DNA of 64,000 nt from Alphaproteobacteria bacterium (GTDB lineage Bacteria > Pseudomonadota > Alphaproteobacteria > SP197). Of this stretch, positions 1 to 64,000 are shown one piece after another. The notes below the pieces were generated by a model, which saw only the letters and a list, made by a program, of their open reading frames with translations, did no database searches and was not told the origin of the DNA. Location: the NCBI GenBank assembly GCA_964291415.2, contig OZ219917.1, positions 160,001 through 224,000 of the forward strand. The letters are read 5' to 3'. The first letter of the stretch is position 1. Each line of letters begins with the position of its first letter. The position numbers and the translations under genes are program-made.

Positions 1-294
1 CGTGATGAAGCCCATTCGATTCATGGGCTCGTTACAGCCGAGACTGGCACCTACCTGTCGTCGATATCTGAGCCCTGAGCAACTTGGCACCGGGTAGCGC
101 GCTTGTGTCACGCTTCCGACAGGAGCTCGCGGTAGCTGCCCGTCATCATCGCGTTCGCGCGGCCACATAAACGGCGCCGTCCCCGAGTTCTCCATCCCAA
201 TAGCCGCCCATGGGTAGTCCCCTGACAAATCCGGACTCCGTCTATGCTATGTCACATAACACCATAGAACACTTTGTTTTGTTACACAATGGGG

Positions 295-344
295 TTGACT
301 TCTCATCGTGATATCTTATATGACTTTCCTCGAAACAAAGGAAA
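295..344 (+). promoter_or_regulatory. Putative sigma70 promoter and inverted-repeat operator of the abiE operon
   Basis: TTGACT at 295-300, TATATG/TATGAC at about 317-324, inverted repeat TTTCCT-N8-AGGAAA at 325-344 just upstream of ATG 360. AbiEi proteins autorepress via promoter inverted repeats. Confidence 0.5.
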
Positions 345-359
345 ATACAAGGTTTCGCG

Positions 360-1229
360 ATGGATAGGACAATGCCATTCGCCGCCCGATCGCTGTCGCC
401 CCAGGAAAGCCGCGTCGTCCTTAACATGACAGAGCATGGCAGCAAGGAGATAGAGCGTGGGGAAATCATCGACATGCTCGGCGTCAGCCCGCAAGCTGCC
501 GACCATGTGATCCGCTCGCTGCGCCGGAAGGGATGGCTGGCGCGCGCCAGTTGGGGCCGCTACCTGCTCATTCCCCCGGAAATGGGCCCCGACGCTCTGG
601 GAGAAAGCAACGTCCTGGCGCTCGCCAGCCGCATTGTCGAACCCTACTACTTCGGCTACGGGACGGCCGCGATGCATCACGGTCTCACAACACAGCACCG
701 TCAGGTCATTCGCCTCGTCACGCCGGTGCGCGCGCGCAACCGGCGCGTGCTCGATACCGAGGTCCGCATCGTCAATCCGGTTCCGCGAAAGTTCTTCGGA
801 TTCGGCCCAGCCGACGTCCTGGGCTACGCCGTCATGATGTCCGATCGCGAAAAGACCGCCATCGACTGCATCGACCGTCCGGACCTCGCTGGCGGCGAAG
901 GAGAAGCGGCGGCCATCCTGGCGACAGCTTGCCGCCGCATCGACTGGCACAAGGCGGCCAGCTACCTGGGGCGGATGTCCTCCAAAACGCTCACGAGACG
1001 CTTCGGATGGCTGGTGGAACGTGCCGGCGCCACCATTCCCGAAGATGTGCGCCCACATCTCCAGGACCTTGCGAAAGGTACGAGCCGATCACATTTCGGC
1101 CCGAGAACCACCAAGCCCGGCGCAATTGGCTATCAGGACAGTTGGCAGATCACCGCCAATGTCACCAGCCACGAATTGAGCGACAGCGCCGGCATCGCGA
1201 GGTTGCGATCGGTCAACCGGGAGCGCTGA
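360..1229 (+). CDS. abiEi: Type IV TA antitoxin, AbiEi family (wHTH + AbiEi C-terminal domain)
   Basis: N-terminal wHTH (VIRSLRRKGWLARASWGRYLL), YFGYGTAAMHHGLTTQ, SDREKTAIDC motif; directly upstream of an AbiEii-type toxin. Confidence 0.85.
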   Translation: MDRTMPFAARSLSPQESRVVLNMTEHGSKEIERGEIIDMLGVSPQAADHVIRSLRRKGWLARASWGRYLLIPPEMGPDALGESNVLALASRIVEPYYFGYGTAAMHHGLTTQHRQVIRLVTPVRARNRRVLDTEVRIVNPVPRKFFGFGPADVLGYAVMMSDREKTAIDCIDRPDLAGGEGEAAAILATACRRIDWHKAASYLGRMSSKTLTRRFGWLVERAGATIPEDVRPHLQDLAKGTSRSHFGPRTTKPGAIGYQDSWQITANVTSHELSDSAGIARLRSVNRER

Positions 1230-1232
1230 GCC

Positions 1233-2141
1233 ATTCTCACCCGCCCCCAGGTCCAGCGCTACTCCGCCGAAGCCGGACTGCGCAACATCATGATCGCCGA
1301 AAACGAGATCGTGCTGACCTACCTGCTCCAGTTGATGGCGAAGCGCGGCATCCTGGACAAGCTCGCCTTCAAGGGCGGAACCTGCCTTCGCAAGATGTTC
1401 ATCGGCAGCGGAGGGCGCTTTTCGACCGATCTCGATTTCACGCGGATCGAAGAACACGACCACGAAGACTTGATCCTCGCCATGATGGAGGCATTTGAGC
1501 CGCCATTTCACGGAATCCGCTTCGGCGTGCCCGATGACAGTTACTACGAAACCCAGGACGGCCTCTCCTGGGGAGTCAATCCGGTCTACGCCCACGACTG
1601 GAACCCGGGAGGGCAAAGCCAGATCAGACTCCAGGTCAGCCGCCGCGAGGTACCCACCCTTCCCTCATCGCGGAACGCTCAACGTGTTCAAAGCTACTTC
1701 CGGCACCTGCCCTTCGACCCTGTGGACATCACGTGCCTGGCCCTGCCCGAGATCATCGCCGAGAAGATCCGGGCCTGCTATCAGCGCAGCAAGGCACGCG
1801 ACATCTACGACCTCAGCGTCTTTGCCATGCGTCCGCTAAACCGTCCGCTTATCCGACGGCTCGTCGTGCTCAAGCTCTGGCAGGCGCGGGACAGCTTCGA
1901 TCCGGAAGCCCTCCTTGTGAAGTTCAACGATACCACCGCATTCGATTGGGACGATCTCCGGCAACTGATCCGAAGGACGCAGGCGATCGACCCTGCCGAA
2001 ATTGCCGCTGCCTGCCGGAAGGGGTTTGCCTTCCTCGCAGAACTGGACCCTCTGGAGACGGACCTCGTGGCCGACCTTCACCACCGCAATCACACTTTGT
2101 GGAAAGCCCTTCGTGACGATCTCCCGGTCGGTCAGCACTGA
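1233..2141 (+). CDS. abiEii: Type IV TA toxin, AbiEii/AbiGii nucleotidyltransferase (probable ATT start; first ATG at 1290)
   Basis: LAFKGGTCL..RFSTDLDF, EKIRA and RDIYDL motifs. The frame is open from 1230, and an SD-like GGGAG lies 9 nt before ATT 1233. Confidence 0.85.
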   Translation: MLTRPQVQRYSAEAGLRNIMIAENEIVLTYLLQLMAKRGILDKLAFKGGTCLRKMFIGSGGRFSTDLDFTRIEEHDHEDLILAMMEAFEPPFHGIRFGVPDDSYYETQDGLSWGVNPVYAHDWNPGGQSQIRLQVSRREVPTLPSSRNAQRVQSYFRHLPFDPVDITCLALPEIIAEKIRACYQRSKARDIYDLSVFAMRPLNRPLIRRLVVLKLWQARDSFDPEALLVKFNDTTAFDWDDLRQLIRRTQAIDPAEIAAACRKGFAFLAELDPLETDLVADLHHRNHTLWKALRDDLPVGQH

Positions 2142-2330
2142 ACGAAGGCGCTCCGCGCAGTCGATCATCGGACGTTTGTGTTCCCCTTGTTGTTGGCGAC
2201 TTCAAGAGCAGGAACGCCCGACACCGCAAGCACTCCATCCGCGATGACCCGCTTCCGATTGGCCATTGGGTCAGATGGAAGCGACTTTGTTCCGCCCAGA
2301 AAACTCGCGATAAACCGACTGTTACTGGTT

Positions 2331-3221
2331 TCAGGCCTTCGGTCGTCCGGTTGCCCGCGCCCGAAGGGTCGCTTCCCGGTGGAAGATGTAGAGGCCCGAT
2401 GCGGCGATGACGGCGACACCGGCCAGGGTCCACAGGTCCGGCACTTCCGCGAAGACGACGAGACCGGCGATCATGGCGAGGATCATGTGCGAATAGGTAA
2501 AGGGCGCCAGGGCCGAGACCGGGGCGTGGCGAAAGGCGTGGATCAGGCAGTAATGTCCGGTCATGGCGCAACCGCCGAGCAGGGCAAGCATCAGCCAGTC
2601 GACGGCGCCGGGAGGCGCCCACTGCCCGGGAAGGACGAGCACCACCAGTGACATGACGCAAGCGCCGGCCACGTTGTTGTAGGCCATGCTCGTGCTGGCC
2701 TCGTCGTAGCGGTTGACCAGGCGGGTGAGCACATTGTAGGTGGCCATCCCTGCGGCGACCCCCAGCGGCAGGAAATAGGCCCAGTGGCGTTCCTCGAATC
2801 CGGGTCTGAGCACGATCATGACGCCTGCGAAGCCAATCGCGATCGCCGTCCAGCGGCGGATGCCGACCTTCTCGCCCAGCACCGGTATGGCGAGCATGCT
2901 GGTGATGAAGGGCGCGGCAAAGCCGATGGCGACGGCATCGGCCAGGGGAATGTGGCGGATGGCGATGAAGAAGCTGCAGGTCATCGAGACCAGCAGGACC
3001 GAGCGGGCCATCTGCAGATCGAGGCGTCTGGTGCGCAGCGCCGGGATCAGCAGCCGCGGAGAGACGAGGAAGGGCAGCAGAATGACGGAAAACACGTACC
3101 GTCCCCAGGCGACCTGCAGCGGCGGCAGGGTCTGCGTCATGATCTTGGCCAGCGAATCCAGGGCCACGAAGAAGACAATCGATACCAGGGTGAGAGCGAT
3201 GCCGCGGGGAATGTTGTCCAA
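2331..3221 (-). CDS. DMT/EamA family transporter
   Basis: About 10 hydrophobic segments; LGEKVGIRRW and APVSALAPFTY motifs. Confidence 0.9.
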   Translation of the reverse strand: MDNIPRGIALTLVSIVFFVALDSLAKIMTQTLPPLQVAWGRYVFSVILLPFLVSPRLLIPALRTRRLDLQMARSVLLVSMTCSFFIAIRHIPLADAVAIGFAAPFITSMLAIPVLGEKVGIRRWTAIAIGFAGVMIVLRPGFEERHWAYFLPLGVAAGMATYNVLTRLVNRYDEASTSMAYNNVAGACVMSLVVLVLPGQWAPPGAVDWLMLALLGGCAMTGHYCLIHAFRHAPVSALAPFTYSHMILAMIAGLVVFAEVPDLWTLAGVAVIAASGLYIFHREATLRARATGRPKA

Positions 3222-3364
3222 CGATCACCTCGTCAGCCGTCGCGGCTACCCTTCAACAGCCAATGGTAGGACATGCACACGATTGTTGTCGCCGGCAATC
3301 TGTGCCATGGCTTCACCAACTGGTCGGCACCCCTTGATGATTCCGGGGCCACCTTAATCATGGA

Positions 3365-4558
3365 GTGCGCCGTCTTGACCTTCACTGGACTGTCACGCCG
3401 GTGATTCGCGTGAGCGCCAGGTGGCGCAGCATCGCGGCGGTCATCGCGAGTGTCTTCGCTGCTTCGCTGACGTTCTCCATCTGCATGCCGCTGCTGTCAC
3501 TCATCCTCGAGCAGCGGGCGACGGCGAGCTGGCTCATCGGTCTCAACAACGCGGCCGCGCCGGCGGGGCTGTTGATCGCCACGATTTTCATGCCACGTAT
3601 CGTGGAATGGCTGGGCACCATGTACGCCCTCTATCTCGGTTTCGCGCTCATGGTCGTGTCGATCGCCCTGCTGCCCGTCTTCGACAACGTGTGGGCATGG
3701 TTTCCGCTCAGGTTTCTGCTCGGAATCGGCACCGCGCTCCACTGGGTCGTCAGCGAGACCTGGATCAACACGCTTGCGGACGACCGCAGCCGTGGCCGGG
3801 TCATGGCCGTCTACGTGACTTCTCTTTCGGCTGCCTATCTTGCCGGGTTGCCGGTGCTTCTTGTTGTCGGCACCCACGGCATCCTGCCCTTCGTCATTGT
3901 CGTGGCGATCCTGTGCGTTGCCGTCCTGCCCCTCGTCATGGCCCGCAACCTGGCGCCCCGTATCTCCACGCAGGCCGGATTCGGCCTCTTCGCCGCTGCC
4001 CGACGGGCACCGGCCACCATGGTGGCAGCTCTCGTCGACGGGGCCGTGATGGGCGCGCTCTTCGTGTTCTTTCTCATCTACGCCAGCCGCCAGTCCTACA
4101 CGGAGGATCAGGCGATCGTTCTTCTGATCGTGATGGCCGCGGGCAGTGTCATGCTCCAGTTTCCGGTCGGCATGCTCGCCGACCGTTTCGACAAACGCAT
4201 CCTGCTCATCGTCTTCGCCGCCGCCATCTCACTCTTCACCATCGCCTTCCCGTTCGTCCTCCACCATCCCTGGCTGCTGTGGCCCACGCTCTTCCTGTGG
4301 GGCGGCATCACGGGTGGAATCTATACCTGCGGACTGGCACAGATCGGCCAGAGATTCAGGGCTTCCGAACTGGCGCCGGCCAACGCCACGTTCATCTTTC
4401 TCTACGAGCTCGGACATCTGGTCGGGCCCCCGGCAGCCGGCTATGCCATGGGACTGTGGAACCCCCACGGCCTCATCGTGTTCTGTGCCGCGGGCGGTCT
4501 GCTTTTTGCCCTGTTCGCGACCGCGCGTCATGTCATCGTCCGCTCCCAGGGTTCATGA
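3365..4558 (+). CDS. MFS transporter (start uncertain)
   Basis: 12-TM pattern; ETWIN..DRSRGR and GMLADRFDKR MFS loop motifs. Confidence 0.9.
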   Translation: MRRLDLHWTVTPVIRVSARWRSIAAVIASVFAASLTFSICMPLLSLILEQRATASWLIGLNNAAAPAGLLIATIFMPRIVEWLGTMYALYLGFALMVVSIALLPVFDNVWAWFPLRFLLGIGTALHWVVSETWINTLADDRSRGRVMAVYVTSLSAAYLAGLPVLLVVGTHGILPFVIVVAILCVAVLPLVMARNLAPRISTQAGFGLFAAARRAPATMVAALVDGAVMGALFVFFLIYASRQSYTEDQAIVLLIVMAAGSVMLQFPVGMLADRFDKRILLIVFAAAISLFTIAFPFVLHHPWLLWPTLFLWGGITGGIYTCGLAQIGQRFRASELAPANATFIFLYELGHLVGPPAAGYAMGLWNPHGLIVFCAAGGLLFALFATARHVIVRSQGS

Positions 4559-4739
4559 CGCGGTGAGACGCTGCCGAATCTCCGGAACCCGAAGCTGACC
4601 GGTCTGGCGGCGTGCCAGGCGCCTCAAGGGTTGGTGGAACGGCCGTTGATTCTCTATTGTGCGAACCCGTGAACGAACGACGGACAGACACGGTGATCTT
4701 GTCGATGGCTGCTCTTCCGGCGGTTCGCTGGACCACGGA

Positions 4740-6185
4740 ATGGACGCAAGCGTGACCGGCAACGCCTACGAATTTGACGAGACCTTCCATGACGAGATGT
4801 ACGGTGCCGACGGTGCGCCCCGCGAGCACTACCGGCTGCTCGACGACGCTCTCCAGGCTCTTCCCGGCAGCGAGCTTGCGCTGGTCCAGGACCGGGTGAG
4901 GCGGTCGTTCGCCGAAGAGGGGATCTCCTTTACCGTCTACGGAGACGAAGAGGCCCAGGAACGGATCATTCCCGTCGACTGCATCCCGCGCATCCTGACA
5001 GGCGAGGAATGGCAGCAGATCGAGACCGGCCTCACGCAGCGCATCGACGCCCTCAACCGGTTTCTCGGCGACGTCTACGGCGAGGCACGCATCGTCGCCG
5101 ACGGGGTCATTCCGGCGGACCTGGTCCGTGGCTGTCCCCAGTACCGGGTCGAGATGCGCGGCATGAGAGTTCCCCACGACACCTGGGTCGCGGTCTGCGG
5201 CACGGACATCGTGCGCACGAACGATGGATTCATGGTCCTTGAGGACAATCTGAGGGTGCCCTCCGGGGTGTCCTACATGCTGGCAAACCGGGCTGCGGTG
5301 AAGAGCAACCTGCGCCGCCTCTACCGACGCTACAAGGTGCGCGACATCGGACACTACGGAGAGCTCCTGCGCGACACGCTCGCCAGTCTCGCGCCTGAGG
5401 ACAGCGACGATCCGTGCATCGTCCTTCTCACGCCAGGCGTCTTCAATTCCGCCTTCTACGAGCACATGTTCCTGGCCCATGAGATCGGCGCATTCCTCGT
5501 CGAGGGGCGCGATCTCCTGTTCGATGACGGGCACGTGTTCATGCGCACCACCCGGGGTCTCAAGAAAGTGGACGTGATCTACCGGCGCATCGACGACGAT
5601 TTCATCGATCCGCTCGTCTTCCGTCCCGATTCGCTGCTCGGCGTGCCTGGCCTCATGAATGCCTGCAAGCGCGGCAACGTCACCCTGGCCAACGCACCGG
5701 GCACCGGTGTGGCGGACGACAAGAGCGTCTATGCCTATGTACCCGACATGATCCGCTACTACCTGGGCGAGGAACCGGTTCTCGCCAATGTCGAGACCTT
5801 CCTGTGCCGCCGCCCGGAGGATCTCGAATACACCCTCGACAACCTCGAGAACCTCGTCGTCAAGCGGGTCGGCGAATCGGGAGGATACGGCATGCTGGTG
5901 GGGCCGCACGCGACGCCCGACGAGCGCGAGGCCTATGCCAGGGGCATCAGGAACGATCCTGCGGACTTCATCTCGCAGCCGGTGCTGCCGCTTTCGCGTT
6001 CGCCCTGCCTCATCGGGGAACACCTCGAGCCGCGTCACGTGGACCTTCGGCCCTTCGTGCTGCGCGGCCGCAAGACCCGCATCGTGCCCGGCGCCTTCTG
6101 CCGCGTCGCCCTCGTCAAGGGAAGCCTCGTCGTGAATTCCAGCCAGGGCGGCGGCGGCAAGGACCTCTGGGTCCTGGGATCGTGA
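4740..6185 (+). CDS. Circularly permuted type 2 ATP-grasp protein (DUF404/DUF407); start uncertain
   Basis: VLEDNLRVPSGVSY, DVIYRRIDDDFIDP, NAPGTGVADDK, VVNSSQGGGGKD. Confidence 0.92.
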   Translation: MDASVTGNAYEFDETFHDEMYGADGAPREHYRLLDDALQALPGSELALVQDRVRRSFAEEGISFTVYGDEEAQERIIPVDCIPRILTGEEWQQIETGLTQRIDALNRFLGDVYGEARIVADGVIPADLVRGCPQYRVEMRGMRVPHDTWVAVCGTDIVRTNDGFMVLEDNLRVPSGVSYMLANRAAVKSNLRRLYRRYKVRDIGHYGELLRDTLASLAPEDSDDPCIVLLTPGVFNSAFYEHMFLAHEIGAFLVEGRDLLFDDGHVFMRTTRGLKKVDVIYRRIDDDFIDPLVFRPDSLLGVPGLMNACKRGNVTLANAPGTGVADDKSVYAYVPDMIRYYLGEEPVLANVETFLCRRPEDLEYTLDNLENLVVKRVGESGGYGMLVGPHATPDEREAYARGIRNDPADFISQPVLPLSRSPCLIGEHLEPRHVDLRPFVLRGRKTRIVPGAFCRVALVKGSLVVNSSQGGGGKDLWVLGS

Positions 6186-7144
6186 TGCTCGCCCGCAGCG
6201 CCCAGGGCCTCTACTGGATGAGCCGCTATCTCGAGCGCTCGGAGTTCATCGCCCGCCTGCTGGAACTGCAGACGAGGGCGCTGGTGGACCGGCCGCTCCC
6301 GGAGATCCACTTCGGCTGGCGGCGCATCTACGGCAGCCTCGGCATCAGTCCTCCGGCCGGAGACCTCGAACCGGATCACAGCGACGACTACGCCCTGGCG
6401 GATTCCTACACCCTTGCCGGCGACCTCACGTTCGAGCCCAGCAACCCCAGCTCGATGAGAAGCTGTTTCGCGGCGGGCCGTGAAAACGCCCGCCAGATGC
6501 GCCACTGCATCACCAGCGGGATGTGGACGAACCTCAATCTCGCGTGGCTGGACATCAAGGACCTCGACATCCAGGACATCTGGGCCCGGGAGCCGGAGGC
6601 GTTCTATGCAGGGATGGCGCGGACCATCAAGACCTTCGACGGCTTCGTCGCGGCAACCATGTACCGCGACGAGGGATACCAGTTCCTGAGGCTCGGCGCC
6701 TTCATCGAACGAATCCAGCTCATGATCGCCCTGGTGACCACGCACTGCCGCCTTCCCGAGGGCGCCGGGGATCACGAATGGACCAGCCTGCTGCGGGCAT
6801 GCCAGGCGCTCGACGCCTTTGAACGCGTTCACGGCATGGAACGGAAGCCCGAACGGATCCTTGCCCTCGTGATCACCGATCCGCTGCTGCAGGGATCGCT
6901 TCTGGGTTCTCTCACCTCCGCCGCATCGTGCCTTGACGCCCTTGGCAGCGAGGCCGGAAGCCCGGATACCGCGGCCGCGGCCCGGCGGCTGGCCGGCAGA
7001 ATGACGTCCCGGGTGGTCAACGACTGGCCCGACAGCGGCGACCGGCTTTCATTGCTTGACGAGATCGCCCGGGAGGCCCGCGACCTCGACGGCCTCGTGA
7101 CGGGTGCCTGGTTCGAATACGCGACCGGAGAGGGGCAGGCGTGA
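6185..7144 (+). CDS. Alpha-E domain protein (DUF403)
   Basis: MLARSAQGLYWMSRYLERSE, GRENARQMR, FLRLGAFIER; TGATG coupling to the ATP-grasp gene. Confidence 0.9.
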   Translation: MLARSAQGLYWMSRYLERSEFIARLLELQTRALVDRPLPEIHFGWRRIYGSLGISPPAGDLEPDHSDDYALADSYTLAGDLTFEPSNPSSMRSCFAAGRENARQMRHCITSGMWTNLNLAWLDIKDLDIQDIWAREPEAFYAGMARTIKTFDGFVAATMYRDEGYQFLRLGAFIERIQLMIALVTTHCRLPEGAGDHEWTSLLRACQALDAFERVHGMERKPERILALVITDPLLQGSLLGSLTSAASCLDALGSEAGSPDTAAAARRLAGRMTSRVVNDWPDSGDRLSLLDEIAREARDLDGLVTGAWFEYATGEGQA

Positions 7145-7998
7145 CACGACGTACCGGTTTCGAGGTGATCCACCATACCCGTTACCGCTTCTCTCAACCG
7201 GCAACCGGGAGCGTGCTGATGTGCTGCCTCAGGCCGCGTGACGATCGCGGCCAGGAGCTCATCGCCTATTCCCTGGAAACCCGTCCGGAATCACGCACGG
7301 CAGACGAGGTGGACTGCTTCGGCAACCACCGTCACGTGCTGTCGCTCCTCGAGCAGCACGATCAACTGGCAATCGAGGCGCGCTCGGTGGTGGTGCCGGC
7401 CCCGGAGCCCGACCTTCCGGCGGATCTCGGAAGAAACGCCTGGGAGAGACTTCACGCCGAGTCGCGTCCCTTTGAAGACTGGGACTGGCTTCACCCGACG
7501 AGACTGACATGTCCATCCGCCTCGCTGACGGCGTTTCTCGAGCGCCATGCCATCGCGCCCGGCGCCGACCCGCTGGCCAGCACGCGGGACCTTTCGAGGC
7601 AGCTCTACCGCATCCTCGGCTATGTTCCGGGCAGCACCTCGACGCAGTCCACCATCGAGGACGTCCTGATGACCGGCCAGGGAGTGTGCCAGGACTACGC
7701 CCACCTGATGATCGCCATCACCCGTTCGTGGGGCATCCCGAGCCGCTACGTGTCCGGATTCCTGTACGACGACGAGGGCGGCGGATATCACACCACCCAC
7801 GCCTGGGTGGAATGCCGCTTCCCGGATGTCGGCTGGGCGGGCTTCGATCCCACCAACGACAACTTCGCCGGCGCCTCGCATATCCGCATCGCGGAAGGGC
7901 GCGACTTCTCCGACGTCTCGCCGACCCGCGGTATTCTGCTGGGCGGGTGCCGCACCACCCTCGATGTCGATGTCAGGATCCGTCCCGCAGGCACGTGA
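7141..7998 (+). CDS. Transglutaminase-like protein
   Basis: Catalytic triad motifs GVCQDYAH, HAWVE, GFDPTN; GTGA overlap with the upstream gene. Confidence 0.92.
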   Translation: MTRRTGFEVIHHTRYRFSQPATGSVLMCCLRPRDDRGQELIAYSLETRPESRTADEVDCFGNHRHVLSLLEQHDQLAIEARSVVVPAPEPDLPADLGRNAWERLHAESRPFEDWDWLHPTRLTCPSASLTAFLERHAIAPGADPLASTRDLSRQLYRILGYVPGSTSTQSTIEDVLMTGQGVCQDYAHLMIAITRSWGIPSRYVSGFLYDDEGGGYHTTHAWVECRFPDVGWAGFDPTNDNFAGASHIRIAEGRDFSDVSPTRGILLGGCRTTLDVDVRIRPAGT

Positions 7999-8007
7999 CG
8001 GGGCCTC

Positions 8008-9255
8008 TTACTCGACCACGGCAATCCGGGCCGGGACGCGATGCAGGAAACCCGCGTCGTCGTCGGTGAACATCATCATGTCGATGAACATGGACATGCC
8101 GACATCCTGCGGCAGGTAGAAGTTGGCCTCGTAGTTGGACGCCATGCCGGACTCGAACACCTCGTCTCCCGGATCGTTGTGAACGTCCCAGAACCACGGT
8201 CCCACCCAGTCCGGCGGGAAGGAAAGACCCAGATCGTAGCCGCCGATCCAGCACTGGTCCTGCCAGATGCCGGTATCGCGGTAGTAGGTTCCGATGACCG
8301 CGAGGAGTTCGCGAACCGGCAGACCCGGTCGGAGAACCTCCGCCAGCATGGCCTTGACGCCGGTGACGGCGTCGAGATAGCGCGACACGTCAGGGTGCGG
8401 TTCACCGACGCACACGGTGCGCGCGATGTTCGAGTGGTAGCGGTTCCAGACGCCACAGATATCCACGTTGACGATATCGCCCGGCATGATCTGCCGTCGC
8501 GTGGCCAGGGAATGCATGGTGGCGCTGCGTGCGCCCGACGACACCGGCATGGTGATCGACGAGGGTTCACCGCCCGCGCGGGCCATGGCGCGCACCATCT
8601 CGCCCCAGACCTCCAGTTCCGTGACACCGGGACGAATGGTGTCGATGGCGGTCTGCATGCCGATGTCGCCGATCCTGGCGGCGGTGCGGATGAAGGCGAG
8701 TTCGGCGGGCGACTTGATCCGGCGAACGCCGTTGACGATGTCGCTGCCGTCGACCACCGTCGCGCCGCACTCCTCGAAGCCCGCCTGCAGGCGCTCGCTT
8801 ACCGCGCGATTCGGCCGGTAGCTGTGCATCTCCAGGCCAACCCTGCCGCCGAGCCATCCCTCGCCGTCGAGGGTCTGGACGATGAAGCCGATCACATCCT
8901 CGGAAGGCTGGGCGTCACCGCCGAAGATGCGCAGATCCCGGCTGACCGTGGTGAATCCCGCCAGGATCTCCTCGTTCTGCACCTCGATGTGGATGAAGTC
9001 GTCCGCATCGACGTGAACGGCGATCCCGGTGACCGGCAGCCAGGCCGTCGGCCCCTGGGCCTGGTACCACTCGGCCCGATAGCCGGAGAGGTAGCACACG
9101 GCCTCCGGTGACGTGAGGTAGAGCGTGTCGATGTGGCTGTCGGCCATCGCCGCGCGCACGCTGGCCAGCCGGCGGCGGTATTCATCGAGGGTAAAGATCG
9201 TCTCCGCTTCCGGCCGCAGAAACCTGAGGGTTCTTTCCTTGTGCGTCATGGTCAT
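8008..9255 (-). CDS. M24 family (Xaa-Pro/creatinase-like) peptidase
   Basis: Creatinase N domain, RRIKSPAEL, IRPGVTELE, GDIVNVD, YHSNIART. Start placed at MTMTHK after the SD GGGGAGG. Confidence 0.85.
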   Translation of the reverse strand: MTMTHKERTLRFLRPEAETIFTLDEYRRRLASVRAAMADSHIDTLYLTSPEAVCYLSGYRAEWYQAQGPTAWLPVTGIAVHVDADDFIHIEVQNEEILAGFTTVSRDLRIFGGDAQPSEDVIGFIVQTLDGEGWLGGRVGLEMHSYRPNRAVSERLQAGFEECGATVVDGSDIVNGVRRIKSPAELAFIRTAARIGDIGMQTAIDTIRPGVTELEVWGEMVRAMARAGGEPSSITMPVSSGARSATMHSLATRRQIMPGDIVNVDICGVWNRYHSNIARTVCVGEPHPDVSRYLDAVTGVKAMLAEVLRPGLPVRELLAVIGTYYRDTGIWQDQCWIGGYDLGLSFPPDWVGPWFWDVHNDPGDEVFESGMASNYEANFYLPQDVGMSMFIDMMMFTDDDAGFLHRVPARIAVVE

Positions 9256-9347
9256 CGAATTCCTCCCCTCACGGTGACCGGGGCCTCTCGCTTCCGGCCG
9301 GCGTTTTGCCCATAGTTCAGCCTGCGCACTCTCCGGGAGACCACGCC

Positions 9348-11366
9348 TTGGCGCTGATGCTGGGTATCGACACCGGCGGAACCTACACCGATGCCGTGTT
9401 GCTTGACACCACCCGGGGCCCTCTCGGGACGGCAAAGTCGCTGACGACCCGTCACGACCTGACCATCGGCATCGCCGGGGCCGTCGATGCGGTGCTGGGC
9501 GAGCATGCCGACACGATCGCCCTCGTGTCGGTTTCGACGACACTGGCCACCAATGCCATCGTCGAGGGCCGGGGCAGTCCGGCGGCGCTCATCCTCATCG
9601 GCCACGCACCCGGTGACGGCCACAGGAAGGATGTCATGAGTGCGCTCGCCGGCGGTCCCCTGATCCAGGCGCGCGGAGGCCACGACGCCCTGGGCGAGGA
9701 AACCGCTCCGCTCGATCTCGATCACGTGGAAGCCCAGGCCCTCGGGGTCGCCGGCAGTGTCGCGGCCTTCGCCGTCTCCTCGATGTTCTCGGTTCGCAAT
9801 CCGGCGCACGAGATCGCGGTGCGCGACATGCTGCGCGGCTCGACCGGCCTTCCGGTCTCCTGCGGCCACAGCCTGAGTTCCGAACTCGACGCGCCGCGCC
9901 GCGCCCTGACGGCACTGCTCAACGCCCGGCTCATCCCCATGATCCAGGAACTCATCGTCACGGTCACCACGCTGATGACCGACCGCGGGATTGAGGCCCC
10001 GGTCATGGCTGTCAAGGGTGACGGATCGCTGATCGATGCCGCCACGGCACTGGAGACTCCGGTGGAGACCATCCTGTCGGGCCCCGCCGCGAGCGTCATC
10101 GGCGCCCGGCATCTTTCCGGTCACGACAACGCCTTCATTTCGGACATGGGCGGGACCACCACCGACATTGCCCTGGTGGAGAACGGGCAGCCCAAGCTCG
10201 ATACCAGGGGCGCGCGGGTCGGCGGCTACCACACCATGGTGCGCGCTGTGGCCGCCTACACCAGCGGCCTCGGGGGCGACAGCGAAGTGCGCCTCGACGA
10301 GAAGGGGCGGCTCGCCATCGGTCCGCGCCGTGCCGTGCCCCTGGCCCTCCTCGCCCAGCGTCACCCTGGCGTCATCGACACTCTCGAAAGGCAGGTGAAG
10401 CGCGCCTGGCCGCTCGAGTGGGACGGTGTCTTCGCGCTTCGCCTGCGTCAGCCCGCCAGCGAACCACCCGGCCTCTCGCGGCCCCAGCGTCACCTGTGGG
10501 AGGCGCTCGCCGCCGGTCCCGTCGCCATGGAGCACCTCTATCGCGACCGCTCGCCCAAACTGTCGCTGGAGGCCCTCATGGAAAGAGGGCTCGTCATCAC
10601 GTCGCGATTCACGCCGAGCGACGCCGCCCACGTGCTCGGCATCCACGACGCCTGGGAGGGCAAGGCAGGGGACCTCGCGGCACGCTTGTGGCTGAGGTGG
10701 TGGGCCATGACCGGCCACGCGACACCGGACGACCCAAAGGCCTTCGCCAATCTCGTCCTGGAGTCGACGCTCGCAGCCAGCGCCTACGCGCTCATCGAAG
10801 CGGCGATGCAGGAAGAACACGGACTTCCGCTCCCCTCCGGACGTTCGGCCGATGCCCTGCTCCAGGCGGCGACGGACGGCCGTGAGGGCACGCACTTCGC
10901 GCTCGACGTGCGTCTCAACCATCCGGTGGTGGGTGTCGGAGCGCCCGCCGCGACCTACTATCCGCGCCTCGCCGACCGCCTTCACACCGACATCGTGGTG
11001 CCACCCCATGCCGGCGTGTGCAACGCGGTGGGCGCCGTCGCCGGAGGCGTGGTGCAAAGGGCCGATGGACTGCTGACGGCGCCCCGCAGCGGCGTCATAC
11101 GCTGCCATCTGCCTGAAGAGGTGACGGACTTCGAGGACCTCGAGGAGGCGGCACGCCATGCCAGCGGCGTGCTGGAGCGCCTGGCGCGCCAGGCGGCGTT
11201 GAGAATCGGCGCCGACGACATCACCGTGCACGTGGACCGCAGGGACGAGATCGTCCCGTGCAAGGACGGCAGTTCGCTCTTCATCGAAAGCCGCCTTGCA
11301 GCCGTGGCCGCAGGTCGTCCGGCACTCGGCTGTCAGGCAGGTCGCGGTACGAAGCCCTCCTCGTAG
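9348..11366 (+). CDS. Hydantoinase/oxoprolinase family protein
   Basis: LGIDTGGTYTDAV, STTLATNA, TILSGPAAS, DMGGTTTDIA, NAVGA; TTG start after GGGAG. Confidence 0.9.
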   Translation: MALMLGIDTGGTYTDAVLLDTTRGPLGTAKSLTTRHDLTIGIAGAVDAVLGEHADTIALVSVSTTLATNAIVEGRGSPAALILIGHAPGDGHRKDVMSALAGGPLIQARGGHDALGEETAPLDLDHVEAQALGVAGSVAAFAVSSMFSVRNPAHEIAVRDMLRGSTGLPVSCGHSLSSELDAPRRALTALLNARLIPMIQELIVTVTTLMTDRGIEAPVMAVKGDGSLIDAATALETPVETILSGPAASVIGARHLSGHDNAFISDMGGTTTDIALVENGQPKLDTRGARVGGYHTMVRAVAAYTSGLGGDSEVRLDEKGRLAIGPRRAVPLALLAQRHPGVIDTLERQVKRAWPLEWDGVFALRLRQPASEPPGLSRPQRHLWEALAAGPVAMEHLYRDRSPKLSLEALMERGLVITSRFTPSDAAHVLGIHDAWEGKAGDLAARLWLRWWAMTGHATPDDPKAFANLVLESTLAASAYALIEAAMQEEHGLPLPSGRSADALLQAATDGREGTHFALDVRLNHPVVGVGAPAATYYPRLADRLHTDIVVPPHAGVCNAVGAVAGGVVQRADGLLTAPRSGVIRCHLPEEVTDFEDLEEAARHASGVLERLARQAALRIGADDITVHVDRRDEIVPCKDGSSLFIESRLAAVAAGRPALGCQAGRGTKPSS

Positions 11367-12292
11367 AAGCGGTACCAGTTCCCTCCCATGACACCGGCGA
11401 TCTCGTCCGCCGTCATGCCGACGGCGCCGAGGCCCTCCTCGATGGCGCCGAAGCAGAGATTGCTGGTGAACCAGGAAGGGAAAGGCGGAACGGCGGCATC
11501 ACCGCCATCGTCCCTGGTCCAGCGTCCGGTTCGCATCCAGCCGATGACGCGATCGGGCTGATCCTGCACGAGATCCGAACCGATGCCGATGCGGTCCATG
11601 CCGAACCGTTCGCCGGTTTCGGCCACCATGCGGCAGAAACTCTCGAGGCTGCACTCCGAGCCACCCTTGAGATGCGGCGGATAGAGGGAAAACCCGATCA
11701 TGCCGCCATTGCCCGTCACCGCACGGATGGCGTCGTCGGACTTGTTGCGCGGCACGGGCCACCAGCGTGTCGGATTGGCGTGGGTGATGGCGATCGGCCT
11801 CTCAGAGAGTTCCGCCGCCTCGATGGTGGAACGCTCGCCCGAGTGGCTCATGTCGATGACCAGCCCGACCCGGTTCATCTCGCGGATCACTTCGCGGCCC
11901 ATCCGGGTCACACCCGAATCGTGAGGCTCCTGGAAACCCGCCGCCAGGAGCGACTGGTTGTTGTAGGTCAGCTGCATGAAGCGGCCACCCAGAGCATGCA
12001 GAATCTCGATGAGGCCGATGTCGTCCTCCATGGGGCTGCAGTTCTGGAATCCGAAGAAGATGGCGGTCCGCCCGGTCTCGCGGGCTCGTCGCACGTCCTC
12101 GGCCCACAGCCCGTGAAAGATGAGATCCGGGTGCAGCTCGAACCACCGGTTCCACCGCTCGATGTTGTGCACCGTTTCACGGAAGGTCTCGTGGTAGGCA
12201 ATCGTGACATGCACCGCATGCACCCCGCCCTCGTTCATCTGCCGAAAGATCCTCTCGGACCAGTTGGCATACTGGAGATTGTCGATCCTCAT
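11333..12292 (-). CDS. Membrane dipeptidase (peptidase M19)
   Basis: MQLTYNNQS, IDMSHSG, ITHAN, IGIGSD. Its 3' end overlaps the convergent hydantoinase gene by 34 bp. Confidence 0.9.
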   Translation of the reverse strand: MRIDNLQYANWSERIFRQMNEGGVHAVHVTIAYHETFRETVHNIERWNRWFELHPDLIFHGLWAEDVRRARETGRTAIFFGFQNCSPMEDDIGLIEILHALGGRFMQLTYNNQSLLAAGFQEPHDSGVTRMGREVIREMNRVGLVIDMSHSGERSTIEAAELSERPIAITHANPTRWWPVPRNKSDDAIRAVTGNGGMIGFSLYPPHLKGGSECSLESFCRMVAETGERFGMDRIGIGSDLVQDQPDRVIGWMRTGRWTRDDGGDAAVPPFPSWFTSNLCFGAIEEGLGAVGMTADEIAGVMGGNWYRFYEEGFVPRPA

Positions 12293-12489
12293 GGCGCAAC
12301 AGTGCATCCGACAGACCATCAGGTCCACATCGACCGCGCCTCAACGAACGGCAGGGGGCCATGACCGCAGGGACGTGCCGATCGCCGCCCTGGTCAAGGC
12401 GGCAAAGCCGATGGTGCAATTCGAGGCAAGCCAGGCCGAGCCATGACATCCAATGCGCTCCGGTCCTTCGGCAACGGAGCACCGGCGGT

Positions 12490-12660
12490 GCGGACCCGAT
12501 GGACTCTCGACTCGCCGGCGACAAACGCCACGCTCATGGCCTTCCGTCCTGAGTAGCCGGTCGATGCCGAACGCGACTTCAGGCTGATGTTCGACCATCT
12601 CCTTCGGAGCGATCTTGGCTTTCCGGAGACCGACGCTCTGAAGATCCTGGTTCTCCCGCT
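12490..12660 (+). pseudogene. Decayed fragment of a parD-3'/parE-5' junction
   Basis: Aligns by eye with 14265-14415: CATGGCCTTCCGTC.TGAGT..CCGGTCGA.GCCGAACGCGACTTC.GGCT.ATGTTCGACCATCTCCTTCGGAGC. Confidence 0.85.
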
Positions 12661-12743
12661 GGCAGCATCAGTTTTCCCCGCAGGATCGTAACGCCCAGGC
12701 ACGCGAGTAACCGGCGCGAATGGCCCGCACACGCAGGTTGTGC

Positions 12744-13255
12744 CTATTCCTTCCGGTCTTGCAGGGCAGCATGGCCGAGCGGGAGGAACAGGCGCATCGG
12801 GTCGTCGGTCAGCGGTACGAATCCAAATCTCTCATAGAAGCGCTTTGCGTCCTCGTTCACGGCATCCACGATCAGGGCGTCAATGGCAACGGTCTGACTG
12901 GCAACCACGGTCCGCTTGACCGCATCGGCAAGAAGCATGCGTCCAAGACCGCGTCCGTGCGCCGGGCGGTCGACCGCCAGCCGGCCGATCAGGGCACCGG
13001 GTGGCGCGGCAACTTCCGGGAGAATTGCTTGGGCAACGAGGAGGGATCGATCGACAGGGCGCTCCGCGTGAAGAAGCCGAGGATGGCGTCGGATTCGCCG
13101 GTGGTGCAGACGAACACCCGGGCGATCCTGCGCCGTACGTCCTGTCCGGCCTGGCGCGCCAGATAGCGGTCCAGTTCGGGAAGGCCACAGGAAAAGGCAG
13201 TCCGGTCATGCCGCTCATCGAGCGGCTCGACAGTCAGCGCATCGAATTCGGTCAA
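12744..13255 (-). pseudogene. GNAT-family TA toxin (TacT/AtaT-like), frameshifted at about 12990
   Basis: HDRTAFSCGLPELDRYL..KLPRHPVP, then in another frame LIGRLAVD..GRGLGRMLLADA..VDAVNEDAKRFYERFGF. Confidence 0.85.
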
Positions 13256-13539
13256 CGTGAATCAACGCGCCTTGTGTGCTCCTCCAGGGCCGCACGGAGG
13301 CGGTCATTCGGCGGCGGCGGATCGGAGAGTGCATCGAAGAACCGCATGGCGTCCTCGCGTGCGAGCGCGATGGTCTCGTGACGGCGAACGGTCTTCTCCG
13401 CGCTCTCCATGGCACTGGATACGATGTAGGCGCTGACGGTCTTGCCTTCCAAGGAAGCCGCCTGCTCGATACGCCGCTTCGCCGTCCGGGTGAGTCGCAG
13501 ATTGATACGTTCGCTTCGGGCCGCGTCGGTCTGAGCCAT
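13252..13539 (-). CDS. DUF1778 (TacA-like RHH) antitoxin
   Basis: RSERINLRL..IEQAA..GKTVSAY..PPPPNDRL; 4-nt overlap with the GNAT toxin. Confidence 0.9.
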   Translation of the reverse strand: MAQTDAARSERINLRLTRTAKRRIEQAASLEGKTVSAYIVSSAMESAEKTVRRHETIALAREDAMRFFDALSDPPPPNDRLRAALEEHTRRVDSR

Positions 13540-13764
13540 GATTCCCACATCCTTCAGAATCAGGAAGGTACGTCGTTTCGGGGCCACCCAAAAGCCTGTG
13601 ACGCCTCCTTTCGCAATGGAAGACGAAACATGATCGACAGAATTGCGATGTGCCGGGACTGGTCAGGAACCATCTCGGAAAGCACGCGGCAACCCGTTGC
13701 ACACCGGGCCAACGGTCTCTCTCAAAGGCATCGTCGCCCGGCGTCCTGAAGGGTGGCCAACAGA

Positions 13765-13950
13765 GTCACTCAAGCAGTGAATCGAACTGGTTGGTCGCAG
13801 GAGTTTCGAGTGGCGCACATTCCGGCTGAACCATCGTCCACGGTGCGCCCGGTCCATTGGCAACTCGACGATACGCACCGCGGGAATGTCGAGCGGCATC
13901 ACCCTTCCAGCGTCGAGATGAGGGACGACATCAGGCCGATGGTCGGTGCA
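13765..13950 (-). pseudogene. Decayed copy of the 3' half of vapC
   Basis: Aligns by eye with 14729-14990: GCAGTG..TCGAAC.GGTTG.TCGCAGG, TGGCGCAC.TTCCGG.TGA, GCGCCCGGTCCAT, GGCATCACCCT, GACATCA.GCC.ATGGTCG. Confidence 0.8.
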
Positions 13951-14060
13951 GTCAATGGCGGCAGAGAATTGGAGTTGCCGAGAATCGAGCCTTGTGTCGT
14001 GATCGGCTGTGATTGAATGTCGGTGTCGCGCAGTACCAACTTGACGTCGAAGGGGGTCTC

Positions 14061-14336
14061 ATGACGGTCAAGTCCTCAATCTCGCTCACCGACGAGCAGC
14101 ACGCCTTCGCCAGGGCACTGGTCGAGGCCGGGCGCTATTCGAGCTTGAGCGCGGTGCTGCAACAAGGCGTCGACCTGCTGCGTCAGAGAGTGGACGCCGA
14201 GGAACTCGAGACCGCGGCGTTGCGAGAGATCCTGTCCCGGCGGCGCAAGGGCGCGTTCGTCAATGCGGATGCGATGGACGCGCGGCTCGCTGGAATGGCT
14301 GCCAGCAAACGCCGCGCCCATGGCCTTCCGTCTTGA
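14061..14336 (+). CDS. parD: ParD-like RHH antitoxin
   Basis: SISLTDEQ..LVEAGRYSSLSAVLQQGV. Confidence 0.85.
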   Translation: MTVKSSISLTDEQHAFARALVEAGRYSSLSAVLQQGVDLLRQRVDAEELETAALREILSRRRKGAFVNADAMDARLAGMAASKRRAHGLPS

Positions 14337-14667
14337 GTTCCCGGTCGAGGCCGAACGCGACTTCGGGCTCATGTTCGACCATCTCCTTCGGAGCTATCTC
14401 GGCTTTGGCGAAAGCCTGGAGAGCGCCCTCGATCACACTGAGGCGCGGATTGAAGAGATCCGCGCGTCCGCGGACCGGATCCTGGCCGCCCCCTACCGCG
14501 GCGAACGCCATGACAAACGTCTGCCCGGGCTTCGGCATCTCGCCATCGGACGGACAATGTTCTGGTTCGACGTCGATGACGGCCGGGAGGTAGTTCGCGT
14601 TCTGGCGGTGTTCTTCGGCGGCGAGGATCATGTCCGACACATGCTGGCCCGGCTTCTCAAGGAGTGA
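14320..14667 (+). CDS. parE: ParE/RelE family toxin
   Basis: AERDF..I..SADRILAAPYRG..LPGLRH..VRVLAVFFGG; overlaps parD. Confidence 0.85.
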   Translation: MAFRLEFPVEAERDFGLMFDHLLRSYLGFGESLESALDHTEARIEEIRASADRILAAPYRGERHDKRLPGLRHLAIGRTMFWFDVDDGREVVRVLAVFFGGEDHVRHMLARLLKE

Positions 14668-14729
14668 ACGCGGGGCCGGCGACGACAGGACGGCAAGGCC
14701 TGGGTGCGGCGCGGACTCGTCCGGGAAAG

Positions 14730-15167
14730 TCAATTCGGCAGTGTTTCGAACGGGTTGATCGCAGGGACTCCGAGCGGCACAAAATGGCGCACGTTCCGGG
14801 TGAGAATCGTAAGGTCGCGTACGCTTGCCGTCGCCGCGATGGCGAGGTCAGCAAAGCCGGGGGACTGACCCGTGGCGCGCGCCCGGTCCATCAGCAGCCC
14901 GGCAAAACGCGCCGCAGGAACATCGAACGGCATCACCCTGGCACCGTAGAGGTGAAGAACGACATCAAGCCAATGGTCGAGACGGTCGGCACGTGCAAGG
15001 CTGCCCGACCTCCGCAACTTGGCAATACCATTGACGACCTCGGCCACGGTGATCGTCGACAGGAACAGTTTGTCGGAATGCGTATCCAACCAATCGGTCA
15101 GCGTCGCGTCACGTTCACGACGGCCGGGTGCCCTGATTGAAAGAACGTTCGTGTCCACCAGGAACAT
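14730..15167 (-). CDS. vapC: VapC PIN-domain toxin
   Basis: MFLVDTNVLS, STITVAEV, DLAIAATA, LTRNVRHF. Confidence 0.92.
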   Translation of the reverse strand: MFLVDTNVLSIRAPGRRERDATLTDWLDTHSDKLFLSTITVAEVVNGIAKLRRSGSLARADRLDHWLDVVLHLYGARVMPFDVPAARFAGLLMDRARATGQSPGFADLAIAATASVRDLTILTRNVRHFVPLGVPAINPFETLPN

Positions 15168-15176
15168 CGCAAGCGC

Positions 15177-15419
15177 CTACAGAGCGATGTCTCGCAGCGA
15201 ACTCGAGTCACGCGGTGGCAGATCACCCTCTTCCAGTTCCGAAACAGCGAGAAGGCGACCGAACGACGGGACTTGGCAAAGGCGGTTCCATTCGTCGAGG
15301 CCAACGAGCACGGCCCGGGGCTGTCCGCGATTGGTGATGATGGCTGTCTCACCTTGAGCGGCTCCTTCTACCAGGGCCGACAGCTTGGCTTTGGCCTCTC
15401 TCAACTGCACCTTCCGCAC
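15177..15419 (-). CDS. Phd/YefM antitoxin (GTG start after AGGAG)
   Basis: VQLREAKAKLSALVE..GETAIITNRGQPRAVL. Confidence 0.9.
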   Translation of the reverse strand: MRKVQLREAKAKLSALVEGAAQGETAIITNRGQPRAVLVGLDEWNRLCQVPSFGRLLAVSELEEGDLPPRDSSSLRDIAL

Positions 15420-15430
15420 GGGAGTTCTCC

Positions 15431-15465
15431 TGACCACTATCGTCATGTGACCAATGTAGTCACAT
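15431..15465. promoter_or_regulatory. Tandem palindromic operators (TGAC-N7-GTCA x2) of the phd-vapC operon
   Basis: TGACcactatcGTCA at 15431-15445 and ATGTGACcaatgtaGTCACAT at 15445-15465, immediately upstream of phd. Confidence 0.7.
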
Positions 15466-15625
15466 TAGCCTTCTCCGTCGTCCTTCGCAATTGCTTCGGG
15501 CATCGGGCAGTGGAGAGGTGGCTGGATGAAGGAGAGCCAGCCTGCCAACTGAAGGGATCAGACCACCGCGGACGTTGGTGGCCATCGGCCTGCGCCTGAC
15601 GACTGGATGACCTCTTTCCTCTGGT

Positions 15626-17104
15626 TCACTCCTTCCAGGGTTCGAAGGCTGCGGGGAAGACGGCGTCGATGGGTTCGTTGTCGGGCCAGTAGTCGGCGAA
15701 ACGGTTCCATGCTTTTGTGCTGGATCGGCGCACTCCGTCGAGAAGATCGCCGTCGTCCCATGCCAGCAGCCGGCCTCCCTTCACCAGGGTGCGGCCATCG
15801 ACGATGACGGTGTCGATCACCTCGCCGTCGCAGCACTGGATGAGCGCCTTCAGCGGATCGAGGAAGGGTCCCACCCGCAACCGCTGGAAGTCCACGATCA
15901 GGATGTCCGCCTTGGCCCCCGGGGCAAGACGGCCCAGATCGTCGCGCCCCAGGGCCCTGGCGCCTCCCAGGGTGGCGGCGTTGAAGATGTCCCTGGTGGC
16001 GGTCGCCTCGAAATCGCGGTCGGCGATCTTGCCGGTCAGCGCCACGGTCTTGAGTTCCCCCAGCATGTCCTGGGGATAGGAATCGGTGCCGATGGCAAGG
16101 TTGACCCCGGCGTCGAGATACCGCTGGAAGGACTCGAGATGGACGCCCCGGCGGGCGAAGACGGTGGGCGAGTGGGCGACGCTCGCTCCGCTCCCGGCGA
16201 TGAGGGCAAGATCGTCGCCGCGCGTGAAGGCGATCTGCGAGTGGCCGGACGTGTAGAGCCCGTGACCCAGGATCACTTCGGGCCCCAGAAAGCCGAGATC
16301 GTGCAGCATGGCGACCGGCGTTCGGCCGGTGTGGCGCACGGAGTCCTGAAACTCCAGCACCGATTCGGCGACATGCATGGTGATGCCGATGCCGTGACGC
16401 GCCGCCGCCTCCTTGGTGCGGCGCAGCAGTTCCGCGGAAGACAGGTGATACTCGAGGGGCACCAGAATGGCCCTCACCCTGCCGTCGTAGGCGCCGTCCC
16501 ATGCCTCGACAAAGGCAAGGGCGGTGTCCAGCGTGGCCAGCCCGTCATCGTCATGCCAGTGGATCTGGTGGCGGCCGCTCTGGTCGTAGTAGTGATGCGC
16601 CGAGCGCAGTCCCGGCGCCGTGTAGAGGCGGATTCCGAGTTCGCCCGCATGGGTCGCCAGAGGTCCGAGTCCGCCTCCGGCAACCTCGCCGCCGAGTTCG
16701 CCTCCCATGTCGACCACCGTTGTCGAACCGAAGCGCAGCAGGCAGGCCAGACTGTAGCGGACGGCCGCATCCACGTTCTCATAGTCGTGAACCGTTGGAC
16801 CGTTGATCCCCTTGGCGGTGCAGTAGTTCATGAAACCGGACCGGAAGAGGTCGGCACGCCCACCGTCGAGAATCATGCGGTCCCCGGTATGGGCGCCAAC
16901 ATGAACATGCGCGTTGACAAGGCCCGGCATGACGAGGTGGCGACGGGCATCGATCATCTCGTCCGTCTCTTCGTGCCAGGACCGTCCGACATGAAGGATG
17001 GTGTCGTCGCGATAGACGACCACGCCATCGGTGAGAATGCGGTGGCGTTCGCCGTCGAAGGCGACGATCCAGCCGCCCCGGATCAGCGTGGTCTTCCCGG
17101 ACAT
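15626..17104 (-). CDS. Amidohydrolase family protein (SAH/MTA deaminase/chlorohydrolase-like)
   Basis: PGLVNAHVH, MHVAES, ILGHG, AIGTDS, GRLAPGAKADI. Confidence 0.9.
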   Translation of the reverse strand: MSGKTTLIRGGWIVAFDGERHRILTDGVVVYRDDTILHVGRSWHEETDEMIDARRHLVMPGLVNAHVHVGAHTGDRMILDGGRADLFRSGFMNYCTAKGINGPTVHDYENVDAAVRYSLACLLRFGSTTVVDMGGELGGEVAGGGLGPLATHAGELGIRLYTAPGLRSAHHYYDQSGRHQIHWHDDDGLATLDTALAFVEAWDGAYDGRVRAILVPLEYHLSSAELLRRTKEAAARHGIGITMHVAESVLEFQDSVRHTGRTPVAMLHDLGFLGPEVILGHGLYTSGHSQIAFTRGDDLALIAGSGASVAHSPTVFARRGVHLESFQRYLDAGVNLAIGTDSYPQDMLGELKTVALTGKIADRDFEATATRDIFNAATLGGARALGRDDLGRLAPGAKADILIVDFQRLRVGPFLDPLKALIQCCDGEVIDTVIVDGRTLVKGGRLLAWDDGDLLDGVRRSSTKAWNRFADYWPDNEPIDAVFPAAFEPWKE

Positions 17105-17319
17105 GGCCCAAGCCTCCTCATCGTTGATCCATCCTACCCGGTCGGCCTGGCGAAATCTGTCGTGTCCCGACCCCCTGAGGCGAGCTCCGGGACACGCGAC
17201 CCAACAATCCGCCAACGGACCGGCGCGCCGGATTCGACGGGATTGTGGCGCGATAGGGGGACAGTCGCATCGGGTCTGTGGTATCGGGCGTGACGTTTTT
17301 CCGAAGGGAGTCCTGATCG

Positions 17320-17883
17320 GTGGGTGACATACGTCGGGTCTGTGTGTTCTGTGGCTCGCGCCAGGGCAGCGATCCGCACTATCAACGCCTTGCTGCAGGG
17401 CTCGCCCGGCGTCTCGCCGGGGCCGGCCTCACCATCGTCTACGGCGGGGGCGGTGCGGGAATCATGGGAACACTTGCCGATGCAGCCGTGGAATCCGGCG
17501 GCACGGTGATCGGCGTCATCCCGACGTTCCTTCACGAACAGGAACACGCGCATCCCGGCATCGCCAGAACGATCGAGACACCGGACATGCACACCAGGCG
17601 CATGACGATGTACGAGAATGCGGATGCCTTCATCTCGCTGCCAGGGGGCATCGGCACTCTCGAGGAAACCGTCGAGGTTCTCAGCTGGATCACCCTGGAT
17701 ATCCACACGAAGCCGGTGATTCTCGTCGATACGGCGTACTGGTCGCCCTTTCTGGCCCTGCTGGACCACATGGACGACCATGGCTTTTCCTACCGCAGTC
17801 TGAAGGACTGCATCGACGTTGTGGACGAGCCCGGGGACGCGGTTGCGCGCCTCGTTGCAGGGACCTCCCGGACCACTCCCTGA
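17320..17883 (+). CDS. LOG family nucleotide phosphoribohydrolase (TIGR00730-type)
   Basis: VCVFCGS, VYGGG, PGGIGTLEE. Confidence 0.92.
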   Translation: MGDIRRVCVFCGSRQGSDPHYQRLAAGLARRLAGAGLTIVYGGGGAGIMGTLADAAVESGGTVIGVIPTFLHEQEHAHPGIARTIETPDMHTRRMTMYENADAFISLPGGIGTLEETVEVLSWITLDIHTKPVILVDTAYWSPFLALLDHMDDHGFSYRSLKDCIDVVDEPGDAVARLVAGTSRTTP

Positions 17884-17931
17884 CGCGCAGAAATCAGGCT
17901 CCGCCACCGTCCGACGGCAAGGAATCTCAGA

Positions 17932-18903
17932 TCACGAAGCGTCGATGCTTGCGAGTTCGTCGAGAGCGGCAACGGTGGCGGTGGCCATCGCGGGCTCATC
18001 GGGCATGTGTCCGCCGTGCTCGACGATGCGCAGGTCGGCACGGGGCCAGGCCTTCGCGAGACGCCAGGCCTCGCGCAGCGGCGTGCACATGTCGAAGCGG
18101 CCATGGACGATCGTTGCGGGGATGTGCGCAAGGCGGTCGCAACGCGACACGATGTGGTCCTCGCCGTCGAGAAAGCAGCCGTTCTCGAAGTAGTGCGCCA
18201 TGATCCGGCCGTAGCTTGCGCCGCCGTCGTCGTCGCCCTCGGTGAGGCTGGCATCGCGGGGATGGAAGTAGACCGAAGCCGTCTCCCAGGCGCCGAGGGC
18301 GCGCGCGATGCGGTTGGCGTCTTCGGGATCGTTGCCGCGTATGCGCCGGTAGGTCGCGGCTTCGAGGTCATTCAGGTCTTCGGGCGGGAAGTGGGCCGCA
18401 AAGCGGTCCCATGCCTCGGGATAGACCATGTTGGCGCCGAACTCGAAGAGCCAGCGCTGCGTCGTCCGGTCGGCAAGCCACACACTCCAGACACAAAGGG
18501 CGCTGACACTTTCGGGATGCGACTGGGCATAGACCAGGGCGAGGGTCGATCCCCATGAGCCACCGGCGACGTGCCAGCGCCTGATGCCGAGATGCTCGCG
18601 AATCCTCTCGATGTCGGCGACGAGATCCCAGGTCGTGTTGTCGTCGACGAGCGCGCTCGGCGTGCTGCGGCCGGCACCGCGCTGGTCGAAGGCAACCACG
18701 CGGTAGCGTTCGGGGTCGACGAGCTGGCGATGGCGCGGCGAGATCCGGCCGCCCGGACCGCCGTGGAGGAGGACGATCGGCACCCCGTCGGGGTTGCCGC
18801 TTTCCTCGACATGGAGCTCATGGCTCGGGGACACCTTGAGACGAAAGGCGCGGCGCGGCTCGCGGTCCGGATAGACGATGTGGGAGACGTCGGGGGCGGT
18901 CAC
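17932..18903 (-). CDS. pip: Prolyl aminopeptidase (alpha/beta hydrolase)
   Basis: LHGGPG, FDQRGAGRSTP, GGSWGSTLAL, GRFDMCTP, GH. Confidence 0.92.
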   Translation of the reverse strand: MTAPDVSHIVYPDREPRRAFRLKVSPSHELHVEESGNPDGVPIVLLHGGPGGRISPRHRQLVDPERYRVVAFDQRGAGRSTPSALVDDNTTWDLVADIERIREHLGIRRWHVAGGSWGSTLALVYAQSHPESVSALCVWSVWLADRTTQRWLFEFGANMVYPEAWDRFAAHFPPEDLNDLEAATYRRIRGNDPEDANRIARALGAWETASVYFHPRDASLTEGDDDGGASYGRIMAHYFENGCFLDGEDHIVSRCDRLAHIPATIVHGRFDMCTPLREAWRLAKAWPRADLRIVEHGGHMPDEPAMATATVAALDELASIDAS

Positions 18904-18906
18904 GGG

Positions 18907-19874
18907 TCAGTACCCCCTTGCAGGGTCGACGAGATTGGCAAGCGGCTCGCCTCGCACGAAGCGATCGAGATTGTCGAGAAAGACCTCGATGCTCAGCCGG
19001 TCGTAGTCCTGCCAGGTCTGCATGCCGCCCACGTGAGGAGTGATGTGGACGTTCTCCATGTCCCACAGCGGGCTGTCGTGAGGCAGGGGTTCCTGGGCAA
19101 AGACATCGAGGGAGGCCGCGGCCACGTGCCCGGACCGCAGGGCCGGGATCAGGGCATCCTCGTCGATGACCCCGCCCCGCGACATGTTGTGCACGATCAC
19201 GCCCGGCTTGGCGGCAGCAAGCTCAGGCGCGCCGATCAGTCCACGCGTCGCGTCGGTCAGCGGCGTCACGACGATGACGTAATCGGAGAGTGCCAGGACC
19301 TCGCGCAGCCGGTCCGGCCCCACGACCTCCTCGATCCCGTCAGAGGCTGTGGTCGGGCACGCACGCCGTAGACGGTCATGCCCAGGGCGCGGCCGATCCG
19401 GGCGCAGGCCCGGCCGATCCTGCCCAGGCCGACAACGGTCAGCGTACCGCCGGTCGAGCGGATGACGTCGTGGGGCTGCCAGAGATGCTCCCGTTGCTGG
19501 TCGTGGTAGCGGAAGAACCGGCAGTTGACCGCGATCAGGCGGCCGATGGCGAACTGCGCCATCGCCTCGTCCTGCACACCGCCGATGTTGCACACGTCGA
19601 CCGTTTCGGGATCCCAGGGAACGAGATGGTTGATGCCGGCCCCCGAGACATGGATGAATCGCAGCGAAGGTTGCGCCAGCAGGGCCTCGCGCGGATAGGG
19701 CCGGCGTTCGAAGCGCTCGGTGTAGGCCACGTGATGGTCGCCGCGCGCGGCTTCCGGCAGGGCGTCGAAGCTGTCGCAGGTCGTGATGACGGCGTCGGGG
19801 TGGCGTTCGGCGACCGCGCGCGCCACGGTTCCGGGCTGCTCGGTGTGAACAAGAATGCGCAAGGGTTCCGCCAT
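18907..19874 (-). CDS. D-2-hydroxyacid dehydrogenase; 1-nt frameshift at about 19345 (possible sequencing error)
   Basis: VVGLGRIG in one frame; NMSRGGVIDE, LDVFAQEPLP, ITPHVGG, NLVDPARGY in the other. Confidence 0.85.
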
Positions 19875-19973
19875 CCGTGTCTTTCCTCCTGGACGGGCAT
19901 AACCATAGCAGTGCTCCCGTCGTGTGTGTCGAGGGGCACCCGCCGACCCGGCGCGAAGAGTGAGGATGTCTGA

Positions 19974-20984
19974 ATGGCGCGTATCGAGTTTCTCTACCTG
20001 AACCGTCATGACGTCGAGGAGCTCCTGCCCGACGTTTCGGTTGCCATGGAGATCGTGGAACGGGGTCTCGTGGCTCACGGCCGCGGCGATGTCGTGCTGC
20101 CGCCCAAGGCGCACATCCATCTCGACGACCGCTACAACGGCCATTTCAACGTGCTGCCCGGCTACGCCGGCCACATCGACCGTGCCGGGGTGAAGGTGGT
20201 GGGCGACTACGTCGACAACTGGAAACACGGTCTGCCCTCGGAGGTGGCACTCCTGACGCTCTACGAGCCGCGAACCGGCGTCCCGCTGTGCCTGCTCGAC
20301 GCCACCGTGACGACGTGGCTGCGGACCGGCGCGGTGACCGGGATCGGCGTCGACCACCTCGCACGCAAGGACGCAACGATCCTCGCCCACCTGGGCGCGC
20401 GTGGCACCGCGTTCTCCAACATCGCGGCCATTGCAGCGCGACGTCCCCTTGCGGAGGTGCGCATCGCGAGTGCCCGCAGCGAAACCCGCGAGGCGCTCGC
20501 CCGCAAGATCGAGGCCGAGCTGTCGCTGCGGGCCCGCCCCGTCGCATCCGCCCACGCAGCGGCCGATGGCGCCGACATCGTGGTCGAGGCCACGCGCCTG
20601 GAACGGCCCGAGGTCCTCGTGCGCGACGACGTGCTGAAGCCCGGATCGCTTCTGGTCACCTACGGCTGGGTCATGGCGGTCGACCCGGCAAGCGCCACGG
20701 CCTGCGACAAGCTCGTGGTCGACGATTGGCAGCAATGCGCGAAGGGCGGCACCTTCCATTCCCTGATCCGCGATGGTGTCCTGACGCGCGACGCCGTCCA
20801 TGGCGAGATCGGCGAGATCTGTTGCGGCGACAAGCCCGGGCGCACGAATGCGAACGAGCGGATCACCTTCTGGCATCGCGGCTTTGCCATCAGCGATGTC
20901 GTCCTCGGGCACTGGATTCACGAGCGGGCCCTGAAGGAAGGAAGGGGCCAGCGCCTGGTCCTGTGGGACGGTCCCGACGAATGA
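19974..20984 (+). CDS. Ornithine cyclodeaminase/mu-crystallin family protein
   Basis: GVKVV..DN..GLP, LRTGAVT, LGARG, GEIGEI..KPGR. Confidence 0.9.
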   Translation: MARIEFLYLNRHDVEELLPDVSVAMEIVERGLVAHGRGDVVLPPKAHIHLDDRYNGHFNVLPGYAGHIDRAGVKVVGDYVDNWKHGLPSEVALLTLYEPRTGVPLCLLDATVTTWLRTGAVTGIGVDHLARKDATILAHLGARGTAFSNIAAIAARRPLAEVRIASARSETREALARKIEAELSLRARPVASAHAAADGADIVVEATRLERPEVLVRDDVLKPGSLLVTYGWVMAVDPASATACDKLVVDDWQQCAKGGTFHSLIRDGVLTRDAVHGEIGEICCGDKPGRTNANERITFWHRGFAISDVVLGHWIHERALKEGRGQRLVLWDGPDE

Positions 20985-21199
20985 GTCCGACAACGATCCG
21001 CCGGAACGGCGAAGACACCGGTTGTCAGTTCGCGGATTGAGCCAGCCGCCCTTCCCTACGCTCCAGCCGGTGAGCACGGCACGGGCGGCTGCATGACAAG
21101 AGCGCTGCAAGCGGCATTCCTGTCGATGTGGAAACGGGACCCGGGCATCGCCGTGCGCCGCCGGACCTGCACAGACCATGCGGGCAAGAGGGAACAGGA

Positions 21200-21280
21200 A
21201 TGGCACGCATCGATTCTCTCAATCTGAACGATCACATGGTTCTTGCCGGCAACGGAAAAGTTGTCCTGGACCGCCGCAAT
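21200..21280 (+). pseudogene. Decayed copy of the 5' end of the neighbouring cyclodeaminase gene
   Basis: MARIDSLNLNDH..VLAGNGKVVL versus MARIEFLYLNRH..VAHGRGDVVL; the upstream AAGAG..GAATGGC context is also shared with 19956-19980. Confidence 0.6.
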
Positions 21281-21356
21281 CCCCTTGCGGCCAGGCACAC
21301 GACCCCGGGATGATGCTCCCATCGATGCCGCCTTCCCGACCCACTGCGAGGCACGA

Positions 21357-21770
21357 GTGAAGATCCGCCCCTCAACCCTTGGCGACCGCGAGGCGATCAT
21401 TGCGCTGTGGGAACGCGTGTTGCCGGCCAATGCCCCGCACAATGATCCGGCGAAGAGTTTCGACGCAAAGTTCGCGAATGGCGACGATCTGCTGTTCGTC
21501 GCCACGGACTCAGGAACCGTGATCGGCACCGCGATGGCGGGATACGACGGCCATCGGGGGTGGTTGTACTCGGTCGCCGTCCTGCCGGAGTACCGACGGC
21601 GTGGAATCGGCACGGACCTCGTTCTCCGCGCAATCAGTGCATTGCGAGCGGCAGGCTGCGTCAAGGTCAACCTGCAGGTGCGGGCCACCAACGCCGCGGT
21701 TCAGGGATTCTACGAGTCGCTCGGGTTTGACGTCGAGGGGCACGTCAGTATGGGGCTGATCATCCGGTGA
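21357..21770 (+). CDS. GNAT acetyltransferase (YpeA-like)
   Basis: MAGYDGHRGWLYSVAV..RRRGIG..GCVKVNLQVR..FYESLGF. Confidence 0.9.
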   Translation: MKIRPSTLGDREAIIALWERVLPANAPHNDPAKSFDAKFANGDDLLFVATDSGTVIGTAMAGYDGHRGWLYSVAVLPEYRRRGIGTDLVLRAISALRAAGCVKVNLQVRATNAAVQGFYESLGFDVEGHVSMGLIIR

Positions 21771-22985
21771 TCCGTTGCATCACCATGAACCAGACGGGTC
21801 CGTTGCGGCCCGTCCGAAAGCCCGGTCGCCAACGCCCGAACCCGGGAGGCGCCTGCGGGAATGCGGCGATGCCCGCCGGCGGACATGGGAGCAGCAACCC
21901 CATGCCTGTCTCGACCCCTCCATGCATCTTCGGTGGTAGGCTGCCGGACGAAAGGCGGGAACGCGGATCATGACCAGCCTGAATGACAGGGTCGCTGCGG
22001 GCGACATCGTCGTCATCGATGGCGGGATGGGGACCGAGCTCGAGCGTCGCGGTGTGCCCATGCACGCCGAGACCTGGGCGGGCGCGGCGCTGGTCGAGCA
22101 CCCCGACGCCGTGGTCGATGTCCATGCAGATTTCATCCGCGCAGGCGCCGAAGTCATCATCACCAACACGTTCGGCGCCTCGCCTCTCATGCTCGAGGCG
22201 ATGGGCTATGGCGAGCGCGCCGAGGCGATCATCCGCGGTTCGGTCGATCTCGCCAGGCGTGCCCGCGACCGGGTCGGCCGCGACGTGGCCATCGCGGGAT
22301 CGATCTCGACAATGGCGCCGGGCGGAGATCTCTCCCGTCCCGGCAATCGCCAATCCGACGACGAGATTGCCGACAGCCTGGGCCGCATGGCACGGGCCCT
22401 TGCCGACGGCGGCTGCGACCTGATCGCTCTCGAGATGATGCGGGATGCGCGCTGCGCCCCCATCGCCATGCAGTCCGCCAGGGAGACGGGCCTGCCGGTC
22501 TGGCTGGGTCTTGCGTGCACGCGGGAGAAAGACAGCGGCGACCTGGTCGCATTCGATGTTCCGGAAAACCGGTTTGCCGACACCCTGGCGGCGACGCTGC
22601 CCCTCGAGCCGGATCTGGTGTGCGTGATGCACAGCGATGTCGACGTGACGGATGTCGCCATCGATATCGTCAAGCAGCACTGGAACGGGCCGCTCGGCGT
22701 CTACCCCGAATCGGGCTACTTCGAAATGCCGAACTGGCGCTTCGTCGACGTGATCGCGCCCGATGCCCTTGTCGACCGGGCCCATACCTGGGCGGGCCAG
22801 GGCGTGACTCTCTTCGGAGGCTGCTGCGGCCTTGGCCCTGAACACATTGCCGCCCTCGTCGGCGCCCGCAACAGTCTCGAGGCAAGCCGCTCCCGTCGCC
22901 ACGTCTGACTCCGGTTCATGGGTACATGGAAGCGGTCGATCGGCGCACGTGTCTGCTGACACCGGATGTGGCGCCGGTGACTCCG
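21610..22985 (+). repeat. Tandem duplication unit, copy 1 (GNAT 3' end - spacer - HMT - tail)
   Basis: Matches 23675-25075, including the intergenic motifs CGCCAACGCCCGA, ATGCGGCGATGCCCGCCGGCGGACATGGGA and ACCGGATGTGGCGCCGG. Confidence 0.9.
21970..22908 (+). CDS. Homocysteine S-methyltransferase family protein, copy 1
   Basis: IDGGMGTELERRG, FIRAGAEVIITNTF, GGCCGLGPEHI. Confidence 0.92.
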   Translation: MTSLNDRVAAGDIVVIDGGMGTELERRGVPMHAETWAGAALVEHPDAVVDVHADFIRAGAEVIITNTFGASPLMLEAMGYGERAEAIIRGSVDLARRARDRVGRDVAIAGSISTMAPGGDLSRPGNRQSDDEIADSLGRMARALADGGCDLIALEMMRDARCAPIAMQSARETGLPVWLGLACTREKDSGDLVAFDVPENRFADTLAATLPLEPDLVCVMHSDVDVTDVAIDIVKQHWNGPLGVYPESGYFEMPNWRFVDVIAPDALVDRAHTWAGQGVTLFGGCCGLGPEHIAALVGARNSLEASRSRRHV

Positions 22986-23156
22986 TTGCGGTATGGCGTC
23001 CCTGTCCAAAGGCGCGGATCGCCAACGTCCGGCCGCGAACCCGCAAGGTGGAGGCCGCTCGTATGGAGCGGCCTAAAGCCCGGGACGAAGGGCGGGCGAT
23101 TCCAATCGCGTGCCATCCTCTTTAGCATCGGACCCGCAATGCCGGGAGGAACGCTC

Positions 23157-23669
23157 GTGAGCGACACGAAGTATGTCGGCGGCTGCCTGTGCGGGGCGAT
23201 TCGCTACGAGGCGCGTCAGGCACCGGTGTTCACGGTCCTGTGCCACTGTCACATGTGCCAGCAATGGTCGGGAAGCGCCATGCTGGGAACGGCGACATTC
23301 GACCAGGAGGCGGTAGTGTTCACGGCCGGCGAGCCCAGGGTCCACTGGTCGTCCCCGGTCATGGAGCGGGGTTTCTGTGGCGACTGCGGCAGTTCGCTCT
23401 ACACCCGCTACGTGTCCGGCGGCGTGTTGGACGATTTGATCTCCGTCACGCTGGGCACCTTGGACGATCCGGAAATCGCGCCGCCCGACGTGCACTACGG
23501 CGCGGAGGGCGAGCTTTCCTGGATGCGGCGCGACGACGGACTCACCCGCATCCGCATCGATACCGACGATCCGTCCTGCCAGAACGAACTCCTCGAGAAG
23601 CTGCTGCGGCACAACTCGGCGAAGGGGCGAGCGCCGGTCCAAAGTCCCGGAGACGGACCGCCTGAATGA
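23157..23669 (+). CDS. GFA (glutathione-dependent formaldehyde-activating/CENP-V) family protein
   Basis: GGCLCGAIRY, CHCHMCQ, RGFCGDCGSSL. Confidence 0.92.
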   Translation: MSDTKYVGGCLCGAIRYEARQAPVFTVLCHCHMCQQWSGSAMLGTATFDQEAVVFTAGEPRVHWSSPVMERGFCGDCGSSLYTRYVSGGVLDDLISVTLGTLDDPEIAPPDVHYGAEGELSWMRRDDGLTRIRIDTDDPSCQNELLEKLLRHNSAKGRAPVQSPGDGPPE

Positions 23670-23674
23670 ATCGG

Positions 23675-25075
23675 CCGCACCGACAGCGATGCAGAATCGC
23701 CAGTCGATGCGTTGCAAGCGGCAGGCTGCATCAAGGTTAGACTGCAGATGCGGACTGCCAACACCGCAGCGCAGGGGCTCTGTGAGTGGCTCGGCCTTGA
23801 CGCTGAGGCGCGCCTCTTTATGGCGCTGCGCATCCGGTGATCCGTTCAGACGAGGTTGCTGCGGCATACCGTGTCATTTCAAGAAGGTGGAGCGCCAACG
23901 CCCGAGCCCGCGAGGCGCTTCGTCGGCAAGGTCGAGCCACCTCTGAGACCGCGCCCGGCATGCGGCGATGCCCGCCGGCGGACATGGGACCGGCAGGTCC
24001 GAACATGATGCGAGCCTCTCCCATGCGCCTGCCGTGGTAGTCTGCCGAACGACAGGCACGCAAACGCATCATGACCAGCCTTCATGACAGGATCGCTGCG
24101 GGCGACATCGTCGTCATCGACGGCGGGATGGGGACCGAACTCGAGCGTCGCGGTGTGCCCATGCACGCCGAGACCTGGGCGGGCGCGGCGCTGGTCGAGC
24201 ACCCCGACGCCGTGGTCGATGTCCATGCAGATTTCATCCGTGCAGGCGCGGAGGTCATCATCACCAACACGTTCGGCGCTTCGCCTCACATGCTCCAGGC
24301 GATGGGTTATGGCGAGCGCGCCGAGGCGATCATCCGCGGTTCGGTCGATCTCGCCAAGCGGGCGCGCGACCGGGTCGGCCGCGATGTGGCCATCGCCGGA
24401 TCGATCTCGACCATGGCGGCCGGCGGAGATCTCGCCGATCCCGGCAACCGCCATTCCGACGACGAGATTGCCGACAGCCTGGGCCGCATGGCACGGGCCC
24501 TTGCCGACGGCGGTTGCGACCTCATTGCTCTCGAGATGATGCAGGACACGGTCCGCGCCCCCGTTGCCTTGCAGTCCGCCAGGGAAACGGGCCTGCCGGT
24601 CTGGCTGGGCCTCACGTGCACGCACGACAAAGACAGCCGTGATCTGGTCGCGTTCGATTTTCCCGAAAACCGGTTCGCCGACATCCTGGCGGCGACGCTG
24701 CCCCTTGAACCGGATCTGGTGTGCATCATGCACAGCGATGTCGACGTGACGGGCGCCGCCATCGATGCCGTCAAGCAGCACTGGAACGGGCCGCTCGGCG
24801 TCTATCCTGAAGCCGGCTACTTCGAAATGCCGCACTGGCACTTCGTCGACGTGATCGCGCCCGATGCCCTTGTTGCCCGGGCCCACACCTGGGCGGGCCA
24901 GGGCGTGACTGTCTTCGGAGGCTGCTGCGGCCTTGGGCCTGAGCACATTGCCGCCCTTGACGGTGCCCGAGAGAGCCTCGAGGCAAGCCGCTCCCGTCGC
25001 CAAGGCTGATGCCGGTTCATGGGCGCGATGGGCAGGTGCAGGTGTCTGCCGAAACCGGATGTGGCGCCGGGGTCG
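23675..25075 (+). repeat. Tandem duplication unit, copy 2 (starts with a decayed GNAT 3' end at 23675-23840)
   Basis: GCGGCAGGCTGCATCAAGGT..CTGCAGATGCGG..CATCCGGTGATCCGTT matches 21648-21776. Confidence 0.9.
24071..25009 (+). CDS. Homocysteine S-methyltransferase family protein, copy 2
   Basis: Same length (312 aa) and motifs as copy 1; about 34 aa differences by manual count. Confidence 0.92.
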   Translation: MTSLHDRIAAGDIVVIDGGMGTELERRGVPMHAETWAGAALVEHPDAVVDVHADFIRAGAEVIITNTFGASPHMLQAMGYGERAEAIIRGSVDLAKRARDRVGRDVAIAGSISTMAAGGDLADPGNRHSDDEIADSLGRMARALADGGCDLIALEMMQDTVRAPVALQSARETGLPVWLGLTCTHDKDSRDLVAFDFPENRFADILAATLPLEPDLVCIMHSDVDVTGAAIDAVKQHWNGPLGVYPEAGYFEMPHWHFVDVIAPDALVARAHTWAGQGVTVFGGCCGLGPEHIAALDGARESLEASRSRRQG

Positions 25076-25424
25076 CGACGGATTGCCCGGGGGCTATCAC
25101 CACCAGAGGGCGCATTTCGACGTGCAGGCGTCAGGAAGGCAGAGAGGCGGCAGGGCTCGGTCCAGGCCGCTTGCCTCCCAGCGACGGTCTGGAACTGCTG
25201 CGGAATTCCGCCGCGAAACGATGGCCCCTGAAGCGATCGGTTCCCCGACGATGGCCATCTCGTTGCATCGCCATGTCAGGCCCATTTCACGCTCATTTCC
25301 GGCTGCAAGAGAAATCCTGGACGATAACTCACTGTTACATGGCTCTATTCCTTGTCACCTGTGAATCTGGTTTCTGGTTCATTTCCGGGTCATTGCGCGC
25401 TTGTTTCCCCCGGAGTTCGATCTG

Positions 25425-25584
25425 ATGCACCAGGTTGCTGAAGGCCGCGCCAGAGACTGTGCGGGACTCGACATCGACGGGATCGCCAACCGCCTGTCCG
25501 ATTCGTGAATCCCTGGTGAGTTGGCGTACGAGTCCCGTCATCTCGCCCGCCTGGCGGGAGACACATTCACGACCGCAACCGCAT
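25425..25584. repeat. Long imperfect palindrome (possible structured RNA or foldback element)
   Basis: Nested complementary blocks ATGC/GCAT, GGTTGC/GCAACC, CGCCAG/CTGGCG, CGGGACTCG/CGAGTCCCG, CGCCAAC/GTTGGCG, GATTC/GAATC, centred at 25505. Confidence 0.65.
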
Positions 25585-25696
25585 GATGGTGGGTCTGTCG
25601 ACTGCCCATCGGAGGACTTCCTGCATGTTTCGGGCGACGTTGACACCCGACCTGGACTGAACCCACTGTGATCTCGTTGTTCAAGGGAGAGGAGTG

Positions 25697-25881
25697 ATGG
25701 CTGAACTCGGTCTGTGCGGCGATTGCCTCTACTGGCGACAGATGACGCCCGTCCTCACCTTGGGGAATGCCGGCGCTACCCGCCGGCAGTGTTGGAGGGA
25801 GTAACCTCCGATCGCAGCGTGTGGCCGGAGACGCGCGACGATATGGGTTGCGGCGAGTTCGACGACAGGTTCCAGACATAG
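25697..25881 (+). CDS. Small four-Cys protein (about 61 aa), 1-nt frameshift at about 25740; not in the ORF track
   Basis: Strong SD (AAGGGAGAGGAG); MAELGLCGDCLYWR / DDARPHLGECRRYPPAVLEGVTSDRSVWPETRDDMGCGEFDDRFQT*. Confidence 0.65.
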
Positions 25882-25922
25882 GCACCCCGGGCAGAACGAC
25901 CATTTCCTGGACCGCACGGGGC

Positions 25923-25970
25923 TTGACATCGGCGGCATCGGCAACCATACAGTACCACATTGGTCCTGAT
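25923..25970 (+). promoter_or_regulatory. suf promoter with a palindromic putative Rrf2 operator
   Basis: TTGACA at 25923-25928; CAGTACCA-CAT-TGGTCCTG at 25950-25968. Confidence 0.6.
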
Positions 25971-25982
25971 TGGCAGGTGCCC

Positions 25983-26423
25983 ATGATCCGACTGTCCCGA
26001 ATGACCGACTACGGTGTCGTCGTCATGACCTATATGGCGTGGCACGGGAACGAAACACTCTCCGCGCACCAGGTGGCGACGGCCACCGGTCTGCCGGAAG
26101 CCACGGCCGGCAAGCTCCTCAAGCTCTTCGCCCGCGCCGGGCTCCTGAAGAGCCGGCGTGGCGCCCATGGCGGGTACACGTTGACCAGCAGGCCGGAGGA
26201 GATATCCCTTGCCCGCGTCGTCGAGGCCGTCGAGGGACCGATCGCATTGACCTTGTGCGTCGACGACCACCCGGGTCACTGCGATGTCGAATCGCTGTGC
26301 CCCATGCGCGGCGGCTGGAACCAGATCAACACGGCGCTGCGCGATGCCTTCGAAGGGGTGTCCCTTGCCGCCATGACCTCACCCGCCATGTCCCTTGGCG
26401 GGTTCCGGCAACTGGAGGCCTGA
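25983..26423 (+). CDS. SUF system Rrf2-family regulator
   Basis: MIRLSRMTDYG, SRRGAHGGYTL, EGPIALTLC..C....CPMRGGW. Confidence 0.92.
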   Translation: MIRLSRMTDYGVVVMTYMAWHGNETLSAHQVATATGLPEATAGKLLKLFARAGLLKSRRGAHGGYTLTSRPEEISLARVVEAVEGPIALTLCVDDHPGHCDVESLCPMRGGWNQINTALRDAFEGVSLAAMTSPAMSLGGFRQLEA

Positions 26424-26426
26424 GCC

Positions 26427-27887
26427 ATGGCCATCGTCCAGGAAACCATCGATACCGTCCACGAGGCCACCGGCGCCTACAAGCACGGCTTCGTCACCGA
26501 CATCGAGATGGAGCGGGCGCCCGAGGGTCTCTCCGAAGAGACCATCCGCTTCATCTCGGCCAAGAAGGAGGAGCCCGACTGGCTCCTTGAGTGGCGCCTC
26601 GAGGCCTTCCGCCACTGGCTCACCATGACGGAGCCGGTGTGGGCCAAGGTCGGCTATCCGCCGATCGACTACCAGGCGAGCTCCTACTACGCGGCGCCGA
26701 AGTCGGCTGCCGACGGGCCGACGAGCCTCGACGAGGTCGATCCCGAGCTCCTCGAGACCTATGCCAAGCTCGGCATCCCGCTGAAGGAGCAGGAGGTCCT
26801 GTCAGGGGTGCGCAACGTCGCCGTCGACGCCGTCTTCGACAGCGTCTCGGTGGCCACGACATTCCGCGAGCGCCTGGAGAAGGACGGCATCCTCTTCTGC
26901 TCGATCTCGGATGCCGTCAGGGAGCACCCGGACCTGGTCCGCAAGTACCTCGGTTCGGTGGTGCCCGTGACCGACAACTTCTTTGCCACGCTCAATTCGG
27001 CGGTCTTCACCGACGGGTCGTTCTGCTACATCCCGCCCGGCACGCGCTGCCCGATGGAGCTCTCCACCTACTTCCGCATCAACGCCTCCCAGACGGGCCA
27101 GTTCGAGCGCACCCTGGTGATCGCCGACAAGGGGAGCTACGTCAGCTACCTGGAGGGGTGCACCGCGCCGCAGAGGGACGAGAACCAGCTGCACGCCGCC
27201 GTGGTCGAACTGGTGGCGCTGGATGATGCCGAGATCAAGTACTCGACGGTGCAGAACTGGTACCCGGGTGACGCGGAGGGCCGGGGCGGCATCTACAACT
27301 TCGTCACCAAGCGGGGGTTGTGCGAGAAGCGCGCCAGGATCTCGTGGACCCAGGTGGAAACCGGATCCGCCATCACGTGGAAGTATCCCAGCTGCATCCT
27401 CAAGGGTGACGACAGCGTCGGCGAGTTCTACTCCGTCGCCATCACCAACAACCGCCAGCAGGCCGACACCGGAACGAAGATGCTCCATGTCGGCAGGAAC
27501 ACCAGGAGCCGGGTCATCGCCAAGGGCGTGTCCGCCGGCCGTTCGCAGAGCACCTACCGCGGTCGCATCCGCGTCAACCCCATGGCCCACGGCGCCAGGA
27601 ACTACACCCAGTGCGATTCGCTGCTGATCGGCGACGAGTGCGCCGCCCACACCGTTCCCTATATCGAGGCGCGCAACCGGAGCGCCCAGGTCGAGCACGA
27701 GGCCACGACATCGAAGGTGTCGGAGGACCAGCTCTTCTACTGCCGCCAGCGCGGCATCCCGGAAGAGGAAGCGCTCACCCTGATCGTCAACGGCTTCTGC
27801 CGCGAGGTGCTCCAGGAACTGCCGATGGAGTTCGCCGTGGAAGCCCAGAAGCTGGTCGGCATCAGCCTCGAAGGCAGTGTGGGATGA
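26427..27887 (+). CDS. sufB: Fe-S cluster assembly protein SufB
   Basis: [36 protein letters not shown]. Confidence 0.97.
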
Positions 27888-28660
27888 CGATGGAGAAGAA
27901 CGCCGCCATGACCCTGCTTTCCATCGAAGATCTGCGCGTTTCCGTGGACGGCAAGGAGATCCTCAAGGGGATCAACCTCTCCGTCGGCACTGGAGAGGTC
28001 CATGCCATCATGGGCCCCAACGGGTCGGGCAAGTCGACGCTCTCCCATGTGCTCGCGGGCCGCGACGGCTACGAGGTGACGCAAGGCCAGGTTCTCTACA
28101 AGGGAGAGGATCTCCTGGCGATGGAGCCCGAGGAAAGGGCCCAGGCAGGCGTCTTCCTCGCCTTCCAGTATCCGGTGGAGATCCCGGGCGTGCCGACCGT
28201 CAGCTTTCTCAAGCACGCCATGAACTCCGTGCGCAAGGCCAAGGGTGAGAGCGTGCTCGACGCCTTCGAGTTCAAGAAGATCATGGACGCCCGGCTGGCT
28301 GACCTGAGGATCGACAACTCCATGGTGCGCCGCGCGCTCAACGCCGGGTTCTCCGGCGGCGAGAAGAAGCGCATGGAGATTCTCCAGATGGCGTTGCTGG
28401 AACCGGAGTTCACCATCCTCGACGAGACCGATTCCGGACTCGACATCGATGCCCTCAAGGTGGTGGCCGACGGCGTCAATGCCATGCGGTCACCGGATCG
28501 CGCCACGCTGGTCATCACCCACTACCAGCGCCTGCTGAACCACATCGTTCCGGACCGCGTGCACGTTCTTGCCGGCGGCAGGATCGTCAGGAGCGGAGAC
28601 CCGTCGCTCGCCCTCAAGCTCGAGGAGAGCGGATACGGCGACCTGGTGACGGCGGCCTGA
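27884..28660 (+). CDS. sufC: Fe-S cluster assembly ATPase SufC
   Basis: [41 protein letters not shown]. Confidence 0.97.
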
Positions 28661-28662
28661 CC

Positions 28663-29922
28663 ATGACCGGTGAGGCGACAGGTCTGCTCCATGGCGATGC
28701 GGCGGCTCTTCCCGGCGCCGGCAGCGCGTGGATCGATTCGCTGCGCCAGTCCGGCGCCAGGAGATTCTCCGGCCTGGGCCTGCCGACGCGCAAGGTCGAG
28801 GACTGGAAGTACACCGACCTCAGGTCGCTCTCCGGATCAACCTGGGATCTGCCTGCGAAGCCGGCGGATCCGCCTGACATCGGGGATGACGCGTCGGCGG
28901 TTCTCGTCAACGGCTGCTGGATGGAGGGCCAACGTCCGTTGCCGGACGGTGTCGAGCTGGTGTCGCTGGCCCGTGCCATCGAGGAGGGAGACGACGTCGT
29001 CAGACGCCATCTGGGGAGCGTCGCCAGCCTCGCCCGCAAGCACTTCGTCGCTCTCAACACCGCCTGGCTCGCCGACGGACTGGTTCTCAAGGTCGCCGAT
29101 GGCGTCGCCGTCGACGAACCGCTCAAGATCACCCTTGCCGGGGCTCCCGGCACCCGGCGCCTGGCGTGGCATCCGCGCAACCTCATCGTGCTGGGACGCG
29201 AGGCATCGCTCACCCTGGTTGTCCGCCATGCCGGCACGGGCGACTACCTTGCCAACCTGGTCGAGGAGATCGTGCTGGACCGCGGAGCCCGGTTGCGTCA
29301 CTACCGGGTGCAGGACGACTCGCCCGACGCCGTCAACGTCTCGACGACGGAAGTGAAAGTCGCCGGCGATGCCGCGTACGAGAGCTTCGTGCTGGCTACG
29401 GGAGCCGGAACGGGACGCAACCAGATTGCCGTCGAACTCTCGGAACCCGGGGCTTCGGTCCGTCTGGACGGGGCCTGCATGGGCCGCCGTCGCCAGCAGC
29501 TCGACACCACCACCGTCATCGACCATGCCGCACCGCAGTGCACCAGCCGCGAAGCCTACCGCTACATCCTGGACGACAGCGCGAAGGGCGTCTTCCAGGG
29601 GCGGGTCATCGTGCGCAAGCATGCCGGCGGCACCGACAGCCACCAGTCGAGCAAGACCCTGCTGCTCTCCGCCAAGTCCGGAGTGGACGCCAAGCCGGAA
29701 CTGGAAATCTATGCCGACGATGTCGCCTGCGGTCACGGGGCGACGGTCGGCGAGATCGATCAGGACGCGCTCTTCTACCTGCGCAGCCGGGGCATCCCCC
29801 TCGACGAGGCGCGCGACCTCCTCATCGGCGCCTTCATCGAGGGCGCCCTGGAGACCATCGCGTCGCGTGAGGCGCAGGCGTTGATCCGCGATCATGCCCT
29901 GGCCTGGAGGACGCGGGCATGA
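28663..29922 (+). CDS. sufD: Fe-S cluster assembly protein SufD
   Basis: EDWKYTDL, KPELEIYADDVACGHGATVG, LFYLRSRGI. Confidence 0.96.
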   Translation: MTGEATGLLHGDAAALPGAGSAWIDSLRQSGARRFSGLGLPTRKVEDWKYTDLRSLSGSTWDLPAKPADPPDIGDDASAVLVNGCWMEGQRPLPDGVELVSLARAIEEGDDVVRRHLGSVASLARKHFVALNTAWLADGLVLKVADGVAVDEPLKITLAGAPGTRRLAWHPRNLIVLGREASLTLVVRHAGTGDYLANLVEEIVLDRGARLRHYRVQDDSPDAVNVSTTEVKVAGDAAYESFVLATGAGTGRNQIAVELSEPGASVRLDGACMGRRRQQLDTTTVIDHAAPQCTSREAYRYILDDSAKGVFQGRVIVRKHAGGTDSHQSSKTLLLSAKSGVDAKPELEIYADDVACGHGATVGEIDQDALFYLRSRGIPLDEARDLLIGAFIEGALETIASREAQALIRDHALAWRTRA

Positions 29923-31172
29923 CGATGACCGCCGCCGTCGCCGAAACCGGCATCGCCTTCGACCCCTCCCTCGTGCGGGCGGACTTTCCCATCCTCTCGC
30001 GCCAGGTGCGCGGCCGCCCGCTGGTCTATCTCGACAGCGCCGCCAGCGCCCAGAAGCCCCGCCACGTCATCGACGCCGAACGCCGCCTCTACGAGGAGGA
30101 GTACGCGAACGTCCATCGCGGCGTGCACTGGCTCTCCCAGGCCGCCACCGAGAGGTTCGAGGAGGCACGCGAAGCGGTCCGCCGCTTCATCAATGCCGCC
30201 GCGGACCGGGAAGTGGTCTTCGTGCGCGGCGGCACCGAGGGCATCAACCTGGTGGCGCAAAGCTGGGGACGGTCCAACCTCAAGGAAGGCGACAGGATCC
30301 TGATCTCGACTCTCGAGCACCACGCGAACATCGTGCCGTGGCACCTGCTTGCCGCCGAGAGAGGGCTCGAGGTCGAGGGGATTCCCATTTTCGACGACGG
30401 CCAGATCGACATGGAAGCCTATCGCCGCCTGCTCGATCGCCCGGTGAAACTGGTGGCTCTCACCCAGATGTCCAACGCGCTCGGCATCATCACGCCTGCC
30501 GCCGAGATGATCCGCATGGCCCACGATGCCGGCGCACTCGTCATGCTGGACAGCTGCCAGGCGATCAGCCACGGCGCGGTGGATGTCCAGGGCCTGGACT
30601 GCGACTTCATGGTCTTTTCCGGCCACAAGATCTACGGACCGACGGGCATCGGCGTCCTCTACGGCAAGGCCGAACTTCTCGAAGAGATGCCGCCCTGGCA
30701 GGGCGGCGGCGAAATGATCGCCCGGGTCACCATGGAACGCTCGACCTTCAAGGGCATTCCCCACCGCTTCGAGGCCGGCACCCCGGCGATCGCCCAGGCC
30801 GTCGGGCTCAAGGCCGCCCTCGACTATGTCACGGCTCTCGGCATCGAGAGCATCGCCGACCACGAGGCCATGCTGCGTGCATATGCCGTGGAACGTCTTT
30901 CGGCCATCGAGGGCCTCAACATCCTGGGCACCCATCCCGCCGCAGCGGCCATCGTCTCGTTCAACCTTGACGGCATCCACCCCCACGATGTCGGCACCAT
31001 CGTTGATCACGAAGGTGTCGCGGTGCGCGTCGGTCACCACTGCGCCCAGCCCCTGATGGACCGTTTCGACGTCGCTGCCACGGTGCGCGCCTCGTTCGCC
31101 CTCTACAACACCACCGACGAAGTCGACGCGCTGGCGACGGCGCTGGAACAGACGAGGACGCTGTTTTCGTGA
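29919..31172 (+). CDS. sufS: Cysteine desulfurase SufS
   Basis: YLDSAASAQKP, FSGHKIYGPTG, RVGHHCAQP. Confidence 0.97.
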   Translation: MTMTAAVAETGIAFDPSLVRADFPILSRQVRGRPLVYLDSAASAQKPRHVIDAERRLYEEEYANVHRGVHWLSQAATERFEEAREAVRRFINAAADREVVFVRGGTEGINLVAQSWGRSNLKEGDRILISTLEHHANIVPWHLLAAERGLEVEGIPIFDDGQIDMEAYRRLLDRPVKLVALTQMSNALGIITPAAEMIRMAHDAGALVMLDSCQAISHGAVDVQGLDCDFMVFSGHKIYGPTGIGVLYGKAELLEEMPPWQGGGEMIARVTMERSTFKGIPHRFEAGTPAIAQAVGLKAALDYVTALGIESIADHEAMLRAYAVERLSAIEGLNILGTHPAAAAIVSFNLDGIHPHDVGTIVDHEGVAVRVGHHCAQPLMDRFDVAATVRASFALYNTTDEVDALATALEQTRTLFS

Positions 31173-31621
31173 TGGACGATCTGCGCGAACTCTACCAGGA
31201 AGTGATCCTCGATCACGGCAGGAACCCGAGGAACTGCCGCCATCCGGAGGATCACAACCACGCGGCGGAGGGCGACAACCCGATGTGCGGTGATCGCCTG
31301 ACGGTCTACCTGAAGATCGACGATGACGGGACCATCCGGGACGCGGCCTTCGAGGGCCGCGGCTGCGCCATTTCCATTGCCTCGGCCTCGATCATGACGG
31401 AGATGCTTCCGGGCCTGAAGGAGGCTGATGCGCGCCACCTCTTCGACTGCTTCCACCACCTCGTCACGGGCCAGGACATCAACGGCTACGATGGCGATCT
31501 CGACAAGCTGGTCGTCATGTCGGGCGTGCGCAACTTTCCCGTGCGGATCAAGTGCGCGACCCTCGCCTGGCACGCCATGACGGCCGCCATGGAGGGCCGG
31601 GCCACGGCCACGACGGAGTAG
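31169..31621 (+). CDS. sufU: SufU/NifU-like protein
   Basis: YQEVILDH, NPMCGD, GCAISIASAS, RIKCATLAW. Confidence 0.95.
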   Translation: MMDDLRELYQEVILDHGRNPRNCRHPEDHNHAAEGDNPMCGDRLTVYLKIDDDGTIRDAAFEGRGCAISIASASIMTEMLPGLKEADARHLFDCFHHLVTGQDINGYDGDLDKLVVMSGVRNFPVRIKCATLAWHAMTAAMEGRATATTE

Positions 31622-31624
31622 GAC

Positions 31625-32029
31625 ATGGGTTCTGACAACGAACAGGGGACCGCACCCGCCGGCTTCCACGAGAGCTGGACACCCGAGGCGGAGGTCGATC
31701 CCCACAGCATTCCCCAGGCGGAAGGCGAGCCGCTGATCGGCGACATCGTCGATTCCATCCGCACGGTGTACGATCCGGAGATTCCGGTGAACATCTACGA
31801 TCTGGGTCTCGTCTATGCTATCGATTCGAAGCCTGACGGCACGGTGAAGATCGAGATGACGCTCACCACGCCGGGCTGCCCGGTGGCGGAGGACATTCCC
31901 ATCTGGATACGCGATGCCGTCTCACGCGTGGAAGGCGCGAAGGACGTCTTCGTCGACATCGTCTGGGACCCTCCCTGGGATCCGTCGATGATGTCGGATT
32001 ACGCAAGGATCGAACTGGGCTTCTACTGA
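31625..32029 (+). CDS. sufT: DUF59/SufT-like Fe-S assembly protein
   Basis: VYDPEIPVNIYDLGL, TLTTPGCPVA, WDPPW. Confidence 0.9.
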   Translation: MGSDNEQGTAPAGFHESWTPEAEVDPHSIPQAEGEPLIGDIVDSIRTVYDPEIPVNIYDLGLVYAIDSKPDGTVKIEMTLTTPGCPVAEDIPIWIRDAVSRVEGAKDVFVDIVWDPPWDPSMMSDYARIELGFY

Positions 32030-32059
32030 GCCCTGATGAGGACTGGAGAGGAAGCAGCC

Positions 32060-32404
32060 ATGTTCGCAACACCCGGCAAGGATCTCATGACCCTGACCGA
32101 CCGCGCCGCCGAGCGCGTCAAGGCGCTGATGCGCCTCAACGAGAACGCGATCGGGCTCAAGGTCGGAATCAAGATGGCCGGATGCAGCGGCTTTTCCTAC
32201 ACGATGGACTATGCCGAGGAAGAGACCGGCCGGGAGGACAAGATCGAATCGAAGGGTGTCCGGCTCTTCATCGATCCCACCGCCTCGATGTTCCTGCTCG
32301 GGACCGAACTCGACTGGCATGAGGACCAGTTGGAGAGCCGCTTCGTCTTCAACAATCCGAACGTGAAGGGCATGTGCGGTTGCGGTGAATCGTTCACCGT
32401 CTGA
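32060..32404 (+). CDS. sufA: A-type Fe-S carrier (SufA/IscA/HesB)
   Basis: GCSGFSY, FNNPN..CGCGESF. Confidence 0.93.
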   Translation: MFATPGKDLMTLTDRAAERVKALMRLNENAIGLKVGIKMAGCSGFSYTMDYAEEETGREDKIESKGVRLFIDPTASMFLLGTELDWHEDQLESRFVFNNPNVKGMCGCGESFTV

Positions 32405-32430
32405 AGACCCCGTTTCCGGACATTTTCGTC

Positions 32431-34365
32431 GTGCGCCGTTCCTGCCTTGCCGTCCTGGCGGTCGTTCTCGGCACGATCGTCCCGGCGCAGGCTGACATTC
32501 CTCCCCTGGGCGAGGACGACCTCGCCCGCTACCAGTCCGCCTTCTACCACGCCAAGAAGAACCAGTGGCGCGATGCGGCGATCTGGGCCTCCAGGGCCTC
32601 CGATCCCGTGCTTGTCGACGTCATCGGGTGGATGCGGATGAAGGACGACTGGCGGGCCCCCTTCCACGACATCCAGGCTTTCCTGGAAACCCATCCTGAC
32701 TGGCCGTCGCAGGACATGCTGCGCCGCAACGCCGAGGGCGCCATGCCGGACGCTCTCGAGAGCGGCGACGTGATCGCCCACTTCACGCGATGGCCGCCGC
32801 TCACCGACCGGGGCATCCTGCGCCATGTCGAGGCCCTCCTCGATACCGGCCGCGAGAGCGAGGCCCGTGCGGCGGTCCTCGATGCCTGGCGGCACCACAC
32901 GTTCAGGACATCGGATGAACGGACCTTTCTCAGGAGGTACGGCGCCTGGCTTCAACCCGAGGACCATCGGACGCGCGTCGACCGGCTGATCTGGCAGGGC
33001 GACACCGCCGCGGCGCGGCGCATTCTCCCCCGCCTCAAGGACGACGGGCTCGCCGCTCTGGGCGAGGCGCGCATACGCCTGAAGAACCGGGAATGGGGCG
33101 TGGACGCCGCGATCGCCGCGGTCCCGGCGCATCTCGTCGATGACGAGGCACTGCTCTTCGAGCGTGCCGACTGGCGCCTGGGCAGGGGGCGCCATGACGC
33201 TGCGCTGGAACTCGTTCTGCGCCTGCCGCGCGACATCGACCAGCCGGACCGGTGGGCTTTCCAGCGGCTTCGCATTGCCGGCGACCTGATGGCCAGGGGC
33301 GACATGGCCGGGGCTTATGATGTCGTGGCCGATCATCGCCGCCTCCATGGCGCCTTTCACCATCGCGCCGAGTGGCTGGCCGGCTGGATCGCCTTGCGCC
33401 GTCTCGACGACCCCGTCACCGCGCTCGGGCATTTCTCCTGGTTCCATGACCGGGTCAGCCTGCCGATCAGCCTGGCGCGCGGGGCCTACTGGAGCGCCAG
33501 GGCCGCGGAAGCGAGCGGCGATGCGGCGCTGGCCCGCGACTGGTTCAGCCGGGCAGCGGAGCACCCGCAGACCTTCTACGGACAGCTTGCCGCCATGCGC
33601 CAGGGCATCGACGTCACCCTGCCGGCGCCGCCCGTCATCGCCCGGACGGCCTCCGGAAACGGGCTCTTCACGGTTGTCCGCCGGCTGACCGAGGTCAAGG
33701 AATGGCGCCTCGCCGAGACCTTCCTGCAGCACATGGCCAAGAGGACCGAATCGGCTGAAGACCTGGAGGCCATCGCCGCCACCGCACTCGATCTCGAACT
33801 GCCCCACGCGGCCGTCAGGGTGGCGAAGACGGCGGCCGGCAAGGGCGTGGTGATGCCGGCGGCCGGCTATCCCGTCATCGCCCTGCCGGAGACCGGGAGC
33901 ATCGATGCCGACCTGGTGCTGGCCGTCATCAACCGCGAGAGCGAGTTCAACAGGCGCGCCGTCTCGGGCAGCGCGGCCTATGGTCTCATGCAGCTCCGCC
34001 TCGCCACCGCCCGCGCGACCGCCGCGCGGCTGGGTGTCGAGACATCGCGTGAACTGCTTCTCGGGAACTCCCGGCACAACATCAGGCTGGGCACCGCCTA
34101 CCTCAACCGGCTGATCGGAAGCTACCGCGGCTCCCTCGTTCTGGCCCTTGCCGCCTACAACGGCGGATCGGGAAACGTGGGCGTGTGGGTCAGGCGGTCG
34201 GGACGTCCCGACGATGCGGACGTCGATGCCATCGACTGGATCGAGAACATTCCCTTCCGCGAGACGCGAAACTACGTCCAGCGCGTGATCGAGGCCATGC
34301 AGGTCTATCGCATGCTGCGCGGCGAGAAACCCGTCGACCTCTTCCCGGCGACGGGAAGCTCCTGA
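32431..34365 (+). CDS. slt: Soluble lytic transglycosylase (Slt70-like)
   Basis: Signal peptide, helical repeats, RESEF, GLMQL, AAYNGG, IPFRETRNYVQRV. Confidence 0.92.
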   Translation: MRRSCLAVLAVVLGTIVPAQADIPPLGEDDLARYQSAFYHAKKNQWRDAAIWASRASDPVLVDVIGWMRMKDDWRAPFHDIQAFLETHPDWPSQDMLRRNAEGAMPDALESGDVIAHFTRWPPLTDRGILRHVEALLDTGRESEARAAVLDAWRHHTFRTSDERTFLRRYGAWLQPEDHRTRVDRLIWQGDTAAARRILPRLKDDGLAALGEARIRLKNREWGVDAAIAAVPAHLVDDEALLFERADWRLGRGRHDAALELVLRLPRDIDQPDRWAFQRLRIAGDLMARGDMAGAYDVVADHRRLHGAFHHRAEWLAGWIALRRLDDPVTALGHFSWFHDRVSLPISLARGAYWSARAAEASGDAALARDWFSRAAEHPQTFYGQLAAMRQGIDVTLPAPPVIARTASGNGLFTVVRRLTEVKEWRLAETFLQHMAKRTESAEDLEAIAATALDLELPHAAVRVAKTAAGKGVVMPAAGYPVIALPETGSIDADLVLAVINRESEFNRRAVSGSAAYGLMQLRLATARATAARLGVETSRELLLGNSRHNIRLGTAYLNRLIGSYRGSLVLALAAYNGGSGNVGVWVRRSGRPDDADVDAIDWIENIPFRETRNYVQRVIEAMQVYRMLRGEKPVDLFPATGSS

Positions 34366-34402
34366 CCATGACGTGCCATCCGGCGAGCGAAGGACCCGAC
34401 CC

Positions 34403-35009
34403 ATGACCGAAGAAGCAGCTCAACATCATCGATCGCACGCCCCTCGACATGCTGACAAGCCGCCGCTCGGTCCTCGCCGCACGGCTGGCCGAACCGGGCC
34501 CGGACGAGACGGAACTGGCACGCATGCTGGAGGTGGCGGTGCGGGTTCCCGACCACGGACGCGTCACGCCATGGCGCCTGCAGGTCCTCACGCGGCAGGC
34601 GCAGCAGGAACTGGGAGACGCCTTTGCCAAGGAGTTCACGAGGCAGAACCCGGGGGTCCCGGAGGATCGTCTGCACCTCGAGTGGATTCGCCCGCAGCGC
34701 TCTCCGGTCCTCGTCATCGTCTCCAGCCGCATCGTGCCGGACCGCGAGGGCGTCCCTCCGGTCGAGCAGCTGCTGTCGTGCGGCAACGTCTGCTTCAACC
34801 TGCTGCATGCGGCGACGGCCCTGGGCTACGGCGCCCAGTGGGTCACCAACTGGCCGGCCTACAACGAGAACATCAAGGCCGTGCTCGGCATTCCGCCCGA
34901 CGACCACCTGGTCGGCTTCGTCCACATCGGCACCCCGAAGGGTCCTCCCCAGGAACGCCAGCGCCCGGAGATCACCGACGTGGTCTCGCACCTCGACAGC
35001 CTTCCCTGA
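34403..35009 (+). CDS. Nitroreductase (YdjA-like); apparent 1-nt frameshift near the 5' end
   Basis: SRRSV, RVPDHGRVTPWR, GYGAQWVT, GFVHIGTP; ATG 34403 is out of frame by one base. Confidence 0.88.
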
Positions 35010-35134
35010 CAAGTCTCAAGGGCTGCCCCGCCATAGCGGGGCGGCTGCAAGGGTGATGCCCGCCGCAATCTCCCGCTCGGGCAGTTTGATTTCGTTGGCA
35101 AGAGATTCCTTGCCAAGAGTTCCGAACTTATGCG

Positions 35135-35330
35135 CTACTCCAGCGGGGCTGGGTTTACGCACCGGGCCCTGGGTCTTTCCTCAGGGCCAATCGGGAACCA
35201 CGCCGAGTCGTCCTCGTCGTCAGAAAACCAACTGCATGTGGCATCGCCATCCTCGTCAAGGTGGTGACAGTCATGAGGGGGCCACCCGATCCGGCGAACG
35301 GTGTCACCCAGAACAATATCACTCATCGTC
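35135..35330 (-). pseudogene. DUF2158/YodC-like small protein with compensating frameshifts
   Basis: GDTVRR, then SGGPLMTV in a shifted frame, then DEDGDATCSWF: the GDxVxxxSGGPxMTV..CxWF signature. Confidence 0.65.
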
Positions 35331-35849
35331 GATTCTTCCATTGCCTCGGTCACATTTCTTCTTTTCATCTCTTATTTGGGGGCCACGGTTGACGGTGGAG
35401 AAGTTCGCTCTTGCCACCTGCTCCTTGTCATGCCCGGGTGACAATGCTGGAATCAATCCTGCCAAAATGCAGGTGCCCGTCCTCTCGGGCCACCCGTCGA
35501 ATATTGCGGTCCCGGATCGGTATGGGATCGCTCTTCATGACTTGGCGAATTAGGCGAGAACTAACCGCACCGATGTATGATGCACCGCGATACGGCATCG
35601 GCTTGCTGCTGGAAATGACGGCGTCAGTTGATCCACAATCAGGGGCTCATGCCATCGCGCCAACGGATCCTCAATCCACGCCTCCGCCGCCGCGCGGGAA
35701 ATCTGGATGGACCGTCTCTCCCGGTAGGACCGCCCAAGTTCAATGCTTGGCCTCCCGCCATTGGCAAGCACTGCGCCAAATCACGGACGGTGTCGGAATC
35801 GGCGTTGCCAGTGAATGAGACACTACGCCTGCCCGAAAATGGGACCGAA

Positions 35850-36433
35850 GACATGTGCCAAAATGAATTGCCCCTGATCCTCCCATGAAGTCGGAACGCC
35901 TGATCCATCAGACGGGCGACTGACGGCTACATCAACGCCACGGCCATGTGCCAAGCAGTGGGGCGCCCTTGGAATCGATAGACCGGGGGTCAACTCAGGA
36001 CGTCAGGCCGATACCGGTATTCCGGCCTGCAGTTAGAGGTGGCGTCCCAGACTTATGCACATGGGTTCACCCGCATGCACTTGGTCAATGGCTTTCGCCT
36101 CAGTTCGCCGTTCACGGTCAAGTGGGTATTCGAGTGGCTCAACGGTCAGGCAGGAGGTTGCGGCTTCCCGATCAGGCGTACTTGGGACAAGATGCCTCCA
36201 TCGATCTGGACCGAAGGTCACGGCATCTCCACCGTGCCTTGGGCCAGTTCTCTCGGCTCCGAGCAGAGCGCCAGCTTCCCAACTTACCAGCACGAGTTTC
36301 TCGACCATCCCACCGTCGATGCACGCCGTATCCCAACGAAGTGATGACCGAGTTCAACGCAACAATCGCTGAGAAATGGGCGGCTGTCCGGCAGAAAGCG
36401 CGACCAAGCCTCCCTCGAACCCCATCCAGTTAA
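35850..36433 (+). pseudogene. KilA-N (APSES) domain protein remnant
   Basis: TDGYINATAMCQA, TWVHP..LGQWLSPQFAV, WVFEWL, PTYQHEF spread over several frames. Confidence 0.8.
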
Positions 36434-36504
36434 GCCTAAATCAGGTCTGCTGGAAGGCCGCATTAGTCCCAAAATATTGCCAAGGGACGACTGTCCCGAG
36501 CGGA

Positions 36505-38031
36505 ACCTAACTGCCTCGACCGCCGAAGACGGGGACGAGGCCGCACCGTGCTTCATGCCGTCGAAGATCGTAGGAAGAGCCGAAGGCGGCATCTCCACCG
36601 TCGGCCAGCGATCGGCAGCGCCGCCCGGACCTCTTGATCGAGGCGCGTATCCACCGTCACGAGGTCGCCGCCGCTGACATCGATCCGCGGCGTGTGATAG
36701 GCCCCCTCCAGCGTCATGCCGTAATCGACGAGCAGCGACACGAGCTGGAAGATCGCCGGGAAGATGCGGCGGCCACCGGATGCTCCGAGCGCCACGTTGC
36801 CAGCCGGCGATCCCGTCACGATGGTGGGGCACATGTTCGAGAGCGGCTGCCGGCCGGGCGCCATGGAGTTGGGCCGGCCGGATCTCGGATCAAACCACAT
36901 CACACCGTTGTTCATGAGGAGGCCCGTGCGGGGCAGCATGACGCGGCTGCCGAAGACGGAGAGCAGGGTCTGGGTGAGGGCGACCATGTTGCCGTTCCGA
37001 TCAACCACACTGAGGTGCGTCGTGGAACCCTTGCCTTCGGCCCAGCCCATGGTGGCGAGGCGGTGACGATAGGCGGCAAAAAGCGTGTCGGCCCAGGCCT
37101 CGAAGCCGGACGCATCGGGAGCCGACCCTTGCGCACTCCACGAGGCGGCGAGACGGGAGAGCGCATCGATGAGTGTCGGTCCGGCGTTGAGTCCGGGTGG
37201 AACGTTGATCCGGGCACCGCGGTAGGTGTCACGCAACGCCGGTGCGATCGTCGCCTCGCAGCGCCGGAGATCCTCGAGGCCGACCCGTGATCCCGCCTCC
37301 TCGAGATCGGCGACGAGGAGACGGGCGAGATCGCCGTGATAGAAGTCTTGAGCCCCGGCATCGCGCAGCCGTTCCAGGGAGGCGACAAGGGCCTCGTTTT
37401 CGAGAATCGCGAGATCGTCCTGTTCAACGCTCGCCGCCGGCAGACCCCCAGGCAAGAAATGGTCGCGGCTGGTCTGGTAGGCCGCCAGGCCGCGCGCCTC
37501 GAGGGCGATCCTCAGGGTGGTGTGCCAGTCGACCTTGAGACCCCTCTTCGCAAGGTCGATGGCGGGAGCGAGGACTTCCGAAAGCGGCATGGTGCCGAAG
37601 CGCTCGAGGGCGGCGGCCATGCCGGCGGCCTGGGTCGGAACGGCGATCGAGAGCGGCCCCTGGACGTTGCGGTCGTCCTTCACCCGGGGCCAGCCGAAGA
37701 GATCGTCGTCCGCGCCACCGTCTTCCTCGACGGGATAGTCCGCAGGATCGAGGGCCAGCGGGGCACGCGTGTGAAAGTCGACCGCGTGACAGTCGCCGCC
37801 TTCGGCGTCGAGGACCATCATGTAGCCGCAACCGCCCAGCCCGCTCATCCACGGTTCGACCACGCCCAGCGCGAAGCTCGTCGCCACCGCGGCATCGACC
37901 GCGTTGCCTCCGGCCTTGAGGACTTCCGCGCCGACAGCCGACGCCTCGTAGTGCTGGCTGGCGACCACGCCCTCCCGGCTGGCAACGGCCGGCTTGGTGA
38001 TGCGCCAGGTCTCCTCAAGTGTCCACGTCAT
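36505..38031 (-). CDS. ggt: Gamma-glutamyltransferase family protein; 3' end frameshifted or eroded (end approximate)
   Basis: GGNAVDAAVA, EPWMSGLGG, STTHLSVVDRNGN, GASGGRRI. Confidence 0.88.
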
Positions 38032-38123
38032 GGCTGCCAGGGCTCCGGATGGAAGAATGGAGGATGAACAATAGGTCGGCTATCGTTGCGGCGTCATCCC
38101 CCGTGACGGGAGTTCCCCAGCCG

Positions 38124-39416
38124 ATGAGTCCTTTCAGCAGCACCTTCAAGACGGACCCCTACTGGTGGGACGACGCACCGCCCACCCGTCACGACGTGGA
38201 AACGCTCCCCTCCGACATCGACGTGGCGATCGTCGGCAGCGGCTACACCGGTCTCAACGCCGCCATCGTCCTGGCGCGGGCCGGGCGCAGCGTCATCATC
38301 CTCGAGGCCGAAGAGACCGCCTGGGGGTGCAGTTCACGCAACGGCGGCCAGATCAGCCCCGGCGTCAAGCCCGGCGTCGCCACGCTCGAGCGGCGCTACG
38401 GGCGCGAGGCGGCCCACGCCATCCTCCGCGAGGGGCATGCCAGCCTCGAGTTCCTGGGGGATTTCATCGAAGAGGAAGGCATCGACTGCGACTACGTGCG
38501 TTGTGGCCGCTTCATCGGCGTCCACCGGCCCAACCGCTACGACGCCCTGGCGGCTCATTTCAAGGAATCGTCCAGCGTCGTCCCCTTCGAATGGCACATG
38601 GTTCCACCAGCCGAGACGACGGACGAACTCGGCACCGAGACCTATCACGGAGGCGCCGTGCTGCCGGCCCACGCCAGCCTGCATCCCGCCCGCTACGCCG
38701 CAGGCCTCGCCGAGCGAGCGACCAGGGCGGGGGCGGTCATCGCCACGAGCACCGAGGTCAATGGCATCGCGGCCGAAGACGGTCACGTCACGGTCAGCAC
38801 CCGTCGCGGCGCCATCCGGGCCCGGGACGTCATCGTCGCCACCAACGGCTACACCGGAAGGACGACACCCGGACTGCAGCGGCGCGTCATCCCCATCGGC
38901 AGCTACGTCATCGCCACCGAGCCGCTGGAGCCTGCCGTCATGGAGCGCATCATGCCGAAGAAGCGGGTGATCTCCGACACCCGCAAGGTGGTCTACTACT
39001 ACCGGCCGTCCCCCGATCACACGAGGGTGGTGTTCGGCGGCCGCGTCGCCCTGGGCGAATCCGACCCGCGCGTCAGCGCGCCACGCCTCCACAACGTCAT
39101 GACCGGCCTCTTTCCGGAACTCGGAAACGTCGGGATCTCGCACAGCTGGATGGGATTCGTCGCCTACACCTTCGATGAAATCCCGCACATCGGTCAACGC
39201 GACGGAGTCTGGTTCTCGACCGGCTACTGCGGGTCCGGTGTCGCCTGGGCGAGCTATCTCGGACACCGCCTGGGCCACAAGGTCCTGGGGAACGCCGAGG
39301 GCCGCACGGCCTTCGACGACATGCCCTTCCCGACCCGTCCGCTCTACACCGGCAAACCCTGGTTCCTCGGCTTCGCCCTTGCCTGGCACAAGACGATGGA
39401 CCGCTGGGGTCCCTGA
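38124..39416 (+). CDS. FAD-dependent oxidoreductase (DAO/PuuB-like)
   Basis: IVGSGYTGL, SSRNGG, ATNGYT, GYCGSGV. Confidence 0.9.
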   Translation: MSPFSSTFKTDPYWWDDAPPTRHDVETLPSDIDVAIVGSGYTGLNAAIVLARAGRSVIILEAEETAWGCSSRNGGQISPGVKPGVATLERRYGREAAHAILREGHASLEFLGDFIEEEGIDCDYVRCGRFIGVHRPNRYDALAAHFKESSSVVPFEWHMVPPAETTDELGTETYHGGAVLPAHASLHPARYAAGLAERATRAGAVIATSTEVNGIAAEDGHVTVSTRRGAIRARDVIVATNGYTGRTTPGLQRRVIPIGSYVIATEPLEPAVMERIMPKKRVISDTRKVVYYYRPSPDHTRVVFGGRVALGESDPRVSAPRLHNVMTGLFPELGNVGISHSWMGFVAYTFDEIPHIGQRDGVWFSTGYCGSGVAWASYLGHRLGHKVLGNAEGRTAFDDMPFPTRPLYTGKPWFLGFALAWHKTMDRWGP

Positions 39417-39458
39417 CGCAGTGGAAAGCCGCCGGCCGACCGGATAGGGTCGCGCTCC

Positions 39459-42400
39459 ATGTACTTCGATCGTCGACTGTGGGCGTTCACCGAAGGGGTG
39501 CGCGGCCGCATGGCATTCTCCGTCATCGTCGGACTCGCCGCGGCATGCGTCGGCGTCGCCCGCCTTGCGCTCCTTGGCTGGCTGATCGCCCTGGTGTTCG
39601 AGGGCCGCCCCTTCGCGGAGCTCGTGATGCCGATGGCCATCGTCGCCGGCGTCATGGTGGCCCGCGGACTGCTGGAGTACGTCAGGGTCATGGTCGCCCA
39701 CGAAACGGCGGCCCGCGTCCAGATCGCCATCCGCAAGACAATCTACGACAAGGCCGTCATCCTGGGGCCCGCCTGGTTCGGTCAGCAGCGCACCGGGGAC
39801 GTGGTGCTCTCGGTGGTCGACGGCGTGGAACAGCTCGAGACCTACTTCGGCGAGTTCCTTCCCACCCTGCTGATCGCCATCGTCACGCCGGTCGCCATCT
39901 TCGCCTTCGTCGCCTTTCTCGACCTGCCGGTCGCCGCCGTCCTCGTCACCGGGGCCATCCTCGCTCTCGTCCTGCCGATGGCCTTCCACCGCCTCGACTA
40001 CCAGGCGAGCATCAACCGCTCGCGGGCCTACGGCGAGTTCGGCGCCGAGTTCCTCGATGCCGTGCAGGGCCTTGCCACGCTCAAGGCCTTCGGCCAGAGC
40101 ACGGCCAGGGCCGTGGCCCTGGCAGCGAAGGCGAAGGCTCTCGCCTTCGGCACGCTGTGGGTGACCGCGGTCAATTCTCTGGGCCGCGGCATCACCGATG
40201 CCTCGATCGCCGTCGCCGCAGCCGCCGCGCTGGGCTACGGCGCCTGGCGCGTCGAGGCCGGTCTCATGGAGCTTTCCACGCTTCTCATCGTGCTGATGAT
40301 GGGGGTCGAGCTCTTCCGCCCCTTGCGCGACATGAGGACCCAGCTTCACACCGGCATGCTCGGCCAGTCGGCGACCGAGGCCATTTTCCGGGTTCTCGAC
40401 GCACGCCCCCTCGTCGACGAGCCGGCCACCCCCGAACCGGCATCCAACGACGGCACCGCCGAGGGCCTTGCCTTCAGGGACGTCACCTTCACCTATCCAG
40501 GCGAAGCGGACGCCACCCACGAGGGCCTCTCGTTCTCCCTTGCGAAGGGGGAGAGCGTCGGCGTCGTCGGACCGTCAGGCGCAGGCAAGTCCTCCATCGT
40601 GCGCCTGCTGCTGCGGTTCTGGGATCCTGAAGGAGGGTCGATCACCATCGGCGGCCGCGACATCCGGACCATGGCAAGCGACGATCTCCGCCGGCAGATC
40701 GCGGTCGTCAACCAGGACACCTACCTCTTTCACGGCACCGTCGAAGACAATCTGAAGTTCGGCAAGCCCGATGCGACTGAAGCCGAGATGGAGGAAGCCT
40801 GCCGCCTCGCCAACGCCCACGACTTCATCTCCGCCCTGCCGTCCGGCTACCAGACGGTGGTCGGCGAGCGCGGCATCAGGCTCTCCGGCGGCCAGCGCCA
40901 GAGAATCGCCATCGCCCGCGCGGTGCTGCGCGACGCGCCCATCCTCGTGCTCGACGAGGCGCTCTCGGCCATCGATGCCGAGAACGAGGCGGTCATCCAG
41001 CAGGCGCTGTTCCGCCTCATGCAGGACCGCACGACGCTCATCCTCGCCCATCGCCTGTCCAGCGTCATCCGGGCCGACCGGATCCTTGTCCTGGGCGAGG
41101 GAAGGGTCGTCGAGGAGGGACCCCACGACGATCTCATGGAGCGCCGCGGCGTCTACTTCTCGCTCATGCACGAACAGGCCTCCGAGCCGCTGGCGAGGAG
41201 CGACGACTTCATCACGGCGGGCGAGGAGACGGCGTCCGCGGAAAGGGACCGGGACATGGCGGCCCGCGCTGCCGCCGAGGCCGAGCCGACCCACGGCATC
41301 CTGCGCGCCGAGGGCCTGGGCTGGGCGGGTGCGACGGAGGTCCTTCTCTCCTTCGTCTCCAGCGAGCGCCTGCGCCTGCTGGCGACCTTCATCTTTGGCG
41401 TGAGCCGCGTCGTCAGCTTCATCGGCGTCGGCGTTCTCTCCGCCCTCGTGGTGGCGCGCATCGCCAACGGGGAAGACTGGTCCGGGCTCCTGGTCTGGCT
41501 TGCCGTCGCAGCGCCGCTCGCCGGAGTGCTGCACTGGCTCGAATCGTGGTTCGCCCACGACATGGCGTTTCGCCTGCTGGCGCGCATGCGGATCAGGCTC
41601 TTCGACAAGATCGACAGCCTGGCGCCGGCCTACCTCCTGCGCAGGCGCACCGGCGATCTCTCGGCCATGGCCACCCAGGACATCGAGACCATCGAATCGT
41701 TCTACGCCCACACCGTGGCGCCGGCCTTCGTTGCGGTCCTCACCCCTGCCATCGTGATCGGTGTCCTGGTGTCGTTCGGCTGGCCCATGGCGCTGGCCCT
41801 CGTTCCCTTCCTCGCCATCGTCGCGCTCTCTCCGGTCATGCTGCGCGGCCGCCTCGATCGCCTGGGTTCGCAAGCCCGCGAGGCGCTGGGCGAACTCAAC
41901 GCCTTCACCGCCGATTCGATCCAGGGCCTGGGCGAAATTCTGGCCTTCCGCCAGATCCGCGAACGCCGTGGCAGCTTCGTCGCCATTGCCGAGGCGGTCT
42001 ACCAGGCGCGTCTCCCCTTCTTCCGCGACCTCACGGTCCAGATGGCCATCCTCGAGGTGGCGACGGGCCTGGGCGGCCTGGCGATCATCGTCACCGGCGC
42101 CGCCATGGTGACCGCAGGCCAGCTCGACGGCAGCCTGCTTCCCTTCTTCACGCTGCTCGCCATGGCGTCCTTCCTGCCGGTGAGCGAGATCGCCCACGTC
42201 GGCCGCCAGCTCGCCGATACCCTGGGCGCAGCGCGGCGCCTCCACGCGGTCGACCGCGAACCCGTGACCATCGCCGACGGACCCGGCATCCAGTCAAAAC
42301 GCACCAGCGGCGGCGCTGCGATCACCCTCGAGAACGTCTCCTACACCTATCCCGGCCGCATCGAGCCCGCCGTCGCAGACGTCGACCTCGCAATTCCAGC

Positions 42401-43055
42401 CGGTTCCACCGTGGCCCTCGTCGGCCCCAGCGGCGCCGGCAAGACGACCATGGCCCACCTCCTGATGCGGTTCTGGGACTGCGACCAAGGCCGCATCACC
42501 CTCGACGGCGACGACATCAGGGACTACCGCCTCGACGACTTGAGATCCCGCACGGCCCTGGTGGCCCAGGACACCTTCCTCTTCAACGACACCCTCAAGG
42601 CCAACATCCTGATCGCCCGCCCGGACGCCAGCGACGATGACCTCACCGAAGCCATCGCCAACGCCTCCCTCGACGATGTCGTCTCAAGCCTCAGGGACGG
42701 CCTCGACACCCGCCTCGGAGAGCGTGGCGCCCGGCTTTCCGGCGGCCAGCGCCAGCGCGTCGCCATCGCCCGCGCCTTCCTGAAAGACGCCCCGATCCTC
42801 ATTCTCGACGAGGCCACAAGCCACCTCGACGCCGTCAACGAGATGGCCGTCCGCCGCGCCCTCACCAGGCTCATGACCGACCGCACGACACTCGTCATCG
42901 CCCACCGCCTCTCCACCATCCGCAACGCCGACATCATCGTCGCCATGGAGAACGGCCGCATCGTCGAACAGGGAACCCACGACGAGCTCGCATCATCCGA
43001 CGGCCTCTACTCCCGCCTCGTCCGCCACCAGATGGCCACCGCCCGCGCCGCTTGA
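39459..43055 (+). CDS. Fused double ABC exporter (TMD-NBD)x2, CydD-CydC-like
   Basis: Two Walker A motifs (GPSGAGKS, GPSGAGKT) and two LSGGQRQR motifs; VQGLATLKAFG (CydD-like) and AHDMAFRLLARMR (CydC-like) halves. Confidence 0.9.
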   Translation: MYFDRRLWAFTEGVRGRMAFSVIVGLAAACVGVARLALLGWLIALVFEGRPFAELVMPMAIVAGVMVARGLLEYVRVMVAHETAARVQIAIRKTIYDKAVILGPAWFGQQRTGDVVLSVVDGVEQLETYFGEFLPTLLIAIVTPVAIFAFVAFLDLPVAAVLVTGAILALVLPMAFHRLDYQASINRSRAYGEFGAEFLDAVQGLATLKAFGQSTARAVALAAKAKALAFGTLWVTAVNSLGRGITDASIAVAAAAALGYGAWRVEAGLMELSTLLIVLMMGVELFRPLRDMRTQLHTGMLGQSATEAIFRVLDARPLVDEPATPEPASNDGTAEGLAFRDVTFTYPGEADATHEGLSFSLAKGESVGVVGPSGAGKSSIVRLLLRFWDPEGGSITIGGRDIRTMASDDLRRQIAVVNQDTYLFHGTVEDNLKFGKPDATEAEMEEACRLANAHDFISALPSGYQTVVGERGIRLSGGQRQRIAIARAVLRDAPILVLDEALSAIDAENEAVIQQALFRLMQDRTTLILAHRLSSVIRADRILVLGEGRVVEEGPHDDLMERRGVYFSLMHEQASEPLARSDDFITAGEETASAERDRDMAARAAAEAEPTHGILRAEGLGWAGATEVLLSFVSSERLRLLATFIFGVSRVVSFIGVGVLSALVVARIANGEDWSGLLVWLAVAAPLAGVLHWLESWFAHDMAFRLLARMRIRLFDKIDSLAPAYLLRRRTGDLSAMATQDIETIESFYAHTVAPAFVAVLTPAIVIGVLVSFGWPMALALVPFLAIVALSPVMLRGRLDRLGSQAREALGELNAFTADSIQGLGEILAFRQIRERRGSFVAIAEAVYQARLPFFRDLTVQMAILEVATGLGGLAIIVTGAAMVTAGQLDGSLLPFFTLLAMASFLPVSEIAHVGRQLADTLGAARRLHAVDREPVTIADGPGIQSKRTSGGAAITLENVSYTYPGRIEPAVADVDLAIPAGSTVALVGPSGAGKTTMAHLLMRFWDCDQGRITLDGDDIRDYRLDDLRSRTALVAQDTFLFNDTLKANILIARPDASDDDLTEAIANASLDDVVSSLRDGLDTRLGERGARLSGGQRQRVAIARAFLKDAPILILDEATSHLDAVNEMAVRRALTRLMTDRTTLVIAHRLSTIRNADIIVAMENGRIVEQGTHDELASSDGLYSRLVRHQMATARAA

Positions 43056-43225
43056 CTACACTCCCGACAGCCCGTTCGGATGGCACCCGACACGAGCACT
43101 GGCGACGGGTCACGTCCATCTAACGACACGTGGAGCGTTGGCGCGAGGGGATGTAGGGGAAAACCTCTTTCGAGTGCGCGAGAATCTATTGGCAGGAGAA
43201 GTATCGGATATAGTATCTAGTTATC

Positions 43226-44488
43226 ATGAGAGACCGTAACTTGCTATTCTACGAAGAGGATTTGGACGCGCAGCTTCGAGGGCGACAGGAAACTGTTCCC
43301 GAAGCTGTTGACCGGATACCGAAAGATCAATTCCTAGTCTCAAACGATCAGGAATTGGTCGACCATGTGGTCGCTAGAATGACGGTAGAGCCACTCGTTC
43401 TACGCGAAAACGCAATGGTCATGAGTCAAAACGAAACGCAGGTGGATGTTTCTGGCGATTCTATGCGGGTGTTTATGTCCAATCGCAGTGGACCACTTTA
43501 CGTTCCGGGAACTCGCGTGGACATCGACATTCCCTTCACGGGAGAAGAGTGGATTTTCCAGTATCGGACCAACCCGTGGTCCTTGGTGCTCCCGCGCGCG
43601 GAAGTCCGACAGGGTCAATTGCGCCTCTGTATTTCGCAGCCGCACGACGCCGATCCCGCCAATTTCAGGTCGATTTACGATCGGGAGTTGAATCTGATTC
43701 GAGAGTACGTGGACCACTCACACAAGCAGGTGGTTGATTATAACGAGAGTCTGCCCAACTTGGTGCAGCGGTCGGTCAATAATCGTCGTGACCGACTTGG
43801 ACGTCATAGTAACATCGCGGGCTTGCTTGATATACCCTTAGCCACGCAACCTGGCGCACCTTCCATTGAGCCAGTGAAGGTGGAAATCCGGCGTCCTCCA
43901 GCTTTGCCCCAGGTGCCGAAGGCGGGTCTTATGCCAGAGCCGGGGATCACAGACGAGACCTACGGGCATATCCTTCAGTTCATTCGACACCAAGGACGCA
44001 CGTTTGAGCGGACGCCCAACACCTATGCCGTGCACGGTGAAGAAGACTTGCGCAACATCATATTGGCGCAGTTAAACGGGCACTTTCGTGGTGATGCCGT
44101 GGGTGAGGTGTTTCGAGGTAACGGCAAGACAGACATCTGCATCGAACAGGACAATCGCGCGGCCTTCGTGGGAGAATGCAAGATGTGGACGGGTGCAGCA
44201 GGCCTCATCGTAGCGATGGATCAGCTTCTCGGCTACCTGACTTGGCGTGATAGTAAAGCCGCCTTGATCATGTTCAACGTGAAGAACAAGGACTTCACCA
44301 AAGTCCTCAACGCAGTGCCCGAGACGCTTCGCGCTCATCCACTGTTCCTGCGTGATTTGGCTTGTTCCGAAGCCGGGGAATGGAGGGTGGAGATGCGTAG
44401 CGTCGAGAATGAGGGGCGGCGTGTCACTGTTCAGGCGTTTGTCTTCAACTTGTTCCAGGCTAGTGGTGTACGGACACGAGCGCTCTAA
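43226..44488 (+). CDS. Hypothetical protein with a C-terminal PD-(D/E)xK restriction-endonuclease-like domain
   Basis: EEDLR..GEVF..GKTDICI..FVGECKMW..QLLGYLTWRD. Confidence 0.7.
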   Translation: MRDRNLLFYEEDLDAQLRGRQETVPEAVDRIPKDQFLVSNDQELVDHVVARMTVEPLVLRENAMVMSQNETQVDVSGDSMRVFMSNRSGPLYVPGTRVDIDIPFTGEEWIFQYRTNPWSLVLPRAEVRQGQLRLCISQPHDADPANFRSIYDRELNLIREYVDHSHKQVVDYNESLPNLVQRSVNNRRDRLGRHSNIAGLLDIPLATQPGAPSIEPVKVEIRRPPALPQVPKAGLMPEPGITDETYGHILQFIRHQGRTFERTPNTYAVHGEEDLRNIILAQLNGHFRGDAVGEVFRGNGKTDICIEQDNRAAFVGECKMWTGAAGLIVAMDQLLGYLTWRDSKAALIMFNVKNKDFTKVLNAVPETLRAHPLFLRDLACSEAGEWRVEMRSVENEGRRVTVQAFVFNLFQASGVRTRAL

Positions 44489-44513
44489 GGTCTGAACATT
44501 TCAGCGACGAGCG

Positions 44514-45010
44514 CTAGGTTGTTGCTGTGTTGTTGATGCTGTCAACGGATGAGACCATTCTGAAGCTATGCGCCGTCACTAGGCCTTGCTTCACCTTCTT
44601 GAATTCGCTGAACACCCTGAGCGCGAGTGCGAGATAATCCTCTTGTGGCGGGCCAAGTTGGTCCAGAATAGCTCTGCAGACCGCAACGACGTTCGCAGTG
44701 GTGTTGGGACATTTTGCGGAAAGTGTTAGGCACGTGCTGTTGAGGTCGGCGAACAAAACTGGCGCCTGCGCCCCCGGGATCAGCGACGACCGACGCGTCA
44801 ATTGGATGGAGCGCACCCGCTGAGGCCGATGGTTTCTTCCCCAGTCCGAAGTCCTCGCCATGATCTACCTCCCGCGTGCAGAACCCGTGCATCACGAACC
44901 CCACATCTATTGGTCATGACGATAGTGTTTAGTCACCTGCAGAGACCAGGCGGATGGCGCATCTGTCACCAGTACGGTATTCAAAGAACGCATTCAACCA
45001 ATACATCGCA
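44514..45010 (-). pseudogene. Possible decayed SagB/ThcOx-type nitroreductase
   Basis: PSASAGALHPID at about 44797-44835; a LFAD..LSAKCPN segment in another frame; in-frame stops upstream. Confidence 0.4.
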
Positions 45011-45364
45011 ATTGTCTCTATGATGCTGCGAACACCCGCATCGAGCACCTGGCTCACGATCGATTTCCGGAAACCGCAACGACTCCTGCCGTGTACCTTG
45101 TGGTACAGTAGCAGCCACTCGACAAGATATTGGGGGGGGAATGAATCAAAGGACAACAAGGAGCGCCCACCACTTGGTATACCGTCTCTACTCGGCTAGG
45201 ATACCTCTTGAACTTGTGGCGCTGACTGCCTAAATTTAACCATGCTCACTTTGTTTGGCCCAAATGATGCCTTGTAAGACAATGGTGCTTCCAATTCTGT
45301 GTTTGCGCAGGACGAAAACTCTAAATCAAGTTGATCTCTTACTCTCTTCTTTTGCGATACTACT

Positions 45365-46324
45365 ATGCCCAAACATCAGACTACTCGCGAGCCTCCGGAA
45401 TTCAATCACATTGAACCGGTAGAAGGAGATCTACTCTCCGATGAACCTGATGCCTTGCTCCGCACCCACCGGAAGTTGCAACTTGCAATTCTTCGACTTC
45501 GGAAGAATGTGGATAAGGGGAATGCCCTTATCGACTTCCGCAACTGCGAAGAAATAGATCCTGGCGGTTTGCTGCTAACAATGTATGCAGTCTTTCCGCT
45601 TCTCAGAGATAACCAGCTGTCTCTCTGGTATCGGAGTCGCGGCGCTGTAAGGGCGTATCTCCTAGAAAACATAGACCATTATCGTCAACGACGATCCGCC
45701 CATAGCAATAATCGCTCAGACGACTTTCTACTTCGTCGAATAAAAACAAGAGAAGCTATGGTCAATGACCTCAATCAGTATGCTTCATCCCTTAGACAAG
45801 CATCTCTTATCTCGAGTCGCGAAGTCGCAATATGGGAAACACAAGTTGGCGAACTCACAACCAACGGATTTCAACATGGAAACGCTCTCAGGGACGATCC
45901 GCAAGAACGCGATCTAGTTATGAATCTTGTAGCCGGCAAGGCATATGAAGAAAAAGGTAGAGTTGAAATGGGTGTACTAGACTTTGGCGCCGGCATTCCT
46001 CGTGTAATTGAGCGAGTGGCACCTGATACAGTGCGTGCAAAAGGAGACGGTCAATTAATAGCGTACGCGCTCAGAAAAGGAATAACTTCCCGAACGGTTA
46101 TCGAGAATCAAGGAGCGGGGCTTCATGGAATTGTGGATGCCGTCAAGGAAAATGGGGGGCGTCTCCTACTCTTCTCTGGCGGAGGCTTGGTATGCGTAAA
46201 GAATGGTCGTGTCTCAAGCAGAAAAATCAATGACAGGTGTAACCAACCGACACTAGAAGGCACCTTGGCAATTATAATTCTTAATTTACAGGGGGGAGTG
46301 GCGCAATGTCACAAACAATATTAG
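45365..46324 (+). CDS. STAS-like + GHKL (HATPase_c) protein, anti-sigma-factor-type kinase without an H-box
   Basis: IDFRNCEEIDPGGL (STAS-like); N box ELTTNGFQHG; G1 VLDFGAGIP; G2 GITSR..GAGLHGI; C-terminal GTL. Confidence 0.85.
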   Translation: MPKHQTTREPPEFNHIEPVEGDLLSDEPDALLRTHRKLQLAILRLRKNVDKGNALIDFRNCEEIDPGGLLLTMYAVFPLLRDNQLSLWYRSRGAVRAYLLENIDHYRQRRSAHSNNRSDDFLLRRIKTREAMVNDLNQYASSLRQASLISSREVAIWETQVGELTTNGFQHGNALRDDPQERDLVMNLVAGKAYEEKGRVEMGVLDFGAGIPRVIERVAPDTVRAKGDGQLIAYALRKGITSRTVIENQGAGLHGIVDAVKENGGRLLLFSGGGLVCVKNGRVSSRKINDRCNQPTLEGTLAIIILNLQGGVAQCHKQY

Positions 46325-46611
46325 CTTCTGAGATTGTGGATCACCGTTTTCCACCAGAGGAAGGAGCAGAGTTGGCAAGAACATTGCTTCAACAGGACTT
46401 AGAATGGGACGATCTCACCGTCGATCTTAAGGGTCTACCAGCCAGCCTTCTGATTTCCGCTTTCTTTAATGGCTTTCTTGCAGTCATTACTTCCGACCGA
46501 CCGGAGCTTCTGCCGAAGGCGAAGAAAATACGATGGCAGTTGGACTATGACTTCCAAAGGGAGAATGTCGCTCGGTGGATGAGAGGGTTTTCGGGCATCC
46601 AATTGGAGTGA
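46306..46611 (+). CDS. STAS-like (DUF4325-type) small protein
   Basis: EEGAELA..LTVDLKGL..LISAFFNGFL; 19-nt overlap with the kinase gene; SD GGGGGAG. Confidence 0.75.
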   Translation: MSQTILASEIVDHRFPPEEGAELARTLLQQDLEWDDLTVDLKGLPASLLISAFFNGFLAVITSDRPELLPKAKKIRWQLDYDFQRENVARWMRGFSGIQLE

Positions 46612-46617
46612 TGTCAG

Positions 46618-47472
46618 ATGACTTGTCATGTTGCGTTTTCGAGTGACGTTGGTGCAGTTTTGTTTTCGGACAGCCAGCTGTCTACGGACAAGACAGGATA
46701 TCACGGCTTTCAGAAGCAGTTCGTTGGCGACGATTTCCTGCTTGGGGGGTCCGGAAACAGTTTGGTTATCGAAGAGGTCTTTAAATCGCTGAGAGATTCT
46801 ACAACGGGGGTGTGCACTGTCGATGGCGGGACAGTGGCGAATCACATTGTAGCGTTTTTGCAAAGGAACGTTAGTAGGCCGGCTGCTGCCGGCACAAACT
46901 TTATCTTGATATGCCTAAATCAGAGCGGCAAGCCAAGAATTAGGATTCTATACCCTTCCACGTTTGACTTTTTCATCTCAAGAGATCACTTCGGCACGCT
47001 GGGATCTGGATCTGAGCTCGTGAGTTCTGCGATTGAGAGAGATAGAATGCTGGGCCTTTTTCGACAGCCCTTAGAGTTGGTAGACATGATAGTGGCGGGA
47101 GAAAATTATCTTGATGCTGCCACGAAAAGTCTCACCGTTGATTCACAGTTCACTGTGGGAGTGCTCCGATCGAAAAGAGCGTATCTAATGGGTGATGTGC
47201 GAATTACAATGCAATATGCACCACCAGCGATCGCAGCGAAGTGGAATAGCGCTTCGAAATTGTATGAAGCAATTCTGGCTCATGCTCAACAGATTCGAGG
47301 AGAAATTCGAGAAGCACAGCGAGTGTTGTCCAAAGTTCAAGTTGCTCAATTAGACAAAGCTGCAGTTTCCGCAATTGAGGCAAGCCAAGTCTCAGTGAGT
47401 CAAAATAGACAGGCGCTTCATGCAAAAATCGAAAGTTACTTAAATTGGTATGATAGGTTGCTGAACCGCTGA
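46618..47472 (+). CDS. Proteasome-beta/HslV-like Ntn threonine protease with a C-terminal helical extension
   Basis: After Met removal: Thr1, Asp17 (FSDSQ), Lys32, GGSG at 42-45, G128-S129-G130; the last 90 aa or so are amphipathic helices. Confidence 0.8.
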   Translation: MTCHVAFSSDVGAVLFSDSQLSTDKTGYHGFQKQFVGDDFLLGGSGNSLVIEEVFKSLRDSTTGVCTVDGGTVANHIVAFLQRNVSRPAAAGTNFILICLNQSGKPRIRILYPSTFDFFISRDHFGTLGSGSELVSSAIERDRMLGLFRQPLELVDMIVAGENYLDAATKSLTVDSQFTVGVLRSKRAYLMGDVRITMQYAPPAIAAKWNSASKLYEAILAHAQQIRGEIREAQRVLSKVQVAQLDKAAVSAIEASQVSVSQNRQALHAKIESYLNWYDRLLNR

Positions 47473-47704
47473 ACCAAACTGTGTTCTGCCAATATAAAAG
47501 GAGTGTGGATTGATTGCGATTCTGGGTCAGGGCTACGGACTCGAATGGAGGCGGTCTTGAGTGGGGGCGCTACGAGCGAGGCCGAAAGGTGTTTGCCCTG
47601 CGGTCGTGCCGCAGAGGGTGGCCGCGTCGTACAATTGGAGGATCGTCAATGTCATGTTGTAACACATTCGCACCGGAAAGCTCTGCGCGACATGCTGGGA
47701 GTGC

Positions 47705-48405
47705 ACGACTATGAATGTCCCCAGTGATGCAAGCATTAGTTAGTTGGGTGTGGTGACATGCGGTCAGGTGCTGCCGTCTATCCGATGTCATGATGCGGTT
47801 GGTGCGACTCCGCAAGCCATTGTAAAGAGTCGCGGCCCTGGTTTGGATCGATTGCACGAGCTTGATCGCTCTACGGTCATTGGGTGGTTCTCCCAATCCC
47901 GTCTCTTTGACCGTTTTTCCTTACCCGTCCTCGGTCCTGCCACATCACCGATGGCTTCCTGCAGCGTGTCGTCCAGTCAGGCGACGGCAGGAGCCCGACA
48001 TCTCTGCTTCGTAGTCATCACCGCCCAGGCAATGCGCGCCATCCTGTTGGCCAGGGCTACCGTAACCGACATCTCCCTGGCCTGCTGGCTGCTCCGCCGT
48101 CTTCACGACCACGAAGGTCATGGTGGGACGCTGCGCAGCCTCGCTGATCTCCTCCGCGTCCGTCGTGTTGTTCTTCTTCCGTTTCACGAACGGCTTCGCA
48201 TAGATCGGCGCGATCAGCTTCACATCATGACCGAGCTTCGCGATCTCCCGGCCCCAGTAGTGAGCGCTCGCACACGCCTCCATCGCCACCTCGCAGCCCA
48301 GCTGCGAGGCCAGGAAGTCAAGCACGTTCCCTCGACTGAACTTCTTGCGGAAGGACACCGATCCATCCGCGCACGTGCCGTGCAGTTGAAAACCTCTTTC
48401 GCCAG
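47705..48405 (-). mobile_element. IS110 family (IS1111-type) remnant: internally deleted transposase plus 3' non-coding region
   Basis: LAKEVFQLHG, MEACASAHYWGR, KPFVKRKKN..DAE..EAAQRPTM joined to VALANRMARIAWA; about 270 nt of downstream non-coding DNA ending GCTTGCATCACTGGGGACATTCAT. Confidence 0.85.
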
Positions 48406-49234
48406 ACGCCGGCGCATGCCGCATTCCTTCAGCTGCCGCCACTGTGAGTGCACCAGGACGTAGAGCTCGCCGTCCTCGACCAAGAGCTTGACGTTCATGG
48501 ACTGGCGCACCTCCTGCCAGGGCAGGTCCAGGAACTCCTTCTCGAGCCGCGTCAGCCTGCCCTTGGGCGTGCCCACCAGATAGCGCACCGGCGCGCCACC
48601 CTGGCGCATCGAGGCCAGCGTCTCCTCGGTGGGATGCCGCGGTCCATGATCCAATCAGCCGGTAGCAGACCTGGATCTTCAGGATGTCCAGCCACCTGGT
48701 GCCCTGCCGGCTCGGCGGCAGGCGCTCAGCCCAGAAGCGGTCCAGGTCCAGGCGGTCCCACAAGGACAGCGCCAGCCAGCACGCACCCCACTGGCGCGGG
48801 TCGTGAAGCGCCACCTGCGCAAGGGCGATCTTCACCACCTCGTAGCTCAGCTCCGGCGCCCCCCGTCCTCGGGAAACAGCGCCATCTGCCGTGATCGCGA
48901 GGTGCCCTCCACCACCTTGATCGAGCGGCACCACGCCGCGCGCTGACTGTCGTTGATCTCGCCGAGATAGAGGACCTGTCGCTGAACAACTCGGCCGCCG
49001 TGGACCCGGACGTTCTCCACCACGCTCCAGTAGCGGTGCTTCCTGCCGTCCTTGAAGCGTCTCTTGCAGCGCACGAACATGGGCACAACGTCCGGGGCTC
49101 TTCGTCAGCCCAATCAAGGGGGTAGGTCGGCACTACAAGCGCTTCCGGAGAGACACTGCACGGAAATCCGCCAGTTCTCGCGCCGGAAACACGTCAAAAT
49201 AGTCGAATCAGATGCCGAGTTGCGGAAGTCGGGG
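48406..49234 (-). mobile_element. IS1634 family remnant (left end plus deleted transposase)
   Basis: RFKDGRKHRYWSVVENVR..RVVQRQVLYLGEINDSQ, RQWGACWLA, DRGIPTEETL..YLVGTPKGRL; terminal CCCGACTTCCGCAACT. Confidence 0.8.
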
Positions 49235-49548
49235 TTCGTGGGTGCTGGACTATCACGAGCCTGGAAGCACAGTTCCGAGTGGAGTAGTTTGCCACGAGTT
49301 GGAGTGTAGGCCCACTTTGTCAGACCGATCTCCCCGACTGTCCTCCCTGGCGCCGGTTCTCTGACTCTGGGTAGGGAGGAGCTTGATGAATCCTAGTACA
49401 TCAATTCGCCGATCACAGCTGGACATGAACCTTGGTACAATCCGGTTGAACTTAAGGTGTTACCGAAGTTGGCTTACACCACGCTCATGCAGTAAACTAC
49501 GAGTGACGGGATGCTATTTGTAGTGTGCCATTCGACAAGGGAACGCTC

Positions 49549-50282
49549 ATGGCTAAGGCGAATTCGAAGAACAACGATAAGTTCAAGCTTCCTAACTCGT
49601 CACTGGACGAAGTATTCAAGGTAGTCCAAGGGATACGCGACCATCGATAAGCCTGCTTCCTTAGCCGAAATAGCTAAGGCAACCGGTATGCATGAGACCT
49701 CGATCAGCAAGAACGTGGGCTTTTTGCTTTCCATTGGCGTGCTTGAAGGCGGTCGGTACAAAGCTCCGACCGAAACTGGCCAAAAGCTGGGGCTCGCGTT
49801 GATGCACGATGTTCCGGAAGAACTAGAGAGTATCTTAGGAAGCATTGTTGCCGATGATGAGTTCCTCAAAAGCGTGCTTGCTGCAGTTAGAATTCGTAAA
49901 GGGGATGGATGAGACATCTCTGCGCGCGCACATTGCCTACAGCGCAGGTCAGTCAAGGACCGGTTCAACGACTACAGGAACCGGGGCCGTTGTGGAACTT
50001 CTAAGGCGCTCTGGTCACCTAAATTCGGATGAGGGAAGATTGGTGGTTAGTGCACCGACCCCCACTCTCTTGCCCATGAAGCGCAAATGCCGACAAGAGT
50101 AGAACATGTCACATCGCAATTGGTCTCGGAAACCGTTGATACGACTTCAGCGTTTACGATTTCGATCAGGATTGATGTGCGCTGTGAACCTAAGGATCTT
50201 GATGGTCTGGGTACTGCGCTTCGCAAGGTCGTAGACGAGTATTCCAAGGAAATCGGGGATTGCCGACGACCGCGAGGAGTGA
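49549..50282 (+). CDS. Winged-HTH hypothetical protein (DUF5343-like), with several 1-nt frameshifts
   Basis: Reconstructed: FKLPNSSLDEVFKVVQGY..ASLAEIAKATGMHETSISKNVGFLLSIGVL..TETGQKLG..AVRIRKGMDE..ISIRIDV. Extra G in GGG/GGGG runs. Confidence 0.6.
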
Positions 50283-51232
50283 GCATTGCCTCGCCCTTTC
50301 AATCAAGCCACAGCCGAGCAAGTTGTGACTGTGTCTGAAGCCGTTGCCGCATTGGGAGGAGGCTGATGTGCCAACAGTCGCTGCCTTCACCGATCTTCCG
50401 GACGAGATTGTAGAGAGTGCGCTTAATCTCGCCACAGATCTAATGCTGTTGAATGCGAACGCCCGACAGTTTTCCAGCAGTAGCCCGCTTTGCCAACTGC
50501 TTCGGACACCACAAGATCGCGAGAAGGCGGCGATCATGCGTGCATGATTGAGTCGTACGATCCATTCTTGGTGTTCCGAGAAGAACTAGAGGCGACCAAC
50601 GACGTGACAGCCTCAGCGCAACGTACAATAGCGCAGTGTGATCTAGACTGTCATCGCGAGCAGGTAAAGAGACTTTGTTAAGTCTTGCGACCTATAGCGG
50701 CGCGCTGATCGCGGGGCACGGAACAGCTACGAGCGAGATGTCCGGGGAATCTCTGCACTCTTGGATGAGCTCGCGGCCGGAAGTCGAGAAGTCGCTGGAG
50801 CAACGCTTACTGTACGGACAGAACTTGGCCCTGATGCCGCGGGACGGGTAGATCACGACCAAGTTGTGCTCCCACTAGTAGCCGGTCTGCGGCACGCAGC
50901 AGCCGGCTCGAGTCGCGAGGCCGTACTGCAGGCGGGCATCGCCATAGAGAACTTTCTCACCTCGGTCGCAACCGACCATGGAACAGATGTTGCTAATGCG
51001 AATGGAATCAATGCAAAGATGCATCGATTGGTGCAGGCCGGTCACTACCCCGAAAAGCTTCACATGTTTGCAAGTACCTAGGCCATGTCAGAAACGCTGC
51101 CGATCATGGGAATGATGCCGAAATTGGTGCACCTTGGTACGTTTCGGAACGACTGGACGGAACTACATCTTCGTTGCAGTCGGATTCATTCGTTCGATGA
51201 TCGCGCACGCAACGGATCGTCACGAGATCTGA
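50279..51232 (+). CDS. wHTH-like N-terminus + C-terminal HEPN (Rx4H) protein, with several frameshifts
   Basis: GTGA coupling to the upstream gene; EAVLQAGIAIENFL helix; RNAADH encoded at 51090-51107. Confidence 0.65.
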
Positions 51233-51249
51233 CCGAAAGACTCTTCACC

Positions 51250-52110
51250 TCACAAATCTATTTTATCGTTGACGAGCCGGAATCAGAAAGCGCCATCGTC
51301 TGTACACCACGCTTGTTCGCAGAATCGCAGCAAAATTTCTGATCACCATGCGTTCCAACTGCACTCTGTGTATCCTCAGTGCATCCGGCAAAACATCGTA
51401 TCGGTAAAAGTTCCAGTCTCTGATTGAAGGATGTCCCGCTCTAAATCTTTGGATCAACTGTCTGCCTCACCAATGTAGAAGAGTTTCTTGTTTGTATCAA
51501 TCAACATGTAAATGACATTTTCTGCTCCGATCTCGGATTCGAAATCGTCGCGTGAACACCAGTCCTGTTTGTAGATACGAATGGTGTTCTTGTTGGCCAA
51601 TTCGTCATCGATCCGTTTAAGGGTTGGCGAGTATGTGAGTCGACGGAATAACTCCGGGAATGTCGGAGTTTGAGTGTAGTGGGCGGTCATGCGAACCGTC
51701 TTCGACTCTTTGTCGAATTCGATGTCGAGGAATTCCCAAAATGGTATATCCCTTTCGATGTCGGAGTCGGTATCTGGCCGCAGACGGCTTTCGATGTCGC
51801 GCATGAAAGTCATAAGGAATACTTCTTTAAGTTCATTCTTTAAATCATCACCAAACCACATGCGGTAAACCTTGTTGGCGCGATTTTTGGGCCAAGTACA
51901 CGTTACCTGACCGGCGTATCTTTTCTTGTTAAAGTTGATCGAGAATGTCGATCCTTCGTCCTCCTTTCCCATTAGACCGGGGAAGACCTCGTCAAGGTTC
52001 CAGACTTTGCATACCCACATGGGAACAGTCGTTCCCTTATGTTGAAACAAGGAGGGTCAACCTTCTTGCGCCAGAGTGGAAAATCGACATTGGGTTCGTT
52101 CTCTTGGCAT
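51250..52110 (-). CDS. Protein with a C-terminal GIY-YIG nuclease domain, with frameshifts
   Basis: SD GAGGTG before ATG 52110; NVIYMLID..FYIGEA..QRF..H..LERMVI. Confidence 0.7.
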
Positions 52111-52909
52111 TTAACACCTCTCAGCGATGGGGGTCGCAGGCTAACTGCTTAACCCGACCGCACTCCGGTCAAACAAACACACTTCGAGAACGCCTTTGAC
52201 GCCGTTGATATGAACAGGGTTGGTGATGTATCGAACTGAGGCTCACTCGGCACTCTTGAAGCAACAGCTTAGGAGAGCCGCCAACCTGAGGCGACAGTGA
52301 TAAGACTGTTCCGCAGGTCATGGGACCAGCACTTGGTGCCGCCAGCCTCCTAATACGGGGCTGGAGAAGGTGCGGGTCTTGGACATGGCGGTGGGCGCCG
52401 GTGCCCAAGAGGAACATTCAATCGCGAGCATGAGTCGAGTAGTTGCTCGCCTCGACTCTGCGGCGTTCAGGATTGACCGAGAACTGCCGGGCAACCGGGA
52501 ATTCCAAGAGTACATCAGCCTTTTGTTGCTTGGTTGGATAGCACCTCGGAAACCGAGCAACTTGTCGCCTGGCTGGAATGTATCGATGGTCGGTTGGCGA
52601 CTGTCGTACGTATCCTGGCAGTTCGTATTCCGGGTTTCTCTGACATAGCACCCATATAGGGACGCCCGAAATTTGGTCAACTCAACAATCAATACCAAAA
52701 TGGAAGTGACTGTCTTCCAAAGTCGCAGTTAGTCTTCTGGAGTCAACAGCGAATAATCTTCAACACTCTGAAAACGGCGTGCATGGCAGTTAGATTGCCC
52801 GTTCAGGTAGTTGTTTGTCGCCGCTTAAGAGCGAAATCACTTTCCTGAAGGTCGCAGCCTCAGCTTGCGTTGACGCCTCGTCCAGCTGACGAATGGGAAG
52901 CAGGTGGAA

Positions 52910-54992
52910 TCAAGTGGAGAGGCCGAGGTCGCGTTTCTTGCTGGCGGCCCAGGCCTGGATGATGCGGTCGGCGATCATGGCCATGAGGGCCATGGATCCG
53001 CCGGCGATGACGCCCTGGCCGAACTTGGCGTTGGTGAGGCTGTCGTAGACCCACTGGCCGAGGCCCTTGGTGCCGACGAGGGCGGCGATGACGAGCATGG
53101 CGAGGGCGAACATCACGACCTGGTTGAGGCCGACCATGATCTCGGGGATGGCCAGCGGGAGCTTGACCTTCCAGAGGATCTGCCTCTCGGTGCAGCCCAT
53201 CATCCGGGCGGCCTCGATGGCGACCGGGTCGACGTGGCGGATGCCGTGCTCGGTGTAGCGGATGGCCGGCACGATGGCGTACATGATGATGGCGAGCAGC
53301 GCCGAGAAATCGCCCACCAGGAACACCATCACCACGGGGATGAGGAAGACGAAGAGCGGCATCGTCTGCAGGGTGTCGTTGATCGGCCGCAGGACGGCGG
53401 AGACGCGGTCGTTCTGCGCCGCCCAGATTCCTAAGGCCCCGCCGGCCACGAAGCAGATGATGACCGAGGTGGCGGTGAGATAGAACGACAGCATGGCCCT
53501 GTGGCCAGGCGCCGCTCACCAGCATGAAGATCATGCCGAGGAAGGCGAAGAGGGCAACCCTCCAGCCGCCGACCTGGAAGGCGATCAGGGTGACGGCGGC
53601 GATGAAGACGGGCCACGGCGTTCCGGACGAACCGTAGTAGAAGAGGATGCCCAGGAGCGCTGTGGCGACGGCGGCGCGCCAGCCGCCCAGCCGTGCCGCC
53701 AGGGAGCCGATGGCCACCAGGATCATCCAGTAGATGACGGACGCCAGCGCCGTCATCTCGAAGCCCCACGAGGTGGGCCGGGCAATCCTCTCGAGGCCCG
53801 CCTTCATGGGCAGCATGAAGAAATAGAGCGTATAGGTCTTGATGGCGTCCGTGGTGTCGAAGAAGTTGCGGGTGAACCAGGAGACCGCGGTGTTGAGTCT
53901 CTCGGCAGGATCGATGATCCATGCCTCGGGATAGGCGCTGAACACCGGCACCGCCCACGAGAGCAGCGTGCCGGCGGCGACCGCCGCTGCCATGGAGACA
54001 AGCATGGGATGCCGCGCGATGTAGTTGCCCGAACGACGCACGTGGATCTCTCCCGTTCGTTCGGCGAAGCCGCGGCTGATGCGGTCCATCATCATGGCGA
54101 TCAGCACGATGACCAGTCCGGCGAGGAGACTCTGGCCGGTCTGGGCCTTGCGCATCGTGGAGAGCACCTCCCAGCCGATATCGGCGAAGCCGCCGATGAT
54201 GGCGGCGATGATCACCATGGCGAGTGCCGCCATGATGGTCTGATTCACGCCGATCATGATCGTGTGCATCGCTGCCGGAACACGCACCATGAAGAGGAGC
54301 TGGAAACCGTTGCAGCCGGACATCTGACCGCTCTCGATGACATTGTCGGGAACCCTTTGGAGCCCCAGCATGAGGTTCCTCACCATGGGCGGGCTGGCGT
54401 AGATTGCCGAGGCCACCATGCCGACCACGGGCCCGATCCCGAAGAGAATGAGGATGGGAATGAGATAGGCGAACGTCGGCACCGTCTGCATCACGTCCAG
54501 CGTCGGTTCGATGACGCGCCGGGCCCAGCGGAACTGGAAACCGAGCAGTCCCATGATGAACCCGATCATGACCGAAAGCGGCACGGACATGCAGACCAGC
54601 GCCAGGGTCGACATGCTCTCGTCCCAGTATCCGACGACCACCATGTAGAGAAGCGAGGCGATGCAGAAGGCGGAGAGACGCCAGCCTTTGGCGGCGTAGG
54701 CGATGATCGCCACGATGGCGATCGTGACCGGCCACGGCGATGTCTGCAGCACGGCCTGGATTCCCCTCATCGGCCATTCGAGGGCATCGGAAATCAGGCG
54801 GAAGAGCGGCTTGAAGTTGGCCGTGAACCAGTCCATCAGAAACTCGAGGCCGGCCTCGATGGGAAGAATCCAGCCCGTGGGATACTTGACGAGCCATTTC
54901 GCGTCGTCACGCAGGACGAGGCAGAGGATCGCCAGGACGCCGAAGACCAGCCAGACCAGGAGCCTGGGCGGCAGCAGGCGCGCCGGGTTCAC
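52910..54992 (-). CDS. proW: Glycine betaine/choline ABC permease (ProW-like, duplicated domain); 1-nt frameshift at about 53498
   Basis: DVMQTVPTFAYLIP / DTLQTMPLFVFLIP, two EAA-loop regions, GVNQTIM / GLNQVVM. Confidence 0.88.
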
Positions 54993-56056
54993 GCGGCGTC
55001 CTCCCCGGCATGGCTGTCGGCGAGAGAGCTCAGGACCATCTGGGCGGTGATGCTGCCGACGATGGCGCCCTCCCCGTTCTTCACGGCGATGACGTCCGAG
55101 CCGCCGGCAAACCGCGGCATGATCTCTTCGAGCGTGGCATGCTCGTCGACCACGTCGTCGGTGGCGGGATGGGAGGCGTCAGCGGTGGCAATGTCGCCGG
55201 CGGTGATCACCTTCACCCGCGGCACGTCCTGGGTGAACTCGCTGACATAGTCGTCTGCCGGCTGCATCACCACCTCGGCGGGCGTGCCGATCTGCACGAT
55301 CCGTCCATCCTTCATGATGGCGATCCGGTCCGCCAGGCGCAGCGCCTCGAGGAAGTCGTGGGTGATGAAGACGATGGTCTTGTGGAGGAGTTGCTGAAGA
55401 CGCAGGAATTCGTCCTGCATCTGCCGGCGGATCAGCGGATCGAGAGCGGAGAAGGGCTCGTCGAGGAACCACAGCTCCGGTTCGACAGCCAGGCTCCTGG
55501 CGATCCCGACGCGCTGCTGCTGGCCGCCCGACAGCTGGCGCGGATAGCTCGTCTCGCGCCCTGCCAGCCCGACGAGCTCGATCATTTCCATCGCCCGGGC
55601 GCGCCTCTCTTCCTTGGAAATCCCCTGGATCTGCAGGGGAAAGGCGACGTTCTCGAGCACCGACAGGTGCGGCAGGAGACCGAAATTCTGGAACACCATG
55701 CCCATCTTGTGGCGGCGGATGTCGATCAGCTTGTCCCTGGAGACCTGCAGGAGGTCCTCGCCGTCGAGAATCACCTCTCCCGCGGTCGGCTCCACGAGCC
55801 GGGAGAGACAGCGCACGATGGTCGATTTCCCGGAACCCGACAGGCCCATGATGACGAAGATTTCGCCGATTTGGACATCGAACGTGACATCGCAGGCAGC
55901 ACCGATGTGGCCCGACTCGTTGATGGAGTCGACCAGGCTCCCGACATCGTCCACGTCGCCCTTGCGGGACGTGAAGAACCTGTCGGCCTCGGGGCCGTAC
56001 ACCTTCCAGACATGCCTGCAGGTCAGCTTGACTTCCTGGTCATCGGTTCCCGTCAT
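54989..56056 (-). CDS. proV: Glycine betaine/choline ABC ATPase
   Basis: [37 protein letters not shown]. Confidence 0.92.
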   Translation of the reverse strand: MTGTDDQEVKLTCRHVWKVYGPEADRFFTSRKGDVDDVGSLVDSINESGHIGAACDVTFDVQIGEIFVIMGLSGSGKSTIVRCLSRLVEPTAGEVILDGEDLLQVSRDKLIDIRRHKMGMVFQNFGLLPHLSVLENVAFPLQIQGISKEERRARAMEMIELVGLAGRETSYPRQLSGGQQQRVGIARSLAVEPELWFLDEPFSALDPLIRRQMQDEFLRLQQLLHKTIVFITHDFLEALRLADRIAIMKDGRIVQIGTPAEVVMQPADDYVSEFTQDVPRVKVITAGDIATADASHPATDDVVDEHATLEEIMPRFAGGSDVIAVKNGEGAIVGSITAQMVLSSLADSHAGEDAA

Positions 56057-56226
56057 GATCTCCTCGCATCGGCCATGCCCCGCTCCCGGACCGTCCCTCG
56101 TTCCCCCAGGACAGAACAATCTATCCGGTCGGGCCACAAAACGCCATGATCCGGGCCAGCGGTCTCGACCGGCTCGGCGAAGAGGTGCAGTATGGGACGC
56201 CACATCGGGAGTCTGAATTCGAGGCC

Positions 56227-57360
56227 ATGCTCAGGACAGAGGACATCGAGGGCCTTGACAACCCGACAGCCGAGGCCCGCGGGCTGCCGGGACATGCCTA
56301 CACGAGCGAGGAGTTCGCCCGCCAGGAGCAGGCCCGGCTCTTCGCTCGGACCTGGACATTTGCCGGATATGCCCACGAGGTGCCGGATGCCGGATCCGTC
56401 ATGCCGAGGACACTGGCCGGTGTCCCTCTCCTCTTCACGCGCACCCGCGCCGGCGAAGTCAGGTGTTTCCACAACATCTGCACCCATCGGGGTACGCTGC
56501 TTGTCGACGAGGCGACGAACGGTCTTGCCACCCTGCGTTGCCGCTATCACGGCTGGACGTACGATCTCGACGGAGCGCTGCGCCTGACTCCCCACTGGGG
56601 CGGTCACAACCAGGCCCAGGCCGAAGGTTTCGAGAAGTCGTGCCACGGTCTCAAGCCCGTCCGCATGGCGCGCTGGTACGACTGGATCTTCGTCAACGTC
56701 GACGGCCTCGCCGAGCCCTTTGCCGACTACGCCGCACCTTTCATGACCCATGTCGCCGAGTACGACTTCGACGACGCCACCTGGGCGCTGACACTCCATT
56801 ACGACATCGCCGGCAACTGGAAACTGGTGGCCGAGAACTATCTCGAGACGCTCCATCTCGATTTCGTGCACACCCTGCTCGCCGAGGCGGCTCCCTTCCA
56901 GCAGCACGAGGTCATCGCCGACGGCGCCTGTCTGGGCACCATCATCAACGTCGGTTTGCCTGCCACCTGGACCAAGGCCGAGTCGCTGCCGCGCTGGCCG
57001 GGTATCGATGACGCCAACAGGACGGCCAAGAACCTGGCGCTCTTTCCCAACTTCAAGTTCGTGATCGGCCCCGACCATGCCTGCTCCATGGTGGAGTTTC
57101 CCGATGGCGCCGGCCAGTCCCACCAGCGCTGGGACTTCTATTTCCACGGCGACGGCGCCACGGCGCCTCGTTATGCCGATGCGAGGAAGGCGATCATCGA
57201 GTTCTTCGACACCACCAATGTCGAGGACTTCAATGCCGTGGAGGCGGTGCACAAGGGCCACATGTCACCGGCCATGCAGGGTGCCCGCTTCAACGGCATC
57301 TGGGAGGGAGGCGTGCATCACTTCCAGAAACTCGTTGCCCACTACATGAGCGAGCCATGA
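56227..57360 (+). CDS. Rieske non-heme iron oxygenase alpha subunit (choline/betaine/carnitine oxygenase-like)
   Basis: CTHRG..CRYHGW; NWKLVAENYLETLHLDFVH; NVEDF. Confidence 0.9.
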   Translation: MLRTEDIEGLDNPTAEARGLPGHAYTSEEFARQEQARLFARTWTFAGYAHEVPDAGSVMPRTLAGVPLLFTRTRAGEVRCFHNICTHRGTLLVDEATNGLATLRCRYHGWTYDLDGALRLTPHWGGHNQAQAEGFEKSCHGLKPVRMARWYDWIFVNVDGLAEPFADYAAPFMTHVAEYDFDDATWALTLHYDIAGNWKLVAENYLETLHLDFVHTLLAEAAPFQQHEVIADGACLGTIINVGLPATWTKAESLPRWPGIDDANRTAKNLALFPNFKFVIGPDHACSMVEFPDGAGQSHQRWDFYFHGDGATAPRYADARKAIIEFFDTTNVEDFNAVEAVHKGHMSPAMQGARFNGIWEGGVHHFQKLVAHYMSEP

Positions 57361-58238
57361 ACACAGACGTTTTCATCACCTGTGCCGTAACCGGCGCCGG
57401 GGACACCACGGACAAGAGTCCCCACGTGCCGGTGACGCCCGAGGCCATCGCCGATGCGGCCATCGAGGCCGCCCGCGCGGGTGCCGCCATTGCCCACATT
57501 CACGTGCGCGACGTGAAGACCGGCAAGGGCAACCGGGACAGGGACGCCTTCCGCGAGGTCGTGGCACGGGTGCGCGACAGCGAGTGCGACGTCATCCTCA
57601 ACCTGACCACGGGCATGGGTGGCGACTACGTGCCCGACACGGAAGATCCGGGGCGCGCGTCGCCGGAAAGCGACATGACGTCGCCCGAGGAGCGGGTGCT
57701 CCATGTCGAGGAACTGCTCCCGGAGATCTGCAGCCTCGATGTCGCCACCATGAACTTCACCGACGGCGCCTTCCTCAATGTCCCCGATCACCTGAGAGTC
57801 ATGGGCGAGCGCATCGCCAAGGCAGGCGTGAAGCCGGAACTCGAATGCTTCGATCTAGGTCATGTCAGGCTTGCCAACCAGCTCATCTCCGAGGGAGTCA
57901 TCGAGGAGCCGCCGCTCTTCCAGATCTGCCTCGGCGTTCCCTGGGGCGCTCCCGCGGATCCGGAATCGCTGATCGCCATGCGCAACCTCTTGCCGGCGAA
58001 TGCCCACTGGTCGGCCTTCGGGATCAGCCGCATGCAGATCCCCATGGCGGCACAGGCCGTGATCTCGGGCGGCAACGTGCGCGTCGGTCTCGAGGACAAT
58101 CTCTACCTGTCGCGAGGTGTGCTTGCGACCAACGGCCAGCTCGTGGAGCGCGCCGTCGAGGTCGTCGAACGCCTCGGCGCGCGGATCATGAGTCCAGCCG
58201 AGACGCGCCAGAAGCTGGGTTTGACGAAACAGTTCTGA
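57357..58238 (+). CDS. Beta-keto acid cleavage enzyme (BKACE/DUF849, CdhC-like)
   Basis: [33 protein letters not shown]. Confidence 0.92.
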
Positions 58239-58254
58239 CACAGGGCAGCGGATC

Positions 58255-58668
58255 ATGGTGGAGAAGATCGTCAGGACCGACGAGGAGTGGCGGGCCCAGC
58301 TGACCGAGGAGCAGTTCAGGGTCACGAGGCGCGCCGGAACGGAAAGACCGTTCACCGGGGCCTATCACGGAACCGGCGAACCGGGCCTCTATCGCTGTGT
58401 GTGCTGCGGTGCGGCGCTCTTCGAATCGGCGACCAAGTTCGAATCAGGCACCGGGTGGCCGAGTTTCTGGGCCCCGGTCGACGACGAGGCGGTCGAGCTC
58501 AGGTCCGACAGGAGCATCTTCTTCATGCCCCGGACCGAGGTGGTCTGCGCCCGCTGCGACGCCCATCTCGGCCATGTCTTCCCCGACGGGCCGCCCCCGA
58601 CCCACCAGCGCTACTGCATGAATTCGGCCGCCCTCACCCACGAGAAGGCGAACGACGGCGGGACGTGA
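58255..58668 (+). CDS. msrB: Peptide-methionine (R)-S-oxide reductase
   Basis: [32 protein letters not shown]. Confidence 0.96.
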
Positions 58669-59675
58669 AGCCCGGGCCTCTCAATCTCATCACCGATGTC
58701 GATGGCATCCTCGTCGGTCAGGCGGAGGATCACCACGTCAGGACCGGTGTCACCGCCATCGTCCCCGCAGAACGCGTCACGGCCGCCGCCGACGTGCAGC
58801 GGCGGCGCCCCTGGCACACGCGAGACCGGCACGCTCCATGTCGCCAGCCTCGTTGACGCCGTGGACGCGGTCGTGCTCTCCGGCGGCTCGGTCTTCGGTC
58901 TCGATGCGGCGGGAGGCGCCGTGGCACGGCTGGCCGAAGAAGGGCGGGGATTTCCCACCTCCGCCGGCAGGATTCCGGTGGTGCCCGCGGCCATCCTCTT
59001 CGACCTCGCAAACGGCGGCGACAAGGCCTGGGGCCGTCAGTCTCCCTACCCTGATCTGGGTTACCGGGCGGTCCAGGCGGCGGCGCAGCGTTTCGAACTG
59101 GGCAACGCCGGCGCCGGTCTCGGCGCCAGTGCCGGAATCCTCAAAGGAGGAACGGGGAGCGCCTCGGCGGTCACCGACAGCGGTCTCCAGGTCGGAGCCC
59201 TCGTTGCGGTCAACGCTGTCGGATCGACGGTGATCCCCGGCACCTCGACGCTCTGGGCGGCACTCTTCGAACAGGCCGGCGAGATGGGGATGGCGCCACG
59301 CTCGCTGCCCGACCGGTCCGATGGACCTCGATGACAAGTTCAAGGGCTTCGCCGGCGAAAACACCACCATTGGCGTTGTTGCGACCAATGCGACTCTCGA
59401 CAAGGGAGCGCTCAATCGCATCGCCATCATGGCCCATGACGGGCTGGCCCGCGCCATCCGTCCCGTTCACACACCCTTCGACGGCGACACCTTGTTCGCG
59501 CTCGCCACGGCGAGGCACCCCGACGACCATCGATCCCGTCACGCTCGCACGCCTGGGCTCGATGGCGTCTGACTGCGTGACGAGGGCGACCGGAAGGGCC
59601 ATGGTAGCGGCCCTGACCCTTGACGGCATGACGAGCTACAGCGACTGGAGGGATGGCAGGTGCCAACAGCAGTGA
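58665..59675 (+). CDS. P1/S58 (DmpA-like) peptidase; frameshifts at about 58800, 59320 and 59520
   Basis: [49 protein letters not shown]. Confidence 0.85.
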
Positions 59676-60348
59676 TCACGGGGGCAAGCCGGGGGATCGG
59701 CCTCGAACTGGCGAGGCAGTACCTCGCCGACGGCTGGCTGGTCCATGCCGGGGCCCGCCGGCCCGATGACGCCCCGGGGCTTTCGGAACTGGCCTCTCCG
59801 CGACTTGTCGTCCACCGGCTCGACGTGACGCGCGGCGAGGATGCGGCCTCCCTTGCCACCTCGCTCGACGGGGCACCGGTCGACCTCCTCGTCAACAACG
59901 CCGGTATCTGGTTCGGTGACGACGAACTCTATGGCCGGTTCAGCGATGAGGCATGGATCGAGCAGTTCCGGGTCCACGTCTTCGGCACCATGACCATGGT
60001 GGCCGCTCTGCAGGACAACGTCGCGGCGAGCGAAGGGCGCACCATCATCAACATCTCGAGCGGCAGCGGCAGCTTTGGCTGGCAGGCCAAGTCGCCCGAC
60101 TACCCCTACAACTCCTCGAAGGCGGCGCTCAACATGCTGGCGCGGGGGCTGGCGGTGGATCTCCGGGCGAAAGGGATCATCGTCGTGAACTTCTCACCGG
60201 GGTTCGTTTCCACCGACATGACGGGCCATGACGCGGATCTCGATCCCGCCACCAGCGTTGCCGGCATGCGCCAGGTCATCGCCGGTCTCGATCAGCTGCC
60301 GCCAGCGGCTCGTTCCTGCGCTACAACGGCGAGGCCATGCCATGGTGA
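59660..60348 (+). CDS. SDR oxidoreductase (CsgA-like); frameshift near the 3' end
   Basis: [28 protein letters not shown]-terminal FLRYNGEAMPW. Confidence 0.88.
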
Positions 60349-60765
60349 AGACGGTCCTCATCACCGGAGCAAGCCGCGGCATCGGCCTCGAGTTCACAGG
60401 TCAGTATGCGACCGCTGGCTGGCAAGTCCACGCCTGCTGCCGCCGTCCGGGCGACGTCTCCTTCGACCATGGCGTCAACGTTCATGCGCTCGATGTCACC
60501 GACCAGGCGTCGATCGACGCCCTCGCCTCATCCCTCGACGGCACGGCCATCGATCTTCTCATCAACAACGCCGCAATCTTCGGCGGCCCTCACCAGGGCG
60601 TCGGTGACACATCCAACGACAATTGGGAGCTTGTAATGCGCACCAACGTCATCGCTCCCTTCAGGGTGACCGACGCGCTGAGGGGGCATCTTGCCCGGGC
60701 GTCCCAGCCCATTGTCGTGCACATCTCGAGTCTCGCCGGATCCATCGCCGACAACCGTTCCGGAT
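60342..60765 (+). pseudogene. Second SDR, truncated just before its YxxxK motif by a junction with the secA 3' end
   Basis: [27 protein letters not shown], then an abrupt switch to antisense secA sequence. Confidence 0.8.
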
Positions 60766-63499
60766 TTTGTCCGGTGTTGGCGGCAATCCTGCCGTGGCAC
60801 TGCTTGAACTTGCGTCCGGAACCGCAGGGGCAGCGTTCGTTGCGCCCTACCCGGCCCCACGTCGCCGGATCGGCGGGGTTGCGGTCGCTCTGCCTGACGC
60901 GGCGCATCGAGGCCGGCATCGGCCGCCAGCTGCTGCGTCCGGATGACGGCATCTCCGAAACACCGCGCGCTTCCTGCATGCGCCGCCGCGCCTCCTCCTG
61001 GCGCTGCGCCTCCATCTCCGCCGACGAGCGGATCTCGACCCTCATCAGGAGCTGGGTGACCGATTCGCGCACGGAATCCAGCAAATCGTCGAACAGGTTG
61101 AAGGCCTCCCGCTGGTACTCCCGCAGCGGATCCCGCTGTGCATAGCTTCTCAGCCCGACTGACTGCCTCAGGTGATCGAGAGCCAGCAGGTGGTCACGCC
61201 ATTTCTGGTCGATGACCTGAAGGAGCAGGCTCTTCTCGGCGATTCTCATCACCTCCGGCGTGAACTCCTCCTCCTTGCGGTTCATGGCCCCGTCGGCGGC
61301 GCCGAGAATGCGGTCGAGCACCTCCTCCTCGGCCATGCCTTCCTCGGCCGCCCAGTCGGTGACCGGAAGATCGAGCCCGAGAATGCGCCGGACGTCGTTC
61401 CCGAGACCCTCGATGTCCCAGTGTTCGGGGTAGGTGTCGGCGGGAATGGCGCGATTCACGCAGTCCTCGACGACTTCCCGGCGCATGTCCGTGATGGTTT
61501 CGGCGACTTCGCTCGCAGCCATCAGGTCGCGGCGCTGCTCGTAGATCACCTTGCGCTGGTCGTTCATGACGTTGTCGAAGCGCAGCAGCGTCTTGCGGAT
61601 CTCGAAGTTGCGCGCCTCGACCTTGCCCTGAGCCCTCTCGATCGCCTTGTTGACCCAGGAATGGGCAATCGCCTCGCCCTCCTCGAGACCGAGCTTCTGG
61701 AGCATGGTATCGAGCTTGTCGGACCCGAAGATGCGCATCAGGTCATCTTCCAGGGACAGCAGGAAGGTTGACGCTCCCGGATCGCCCTGACGACCCGAAC
61801 GGCCGCGCAGCTGGTTGTCGATGCGCCGGCTCTCGTGGCGTTCCGTGCCGACAATGTAGAGTCCGCCGGCCTCGAGGACCCGGTCACGCTCGCCGGCGAC
61901 CTCCGCGCGGATCTCCTCTTCCCGGCGCTGGCGTTCCGCTTCGTCGGCGATGTCGGCGAGTTCCTGGCCGATACGCGCGTCGGCATTGCCGCCAAGCTGG
62001 ATGTCGGTGCCCCTGCCCGCCATGTTCGTGGCGATGGTCACGCCGCCAAATCGTCCGGCCTGGGCGATGATGGCGGCTTCCTGCTCGTGGTAGCGGGCGT
62101 TCAGCACGTGGTGGTCGATCTTTTTCTTCTTCAGCTGGGCCGAGATCAGCTCCGACTTCTCGATCGACACGGTGCCGACGAGAACCGGTTGCCCGCGCTC
62201 GTGGCAGTCCTCGATCAGGCTGATGATCGCATCGTGCTTCTCGGCAACCGTGCGATAGACCTCGTCGTCGCCATCGGCGCGGATCATCGGCCGATGCGTC
62301 GGGATCTCGAGAACCTCGAGTCCGTAGATCTCGGCAAACTCGCCAGCCTCGGTCATCGCCGTGCCGGTCATGCCGGCCAGCTTGTCGTAGAGGCGGAAGT
62401 AGTTCTGGAAGGTGATGGAGGCCAGCGTCTGGTTCTCGGTCTGGATGGGCACCCGCTCCTTGGCCTCGAGGGCCTGGTGCAGGCCATCCGAGTAACGGCG
62501 GCCTTCCATCATGCGCCCGGTGAACTCGTCGATGATGATGACCTTGCCGTCCTTGACGATGTAATCGACGTCCCTGGTGAAGAGCTTGTGGGCGCGCAGC
62601 GCCTGGTTCAGGTGGTGCACGAGCGTGACGTTCTGGACGTCGTAGAGCGAGCCTTCCTCCATCAGGCCGGCGTCCTTCAACAGGGTCTCGACGGCATCGG
62701 AGCCCTCGTCGGTGAACGTCACGGCGCGGCGCTTCTCGTCCTTCTCGAAGGCGTCGTCGGGAAGACGGGGGATCAGCACATCCACCTTGCGGTAGACGTC
62801 CGACGTGTCCTGGGTCGGGCCGGAGATCACCAGGGGCGTCCTCGCCTCGTCCACCAGGATGCTGTCGATCTCGTCGACGATGGCGTAGTTCTGCCCGCGC
62901 TGGACCATGGTCTCCAGGGAGAACTTCATGTTGTCGCGCAGGTAATCGAAGCCGAATTCGTTGTTGGTGCCATAGGTGACGTCGCAGGCGTACTGCTCCT
63001 TGCGATCGGCATCCGACAGGCCCGAGACGATGCACCCCACACTCAGTCCCAGGAAGCGGTAGATCTCGCCCATCCAGTCGGCATCGCGGCGCGCCAGGTA
63101 GTCGTTCACCGTCACCACGTGAACACCCTTGCCATCGAGGGCATTGAGATAGACCGGGAGCGTCGCCACGAGGGTCTTTCCCTCGCCGGTCTTCATCTCG
63201 GCGATCTTGCCGTCGTGAAGCACCATGCCGCCCTGGATCTGGACGTCGAAATGGCGCTGGCCCAGGGTTCTCTTCGCCGCCTCGCGCACGGTCGCGAAGG
63301 CCTCGACGAGAAGATCGTCCCTGCGGGCGCCGTCGGCGAGACGCTGGCGGAACTCCTCGGTGCGGCCGGCGAGTTCGGCGTCGGCGAGCGCCTCCATCTC
63401 CGCTTCGAGCGCGTTGATACGGTCGACGGTCTTGCCGAGCTTCTTGATGATACGCGAATTGGCCGACCCGAAGAGCCGGTTCGCGAAGTTGCCAAGCAT
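60590..63499 (-). CDS. secA: Preprotein translocase SecA (native stop apparently missing; reads through into antisense SDR)
   Basis: [62 protein letters not shown]. Confidence 0.97.
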
Positions 63500-63647
63500 G
63501 GGAACCGTCTGCCTTCCGCCCTCAAATCTGGCGTCGTTCTTCTCTGAAACAGATAGGTCCGCGGTCAAAAACTGTCAATGTCGCCGGCATCGGCGCCGCG
63601 ACGCCTGTCGACCTTGTGCCGGTTCGCAAGATGTGGTCTCTGCGCGC

Positions 63648-64000
63648 ATGAACACTCTCTTCCGCACCCTCGCCTTCCTGCTCGTGACCGCGCCCGCGTT
63701 CGCCAGCGACCCGGTCGCCCGGATCAACGGCGACGAGATTTCCAGAGCCGATGTCGATGCCTTCGTGGCAGGTCTTCCGCCCGACGTGGCGGCCACTCCT
63801 CCCGCAGACCTGTGGATGCCGGTGATCGAGAGAATGATCAACGATCGCCTGTTCGTCGAGGAAGCGCGGCGGCTCGGCATCCAGGACACCGCCGGATTTC
63901 TCGCCGAGCGCGCACGTCTCGAAGAGGACCTGCTGCGGCGTTTCTATGCCGAATCGCTCGTCGCCCGGGCCGTCACGCAGGAGACCGTGGGCCAGGCCTA
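63648..64000 (+). CDS. Parvulin-type peptidyl-prolyl isomerase (5' part, runs off the window)
   Basis: Signal peptide + VARINGDEI..VIERMINDRL..EARRLG; divergent from secA, as is typical in Alphaproteobacteria. Confidence 0.75.
   Translation, partial: MNTLFRTLAFLLVTAPAFASDPVARINGDEISRADVDAFVAGLPPDVAATPPADLWMPVIERMINDRLFVEEARRLGIQDTAGFLAERARLEEDLLRRFYAESLVARAVTQETVGQA

Follow-up and report, generated by a model that had tools for sequence, protein, structure and literature searches.

A conserved STAS-GHKL kinase operon with a proteasome-family protease as candidate effector

Three coupled genes in a conserved order

The window analysed here is a 64,000-nucleotide stretch of an alphaproteobacterial contig (OZ219917.1, positions 160,001 to 224,000). 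Three plus-strand ORFs follow one another within it, genes 1 and 2 overlapping by 19 nt (46306-46324) and genes 2 and 3 being separated by a gap of 6 nt (46612-46617). The ORF list bears out the preliminary description of the locus, which had reported three coupled genes with this overlap and this gap. The features of the cassette are:

45365..46324, + strand: gene 1 (319 aa), K component, fused STAS + GHKL Ser/Thr-kinase-like protein (ORF, 25 homologue clusters, AF2 model)
45395..45685, + strand: STAS-like N-terminal domain of gene 1, residues ~11-107 (VIA-align, Foldseek)
45716..46297, + strand: GHKL (Bergerat-fold) kinase domain of gene 1, SpoIIAB/RsbW type, residues ~118-311 (VIA-align, invariant motifs)
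46306..46611, + strand: gene 2 (101 aa), in the DUF4325/VapS position, probable STAS-like switch/antitoxin, S component (ORF, homologues, language-model neighbours)
46456..46458, + strand: Ser51 codon of gene 2 (tcc; LLISAFFNGF), candidate phospho-acceptor (invariant in 25/25)
46618..47472, + strand: gene 3 (284 aa), putative effector, Ntn threonine protease of the proteasome family, extended at its C-terminus (ORF, fold, motifs)
46621..46623, + strand: Thr2 codon of gene 3, predicted N-terminal nucleophile after Met1 removal (homologue starts, model alignment)
47224..47460, + strand: C-terminal helical hairpin of gene 3, residues ~203-281 (DSSP helices in the model)

Shine-Dalgarno-like sequences lie ahead of the starts of gene 2 (GGGGGGAG, 46291-46298) and gene 3 (GGAG, 46605-46608). 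A scan for sigma-70-like promoters found no strong site close upstream of gene 1.

A neighbourhood search for recurrence of the trio found the protease, the kinase and the small gene together in all five readable loci (the window, L001, L003, L004 and L005), always in the order kinase, small protein, protease. Because this order is conserved in four other loci in which gene 3 is 33-52% identical, the trio is more than a chance arrangement. When equal size of the longest contig was used as a proxy for co-occurrence, partners among the clusters of the remaining two genes turned up for 16 of the 25 clusters of gene 1 and for 13 of the 23 of gene 2. No system model in PADLOC-DB 2.0 matched the trio, with genes 2 and 3 lacking any match, and Pfam and NCBIfam gave no significant match for gene 1, gene 2 or gene 3. 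We also predicted the complex of genes 1, 2 and 3, scoring gene 2 as the partner. A control with another chain in place of chain 1 reached a score no lower than that of the real complex, and the prediction therefore counts as evidence neither way.

Gene 1 resembles a SpoIIAB-type kinase fused to a STAS domain

The AF2 model of gene 1 (pLDDT 76.6, pTM 0.81) contains two recognisable domains. The first aligns with the anti-sigma antagonist TM1442 (1sbo_A; VIA-align Z 7.9, rmsd 3.0, 89 residues), and Foldseek returned MlaB (6.5e-3) and SpoIIAA (4.2e-2). MlaB also appeared in the expected register when the gene 1 profile was searched against PDB sequences, at a non-significant E of 0.14. Among 22 relatives, D65 and P66 are nearly invariant and G67 and G68 are invariant. 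This D65-P66-G67-G68 stretch occupies the position of the SpoIIAA phospho-serine, so gene 1 has no Ser/Thr at that site.

The second domain is closest to SpoIIAB (1l0o_A; VIA-align Z 14.0, rmsd 2.5, 138/141 residues). UsfX (8ih8_C, Z 11.7), the RsbW domain of Rv1364c (11.6), RsbW (6m36_A, 11.2) and SiaB (10.6) follow, and topoisomerases, Hsp90 and MutL score ~8-10. Residues E163/N167/H171, D206xG208, N248-Q-G250-x-G252 and G299-T300 are invariant in 22/22 relatives. Going by the helices and strands predicted for gene 1, there is no space into which a DHp/H-box helical hairpin domain could fit. Together, the fold matches, the invariant motifs and the missing DHp space uphold the earlier reading of gene 1 as a protein with a STAS-like N-terminus and N, G1 and G2 boxes but no H-box. 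Gene 1 also matches phrog_3364 at 6.4e-20.

Gene 3 has a proteasome fold and a threonine at its predicted mature N-terminus

Gene 3 has 33 homologue clusters and a confident AF2 model (pLDDT 91.3, pTM 0.89). Foldseek matched this model to 1016 PDB chains at E<=1e-3, with 20S beta subunits leading, and VIA-align gave Z scores of 18.0 for Anbu, 15-17.7 for 20S beta, 13.9 for HslV and 13.3 for BPH. By sequence, gene 3 matches phrog_1040 ('peptidase HslV family') at 5.5e-5. The only Pfam entry returned was LPD39, which fell below its cut-off (E 0.089, 12.9 bits vs 27), and there was no PIN match; a sequence search of the PDB gave nothing meaningful.

In HslV, removal of the initiator methionine exposes the N-terminal threonine. 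Of 27 aligned gene 3 homologues, 21 begin with MT[C/V/L], and the other six start later, probably as truncated gene calls. Residue 2 of the gene 3 model aligns to residue 1 of the mature Anbu, beta-subunit, HslV and BPH chains. The family also keeps D18, K33, G129-S130-G131 and S171-L-T-V invariant. These data agree with the earlier assignment of gene 3 as an Ntn threonine protease: it shares with Anbu, 20S beta, HslV and BPH the Ntn alpha-beta-beta-alpha fold and the Asp17/Lys33/GSG catalytic set.

Unlike Anbu, 20S beta, HslV and BPH, gene 3 ends in a two-helix hairpin of ~80 residues and sits in a kinase/STAS operon. DSSP places the helices at residues 209-242 and 247-281, the alignment with Anbu extends to residue 245, and the long C-terminal helix resembles H5 of Anbu as described in the accessible part of PMC8665760. 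W209, E229, Y278 and D279 are invariant in this region, which may serve in oligomerisation or partner binding. Fuchs et al. (2021) sorted proteasome-like homologues into 22 clusters, and the words 'operon', 'kinase' and 'STAS' do not occur in the accessible text of that paper (PMC8665760).

There is no ORF for an AAA+ unfoldase or HslU in or beside the cassette. HslV depends on HslU, and to our knowledge no protease function has been demonstrated for standalone homologues such as Anbu and BPH, to which no role has yet been assigned. We therefore count the missing unfoldase against a model in which the protease is the effector.

Gene 2 carries an invariant serine

The preliminary description had called gene 2 STAS-like, with a serine in LISAF. 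The serine stands: Ser51 is invariant in 25/25 aligned sequences. The fold is unconfirmed, and profile comparisons were not significant. Gene 2 homologues form 23 close clusters, with 192 representatives at E<=1e-3. The nearest clusters in language-model space are DUF4325 (0.87 and 0.85; 177-188 shared features), and the position of gene 2 is immediately downstream of a kinase whose homologues precede true DUF4325 genes. No Pfam family matched gene 2 at E<=1, a PF14213 scan of the source genome found no match, and among 150 wider relatives PF14213 was detected in two at E<=0.01 (best E 0.0044).

Comparing the gene 2 family alignment with DUF4325 by hhalign gave a probability of 3%. A 135-sequence alignment of the gene 2 domain gave 1.9% against DUF4325, 11.7% against 19 DUF4325 domains (pairwise E 0.0026) and 2.5% against the STAS domain of gene 1; none of these values is significant. 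In the 11.7% alignment, the Ser51/Phe53 region of gene 2 lies over the conserved Ser-Phe motif of DUF4325. Sequence and profile searches of PDB sequences returned only designed coiled coils, nothing meaningful. A STAS/DUF4325 fold for gene 2 is a lead, drawn from its language-model neighbours, its operon position and its invariant serine. Ser51 sits at a position comparable to VapS S48, CapS S54 and SpoIIAA S58 and is probably equivalent to them.

Gene 2 might instead be an adaptor or assembly factor that is not a kinase substrate, with gene 1 an ATPase or regulator and Ser51 conserved for structural reasons. The lead status of the fold leaves room for this, and in the representative library gene 2-like domains are fused to many unrelated segments (an RNase_T exonuclease, for example), as an adaptor would be. 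A check of 150 representatives for protease or kinase parts found heterogeneous extensions, and neither the HMM of gene 1 nor that of gene 3 matched any of them. The kinase domain of gene 1 is nearer to SpoIIAB-type Ser kinases than to topoisomerases, Hsp90 or MutL, however, and the invariant serine falls nearly at the phospho-acceptor position of VapS, CapS and SpoIIAA, the VapS and CapS sites being as described in the accessible literature. We regard an adaptor role as very unlikely and favour gene 2 as a candidate phospho-switch.

The cassette is patchily distributed and lies in an AT-rich island

GC content is 0.47-0.56 over ~43-53 kb of the window, with an exception of 0.65 at 48-49 kb, against 0.63-0.70 in the flanks. 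This matches the AT-richer island noted at first inspection. Its right half had also been described as full of frameshifts. Eight short plus-strand ORFs in changing frames at 49.6-51.4 kb may account for part of that description. The ORF fragments of the right half gave no significant Pfam match, the sole one listed falling below its cut-off. At 47.9-49.1 kb there are higher-GC ORFs that on visual inspection look like IS fragments.

A PDC-S54 gene lies upstream of the cassette (8.7e-123), followed by a terminator-like hairpin (44502-44527). At L001 the neighbours are DndB/DpdB-like, GIY-YIG and a type III REase fragment. The defence-island setting proposed in the preliminary description is thus seen at both places; defence genes lie beside the cassette in two of the five readable loci, both long. 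That no more than these two make up the defence context counts against a defence role. An integrase-like ORF adjoins the cassette in one of the five (L003, read as integrase by eye only). Searches found no tRNA at 38-58 kb and no convincing flanking direct repeats at the island borders.

Gene 3 was absent from all 100 related genomes searched, and gene 2 from 400 other genomes of the phylum. Among 72,556 plasmids, gene 3 had no matches and gene 1 matched a histidine-kinase fragment only, and IMG/VR viral contigs contained no match for either gene. The four further loci come from one genome contig and three metagenome contigs. Source names of the relatives include Gammaproteobacteria, Polyangiaceae/Sorangium and Novipirellula (Myxococcota, Planctomycetota). 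The patchy spread, the low-GC island, the integrase-like, IS and defence neighbours and the scattered source names suggest an accessory, transferable module. These data support the trio as a conserved, horizontally mobile cassette found in defence-island contexts.

The same observations bear on whether the protease could belong to a stress response or to housekeeping, being neither immune nor toxin-antitoxin in nature, with the kinase/STAS pair tuning proteolysis of particular substrates. The classic roles of STAS/kinase switches are in stress and development, the CapKS authors call the boundary between immunity and stress fuzzy (PMC13373217, accessible part), and the searches of plasmids and viral contigs did not find the cassette. 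Against this stand the absence of gene 3 from related genomes and of gene 2 from other genomes of the phylum, the low-GC island with its mobile and defence-gene neighbours, and the range of taxa in the source names. On balance a stress or housekeeping role appears unlikely, and we prefer a defence function for the cassette.

VapKSC is the closest known system

We compared the cassette with VapKSC (Chambers et al., EMBO J 2026; PMC13373217), as set out in the accessible part of that paper. In VapKSC the STAS-GHKL kinase VapK phosphorylates the STAS antitoxin VapS, which frees the PIN toxin VapC and protects against phage; phosphorylation-gated release of the effector has been demonstrated experimentally. 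VapS carrying S48E neither binds VapC nor neutralises it, and D28A, S48A and F54A each abolish protection against phage Bas42. The activating cue of CapK/VapK is single-stranded DNA (PMC13373217). The DUF4325-PIN coupling mentioned in the preliminary description is indeed in print (PMC5499597, accessible part).

As far as the accessible text describes VapKSC, the two systems share a three-gene operon in which a kinase is followed by a small Ser-bearing protein and an effector. VapK and gene 1 are alike in their STAS + GHKL architecture, a likeness of domain layout (VapK being described in PMC13373217). Both small partners are ~100-116 aa long with an absolutely conserved serine near residue 50, and neither system, so described, includes a phosphatase or a sigma factor. 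VapKSC is frequently near defence genes (PMC13373217), as the cassette is at two loci. The effectors differ, a PIN nuclease in VapKSC and a 284-aa proteasome-family Thr protease here. PDB-sequence profile searches with gene 1 and gene 2 did not return the 9Z7O chains.

CapK-CapS, on the same partial source, likewise pairs a STAS-GHKL kinase with a downstream partner carrying a conserved serine, CapS being of STAS type. In contrast to the cassette, CapK has an extra N-terminal HTH and CapS has a wHTH DNA-binding domain with which it represses a downstream operon. We judge gene 2, at 101 aa, too short for an added wHTH, and gene 3 is translationally coupled, whereas the operon under CapK-CapS is separately regulated.

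The closest known system is VapKSC, with a protease apparently in place of PIN. The locus had at first been put forward as an unrecognised new architecture. That claim goes too far, since kinase, STAS and effector already form a named system (PMC13373217, accessible part), and the cassette is instead an effector-swapped variant. A literature search found no description of a protease-armed variant; Datasets EV2/EV3 of PMC13373217, which may list non-PIN effectors, lay outside that search.

Like the SpoIIAB-SpoIIAA and RsbW-RsbV switches, which supply the best structural matches of the gene 1 kinase domain, the cassette would pair a kinase with a STAS protein. Unlike those switches, it has no sigma factor or PP2C phosphatase, its output is a protease, and its kinase bears an N-terminal STAS domain of its own. 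The lack of a sigma factor and phosphatase had been remarked on before and is confirmed: the cassette consists of three genes only, and the scanned neighbours had no Pfam match.

SpoIIAB holds sigma F. By the same principle, gene 1 might sequester the protease, unphosphorylated gene 2 might displace it, and phosphorylation would reset the switch to off. The nearest folds to gene 1 (SpoIIAB, UsfX and RsbW) are indeed those of anti-sigma factors, which themselves bind the output protein, and its extra, non-phosphorylatable STAS domain could act as an internal pseudo-partner. Such a switch would, however, lack a PP2C phosphatase within the cassette to recycle phosphorylated gene 2. Moreover, in CapK/VapK, the only characterised STAS-GHKL fusions according to the accessible part of PMC13373217, it is the STAS partner and not the kinase that holds the output. 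We consider this arrangement improbable and favour one in which gene 2 holds the protease.

A model for a protease released by phosphorylation

We think it somewhat probable that the cassette works like the VapKSC toxin-antitoxin defence, with the threonine protease replacing the PIN nuclease. The starting points for this model are observations: the kinase and protease folds, the catalytic motifs, the invariant serine, the conserved operon and the island context. From these we infer the binding, phosphorylation and phenotype steps and the nature of the cue. In a resting cell, the gene 2 protein would be bound to the gene 3 protease and keep it inactive, perhaps by occluding the active site, perhaps by preventing rings from assembling. 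A cue of infection or damage, which for CapK/VapK is ssDNA, would switch on the STAS-GHKL kinase encoded by gene 1. The kinase would then phosphorylate Ser51 of gene 2 and so release the protease, and the freed protease would degrade host or phage proteins, stopping growth or phage production. A more specific proposal gives the executioner's part in an immune module, of abortive-infection or toxin-antitoxin-like type, to the proteasome-family threonine protease, which would be restrained by a phospho-switchable STAS-like antitoxin and released by a kinase that responds to ssDNA or another infection cue. We put this forward tentatively, as a possibility that falls just short of probable.

If the model is true, the K-S sensing module, shown in 2026 to control a PIN toxin as well as a transcriptional repressor, would extend to an entirely different effector chemistry. 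It would offer a testable function for a small, widely scattered family of proteasome homologues, and a first physiological role for an orphan clade of such proteins in bacteria. A self-compartmentalising or Ntn protease that becomes active only once a phospho-sensitive inhibitor lets it go would represent a novel mode of gating for such enzymes. The STAS-GHKL kinase/STAS pair would then be a general plug-in sensor that arms nucleases, proteases and probably membrane proteins.

Related STAS-GHKL/DUF4325 cassettes

We also saw a separate, unnamed type of cassette, in which a STAS-GHKL gene is followed by DUF4325 and by a small protein with a hydrophobic N-terminus. The STAS-GHKL genes just upstream of true DUF4325 genes encode kinases homologous to gene 1 (hhalign probability 98.4%, E 1e-14, 265 columns), and the three-gene order is the same. 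The second gene, unlike gene 2, belongs to Pfam DUF4325 proper, and the third, of 137-182 aa with an N-terminal hydrophobic segment, is not a protease. Together with this third cassette type and its small membrane-like third protein, the model, if right, would point to one sensor behind which effectors are systematically exchanged.

The same GHKL-DUF4325 relationship explains a match of gene 1 to a defence model. In PADLOC, gene 1 matched DrmA partially and weakly (5.5e-6), as well as SspF (0.0066). We rejected an identity as DISARM DrmA, because a fused HATPase-DUF4325 protein matches that very stretch of the model (positions 95-393) at 2.1e-30. The DrmA match thus reflects a shared N-terminal GHKL-DUF4325 module and not the DISARM helicase.

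A conserved three-gene cassette in an AT-richer island

The ORF listing places three same-strand genes in the window exactly where the preliminary description had put a kinase/STAS/protease operon, with a 19-nt overlap between genes 1 and 2 and a 6-nt gap between genes 2 and 3. Purine-rich, Shine-Dalgarno-like stretches precede gene 2 (GGGGGGAG at 46291-46298) and gene 3 (GGAG at 46605-46608). Because a terminator-like hairpin lies just after the upstream gene, the trio looks like a separate transcription unit.

Features of the island, in window coordinates
43226-44488, + strand: 420-aa ORF matching PDC-S54, a candidate defence protein in PADLOC, over its full length (E 8.7e-123, model positions 1-407 of 410)
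44502-44527: terminator-like hairpin, 3' of the PDC-S54-like gene
45365-46324, + strand: gene 1, ORF of 319 aa
46306-46611, + strand: gene 2, ORF of 101 aa
46618-47472, + strand: gene 3, ORF of 284 aa
51454-52050, - strand: 198-aa ORF, right half of the island

The island is AT-richer, as first described: GC is 0.47-0.56 over ~43-53 kb, compared with 0.63-0.70 on both flanks. The 420-aa ORF has no match in Pfam or NCBIfam and a weak match to phrog_9664; ORFs resembling IS fragments by eye also neighbor the trio. The right half (47500-52800) is fragmented. Its earlier portrayal as full of frameshifts would fit the 49.6-51.4 kb stretch, where the reading frame changes along a run of eight short + strand ORFs, and the ORFs at 47.9-49.1 kb, with a flank-like GC of 0.65, resemble IS transposase pieces by eye only. 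Ten right-half fragments gave a single, below-cut-off match in Pfam (Sde2_N_Ubi_yeast, E 3.7e-4), and the 198-aa ORF matched nothing in Pfam, NCBIfam or PADLOC. At the right border, a gene with the look of an ABC-transporter permease by eye (52860-54992, - strand) is split over two overlapping ORFs in different frames (52860-54992 and 52910-53494), which suggests a frameshift or assembly error. The genome comprises 5 contigs with 8.99% estimated contamination.

The trio is a real, conserved, mobile cassette. Searching with gene 3 recovered one further genome locus (L001, Candidatus Foliamicus, Gammaproteobacteria) and three metagenome contigs (L003-L005). In all five loci, the window included, the kinase, small protein and protease genes occur in the same order and overlap or abut, so the recurrence looked for in gene neighborhoods was found; gene 3 loses its frame after ~residue 140 in L004, and the contig ends within it in L005. 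As a proxy for co-occurrence, we compared the size of the longest contig across the three family lists. An equal size links 16 of 25 gene 1 clusters to a gene 3 cluster, and 13 of 23 gene 2 clusters to a gene 1 or gene 3 cluster. Source names on the relatives include a Polyangiaceae MAG, Novipirellula sp. and Sorangium sp.

The neighbors at L001 are DndB/DpdB-like, GIY-YIG and weak HEPN proteins, a type III restriction-enzyme fragment and an IS, and in L003 the ORF adjoining the trio reads by eye as an integrase. A few kilobases from the L001 trio, a 454-aa ORF (13826-15190, - strand) begins, by eye, like an Ntn hydrolase; it has no Pfam or PADLOC match at E<=0.001.

The cassette is rare and patchy. 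Gene 3 was found in 0 of 100 related genomes and in none of 72,556 plasmids, gene 2 in 0 of 400 further genomes of the phylum, and neither gene 1 nor gene 3 in IMG/VR. Beside this distribution and these neighbors, we consider it unlikely that gene 3 is a housekeeping protease placed under stress regulation.

Gene 1 is a fused STAS and SpoIIAB-type kinase

Gene 1 has no match in Pfam or NCBIfam; its fold and motifs identify it as a STAS domain fused to a SpoIIAB-type kinase. We aligned its AlphaFold2 model (pLDDT 76.6, pTM 0.81) against 48,161 PDB representatives. Residues 118-311 fit best on SpoIIAB (1l0o_A; Z 14.0, rmsd 2.5, 138/141 residues), followed by UsfX (Z 11.7), the RsbW domain of Rv1364c (11.6), RsbW (11.2) and SiaB (10.6), with topoisomerases, histidine-kinase CA domains, Hsp90 and MutL at Z ~8-10. 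Residues 11-107 align with the anti-sigma antagonist TM1442 (Z 7.9), and Foldseek matches for this segment include MlaB and SpoIIAA. An alignment of 22 of the 25 homologue clusters has an invariant N box (E163/N167/H171), G1 (D206-x-G208) and G2 (N248-Q-G250-x-G252), and the Bergerat-fold motif G299-T300 is likewise invariant. The helices and strands of the model leave no room for a DHp/H-box hairpin. These data agree with the initial reading of a STAS-like N-terminus with GHKL boxes and no H-box. A further match of gene 1 is phrog_3364 (6.4e-20), a family of phage proteins whose function is unknown.

In the register inferred from the model, D65-P66-G67-G68 lies where STAS antagonists carry their phospho-Ser; in the 22-sequence alignment G67 and G68 are invariant and D65 and P66 are conserved at >=90%. 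Because this conserved stretch replaces the phospho-Ser site, the STAS domain of gene 1 is, on the modelled register, no canonical phosphorylation substrate. An anti-sigma-style switch, in which a kinase of this SpoIIAB-like fold would itself hold the protease, seems to us improbable.

Gene 3 is a proteasome-family protease

By fold and catalytic motifs, gene 3 belongs to the Ntn threonine proteases of the proteasome family, as had been proposed. With its model (pLDDT 91.3, pTM 0.89), Foldseek returned 1016 PDB chains at E<=1e-3; 20S beta subunits head the list, which also contains Anbu. VIA-align, a structure aligner, gave Z 18.0 with Anbu, 15-17.7 with 20S beta subunits, 14.8 with PrcB, 13.9 with HslV, and 13.3 and 12.3 with BPH. 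At the sequence level, gene 3 matches phrog_1040, 'peptidase HslV family' (5.5e-5). Across 27 of the 33 homologue clusters, D18, K33, G129-S130-G131 and S171-L-T-V are invariant. The protein starts with MT[C/V/L] in 21 of the 27, and the other six, which begin further in, are probably truncated gene calls. VIA-align pairs residue 1 of mature chains with model residue 2; therefore, Thr2 would be the nucleophile once Met1 is removed. HslV matures by the same Met1 removal, without a propeptide. Residues ~203-281 form a two-helix hairpin in which W209, E229, Y278 and D279 are invariant. No HslU-like unfoldase was seen among the nearby window ORFs. For the trio as a whole, an ATPase/adaptor arrangement that works without phosphorylation is, in our judgment, the least probable of the readings considered.

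Gene 2 is probably STAS/DUF4325-like

Gene 2 had been described as STAS-like with a candidate phospho-Ser. The Ser stands, since all 25 aligned sequences share Ser51 (in LLISAFFNGF), and the likeness to STAS/DUF4325 is probable, though not demonstrable, from sequence comparison. In a language-model search, the clusters closest to gene 2, and to a relative 69% identical to it, were those of DUF4325 (scores 0.87 and 0.85; 177-188 shared features), neighbors that the tool's own rules rate as leads. Gene 2 has nothing in Pfam at E<=1. A profile search of 1.84 billion representatives found 192 relatives, and just 2 of the best 150 touched PF14213, the DUF4325 family (best E 0.0044). Likewise, comparisons by hhalign with true DUF4325 sets reached 3%, 1.9% and 11.7% probability; in the last of them, the invariant Ser51/Phe53 region falls on the conserved Ser-Phe motif of DUF4325. 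An indirect, positional argument favors the likeness. The gene 1 family is homologous over both domains (probability 98.4%, E 1e-14, 265 columns) to STAS-GHKL genes that, in eight other genomes, lie immediately upstream of bona fide DUF4325 genes, and gene 2 occupies that slot.

Among the best 150 of the 192 representatives (P0082-P0231), 56 exceed 140 aa. Apart from a single group of six, the extensions at their N- or C-termini are for the most part unrelated. An RNase_T exonuclease domain (1.5e-13) occurs in one protein and a weak nucleoside 2-deoxyribosyltransferase match in another; none of the 150 matched parts of gene 1 or gene 3. Some of these fusions may be gene-calling artefacts.

The trio resembles VapKSC with a different third gene

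Chambers et al. (EMBO J 2026; PMC13373217), in the portion of the text available, describe two systems, CapK/CapS and VapKSC. CapK, a kinase of HTH-STAS-GHKL architecture, responds to ssDNA by becoming active, and CapS is a STAS-wHTH repressor phosphorylated at a conserved Ser. VapKSC comprises a STAS-GHKL kinase (VapK), a STAS antitoxin (VapS) and a PIN toxin (VapC), which VapS binds and neutralizes; VapS S48E abolishes both activities. The operon protects ~2 logs against phage Bas42, and protection is lost in VapC D28A, VapS S48A and VapK F54A mutants. As far as that portion shows, VapKSC and the trio share kinase architecture, gene order, and an equally sized partner whose invariant Ser lies at almost the same residue number, whereas VapC stands where the trio has a proteasome-like protease. 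The trio is not filed as VapKSC proper, because its third gene does not encode a PIN protein.

The component calls of the preliminary description were right, with gene 2 graded as probable, and its claim of novelty goes too far. The kinase/STAS/effector architecture has a precedent in VapKSC and is no longer unprecedented, but we found no description of a protease-armed variant in the literature searched; further effectors may appear in the datasets that accompany the 2026 paper. The available text of that paper does not contain 'proteasome', and 'protease' refers there only to CapP, a TEV-cleavable tag and lysis-buffer inhibitors. It was the only paper found on VapKSC, and, judged by title or abstract, none of the matches listed for proteasome or threonine-protease anti-phage defence bore on the question. 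Fuchs et al. 2021 (PMC8665760) report 22 new proteasome homologue clusters, including forms with C-terminal coiled coils, in a text whose available part lacks 'operon', 'kinase' and 'STAS'. One of these clusters may include gene 3.

By analogy, the trio most likely works like VapKSC. The phosphorylation-gated switch proposed earlier is plausible, and we lean towards a version in which gene 2 would act as an antitoxin-like inhibitor bound to the protease. Infection or damage would supply a signal (by analogy, ssDNA) that turns on the gene 1 kinase; the kinase would phosphorylate Ser51, and the released protease would then degrade host or phage proteins; we infer binding, phosphorylation and phenotype alike. 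The main interest is that a proteasome homologue would gain a function, that of an effector in immunity or of a toxin.

Related cassettes carry other third genes

PF14213 occurs in 20 of 301 genomes sampled from the same class, one of which was left out of further analysis. Ten loci (L011, L014-L017, L019, L020, L022, L023, L025) have a STAS-GHKL gene (~340-395 aa), a true DUF4325 gene (107-127 aa) and a third gene; in L022, L023 and L025 the kinase gene is incomplete or was not found. In all ten, the third product has 137-182 aa and a hydrophobic N-terminal segment. The L011 and L020 sets gave no PADLOC match, and this cassette is possibly a relative of VapKSC, so far undescribed, with a membrane effector. 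Counting the published PIN toxin, the window protease and this protein, a single kinase/STAS sensor seems to come with three or more kinds of third gene, in line with the effector swapping (PIN versus protease) raised at the outset.

On two plasmids, L028 (Novosphingobium) and L029 (Vibrio alfacsensis), a hypothetical protein related to STAS-GHKL kinases precedes a gene annotated 'STAS-like domain-containing protein'. In L029 a small hypothetical gene lies directly downstream of the pair, and a MazEF pair adjoins.

In nine further loci (L006-L010, L013, L021, L024, L026), a single protein of 346-455 aa matches PF14213 near its C-terminus. A Pfam scan of two of them found HATPase_c_2 and DUF4325 in both L007 and L009, and a weak MarR-type HTH in L009. 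We rejected a DrmA identity for gene 1, whose match to that model is weak; the match is explained by the L007 protein, which aligns with PADLOC DrmA over model positions 95-393 (2.1e-30).
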